Position numbers and translations under genes: made by a program
Notes under the pieces: generated by a model
What the model saw: the letters and a program-made list of their open reading frames with translations, nothing else
Told to the model about the DNA's origin: nothing
Database searches by the model: none
Part shown: piece by piece, positions 1 through 16,668 of the stretch
Numbering within the stretch: the stretch's first letter is position 1
How the letters are laid out: every line of letters begins with the position of its first letter
Origin: a virus
Direction: 5' to 3' (one strand)
Virus genome (UHGV): UHGV-0071483
DNA length: 16,668 bases

Positions 1-12
1 TAACAGTGATGA

Positions 13-32
13 TACTGTTTGCACATTCAGTG
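13..32. promoter_or_regulatory. Near-consensus LexA (SOS) box-like site TACTGTTTGCACATTCAGTG (CTG-N10-CAG; one mismatch to CTGT-N8-ACAG) upstream of the Panacea-domain gene
   Basis: Direct reading of sequence; same TACTGT...CAGTG flanks as the perfect box at 11260-11279. Confidence 0.25.
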
Positions 33-49
33 TAATGAGGAGGGTGGTT

Positions 50-523
50 ATGTACAGCCCGGTACAAATAGCCAATAAATTCATAACGTTGGGAAACCAA
101 CATCATAATCCTCTGACCCACATGCAACTGCAGAAGCTTACTTATATTGCCCATGGTTACTATTTAGCATTAACAGGTAAGCCTTTGCTCAACGAATGTG
201 TCTCTGCGTGGAAGTACGGTCCGGTTATTCCCGGAATGTACGATGCTTTCAAAGATTATGGGAATAAGCCTGTTACGAATGTAGCAGTAGCTCCTTTTGG
301 TGGCATTGTTACTATGGATCCGCAAGCAGAGAGCATTATAGGGGCTGTTTATAAATTTTACGGCTCGAAAAATGGAATTGAGTTATCAACTCTAACTCAT
401 ATGCCAGGTACGCCTTGGTCACAAACTTATAATGGTATTGGCTCGTCAATCATCCCAGATGATGCGATCAAGACTTATTATCATGATTTATTGAATAACC
501 GACAGCAATGTCAGGGCCTCTGA
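50..523 (+). CDS. DUF4065 (Panacea domain; GepA/SocA/PanA-like) protein, 157 aa from the ATG at 50
   Basis: Translated motifs LTHMQLQKLTYIAHGYYLALTGKPLL...AWKYGPVIPGMYDAF and C-terminal THMPGTPW match the Panacea/DUF4065 family pattern as I recall it; GGAGG 8-10 nt upstream of ATG 50 (the ATG at 35 lies inside the SD). Confidence 0.7.
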   Translation: MYSPVQIANKFITLGNQHHNPLTHMQLQKLTYIAHGYYLALTGKPLLNECVSAWKYGPVIPGMYDAFKDYGNKPVTNVAVAPFGGIVTMDPQAESIIGAVYKFYGSKNGIELSTLTHMPGTPWSQTYNGIGSSIIPDDAIKTYYHDLLNNRQQCQGL

Positions 524-545
524 AAAAGTAATATTCAGGGATGAC

Positions 546-1094
546 ATGTCTCGCAATTCAGATATCTATAAACTTATCGGAGCGGCTGCAGGTGTTGAAA
601 ATGGTCGCTCTGAAGCATCCTTAAACTATACTGACAGTCAAGAACAGGTTTTTAAATCTGCATTTGAGCCGTCTAATCATGAGAGCGATGATGATTCTTC
701 TTCAGAAAATAAAGCTATTCTGGAGGAAGAAGAGTTTGGTTCTAATACAGGTGCATTGCATGAGTTTATGCAGCAGCACAGAATGGACAGTCTTCAAGCT
801 CAGCTTGATATGCTCAAATCACAAGTACGCGATAAGATAGCTGACGCAACTGGTAAAGAAATAGACAATGAACTTCGGACAAAAATGGCATCATTCACGG
901 TTTGTTTTATGTCGTTGTGGTGCTTATTTGTAGCCGTAATGTTTGTATCGTTTCTTATTGCTCATGAAGGAAAGCCTCCAGTTGAAGCAATCGTTGCATT
1001 ACTAGGTACAAGTACAATTAGCATTGTTGGTTTGGTTGGCTTCGTTGTTAGTGGATTGTTCAAATCAAGAAAAGATGGCGATAAAGAAAAATAA
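546..1094 (+). CDS. Membrane protein: acidic/Ser-rich, probably disordered N-terminal region, predicted coiled coil, two C-terminal hydrophobic helices; candidate toxin/effector partner of the upstream Panacea gene
   Basis: ORF 22 nt downstream of the Panacea gene on the same strand; hydrophobic segments FTVCFMSLWCLFVAVMFVSFLIA and AIVALLGTSTISIVGLVGFVVSGLF; weak SD AGGGA. Confidence 0.5.
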   Translation: MSRNSDIYKLIGAAAGVENGRSEASLNYTDSQEQVFKSAFEPSNHESDDDSSSENKAILEEEEFGSNTGALHEFMQQHRMDSLQAQLDMLKSQVRDKIADATGKEIDNELRTKMASFTVCFMSLWCLFVAVMFVSFLIAHEGKPPVEAIVALLGTSTISIVGLVGFVVSGLFKSRKDGDKEK

Positions 1095-1121
1095 CCCGTA
1101 TATACACGGGTTATTCATGGT
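1091..1121 (-). terminator. Intrinsic terminator between convergent genes (stem AACCCGT/ACGGGTT, loop ATATAC); T-tract is on the minus-strand side, weaker for the + strand
   Basis: Minus strand reads hairpin followed by ATTTTTCTTT; sits between the + strand cargo module and the minus-strand early operon. Confidence 0.6.
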
Positions 1122-1127
1122 TTTAGT

Positions 1128-1400
1128 TTAGTTATATTTTTGTTTATCCGTTCTGACCTTTTCCCACTCAGCTCGTCCTTCTTCTCGTCTTTTGTCTATG
1201 TATTCCGCAAGATCCTGAATATTGATGCAACGTTTTGCTTTTTGTGATGTGCCGATGCGATATGTTGGAATGGGCAACTTACAAGCGTTTGCTTTTGCTT
1301 CTGCCGTGGCTGGACTCATACCAAAGTACTTTTGGCTAACTGCTGAGAGTTCAATGTTTGGGGTATTGAATTCAGCCATCAGTAAAAACAAGGTGTTCAT
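1128..1400 (-). CDS. PrtN family / excisionase-like small DNA-binding protein (90 aa from the internal start MNTLFLLMA)
   Basis: N-terminus MNTLFLLMA and overall pattern resemble pyocin activator PrtN-family / Xis-like proteins; GGAG SD upstream of the ATG at 1400; last gene of the leftward operon. Confidence 0.55.
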   Translation of the reverse strand: MNTLFLLMAEFNTPNIELSAVSQKYFGMSPATAEAKANACKLPIPTYRIGTSQKAKRCINIQDLAEYIDKRREEGRAEWEKVRTDKQKYN

Positions 1401-1436
1401 AATTTTCTCCATCAAAACCGGCTGCACCCGGGAAAA

Positions 1437-2009
1437 TCATAATTCTGTGCTGGTGGCAGGAATTAATTTCTGCCAGATAGCGGAAACATATTTTGCCTGA
1501 TGACGGGCATCAGCCAGGGCGTTGTGCCGTTCGCCATCGAAAGGCATGTCCATTTTGGGGTCGAATCCGATGGAACGCCCAAGCGTAACGATCGTGCGTA
1601 CATCGTGGTCATTCCAGTACGCCCACGGGCAGATTTGTCCTGCTCGCTCGTAAGCTCCACGTAAAATTACGTTGTCGAAGGTGGCCCCGTTACCCCAGAC
1701 TTTTAAATATTTTATATTGTCTGCATGCTGATTAATGAAATGACTCAATTCAGAGAGTGCATCGCTGATCGATAAAGTGTCATCAATACAGATTGCAGCT
1801 CGTGCTTCAGGGCTCTGTTTCAACCACCACAGGATGGTATCGCCGTCAGGTGTAGCTCCTTGCTTCATAGCACTGTCTAGGCTGACAACCGCATAGAATT
1901 CTTGTCCGATGTCACCGGTTTCTGGGGTAAAGAACACCGCGCCAATGGAAACGATCGGTGCATCCTTATTTTTCCCCATCGTCTCAAGGTCGATCATTAA
2001 GTTGTTCAT
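1437..2009 (-). CDS. DEDDh-type 3'-5' exonuclease (DnaQ-like fold), 190 aa
   Basis: Motifs MIDLETMG (Exo I D-x-E), WGNGATFDNVIL (Exo II), HNALADARHQAKY (Exo III H-x4-D); ATGA start/stop overlap with the upstream gene at 2007-2011 and GGAGG SD. Confidence 0.75.
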   Translation of the reverse strand: MNNLMIDLETMGKNKDAPIVSIGAVFFTPETGDIGQEFYAVVSLDSAMKQGATPDGDTILWWLKQSPEARAAICIDDTLSISDALSELSHFINQHADNIKYLKVWGNGATFDNVILRGAYERAGQICPWAYWNDHDVRTIVTLGRSIGFDPKMDMPFDGERHNALADARHQAKYVSAIWQKLIPATSTEL

Positions 2010-2605
2010 CACTTCACCTCCTGCGGCGGTTCCGGTAGCGGCATCCAGTGGGTTACCTCCATGCAGCACCCATCATCCGACGTAAACCACGAACGGTCGT
2101 CCGCACTGAACCAGCCAATCCGGATATAACCCCACACATCGAAGAAAAGTACGTCGTGATTATTATCCGGCATTCGTTCACTACAGCTTATCCAACCATC
2201 CGGAGTTACCGGAGAGTTGCCCGACAGCTCGTTCAACTTGTAAGTCTGGCTTACAGGTTCGGCACCATGAAGCATGGCGGCGCGGCAGGCGTTCCAGCCT
2301 TCATCAAAACCGACTATGCCATTATTTAAAGACGGACGAACATCTGGCACCATCGGCACTGGCTTGGCTATATATAGCGGCTGAACATACCAGCCCTTTG
2401 ATAACCAACTGTCAGCAATGTTTTTACTCCGTGTTATTGCCGGAATACCTAAGCCATTGTCTGAATGCAGCCATGCCACCGGTTCTGCTTCCAGCGATAC
2501 CAAAGCAATTTCATAAGCACGGCGCTCAATATTGTCTCGCACATCCAGACTGCCTATGCGCTCTTTGATTTCTTTAATCAGTTCTTTGTCGGTAAATGTG
2601 GTCAT
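2009..2605 (-). CDS. DUF551-domain prophage protein (full-length YfdT-like)
   Basis: C-terminal THWMPLPEPP motif typical of DUF551 as I recall it; TAATG coupling with the upstream gene; GGAGG SD. Confidence 0.55.
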   Translation of the reverse strand: MTTFTDKELIKEIKERIGSLDVRDNIERRAYEIALVSLEAEPVAWLHSDNGLGIPAITRSKNIADSWLSKGWYVQPLYIAKPVPMVPDVRPSLNNGIVGFDEGWNACRAAMLHGAEPVSQTYKLNELSGNSPVTPDGWISCSERMPDNNHDVLFFDVWGYIRIGWFSADDRSWFTSDDGCCMEVTHWMPLPEPPQEVK

Positions 2606-2967
2606 TATGCCCCTGCCTCCGGTGCCTTTGGTATTACTGCCCAGTGAGTGATATTGACGTTTTCAAGATCCCCGACCTGAAATGTCCACTGCCATTCTCC
2701 GGTTTCCTTTTGTCCCCAGGTGTACCAGAGAGAACGCCAGCCAATCAGCCAGCCTTCTCCGTTAGCATCAAATAACAGAACACTTTCATTTGCAGGTGGC
2801 AATTCAGCTGACACTGGTATTATTTTGTTTTCCAGTGCCGCACATTTAGCTTCAAGCGCGTCGAATTTACGTACTAGGTACTCAGCATTTGTTTCGTTCA
2901 CTTTCAGATCTCGCGGTACACATTTCCCGTGAAGAAACCCTTCCATTTCGAAAACATTCATGCGCAT
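2605..2967 (-). CDS. yfdS: YfdS-like prophage protein, 120 aa (DUF551-like C-terminal motif ITHWAVIPKAPE)
   Basis: Size and position in the YfdP-Q-R-S series; alternative start at 2961 would give ATGA coupling with the upstream stop. Confidence 0.5.
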   Translation of the reverse strand: MRMNVFEMEGFLHGKCVPRDLKVNETNAEYLVRKFDALEAKCAALENKIIPVSAELPPANESVLLFDANGEGWLIGWRSLWYTWGQKETGEWQWTFQVGDLENVNITHWAVIPKAPEAGA

Positions 2968-3494
2968 TTGCGTAACTCCGATAACTCGTTAAAACGTTCC
3001 ATAAACATCCCGTAGGCATGACCTGGAGACAGTGGAATAACTTTGAACATCTCTGTTGCCGGGATACCTTCCAATACAGGCCAGAAAGAGCCATCATCAA
3101 GTCCGAGATCGCGGCGTTCGGTTGCCAGCATAATGAGATCGGCATATTTCACTGGCGTGCTCATAACAGGAGGTAACCCGTATTTCTCACGGATTACGGC
3201 GTCTATTTTTTCTTCCATCCGTTTATAGTCAGGAAGAAGTCGTTTCAGTGGTGCGGGGATGTCCTGGCAATACGCTTCTGTTGCATCATGCATTAACGCT
3301 TCAAAAGCAAATTCCTGCGGTACCAGTTGGCTGCAAAGCACCGCATGTTGGGCAACGCTGTAGAAATGTGAAAGATGCCCTGCAAAGCGACAGATATTTA
3401 AAAGAGAAACCGCGATATCGTTAATAACGATGTCGTCTTTATTTATCCTGTCATAATAAAAATGCTTCCCGGAAAAAGTTTTAATAAATGACAT
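2958..3494 (-). CDS. yfdR: HD-domain phosphohydrolase, YfdR-like 5'-deoxynucleotidase (178 aa from MSFIKTF)
   Basis: H...HD metal-binding motif (FAGHLSHFYSVAQHAV...EALMHDATEAY); sequence and 178-aa length match YfdR as I recall it; GGAGAA SD before the ATG at 3494. Confidence 0.7.
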   Translation of the reverse strand: MSFIKTFSGKHFYYDRINKDDIVINDIAVSLLNICRFAGHLSHFYSVAQHAVLCSQLVPQEFAFEALMHDATEAYCQDIPAPLKRLLPDYKRMEEKIDAVIREKYGLPPVMSTPVKYADLIMLATERRDLGLDDGSFWPVLEGIPATEMFKVIPLSPGHAYGMFMERFNELSELRKCA

Positions 3495-3621
3495 TTTGTT
3501 CTCCACGTATATGCGCTGCACCGCGCTGAATTCTGGTAAAAGGAAGCCCTCACCATCCGGCGATTATTGAGTCAATTACGTTTCCATAAATGCCCCCGCA
3601 GGGGCATTTGCAGTAATGAAA

Positions 3622-4446
3622 TCAGGCGGTGAAAGTACCAATAAAGGTTTCTACTTTGCTGTCCTTGAATTTCTCAACAAGCAGATCACGAAATTCGTTA
3701 GCCATTTCTTCCTGCACTGCTTCCAGCTGAATAATGCGCAGAACCAGTACAGGACGATCGCCAGTGATAATGCTGAGGCGTAATTTAAACGGACGTTCTT
3801 TCAGGCCTTCAAACGGAACGCATTTAAATTCAAATGCCACAGGCATAATATCTTTGGTCTTCGCTTCGACATACTCCATCAGGGAGCGTTTGCCGCTGAA
3901 GTCATTGTCTTCAAAATCAGCGGTCTGGTTTGCTTCAATCGTGATTTTACGGACTGCCGCAGCCGCTTTTGTTGCCTGAATGGCATCACCATTAGCATCA
4001 AAGCCCACAAGGTAGTCGGCCCAGTCTTCAATCCATTCTGCCAGTGACTTCTGGGAGTTACGCTCGCCATTAACAGACAACAGGGCAGAAAACGGTGCTG
4101 TCTTTTTCAGTTTGAGGGTGGCGGTGTTATCTGCGTGACCTGGTTCATCAATAGTACCCAGGTTAAGCACACTGACGGCTCGCATATTATCGGCATCGAT
4201 AAAGCAGCGGGTTCCTTCATCTGCAAGATCTTTAGAATAACGGGTAAAATCATCAATGCTGGCAGTGGAAAGCGCACCACGGAAACGGAATCGATAAAAA
4301 TTAAATTTTTCCAGATCATGAATGCGGAAATTCTCAGGCAATGCCACGGCATCGGCGCCAATCTTACTGATAATTTCATTAACACCCTGAGCAGAAATAA
4401 GAGCATAGATTTGATTAATTGCGGTTGCGTCTAAGTTCTGAGACAT
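3622..4446 (-). CDS. yfdQ: YfdQ-like prophage protein (DUF2303-like), 274 aa
   Basis: Length and position match YfdQ; GAGGAC SD upstream of the ATG at 4446. Confidence 0.65.
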
Positions 4447-4511
4447 AATAAGTCCTCACTATATAAAGATATTCAGTGATGAGATAAATAATCAGTTTAT
4501 TAAAAACGATA

Positions 4512-4874
4512 TTAACGACCTGCTGCGCGGAGTTTTCCGTCAGGTTCACCGGCAAGAGTCAGTAATTGTCCCTGGTCTTCCTGCAGAATAGTCAGGCGAC
4601 CACCGCGATTGACATACATCGGCGTTTCGGTGGTGTCTTCTTCGGAAATTTTCCCACGGTTAGTCGGGCGAACATATGAGAGTTTGTGTTTGATTTTCAC
4701 ACGGTTCTCATCAAATGGTTCGATTTCCAGGTTGAGTGAGACCTTACCTTTGGTTTTCGTGTTCATCACACCGGAAGCGACTTCACTGAGAACTGCGCCG
4801 ATTTTGGTTTCAAATACGCCGCCGTCCAGCTCCCCGATAAATGCCTGCACATCAGTACTGCGTTCGCTAGCCAT
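4512..4874 (-). CDS. yfdP: YfdP-like prophage protein, 120 aa from MASERSTDVQ (the 197-aa track ORF is over-extended upstream)
   Basis: GAGGAG SD 7 nt upstream of the ATG at 4874; the upstream in-frame extension (Cys/Arg-rich, no SD) is not protein-like. Confidence 0.55.
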   Translation of the reverse strand: MASERSTDVQAFIGELDGGVFETKIGAVLSEVASGVMNTKTKGKVSLNLEIEPFDENRVKIKHKLSYVRPTNRGKISEEDTTETPMYVNRGGRLTILQEDQGQLLTLAGEPDGKLRAAGR

Positions 4875-4922
4875 TTTGCTGCTCCTCATCATATCGACCC
4901 TGCAAGGCCGGTTGGTTTCTCC

Positions 4923-5011
4923 ACAAAACAGAGAAGAACACCTGCGGTGGCAGCCGCCCGGATGGATTGGGTTATGAGCCCGTCGTCCGGTGATGCTCTT
5001 CTCTGTTTTGT
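4923..5011 (-). other. Long hairpin: perfect 15-bp stem (4923-4937 with 4997-5011) enclosing a 59-nt GC-rich loop, immediately upstream of the yfdP-like RBS
   Basis: Inverted repeat ACAAAACAGAGAAGA / TCTTCTCTGTTTTGT read directly. Confidence 0.5.
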
Positions 5012-5057
5012 AAAAAGAGCGGTACCAGCCGGAAGCAAGTGTACAAACTGGTACCGC
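5011..5057 (-). terminator. Intrinsic terminator-like hairpin on the minus strand (10-bp stem GCGGTACCAG/CTGGTACCGC, 19-nt loop, then TCTTTTTAC) inside the leftward leader
   Basis: Direct reading; lies between the predicted PL-like promoter and the first leftward gene. Confidence 0.45.
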
Positions 5058-5468
5058 CAAAGCAGTGGCTGTTGTGGTGGGGTTGTCACTCAGGCGTATG
5101 GTCAACCTGACAATCCGGTGTCCTCAACGGGGAAAGAGTAACCCCGCCATACTTACCGCCGCGCCATTTCGCGGATTACCACAACGCTGAGAGCACTTAG
5201 CCAGTTACGGCACCACACTTTGTCGCGGTTCCATAAATGCCCTCATCGTTGCACCCTGGTCTCTTCCCAGGCGTCAAACCGAATCGCCACGCTGGTTAGG
5301 CGTCTTATCAGCATCCTCATTGACTTGCACATTCCGGCTACCTGGTTTGTTTGCCCGAGCAAGGAGTGGATTGTCCCCTTTAACGTCCCCAGACCGCTAA
5401 CGACGCATGTGCCATACGCCGTGTTACAACCAAATTTTGTTAGTACCTTGTTTGTTGGTCTGGAAAGA

Positions 5469-5522
5469 AAGATAAAATGAAGTTGCGCATCATGCAAGTG
5501 TTTTTATTGCGAGATATGCAAT
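5469..5522 (-). promoter_or_regulatory. Candidate PL-like leftward promoter (-35 TTGCAT, 17-bp spacer, -10 TATCTT on minus strand) with operator-like palindromes TTGCgcatcatGCAA (5483-5497) and ATTGCgagatatGCAAT (5506-5522)
   Basis: TTGC-N7-GCAA motif shared with the OR region at 6290-6304; position just downstream of the cI terminator. Confidence 0.35.
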
Positions 5523-5527
5523 TTTAT

Positions 5528-5556
5528 GGGAAATGAAAAGCCACCTTCGGGTGGCT
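5528..5556 (-). terminator. Intrinsic terminator downstream of the cI-like gene (stem AGCCACC/GGTGGCT, TTCG loop, then CTTTTCATTT on minus strand)
   Basis: Direct reading; 20 nt past the cI stop codon. Confidence 0.6.
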
Positions 5557-5576
5557 AATTGATGAGGAGGTAAGGG

Positions 5577-6269
5577 TTAATTGTGTCGCTTAAGGGTTTG
5601 TGACTGGCTGATTAAGACCTTTCCAAAGACCATAAACCGGTGTTCATTTTCGCTGGTAATTCCCCATTCACGGTAAATCTGGTTATCAGAAATCACCAGT
5701 AGTTTGTCAGGTATCATTTGCAGTCGTTTGACATAAATTTTATCATCAAAACCAAATACATAGATACCATCTCCATCAAACTGATTGATACTGACATCAA
5801 CGAAGATGAGATCTCCTGGCTCAATGGTTGGACACATACTGTCCCCACGAACGTTGATAACTTTAATGTGATTGGCTGGTCGTCCGCCAAACATCGATAC
5901 AGCATTATCAGTTCTGTATTCAATGGCATGAATCACATCAATGACATCACCGCCCTGGATAAGGCCATTTCCCGCACTGGCACTGACATCCAGCATTTCA
6001 ATACGGAATACATCCTTCACCTGCGCAACATCCTCACTAATACTGTTTTTACATACAGTATTACTTTTGAAGTCTGAGGTAAAGAGATCAGCAATATCAA
6101 CACCTAAGCTCCTGGCAATATTACTCAGAGCTTGTTCAGTGAATTGTTTCTGCTTACCTGTTTCCAGGCGCGAGATATTCGCCGCATCCACTCCTATTGC
6201 TTCAGCGAGATCGGCGATTTTCATGTTCTTCGCCTGGCGAAGTTGTCTGACTCGATTTCCTATGTTCAT
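5577..6269 (-). CDS. cI: cI-like prophage repressor: N-terminal XRE-type HTH and C-terminal S24 (LexA-like) self-cleaving peptidase domain
   Basis: HTH region KIADLAEAIGVDAANISRLETGK; peptidase motifs GDSM (catalytic Ser) and VKRL (Lys); divergent from the Cro-like gene; no SD, consistent with a leaderless mRNA. Confidence 0.85.
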   Translation of the reverse strand: MNIGNRVRQLRQAKNMKIADLAEAIGVDAANISRLETGKQKQFTEQALSNIARSLGVDIADLFTSDFKSNTVCKNSISEDVAQVKDVFRIEMLDVSASAGNGLIQGGDVIDVIHAIEYRTDNAVSMFGGRPANHIKVINVRGDSMCPTIEPGDLIFVDVSINQFDGDGIYVFGFDDKIYVKRLQMIPDKLLVISDNQIYREWGITSENEHRFMVFGKVLISQSQTLKRHN

Positions 6270-6366
6270 GCGTTTATTACATTTCTTTATTGCGCGTTAA
6301 GCAAATCAACTTGCGCAAAATATTTGCGTGAAATAATATGCTCATCACGCAATATGTGGAGGTTAT
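6270..6366. promoter_or_regulatory. OR-like immunity control region: candidate PRM (minus: -35 TTGCTT at 6299-6304, -10 TGTAAT at 6276-6281, leaderless cI start) and PR (plus: -35 TTGCGC at 6311-6316, -10 TAATAT at 6334-6339), with repeated TTGCGC half-sites
   Basis: Direct reading; perfect palindrome TTGCGCAA at 6311-6318 and TTGCgcgttaaGCAA at 6290-6304. Confidence 0.5.
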
Positions 6367-6627
6367 ATGCAATCACCATTACGAAATGTGCGTAAGGCGC
6401 ACGGTCTTACTTTGCAGCATGTTGCTGCGGGCGTTCAGGTTAATCCAGCAACGCTGAGTCGTATTGAGAGACTGGAACAAATTCCATCTATCGATCTTGC
6501 AGAGCGTCTGGCCAATTTTTTTAAGGGAGAAATCAGCGAAATGCAGATTCTCTATCCTGCACGCTTTCAATCTAGTCAAAACCGGAATGAGTTAAAACCA
6601 CAGGAACAGGAGGTAAGCCGTGGGTAA
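6367..6627 (+). CDS. cro: Cro-like XRE-family HTH regulator, 86 aa
   Basis: HTH GLTLQHVAAGVQVNPATLSRIE; SD GGAGG; divergent from cI. Confidence 0.75.
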   Translation: MQSPLRNVRKAHGLTLQHVAAGVQVNPATLSRIERLEQIPSIDLAERLANFFKGEISEMQILYPARFQSSQNRNELKPQEQEVSRG

Positions 6628-7171
6628 GCATCACTGGAAAGTGGAAAAACAACCTGAGTGGTACGTGAAAGCTATCAGAAAAACTATCGCGGCATTGCCA
6701 GGTGGTTACGCTGAAGCTGCTGACTGGCTGGATGTAACAGAGAACGCATTATTTAACCGCCTTCGTGCCGATGGCGATCAGTTTTTTCCGTTGGGATGGG
6801 CAATGGTTTTACAGCGTGCGGCTGGTACTCACCACATTGCGGATGCTGTCGCACAGTCTGCTGGTGGGGTGTTTGTATCACTTCCAGAAATTGAGGAAGT
6901 AGAGAACGCTGATATCAACCAACGTCTACTGGAAGTTATTGAACAGATCGGGAGTTACTCAAAGCAGATTCGTTCGGCAATCGAAGACGGGGTAGTGGAG
7001 CCACATGAGCAGACAGCAATTAATGATGAGTTGTATCTGTCGATTTCGAAGCTCCAGGAACATGCGGCACTGGTCTACAAAATTTTCTGCGTTCCAGAAA
7101 AGAGTGACGCCCGCGAGTGTGCAGCTCCGGGCGTCGTGGCGTTTTGTGTCTGTGGAGAAACTAACGCATGA
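6620..7171 (+). CDS. CII-like phage regulatory protein (CP76/YdaT-like), GTG start
   Basis: Position after cro, AGGAGG SD, 8-nt overlap with the cro stop; family assigned from general resemblance only. Confidence 0.45.
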   Translation: MGKHHWKVEKQPEWYVKAIRKTIAALPGGYAEAADWLDVTENALFNRLRADGDQFFPLGWAMVLQRAAGTHHIADAVAQSAGGVFVSLPEIEEVENADINQRLLEVIEQIGSYSKQIRSAIEDGVVEPHEQTAINDELYLSISKLQEHAALVYKIFCVPEKSDARECAAPGVVAFCVCGETNA

Positions 7172-7316
7172 ACAGTTTAACGGCAAATAACCGTTGGTCG
7201 CAACAGCTGGTGGTCCGCGTGGCTGAACACCTGTTGTTACGGCATGAATGCAGATTACCAAATCACCTGGCTGTAAGTAACCACAGAGAACTTTACCTGA
7301 CTGTGGGGGGCGAGTT

Positions 7317-7496
7317 GTGCAGGAACTTAACCGCTGGTTTCGTGACGGAAGAGGACTTTATGTTCATGTTATTCGTTGGGAGCCAGAAACACAGCGCGTT
7401 ATCTATCTTCGCAAAGACTACCCGCATGAGTGCTTTAGTCCTTTGTGGAAATTCAGGCGTGATTTTGTTGAGTGTGAAGGACCACCAGCACATTGA
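7317..7496 (+). CDS. Small protein (59 aa from GTG) in a different frame from the 383-aa track ORF; possibly DUF4222-like; may be joined to the ORF starting at 7168 via the G6 run at 7305-7310
   Basis: Protein-like translation VQELNRWFRDGRGLYVHVIRWEPETQRVIYLRKDYPHECFSPLWKFRRDFVECEGPPAH; G-rich SD-like run 7 nt upstream. Confidence 0.3.
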   Translation: MQELNRWFRDGRGLYVHVIRWEPETQRVIYLRKDYPHECFSPLWKFRRDFVECEGPPAH

Positions 7497-7581
7497 TTCT
7501 GCCATTCCGGGACGTTACACTGTTCAGGCACCTTATAAAGCGGGTGCCGGGCGTGGAAACCCGGAATTCACCAAAGCGCAC

Positions 7582-7604
7582 AACCGCGCTCTTGCGGTTT
7601 TTTT
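7582..7604 (+). terminator. Intrinsic terminator-like hairpin (stem AACCGC/GCGGTT, then T7 run) inside the 383-aa track ORF, upstream of the Rha start
   Basis: Direct reading; argues that 7168..8319 is not a single gene. Confidence 0.4.
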
Positions 7605-15163: not shown

Positions 15164-15777
15164 TGAACCAACAATTATTTCAAAAGGCGGCTGGTATTAG
15201 CGCCGGGCTGGCTGCGCGCTGGTTTCCGCACATTGATGCGGCGATGAAGGAATTCGGCATTACAGCACCAGCGGATCAGGCAATGTTTATCGCTCAGGTA
15301 GGCCATGAGTCGATGGGGTTTAGCGCCGTAGTTGAAAATTTTAACTACACACCATCTGCGCTGGTGGCGACGTTCGGAAAGAGGATCACACAGCAGCAGG
15401 CTGATGCCCTTGGCAGAACATCCGGACATGCAGCTCGTCAGGATGCTATTGCCAATCTGGTGTATAGCAACCGACTGGGTAACAAAGCACCCGGTGATGG
15501 CTGGAAATATCGTGGTAGAGGATTAATTCAAATCACTGGCCTTCATAATTATCGCATCTGTGGCGCGGCGCTGAAGTTAGATCTGGTGACCTCACCTGAA
15601 CAACTGGAGCAGGAGCTACAGGCCGCGCGCTCAGCTGCATGGTTCTACACCTCTAAAGGCTGCATGGTCTACGGTGCCGATATTAATCGTGTTACGCGCA
15701 TCATTAACGGCGGTCTGAACGGTATTGAGGATCGTAAGGTTCGATACAACAAGGCGCGGGCGGCGCTGCTGGTATGA
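15163..15777 (+). CDS. Endolysin, glycoside hydrolase family 19 (chitinase-like)
   Basis: GH19-type motifs incl. WKYRGRGLIQITGLHNY; TAATG coupling; position in the lysis cassette. Confidence 0.75.
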   Translation: MNQQLFQKAAGISAGLAARWFPHIDAAMKEFGITAPADQAMFIAQVGHESMGFSAVVENFNYTPSALVATFGKRITQQQADALGRTSGHAARQDAIANLVYSNRLGNKAPGDGWKYRGRGLIQITGLHNYRICGAALKLDLVTSPEQLEQELQAARSAAWFYTSKGCMVYGADINRVTRIINGGLNGIEDRKVRYNKARAALLV

Positions 15778-16166
15778 AGATGAGTTATTGGGCGCTCGTT
15801 TTAACGTTTATTGCTTGTGTTGCTGGTGGTCTTGTCTGGTCAGCGAATCACTATCATGGAAAGTTTCTGGAAGAGCAGAAGCGTGCTGACGCTGCGGAAC
15901 AGCGAGCTGATTCTACTGAGGCTATCACCGCGAATGTTCTGCGTACTATGGCAATAACGAACATCATTCAGGAGGCGAATCAACATGCAAAACAGCAGAT
16001 CGCACTGGAGTCACAGAGAACCCAGGAAGATATCAAAGTGGCTGTTGCGGATGATGATTGTGCTTCACGTCATGTGCCTGCTGCCGCTGCTGACCGGTTG
16101 CGGAAGTACGCGAACAGTTTACGTACCGATTCCGGCGGTACCGTTGCCAGCAAGCCTGACTACTGA
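15774..16166 (+). CDS. Rz: Rz-like i-spanin (N-terminal TM anchor, periplasmic coiled-coil)
   Basis: N-terminal TM MSYWALVLTFIACVAGGLVW; ATGA coupling with the endolysin; embedded Rz1. Confidence 0.7.
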   Translation: MKMSYWALVLTFIACVAGGLVWSANHYHGKFLEEQKRADAAEQRADSTEAITANVLRTMAITNIIQEANQHAKQQIALESQRTQEDIKVAVADDDCASRHVPAAAADRLRKYANSLRTDSGGTVASKPDY

Positions 16167-16323
16167 AACTCCCCAGCCAGTCATTCCCGAGCCGCTGACC
16201 TATGGGGCCAGTCTGGATCTGAATGTGAGCCTGCTTTCGGCGTTGGGACAATGCAATATTGACAAAGCGGGGATTCGAAGTATCGAGATGCGCCGTAACG
16301 CTTTGCTGGCAGCAGGCAAATAG
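16051..16323 (+). CDS. Rz1: Rz1-like o-spanin lipoprotein in the +1 frame of Rz, extending past the Rz stop
   Basis: Lipobox LLTGC followed by a Pro-rich mature region (VYVPIPAVPLPASLTTETPQPVIPEP); start codon uncertain (ATG 16051 or TTG 16045). Confidence 0.6.
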   Translation: MMIVLHVMCLLPLLTGCGSTRTVYVPIPAVPLPASLTTETPQPVIPEPLTYGASLDLNVSLLSALGQCNIDKAGIRSIEMRRNALLAAGK

Positions 16324-16349
16324 TCCGGACAAAGAACAGGAATATATTT

Positions 16350-16668
16350 ATGCCCCCTCGAACTCCAAAAGCCTGCCGCGTTCGCGGCTGCCGTAATACC
16401 ACGACAGACCCGTCAGGCTACTGCGAAAGCCACAAAAGCGAAGGCTGGAAGCAATACAAGTCAGGACAATCCCGTCATCAGCGCGGTTATGGTTCTAAGT
16501 GGGATGTTATCCGTGTGCGTGTGCTGCAACGTGACAAAGGCCTGTGTCAGTTATGTCTGCGTGCTGGTGTGGCGCGTGAAGCGAAAACCGTTGACCACAT
16601 CATCCCTAAAGCACATGGCGGCACTGATGCCGACAGTAATCTGCAGAGTCTGTGCTGGCCGTGTCATA
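16350..16668 (+). CDS. HNH endonuclease, 5' partial (runs off the window end)
   Basis: Translation MPPRTPKACRVRGCRNTTTDPSGYCESHK...VDHIIPKAHGGTDADSNLQSLCWPCH shows the HNH motif; this type commonly precedes terminase genes. Confidence 0.6.
   Translation, partial: MPPRTPKACRVRGCRNTTTDPSGYCESHKSEGWKQYKSGQSRHQRGYGSKWDVIRVRVLQRDKGLCQLCLRAGVAREAKTVDHIIPKAHGGTDADSNLQSLCWPCH

Follow-up and report, generated by a model that had tools for sequence, protein, structure and literature searches.

The first description of the Panacea domain concerned SocA, the antitoxin of the Caulobacter type VI toxin-antitoxin (TA) system SocA-SocB. SocA serves as an adaptor for ClpXP, and the target of SocB is the replication clamp. 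SocA shares the Panacea domain with the PanA protein that is treated here, whereas SocB is unrelated to PanT, the partner of PanA. Nine pairs of a Panacea antitoxin and a toxin (PanAT) were newly verified by Kurata et al. (2022; PMC8832971), and one of them stems from E. coli STEC O31. For this pair, the publication lists the toxin WP_000019185.1, the antitoxin WP_000287252.1, and 'Membrane' as the mode of action (PMC8832971, Table 1), and the respective row of the supplement gives the order A|T, a spacing of 22, the toxin cluster T3, the entries 'noNTD' and 'TA' (the latter as status), and the flag 'NotPhage' (PMC8832971). The E. coli PanT proved to be toxic when produced in E. coli, and of the antitoxins in a 10x10 cross-neutralisation matrix only its cognate PanA counteracted it (PMC8832971). 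Metabolic labelling revealed that transcription, translation, and replication are all inhibited after induction of the E. coli PanT, and DiSC3(5) depolarisation together with SYTOX Green uptake was observed for WP_000019185.1, which the authors interpreted as the formation of large pores (PMC8832971).

Like the E. coli pair, the PanT(D11/T12):PanA pair of Bartonella choladocola (apis) comprises a stand-alone Panacea antitoxin and a small toxin with a charged N-terminus and C-terminal transmembrane (TM) helices, which depolarises the membrane and forms pores. Sequence clustering keeps the two toxins apart, and a homology of the clusters T3 and T12 has been put forward as a possibility (Kurata et al., 2022; PMC8832971). 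The predicted interface of the Bartonella pair is formed by the Panacea domain and the unstructured N-terminal region plus the pre-TM helix of PanT, and it is supported by the mutants Y56A and H120E (Ernits et al., 2023; PMC10440598). Another phage-borne two-gene module is RmrT(D5)-RmrA, i.e., RosmerTA of the Gordonia phage Kita. The C-terminal part of its toxin RmrT is a membrane region, and RmrT rapidly depolarises the membrane and forms pores. Anti-phage defence has been demonstrated for this system (Ernits et al., 2023; PMC10440598). However, RmrA is an ImmA-protease/HTH protein that lacks a Panacea domain, and RmrT has no sequence relation to PanT. A functional analogy exists to lambda RexAB and to other depolarising abortive-infection systems of prophages, which are also gene pairs with an effector that collapses the membrane potential. 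RexAB and PanAT do not share sequence similarity, and RexA is a sensor-activator and not an antitoxin.

Relation of the pair to the published E. coli module

The window, that is, the whole analysed stretch of 16,668 nt of the virus genome UHGV-0071483, contains two open reading frames at positions 50-523 and 546-1094 of the plus strand, with a gap of 22 nt between them, as had been proposed in the preliminary description. The first gene, panA, encodes a stand-alone Panacea (DUF4065) antitoxin of 157 aa, and the second, panT, encodes a membrane toxin of 182 aa that belongs to cluster T3 of Kurata. The PanA of the window is identical to WP_000287252.1 at 153 of 157 positions (97%), and the PanT is identical to WP_000019185.1 at 172 of 182 positions (95%, E=1e-129). 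The gene order and the 22-nt spacer are the same in the window and in the validated STEC O31 pair. The four substitutions that distinguish the two PanA proteins all lie within the C-terminal 32 residues, and the ten substitutions between the two PanT proteins are found in the N-terminus and in TM1, with C120W, L124C, and V131G in TM1, where the window allele has C120, L124, and V131. In the RefSeq annotation of STEC1588, the same locus carries WP_000287252.1 and WP_000019185.1, followed by a PrtN-family excisionase gene (xis) and a gene for a 3'-5' exonuclease (exo), and WP_000287252.1 is the Panacea protein in the twelve RefSeq loci that were inspected.

Because of these high identities to two accessions that map to the same locus, we regard the pair in the window, with a probability of about 0.92, as an allele of E. 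coli PanA-PanT, a type II TA module that has been characterised by experiment. The preliminary description had recognised a two-gene module of a Panacea antitoxin and a membrane toxin, and this is borne out by the Panacea domain match, by the TM hairpin of PanT, and by the near-identity to the verified pair. As the pair is the one published by Kurata and co-workers in 2022, the experiments on toxicity and rescue as well as the assays with membrane dyes are already in print for a near-identical allele. A full-text literature search with WP_000019185.1 returned the 2022 Kurata paper as its sole result. The accessions of the E. coli pair are absent from the supplements of Ernits et al. (2023), and the SNIPE preprint, in which the phage PhiR47.1 was used, does not mention PanAT.

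Features and conservation of PanA and PanT

For panA, the list of open reading frames gives an ATG at position 35 as the start. A Shine-Dalgarno motif (AGGAGG, 38-43) is situated 6 nt before the ATG at position 50, and the equivalent of this ATG is the start of panA in every public annotation, i.e., in RefSeq as well as in the phage records. A Pfam search assigned residues 27-123 of PanA to PF13274 (SocA_Panacea) with 66.2 bits at a cutoff of 25.7 (E=6e-18), so that the earlier assignment of the open reading frame 50-523 to DUF4065/Panacea holds. The GPV motif that has been described for the Panacea domain (PMC8832971) is present at G57-P58-V59, in the context W54-K55-Y56-G57-P58-V59. Y56 and H117 of PanA correspond to the residues Y56 and H120 of the Bartonella pair. 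PanA consists of the Panacea domain alone and lacks an N-terminal DNA-binding domain, and therefore a classical autoregulation by the antitoxin is unlikely. A sequence search of the PDB with PanA did not yield a match.

The 22-nt spacer between the two genes (524-545, AAAAGTAATATTCAGGGATGAC) contains a weak ribosome-binding site for panT, AGGGA at 537-541. The first 70 residues of PanT have a net charge of -10 and contain 12 serines, and the hydropathy peaks indicate two TM segments at about residues 116-140 and 146-170, in line with the acidic, Ser-rich N-terminus and the two C-terminal TM helices that had been noticed before. An AlphaFold2 model, which was based on 38 homologues and is of moderate confidence (mean pLDDT 62, pTM 0.28), comprises a disordered acidic part (residues 17-54), a long helix from residue 53 to 139 that enters TM1, a short loop, and a helix from residue 146 to 178; the predicted helices agree with the two TM segments. 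The TM hairpin and the acidic N-terminus also agree with the description of cluster T3 in PMC8832971. The proposed coiled coil of PanT fared less well: a long helix is indeed predicted, but the heptad pattern is weak, as only 7 of 14 a/d positions are hydrophobic in the best register. PanT matches phrog_13343 from end to end (2e-111), and Pfam, NCBIfam, and PADLOC do not contain a family for it. Matches to the Pfam families DUF677, DUF2207_C, 7tm_6, IRK, and DUF2975 were weak and far under the cutoffs, and a match to KwaA (PADLOC, E=0.029, and also NCBIfam) was at noise level. All of them cover the TM region, and for these reasons they were dismissed as compositional. A search of the PDB with a PanT profile returned noise alone (E>0.1).

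Homologues of PanT are spread over the Enterobacterales and occur in Klebsiella, Enterobacter, Salmonella, Providencia, Serratia, Pantoea, and Cronobacter, with identities down to about 40%. For four of these homologues, with 42-64% identity, the neighbourhood was inspected, and in all eight loci a Panacea gene is located 21-44 nt directly upstream of the panT homologue. An alignment of 38 homologues revealed a hypervariable acidic N-terminus and a strongly conserved C-terminal module, with the motifs G-x-x-IDN-x-LR and FM-x-x-WC-x-FV and with a TM2 that hardly varies, ALLGTSTISIVGLVGFVVSGLFK. In a set of 12 E. coli alleles, the substitutions in PanT cluster either in the N-terminus or in TM1; the central helix is strongly conserved. 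The pN/pS ratios of these alleles are 0.05 for panA and 0.18 for panT, and thus both genes are under purifying selection, and diversifying selection on PanT was not detected (pN/pS 0.18). The conservation of the Panacea-PanT order down to 42% identity, together with the purifying selection, argues that panA and panT are real genes rather than chance open reading frames. It was also observed that one and the same PanA protein is paired with eight distinct PanT proteins among the 12 E. coli alleles, and that ET120 carries a ninth PanT accession.

Prophage setting and predicted expression of the pair

The first 49 nt of the window (1-49, plus strand) belong to the panA leader as well as to the attP arm, of which they are the last part, and they contain, in addition to the Shine-Dalgarno motif, a palindrome at 2-19, AACAGTgatgatACTGTT. 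The window begins 49 nt before panA, and a promoter scan did not reveal a convincing panA promoter inside it. In a longer version of the locus (L003, in which position 4001 corresponds to position 1 of the window), a perfect TTGACA-16-TATAAT precedes the panA ATG by about 158 nt (L003, 3865-3892), and a leader of 150 nt is predicted. It lies outside of the window and is retained in all nine loci that extend that far upstream of panA. Direct and inverted repeats of the ACAGTG/CACTGT type flank this promoter in the attP arm, and AAACA(C/G)TGTGA-like motifs recur there. These repeats could be arm sites for Int or Xis, or they could constitute an operator. Like RexAB, PanAT may be expressed in the lysogen, from the promoter that is predicted from the sequence.

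At the other end of the module, a hairpin (1090-1115) shares bases with the panT stop codon. It is significantly stable on both strands and is predicted to be a bidirectional terminator at the point at which panT and xis converge. The folding energy is -12.7 kcal/mol on the plus strand (z = -2.9) and -14.4 kcal/mol on the minus strand (z = -4.3), where the U-tract UUUUUCUU follows. Based on the lower energy and the U-tract, the hairpin should work better as a terminator of the leftward transcript of xis. The gene facing panT is xis (1128-1400, minus strand), with which the leftward operon ends and which forms the boundary outside of the module. It encodes a PrtN-family excisionase (PF11112 at 2e-23; phrog_1300, 'excisionase', at 5e-40; RefSeq WP_001093911.1). 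The terminator and the convergent orientation of the plus-strand pair relative to the early-left operon had both been read correctly from the sequence beforehand, and the impression that the pair is richer in AT was also right, as the GC content is 40.0% in 50-1094 and 49.2% in the remaining window. Scans with Rfam and for tRNAs did not find an RNA gene within 1-1500, and hence nothing points to an RNA antitoxin.

Megablast recovered the same 1.5 kb from three phage records as well as from E. coli genomes. Of 5,426 complete E. coli genomes, 79 contain panT, and each of them has one copy of the gene, on the chromosome. Positions 1-1500 of the window match, in part, 746 E. coli records, of which 78 cover at least 80%. 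The partial matches in phages span 1125-1500 only, and, by analogy with these phage hits, the partial matches in genomes would represent xis and exo without the pair. The low carriage (79/5,426) and the small fraction of near-full matches (78/746) argue that PanAT is accessory cargo and not a core gene of dusA-integrating lambdoid prophages, including Stx2k-converting ones. The module is located at the edge of a dusA-integrated prophage: a truncated fragment of the gene for tRNA-dihydrouridine synthase lies about 300 nt upstream of panA, and dinF, yjbJ, and zur follow beyond it. The circular genome of phiSTEC1575-Stx2k shows the arrangement tail - DinI - integrase - attP - panA - panT - xis - exo, which places the module in the slot between int/attP and xis. 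Related phages contain other genes in this slot, namely a 179-aa protein without assignment and a YafO-family toxin in PhiR40_1, and two unrelated small open reading frames in mEp460. These occupants and the distribution of panT are in agreement with the earlier view that the pair is prophage cargo. The preliminary description had also considered that the pair might be a conserved core gene of the prophage family, and this is contradicted by four phages, mEp460, PhiR40_1, PhiR55_1, and Lys8385Vzw, which contain xis and exo and lack the PanAT pair.

The table of 2022 flags the STEC O31 locus as 'NotPhage', whereas the pair in the window clearly lies inside a dusA-integrated lambdoid/Stx2k prophage. 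The flag is best read as a limitation of the 2022 pipeline. Contrary to the original mark, the validated pair is now assigned to a mobile element, which is new.

Probable mode of action and possible biological role

The two genes would be co-transcribed from the strong and conserved sigma-70 promoter predicted in the attP arm. PanT is expected to be a small inner-membrane protein that, when PanA is missing, would depolarise the membrane and form large pores, as published for the 95%-identical allele, and transcription, translation, and replication would consequently be shut down, as was also reported for that allele. The stand-alone Panacea protein PanA should specifically neutralise its cognate PanT, in accordance with the published results. 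Direct binding is the most likely basis of this neutralisation, with the N-terminal region and the pre-TM helix of PanT as the probable contact sites if the Bartonella interface is taken as a guide. Complexes of PanA and PanT have been recovered by pull-down for five other pairs, the E. coli pair not being among them (Kurata et al., 2022; PMC8832971), and the binding step is inferred for the E. coli pair by analogy with them.

As to the biological role of PanAT, an involvement in anti-phage defence by abortive infection is our tentative preference, at somewhat less than even odds. A superinfecting phage might inactivate, titrate, or out-dilute PanA, or trigger it as a sensor, and the PanT that is freed thereby would collapse the membrane before the cycle of the invader has ended, which would protect the lysogen population and the resident prophage. 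The surroundings of homologous pairs, which are recognised defence hotspots of prophages, point in this direction. One of them resides in the P2-like slot between gpA/DinI and portal, beside a retron type I-C RT-Toprim protein (705 bits), others adjoin weakly PD-T7-4-like and DitB-like proteins, and one adjoins an R-M methyltransferase in Providencia. Furthermore, in PhiR40_1 the slot between int/attP and xis also contains a TA toxin, namely one of the YafO family, and the consensus promoter would drive expression in the lysogen. However, guilt by association is weak for TA modules, which pile up in any permissive slot. PADLOC-DB v2 returned noise-level matches alone for both proteins (REase_I at E=0.021 and the above-mentioned KwaA), and the searchable literature contained neither plaque-assay data for Panacea pairs of the PanT family nor anything relevant on a defence phenotype of DUF4065/Panacea modules. 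The neighbours in defence hotspots thus favour a role in abortive infection without proving one. The more specific proposal, that PanAT is an abortive-infection system of prophages with the Panacea protein as phage sensor, and that the slot between int/attP and xis is a hotspot for defence and TA genes, is possible but rather doubtful. If this slot of dusA-integrated lambdoid and Stx prophages is indeed a hotspot, it would be analogous to the gpA-portal hotspot of P2, in which a homologous PanAT pair is found.

The main alternative to abortive infection is prophage addiction or retention, in which the loss of the prophage would entail the loss of a labile PanA and the residual PanT would kill the cell. 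PanAT has the architecture of a classical type II TA module, and it is situated at the very edge of the prophage beside attL, so that it would be lost only together with the whole element. The pair also persists in degraded dusA prophages, for example in APEC O78, where the early region is shortened, and in MIN14, where IS1414 lies beside the pair. However, most relatives of the prophage do not carry the pair, which is thus not needed for prophage maintenance. Such a mechanism would presuppose that PanA is less stable than PanT, and the role of proteases was left open by Kurata et al. (2022; PMC8832971). In sum, we consider addiction to be rather unlikely.

The question of proteases also bears on the mechanism of neutralisation. 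In analogy to SocA-SocB, PanA might be a proteolytic adaptor that delivers PanT to ClpXP, which would be a type VI mechanism. The origin of the Panacea domain description in SocA, the match of PanA to the NCBIfam model SocA_antitoxin (NF047745, E=1.5e-28), and the fact that a contribution of proteases has been left open (Kurata et al., 2022; PMC8832971) are compatible with this idea. Yet this match, with 99.7 bits, falls far short of the equivalog cutoff (190), and PanT has no match to a SocB-related family and no Pfam family in common with SocB, so that the pair does not qualify as a SocAB system. In addition, the five other PanAT pairs form stable complexes (PMC8832971), and the mutations in the architecturally similar Bartonella membrane PanT back a direct interface of the Panacea domain and the toxin (PMC10440598). 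A role of PanA as a ClpXP adaptor is thus very improbable, and direct binding remains the preferred mode of neutralisation.

The suggestion of the preliminary description that the pairing itself may be undescribed would fit to the lack of a PanT family in Pfam, NCBIfam, and PADLOC and to the RefSeq name 'hypothetical protein', which PanT has in every panT-carrying complete genome inspected, but it is practically untenable, because the exact pair is listed in Table 1 of PMC8832971, its accessions map to the same locus in STEC1588, and the record of the phage PhiR47_1 (PV340566.1, from 2025) annotates the two genes as "PanA antitoxin" and "PanT toxin". The pair is best understood as an allele of the published E. 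coli module, and the toxin, the antitoxin, their pairing, and the mode of action have been known since 2022. What is new here is minor in each case, namely the placement of the module in a prophage slot, the consensus promoter, and the occurrence of homologues in defence hotspots. The RefSeq annotation of PanT, at present 'hypothetical protein', could be improved. The associations with hotspots provide a concrete reason to ask whether PanAT contributes to the phage defence of lysogens. Such a contribution, if true, would mark the first case in which a membrane toxin that is neutralised by a Panacea protein is shown to act against phages.

Upstream region and integrity of the panAT module

The attP arm lies between the dusA fragment and panA, at 3745-4050 of the longer locus L003, in which 4001 corresponds to window position 1, and the window retains only its end (1-49). 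Within the arm, a sigma-70 promoter of perfect consensus is located at L003 3865-3892, and it is conserved in 9 of 9 loci. The arm also contains three direct repeats resembling AAACA(C/G)TGTGA as well as two palindromes, namely, ACAGTGT/ACACTGT and AACAGTgatgatACTGTT, the latter at window 2-19. These repeats and palindromes are possible arm sites for Int or Xis; alternatively, they may form an operator that overlaps with the promoter of panAT. In E. coli MIN14 (locus L007) a transposase gene of IS1414, an IS256-like element, is inserted between panT and xis (3173-4381), which has split off the panAT module from the remaining prophage and left the module itself intact.

Allelic variation of PanT and PanA

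Allelic differences of PanT are concentrated in the first transmembrane helix, TM1, and in the acidic N-terminus. The variable residues of TM1 are 120 (C/L/W), 124 (C/L/W), 130 (A/V), 131 (A/G/V), and 134 (T/V), and the L124 allele carried by the window is a minor variant, which is present in 12 contigs. For PanA, comparison of 12 loci revealed only two protein variants, which differ at residues 126, 136, 137, and 142.

The prophage beyond xis

Downstream of xis, at 1437-3521 on the minus strand, the early-left operon continues with genes for a 3'-5' exonuclease, for DUF551/Ea22-like proteins, and for a 5'-deoxynucleotidase of the YfdR type, and YfdQ follows at 3622-4446. This block is mosaic among the relatives, and both its length and its gene set vary (STEC309, 07-4299, 2014C-4135, APEC O78). 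In the prophage regulatory region, two Rfam matches at gathering level are adjacent to each other on the plus strand, one to the Hfq-binding sRNA isrK at 7528-7604 (67 bits), the other to the C4 antisense RNA at 7629-7716 (83.6 bits). Their side-by-side location is the P1/P7-type arrangement of antirepressor-control RNAs known from some lambdoid prophages.

Variable cargo and related pairs at other sites

PanT-family pairs with 42-50% identity were found at the homologue loci L020 (2489-5724), L022 and L023 (both 2495-5517), and L018 (2502-6495), and the P2-like gpA/DinI-portal hotspot houses such pairs. The pairs have as neighbors a type I-C retron RT-Toprim (705 bits), a DUF4145/PD-T7-4-like protein, or a DitB-like protein. 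In Providencia, a restriction-modification methyltransferase and a specificity subunit adjoin the pair. In the sister phages PhiR40_1 and mEp460 the int/attP-xis interval carries cargo different from panAT. In PhiR40_1 (L014 222-1212) it comprises a YafO-family toxin (PF13957, 76 bits) and an uncharacterized 179-aa protein annotated as "YafM", which had no match in Pfam or PADLOC, and in mEp460 (L015 2031-2934) two uncharacterized proteins of 177 aa and 57 aa. The int/attP-xis slot behaves as a hotspot for TA modules and morons.

Follow-up and report, generated by a model that had tools for sequence, protein, structure and literature searches.

A non-coding leader built of conserved structured RNAs lies between a PL-like promoter and yfdP in a lambdoid phage genome

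Results

Organization of the leader

The window analysed here is the whole 16,668-nucleotide sequence of the viral genome UHGV-0071483, and the leader is the minus strand of its positions 4875-5497, between a PL-like promoter and yfdP. This gene, the first of the PL operon, is so annotated in E. coli S30 and matches PHROG 204 (E 1.2e-49). The stretch is a non-coding, highly structured leader of about 590 nt, a mosaic of five conserved RNA units (Table 1), and every sequence feature named in a preliminary description of this DNA was found where that description had placed it. The full 623-nt minus strand folds with −239.9 kcal/mol, compared with −205.5 ± 6.2 for shuffled sequences (z −5.6), in agreement with the GC-rich, structured character already noted.

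Table 1. Features of the leader and its flanks (window coordinates)
Feature	Position	Strand	Description
OL-like operator pair	TTGCGCATCATGCAA 5483-5497; TTGCGAGATATGCAA 5507-5521		exact TTGC-N7-GCAA matches
Predicted PL	5469-5497	-	-35 TTGCAT 5497-5492, 17-nt spacer, -10 TATCTT 5474-5469
Module D core	5250-5424	-	conserved pseudoknotted RNA, strong covariation; P1 5421-5413/5409-5401; P2 5396-5390/5344-5335; P3' 5324-5322/5288-5286; P4 5303-5300/5292-5289; pseudoknot 5297-5294 with 5280-5277; P5 5271-5267/5259-5255
P6, long stem closing module D	5181-5252	-	GCAACGAUGAGGGCAUU ... AGUGCUCUCAGCGUUGU
Module C ('dicF-upstream' element)	5071-5185	-	conserved pseudoknotted RNA, 115 nt; closing stem GUUGUGGU/ACCACAAC; Pb CCGCG/CGCGG; variable hairpin Pd; Pe GGAUUGUCA/UGACAACCC; loop CCAUACGCC pairs with upstream GG..GUAUGG
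DicF-position sRNA with intrinsic terminator	~5011-5064	-	...CUUUGGCGGUACCAG-loop-CUGGUACCGCUCUUUUUA; 5' end undefined
Long hairpin	4920-5014	-	23-bp outer stem, branched top; starts within the terminator U-tract
yfdP ribosome-binding site and start codon	GAGGAG 4887-4882; ATG 4874-4872	-	sequence reading

Two operator-like palindromes of the form TTGCG-N5-NGCAA stand at the head of the leader, and the motif recurs in the cI-cro interval (6290-6304 and, with one mismatch, 6338-6352); this arrangement suggests that the pair functions as operators. A promoter read from the operator layout overlaps the TTGCGCATCATGCAA palindrome and would start transcription near 5462. We treat PL as predicted rather than demonstrated because its hexamers are weak, agreeing with the consensus at 7 of 12 positions, and because a consensus scan reported neither this promoter nor the leader terminator.

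None of the five leader-region ORFs of at least 40 aa (84, 66, 64, 86 and 41 aa) matched Pfam, and PGAP places no CDS between yfdP and the repressor gene in an E. coli locus 98.7% identical to the window. Two of these ORFs, on opposite strands and both over hairpins, match PHROG families of unknown function. In the minus-strand one (5089-4889), substitutions are distributed 27/27/22 over the codon positions, the third not being in excess, and the stretch has 1-nt indels in relatives, where stop codons also occur; on these codon-position and indel checks, both PHROG matches were set aside as over-annotation. Coding signal is thus absent from the leader, as the preliminary description held in finding no credible protein ORF. 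Its observation that no N-like protein is evident also stands for Pfam searches of the leader ORFs and the early-left genes; the only antiterminator protein found in the window is a Q-type late antiterminator (13203-13955). ARAGORN detected no tRNA anywhere in the window. The preliminary description proposed a covariance-model scan of the leader, and Rfam 15, at gathering and permissive thresholds over 4700-5700, gave only noise-level scores, matching no family; the sole Rfam matches in the window were isrK and C4 (7528-7716).

Two conserved pseudoknotted RNAs, modules D and C

Module D is common to 120 IMG/VR loci and was matched in the window by nhmmer at 5423-5250 (E 4.9e-36). Among 30 diverse sequences, 96.8% of the cells pair, compared with 30-44% when the partners are slid, and 11 pairs have changed on both sides; these values were reached by 0 of 500 shuffles. 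Invariant G-U pairs fix the strand of the element. Module D has no Rfam match, and nhmmer found no second copy of module D or module C anywhere in the window. A GCACAU/AUGUGC pairing proposed by RNAalifold was not adopted, every one of its pairs being invariant; the competing P1 hairpin contains a covarying GC/AU pair, split 16:14, and the two structures may alternate. Module D begins about 40 nt past the predicted PL start site, and in at least 58 related lambdoid loci it comes first after the repressor gene. A 16-mer scan of species genomes returned mostly chance matches, with module D flanking motifs in only 14 of 120; the ten of these 14 whose source was examined are all from Enterobacteriaceae.

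The long stem P6 (dG −33.3, z −4.1) closes module D. In 61 relatives its strands pair with a mean of −26.4 kcal/mol, compared with −10.6 for shuffles, and covarying variants are present. P6 is a predicted RNase III site that would divide module D from module C. In other loci, P6 carries inserts consisting of T-arm-like hairpins or a hammerhead ribozyme.

Module C was matched by nhmmer at 5185-5071 (E 2.6e-36), and in 20 sequences 93.4% of the cells pair, compared with 34-55% when slid, with 15 pairs changed on both sides. It belongs to no Rfam family. It was not recognized as a tRNA by ARAGORN or by the Rfam tRNA model at E up to 10, and its parallels to tRNA are limited to its position and a GUGG...CCAC closing stem, comparable to that of the phiV10-like tRNA-Arg. 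In relatives, the CAAC at its 3' end has an alternative pairing with an upstream or downstream GUUG. In most relatives a hairpin of the type UUUGGCGG...CCGCCCUUUUU, its loop variable, lies 20-50 nt past module C, and DicF itself is among the hairpins of this form. Elsewhere, the module C slot holds tRNA-Arg or a 16S-rRNA-like element, and its occupation by a tRNA is frequent. Comparative folding across relatives, which had also been proposed as a check, shows that module D, module C and P6 covary, and it is all but certain that modules D and C have conserved folds.

The DicF-position sRNA and the long hairpin

Downstream of module C, the RNA folds as a 13-bp stem (5058-5018, dG −21.2, z −3.9) holding a perfect 10-bp repeat (5019-5028/5048-5057) and followed by CUUUUUA, in which U5 occupies 5016-5012. 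This G+C-rich stem followed by a U-tract is an intrinsic (Rho-independent) terminator by structure, and it bears out the terminator-like hairpin placed earlier at 5011-5057 on the transcribed strand; the consensus scan missed it because its 15-nt loop exceeds the 8 nt of the scan. The sRNA lies directly after module C and has the terminator at its 3' end, the arrangement also seen in Qin, in P1 and at dozens of IMG/VR loci. It has UUUGGCGGUAnCAGUUU in common with DicF and lacks the 5' UUUCUGGUGACG segment of DicF. Membership of the Rfam DicF family is ruled out, since RF00039 (gathering threshold 48 bits; 76.7 bits for the Qin copy) gave no match at E up to 10 in 4700-5700 or in 4995-5085 alone. 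In an RNAduplex comparison, crude in that it ignores intramolecular structure, the sRNA pairs with the ftsZ leader at −24.8 kcal/mol (shuffle mean −31.5; 98% of shuffles equal or better), whereas DicF reaches −38.5 kcal/mol, matched by 4% of shuffles. The target of the window sRNA is probably not ftsZ.

The long hairpin, which directly adjoins the yfdP ribosome-binding site, has dG −49.1 kcal/mol and z −7.3, and 0 of 200 shuffles matched its stability. The perfect 15-bp stem described previously at 4923-5011 was confirmed as an inverted repeat (4923-4937/4997-5011) with 59 nt between its arms, within 25 nt at 84% complementarity, and in the RNA it belongs to the longer outer stem. Compensatory changes are found in a diverged relative (L097). 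RNase III is predicted to cut in this hairpin, which separates the sRNA from the yfdP mRNA.

Relation to the dicF locus of Qin

The ydfC-dicF-dicB region of the Qin prophage of E. coli K-12, like that of the window, is a leftward, repressor-controlled lambdoid early operon. The two share module C, which is 89% identical over 123 nt (Qin locus L002, 2985-3107) and matches, in Qin, the 107-123 nt directly 5' of DicF; a long, P6-like stem preceding that module; and, 20-50 nt beyond the module, an sRNA with an intrinsic terminator at its end. A 21-bp stem right after the DicF terminator and before dicB is the counterpart of the long hairpin, and in both loci this post-terminator stem precedes the ribosome-binding site of the next gene. 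By sequence comparison and layout, module C, the P6-like stem, the sRNA position and the post-terminator stem are homologous to the dicF locus. The loci differ in that the Qin cassette follows three small genes, ydfABC, whereas that of the window follows the promoter; in that Qin lacks the module D core by the nhmmer profile; and in the sRNA, which in the window has a different hairpin, no 5' arm and, in the RNAduplex comparison, no complementarity to ftsZ beyond that of shuffles.

Qin DicF occurs as species of 190 nt and 53 nt, with RNase III making the 5' end of the former and RNase E producing the latter, and the 190-nt species accumulates stably in K-12 stationary phase (PMC10448788). RNase III also yields the 72-nt DicF 3' end in the summaries of Faubladier 1990 given by PMC5069750 and PMC9438474. 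Both terminated ydfABC-dicF transcripts and longer read-through transcripts of the dicBF operon have been seen (PMC10448788). By coordinate arithmetic, 190 nt back from the U-tract of Qin DicF is the 3' foot of the P6-like stem, and the length of the 190-nt species agrees with module C and DicF together, counted from the foot of that stem; the published RNase III site, 813/814 in its authors' numbering, is placed here only via the 190-nt size. RNase III sites are predicted in the two long stems of the window because homologous stems are found in this RNase III-processed locus.

Related arrays in P1, phiV10 and other phages

In the ban operon leader of P1, a 'dicF-like region' (AF234172 68791-68892), to which the record assigns no function beyond that label, is 75% identical to module C. 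It is positioned about 45 nt downstream of the C1-controlled promoter Pban and followed by a terminator hairpin, so that both elements stand just downstream of a repressor-controlled promoter, as in the early leader of the window. P1 also has a module D core, 78% identical to that of the window over 186 nt, between tRNA-Ile (trnI) and ban, the tRNA ending 16 nt before it. The two P1 modules are both on the transcribed strand, 2.3 kb apart and in reversed order relative to the window; P1 module D continues into ban without a canonical, GUUGUGG-terminated P6. The epsilon15-like phage phiV10 repeats the order of promoter, module D, slot RNA, DicF-like terminator, stem and gene, with tRNA-Arg as the slot RNA; two terminators separate its module D from the gene that comes next. 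In 24 loci, tRNA-Arg begins at the GUGG of the terminal GUUGUGG of module D. Modules D and C occur in lambdoid, P1-like and epsilon15-like phages, and about one in five complete E. coli genomes contain lambdoid prophages that share them. The separate mobility of these covarying modules, their sharing with P1, epsilon15-like phages and Qin, and the match of the two long stems to RNase III processing sites of DicF biogenesis go beyond the preliminary description.

The leader is not a member of the put family

Three RNA-based roles had been offered for the leader: a put-like antitermination element, a prophage sRNA and a regulated attenuator. The second is supported because position and flanks are homologous to those of Qin DicF, with the terminator hairpin at the Qin position of DicF, after the same 115-nt element. 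The third is plausible, given a terminator within the leader and the read-through of dicBF as an analog, though no regulatory input was identified here. The first, taken as put family membership, failed. A covariance model (R1) of 30 put RNAs, HK022 putL and putR and HK639 putL among them, found no match in 4875-5497, and its best score in the window (7.7 bits, E 0.69) fell within the yfdP coding sequence on the other strand. The put consensus tested was GUCGAACGGCGCGAC..UAAACCAUGCGUCGG, then stem II GGCGGG..CGGCAAU. The nhmmer profiles of modules D and C found no match in HK022 or HK639, and the paired sites of PL and PR typical of put have no equivalent, the rightward operon holding no second module copy. 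The empty covariance-model search rules out the leader as a member of the HK022 put family.

Discussion

The leader probably forms a non-coding start to the early-left operon: a cassette of the DicF type from which ncRNAs are processed, and whose terminator attenuates transcription of the early-left genes. Leftward transcription would start from about 5462 once the cI-like repressor leaves the operators, and the transcript would present, in order, the module D core, the P6 stem, module C, the short sRNA and the long hairpin. Some polymerases would stop at the 3' hairpin of the sRNA to give a leader RNA of about 450 nt, while the remainder would read through into yfdP-yfdQ-yfdR and the genes beyond. 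RNase III would cut P6 and the post-terminator hairpin, releasing module D, an approximately 177-nt module C-plus-sRNA species and the downstream mRNA, and RNase E would trim the C-plus-sRNA species to the short sRNA, paralleling the 190-nt and 53-nt forms of Qin DicF. The leader would then serve both as an array of sRNA and ncRNA genes and as an attenuator setting the amount of early-left mRNA. What we infer are the use of the promoter, the efficiency of termination, where this leader is cleaved and any trans function that the released RNAs may have.

Several observations sit uneasily with this reading. Modules D and C form elaborate pseudoknots of conserved sequence, which processing and attenuation alone would not require; the promoter hexamers are weak, the RF00039 match failed and pairing with ftsZ is no better than that of shuffles.

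The pseudoknots might instead act directly on RNA polymerase. In this alternative, which we consider unlikely, nascent module D and/or module C would bind the enzyme in the manner of HK022 put RNA, carry it past the sRNA terminator and later ones, and replace N in an RNA-only form of processive antitermination. The window has a Q-type late antiterminator and no N-like protein by Pfam; module D stands close to the start site and first after the repressor in the lambdoid loci counted above; P1 has module C just below Pban with the terminator next; and phiV10 has two terminators to pass between module D and its next gene. The module D P1 lower stem with its CAUG also resembles put stem I, but the put model and the HK022 and HK639 module searches were empty, the 9-mer in common with put is within chance (about 0.15 expected, by estimate), and the PR operon has no second copy of the kind that putL and putR provide. 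No constant module precedes the terminators either, phiV10 having D plus a tRNA and P1 having C alone, and P1 module D, between trnI and ban, is separated from the promoter by 2.3 kb and is not followed by a terminator. For LLS, a yfdPQR-carrying phage, the authors note the absence of N and suggest a put-like mechanism of antitermination (PMC12315714).

There is also a small chance, in our judgement, that modules D and C are stand-alone stable ncRNAs that function in trans, the leader being only a convenient, highly transcribed and processed site; they might be decoys that resemble tRNA or sponges for proteins, directed for instance at host nucleases or defence systems. The modules move independently among lambdoid, P1-like and epsilon15-like phages, the ends of module D coincide with tRNA ends (the P1 tRNA-Ile and the tRNA-Arg of 24 loci), the slot of module C can be occupied instead by tRNA-Arg or by an element like 16S rRNA, T-arm-like hairpins or a hammerhead ribozyme are found in P6 inserts, and the module C plus DicF species of 190 nt is stable in K-12 stationary phase (PMC10448788). 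Against these points, no partner protein or target was identified, and module C is not tRNA-like by ARAGORN or the Rfam tRNA model. In most sampled loci, an sRNA/terminator also follows 20-50 nt past module C, which argues for a cis or precursor role. A trans function of this kind is compatible with a processed, attenuating DicF-type cassette.

A riboswitch-like attenuator, with module C as the aptamer for a ligand or factor and the terminator as the expression platform, would have the classical layout of a compact pseudoknotted domain followed by an intrinsic terminator upstream of genes, and the alternative GUUG partners of the module C CAAC in relatives could be accommodated. It is nevertheless quite improbable: no alternative pairing in the window was found to compete with the terminator stem, no Rfam riboswitch matched, the module C slot can hold a tRNA, and Qin module C is part of a stable processed RNA (PMC10448788). 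That the leader encodes one or more small proteins, such as an N-like antiterminator, is extremely improbable, for although it has five ORFs of 41-86 aa, two of them with PHROG matches, hypothetical proteins annotated here in some phage records and a TTG-initiated frame open into yfdP (4512-5105), Pfam and PGAP recognize nothing, the PHROG matches lie on opposite strands of the same hairpin DNA, the codon-position and indel patterns are not those of a gene, and compensatory base-pair changes explain the conservation.

DicF is among the oldest known bacterial sRNAs. Literature searches on dicF-like regions, on hammerhead ribozymes of lambdoid prophages and on tRNA-adjacent structured RNAs returned no account of module D or module C, and we found no description of the non-DicF 137 nt of the stable 190-nt form as a conserved fold. 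This 137-nt segment (module C) is now revealed as a covarying pseudoknot, with module D as a second, larger RNA. We tentatively suggest that modules D and C may represent undescribed classes of pseudoknotted RNA, at least one of which could act on the transcription or RNA-processing machinery beyond a role as processing scaffold, and that both would belong to arrays of temperate Enterobacteriaceae phages ordered as module D, RNase III stem, slot and DicF-family sRNA/terminator, the slot holding module C, a tRNA or a 16S-helix mimic. Such a machinery-directed function could be that of an antiterminator made of RNA alone, with no relation to put, or that of a tRNA-slot decoy. An antiterminator role, if true, would explain early-left expression in N-less lambdoid phages of the LLS, mEp460 and cdtI types, and the modules are testable candidates for how such phages pass early-left terminators. 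The layout further suggests a general design for phage ncRNA arrays in which RNase III stems separate units and the tRNA, sRNA, ribozyme or rRNA-mimic cargo is interchangeable.

Comparison with known antitermination RNAs and phage ncRNAs

Like put, the leader is a structured RNA close to the promoter in the PL operon of an N-less lambdoid phage. The put RNA is about 74 nt long with two stems, whereas the leader modules are pseudoknotted and span 175-250 nt and 115 nt; the likeness is to put stem I, which the lower stem of module D P1, CGGCG/CGUCG with a G-U third pair, resembles together with the adjacent CAUG. HK022 has a putL/putR pair, whereas the leader modules are single-copy in the window. 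Terminator read-through by HK022 put depends on the zinc-binding domain of the RNA polymerase beta-prime subunit.

Phage tRNA clusters are known to include stable non-tRNA RNAs, among them T4 species 1/2 or RNA C/D, and ROOL and GOLLD are large phage-associated ncRNAs that adjoin tRNAs. These RNAs have no known sequence or model similarity to the leader modules, ROOL and GOLLD, both of which are in Rfam, giving no match in the window or leader Rfam scans, and they differ in host and size. The resemblance we take to be one of kind: like T4 RNA C/D, ROOL and GOLLD, modules D and C would be structured RNAs without an assigned function that are co-transcribed and co-processed with phage tRNAs.

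Genomic setting and coding potential

The window is a lambdoid prophage in which, as the preliminary description stated, no N-like protein was found. The repressor-yfdP gap is empty in the PGAP annotation of a 98.7%-identical E. coli locus. That description saw no credible coding in the leader, and this holds: Pfam matched none of the five ORFs that reach 40 aa. PHROG families 33599 and 3651, of unknown function, are matched by ORFs 4889-5089 (-) and 4947-5141 (+), which overlie the same hairpin DNA on opposite strands; the families probably collect mis-called ORFs of a conserved non-coding region. In the minus-strand ORF, substitutions counted by codon position number 27/27/22 for positions 1/2/3 (44 distinct homologous sequences), with no third-position excess, and 1-nt indels or stop codons occur in several relatives. 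A TTG-initiated frame (4512-5105, -) has no stop in the 77 codons preceding the yfdP ATG, across the terminator and long hairpin; it is broken by stops and 1-nt indels in the related loci L125, L091 and L159, and is therefore not a real N-terminal extension of yfdP. Conservation of the leader is explained by base-pairing rather than coding, and a protein encoded here is very improbable.

The PL-like promoter proposed earlier is retained as a prediction. Two palindromes, whose motif recurs in the cI-cro interval, appear from their arrangement to mark an OL-like operator; the best hexamers (TTGCAT, 17-nt spacer, TATCTT) are weak, are our own reading and are absent from the consensus scan output. 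Elsewhere, isrK and C4 lie in tandem within a mechanical ORF that has Ash and Rha domains in its C-terminal part, with the true gene start probably downstream of 7716; together they are a P1/P7 immI-type RNA-controlled antirepressor module within a lambdoid prophage. The SocA/Panacea-domain and Rv2179c-like genes may be defence or RNA-metabolism cargo.

Features of the leader, its surroundings and related loci
Feature	Coordinates	Strand	Remarks
SocA/Panacea-domain antitoxin-like gene	35-523	+	far end of early-left region
Rv2179c-like 3'-5' exoribonuclease gene	1437-2069	-	far end of early-left region
genes beyond yfdP		leftward	yfdQ/DUF2303, yfdR-like HD phosphatase, DUF551 proteins, exoribonuclease-like gene
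yfdP	4512-4874	leftward	first gene left of immunity region
inverted repeat	4923-4937 / 4997-5011		15 bp, perfect; 59 nt between arms
terminator-like hairpin	5058-5018	-	13-bp stem, then CUUUUUA
module C	5185-5071	-	closing stem, 5-bp hairpin, variable hairpin, 9-bp hairpin, pseudoknot
P6 long stem	5252-5181	-	RCAACGAUGAGRGCAUU ... AGUGCUCUCAGCGUUGU
module D	5424-5178	-	includes P6 as 3' part
promoter hexamers	5497-5469		best found
palindromes	5483-5497; 5507-5521		TTGCG-N5-NGCAA
cI-like repressor	5577-6269	-	HTH and S24 peptidase domains
rightward genes		rightward	Cro-like HTH protein, CII-like protein, Ash/Rha gene preceded by isrK and C4 RNAs
mechanical ORF	7168-8319		contains isrK and C4
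isrK	7528-7604	+	67 bits
C4 antisense RNA	7629-7716	+	83.6 bits
further rightward genes		rightward	replication genes, Dam, RusA, Q antiterminator (13203-13955), then lysis genes
115-nt slot element	L072 4580-4690; L103 3950-4060; L099 1910-2020	-	related loci

Covarying RNA modules

All sequence features named in the preliminary description are present in the leader, whose full minus strand (623 nt) is more stably folded than shuffles by 5.6 standard deviations, and the comparative folding it proposed shows modules D and C to covary across relatives. Module D was retrieved from 120 viral contigs via a 16-nt motif (112 distinct sequences, median pairwise identity 61%). Six helices and one pseudoknot were tested on 30 diverse sequences, where 96.8% of cells pair as against 30-44% when partners are slid 1-3 columns; 11 pairs changed on both sides, and 0 of 500 shuffles match the observed covariation. 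Adjoining tRNAs always share the module's strand, so its sense strand is the window's minus strand; read from the opposite strand, the invariant G-U pairs become A-C.

The P6 stem has a mean duplex energy of -26.4 kcal/mol versus -10.6 for shuffled sequences (61 sequences), with covarying variants present, and a variable apical insert, occupied in other loci by T-arm-like hairpins or by a hammerhead ribozyme of type I. The hammerhead core (CUGAAGAG...CGAAAC...GUC) occurs in one viral contig (L061, 384-430, +), matched at 28.7 bits (E 5.5e-5), just below the gathering score of 34. Inserts of L099, L103 and L011 hold perfect tRNA T-arm-like hairpins, e.g. GCGGTTCGATTCCGC; ARAGORN called no tRNA on such inserts. 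In P1 (L005 5200-5295, +), AUUUUCUGGUGAUGACUC follows the module D core immediately upstream of the ban start codon and repeats the DicF 5' arm (UUUCUGGUGACG); the motif UUUUCUGGUGA is also found in some DicF-like sRNAs.

For module C, retrieved from another 120 contigs with a second motif, 93.4% of cells pair versus 34-55% when slid, and 15 pairs changed on both sides. Its pseudoknot forms between the 9-bp hairpin's loop and a strand further upstream; this helix varies little, in part because it contains the retrieval motif, and its one double change is in P1.

Mosaic distribution and an interchangeable slot

When searched by BLAST in phages and in 5,426 complete E. coli genomes, the leader falls into blocks of unlike distribution. 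The full leader is present at ≥80% coverage in 1,030 of these genomes, and block 5079-5185 alone in about 4,700. The K-12 copy of this block lies in the Qin prophage, directly upstream of DicF; in the curated P1 genome it is the "dicF-like region", with its start ~45 nt downstream of Pban, a promoter under C1 control. In P1 and P7, the trnI-ban spacer is the counterpart of block 5179-5435, which also matches a tRNA-adjoining spacer in epsilon15-like phages, e.g. phiV10. Classed by neighbouring genes, module D loci have lambdoid (cI, leader, yfdPQR; at least 58), epsilon15-like (terminase-portal interval; about 27) and P1-like contexts (trnI followed by ban; about 23). In species-representative genomes, the genuine copies with a known record title all belong to Enterobacteriaceae (Escherichia, Klebsiella, Citrobacter, Kosakonia, Kluyvera, Phytobacter, Superficieibacter).

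Among 150 distinct loci, the slot after module D is filled 44 times by module C and 24 times by a tRNA. The phiV10 leftward unit comprises a promoter-like TTGACA, module D, tRNA-Arg(UCU), a DicF-like terminator, a stem, a second terminator and a gene; the GUGG in the terminal GUUGUGG of module D is also where the tRNA starts. Other loci have a ~115-nt element with a GUGG...CCAC closing stem as in module C, of which a 47-nt stretch matches bacterial 16S rRNA 237-283 (31-38 bits, E 1e-5 to 2e-7); judged by this likeness, the element may mimic a ribosomal-protein binding site. One architecture is common to three kinds of phage.

Terminator, long hairpin and DicF

The terminator-like hairpin described earlier is confirmed (dG -21.2, z -3.9), as is the perfect inverted repeat, at the heart of a hairpin whose outer stem is 23 bp long (dG -49.1 kcal/mol, z -7.3). 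Nearly all module C loci carry a hairpin UUUGGCGG...CCGCCCUUUUU 20-50 nt downstream, with a loop that varies by lineage; DicF is one variant. The suggested prophage sRNA resembles DicF in position and in its terminator-like 3' end, and UUUGGCGGUAnCAGUUU is common to both, but it fails the Rfam DicF model, and its pairing with the ftsZ leader is no better than random. The terminator 3' side (5008-5021, -) reads CGCUCUUUUUACAA, resembling the boxA consensus (UGCUCUUUAACAA) but for one extra U, and the P6 3' strand in many relatives has the boxA-like UGCUCUUU; both stretches being base-paired, the resemblance may be incidental.

In Qin, 190-nt and 53-nt DicF accumulate, the former requiring RNase III for its 5' end and the latter RNase E, and the transcripts observed include one of ydfABC-dicF and a longer one that arises by read-through (PMC10448788). 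Counting 190 nt upstream of the DicF U-tract (~2920 in the Qin locus, L002) leads to ~3109, where a P6-like stem just before GGUUGUGG has its 3' foot; this suggests that the 190-nt RNA is module C, linker and DicF; the cut is placed here from fragment size, the authors' coordinate (813/814) being in their own numbering (PMC10448788). A 72-nt DicF is ascribed, in summaries of the original work, to an RNase III cut ~19 nt past the terminator (PMC5069750, PMC9438474). At this cut point a long-range stem of 21 bp is present in Qin, and the 23-bp hairpin of the window occupies the corresponding place.

Candidate mechanisms and comparison with known systems

Every structural element is matched, in the corresponding place, by a homologue in the dicBF operon, for which termination and processing by RNases III and E are demonstrated (PMC10448788), and on this basis we favour, with some reserve, a processed cassette plus attenuator. 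This model leaves the upkeep of two elaborate, sequence-conserved pseudoknots unaccounted for, which keeps two other readings alive. The main rival is an RNA antiterminator; in its lower stem, the first hairpin of module D is similar to put stem I. Against it, a covariance model of 30 put RNAs with cryo-EM-based pairing found no match in the leader, the module D and C profiles had none in HK022 or HK639, and the PR operon holds no second module copy. On these grounds membership of the put family, raised in the preliminary description, is rejected; a 9-mer shared by put and leader has a chance expectation of ~0.15 (our estimate for these lengths). A put-like function is possible, if rather unlikely. 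The other reading, equally doubtful, is that the modules act in trans as RNA. Both are likelier than coding and than a riboswitch-like switch, itself improbable.

The Rfam scan, also proposed earlier, matched isrK and C4 elsewhere in the window; neither Rfam 15 nor the searchable literature yielded the covarying folds of the two modules, their spread over three phage groups, the interchangeable slot or the placement near the promoter in N-less lambdoid phages. The DicF-type intra-operonic sRNA cassette itself is of a kind already known.
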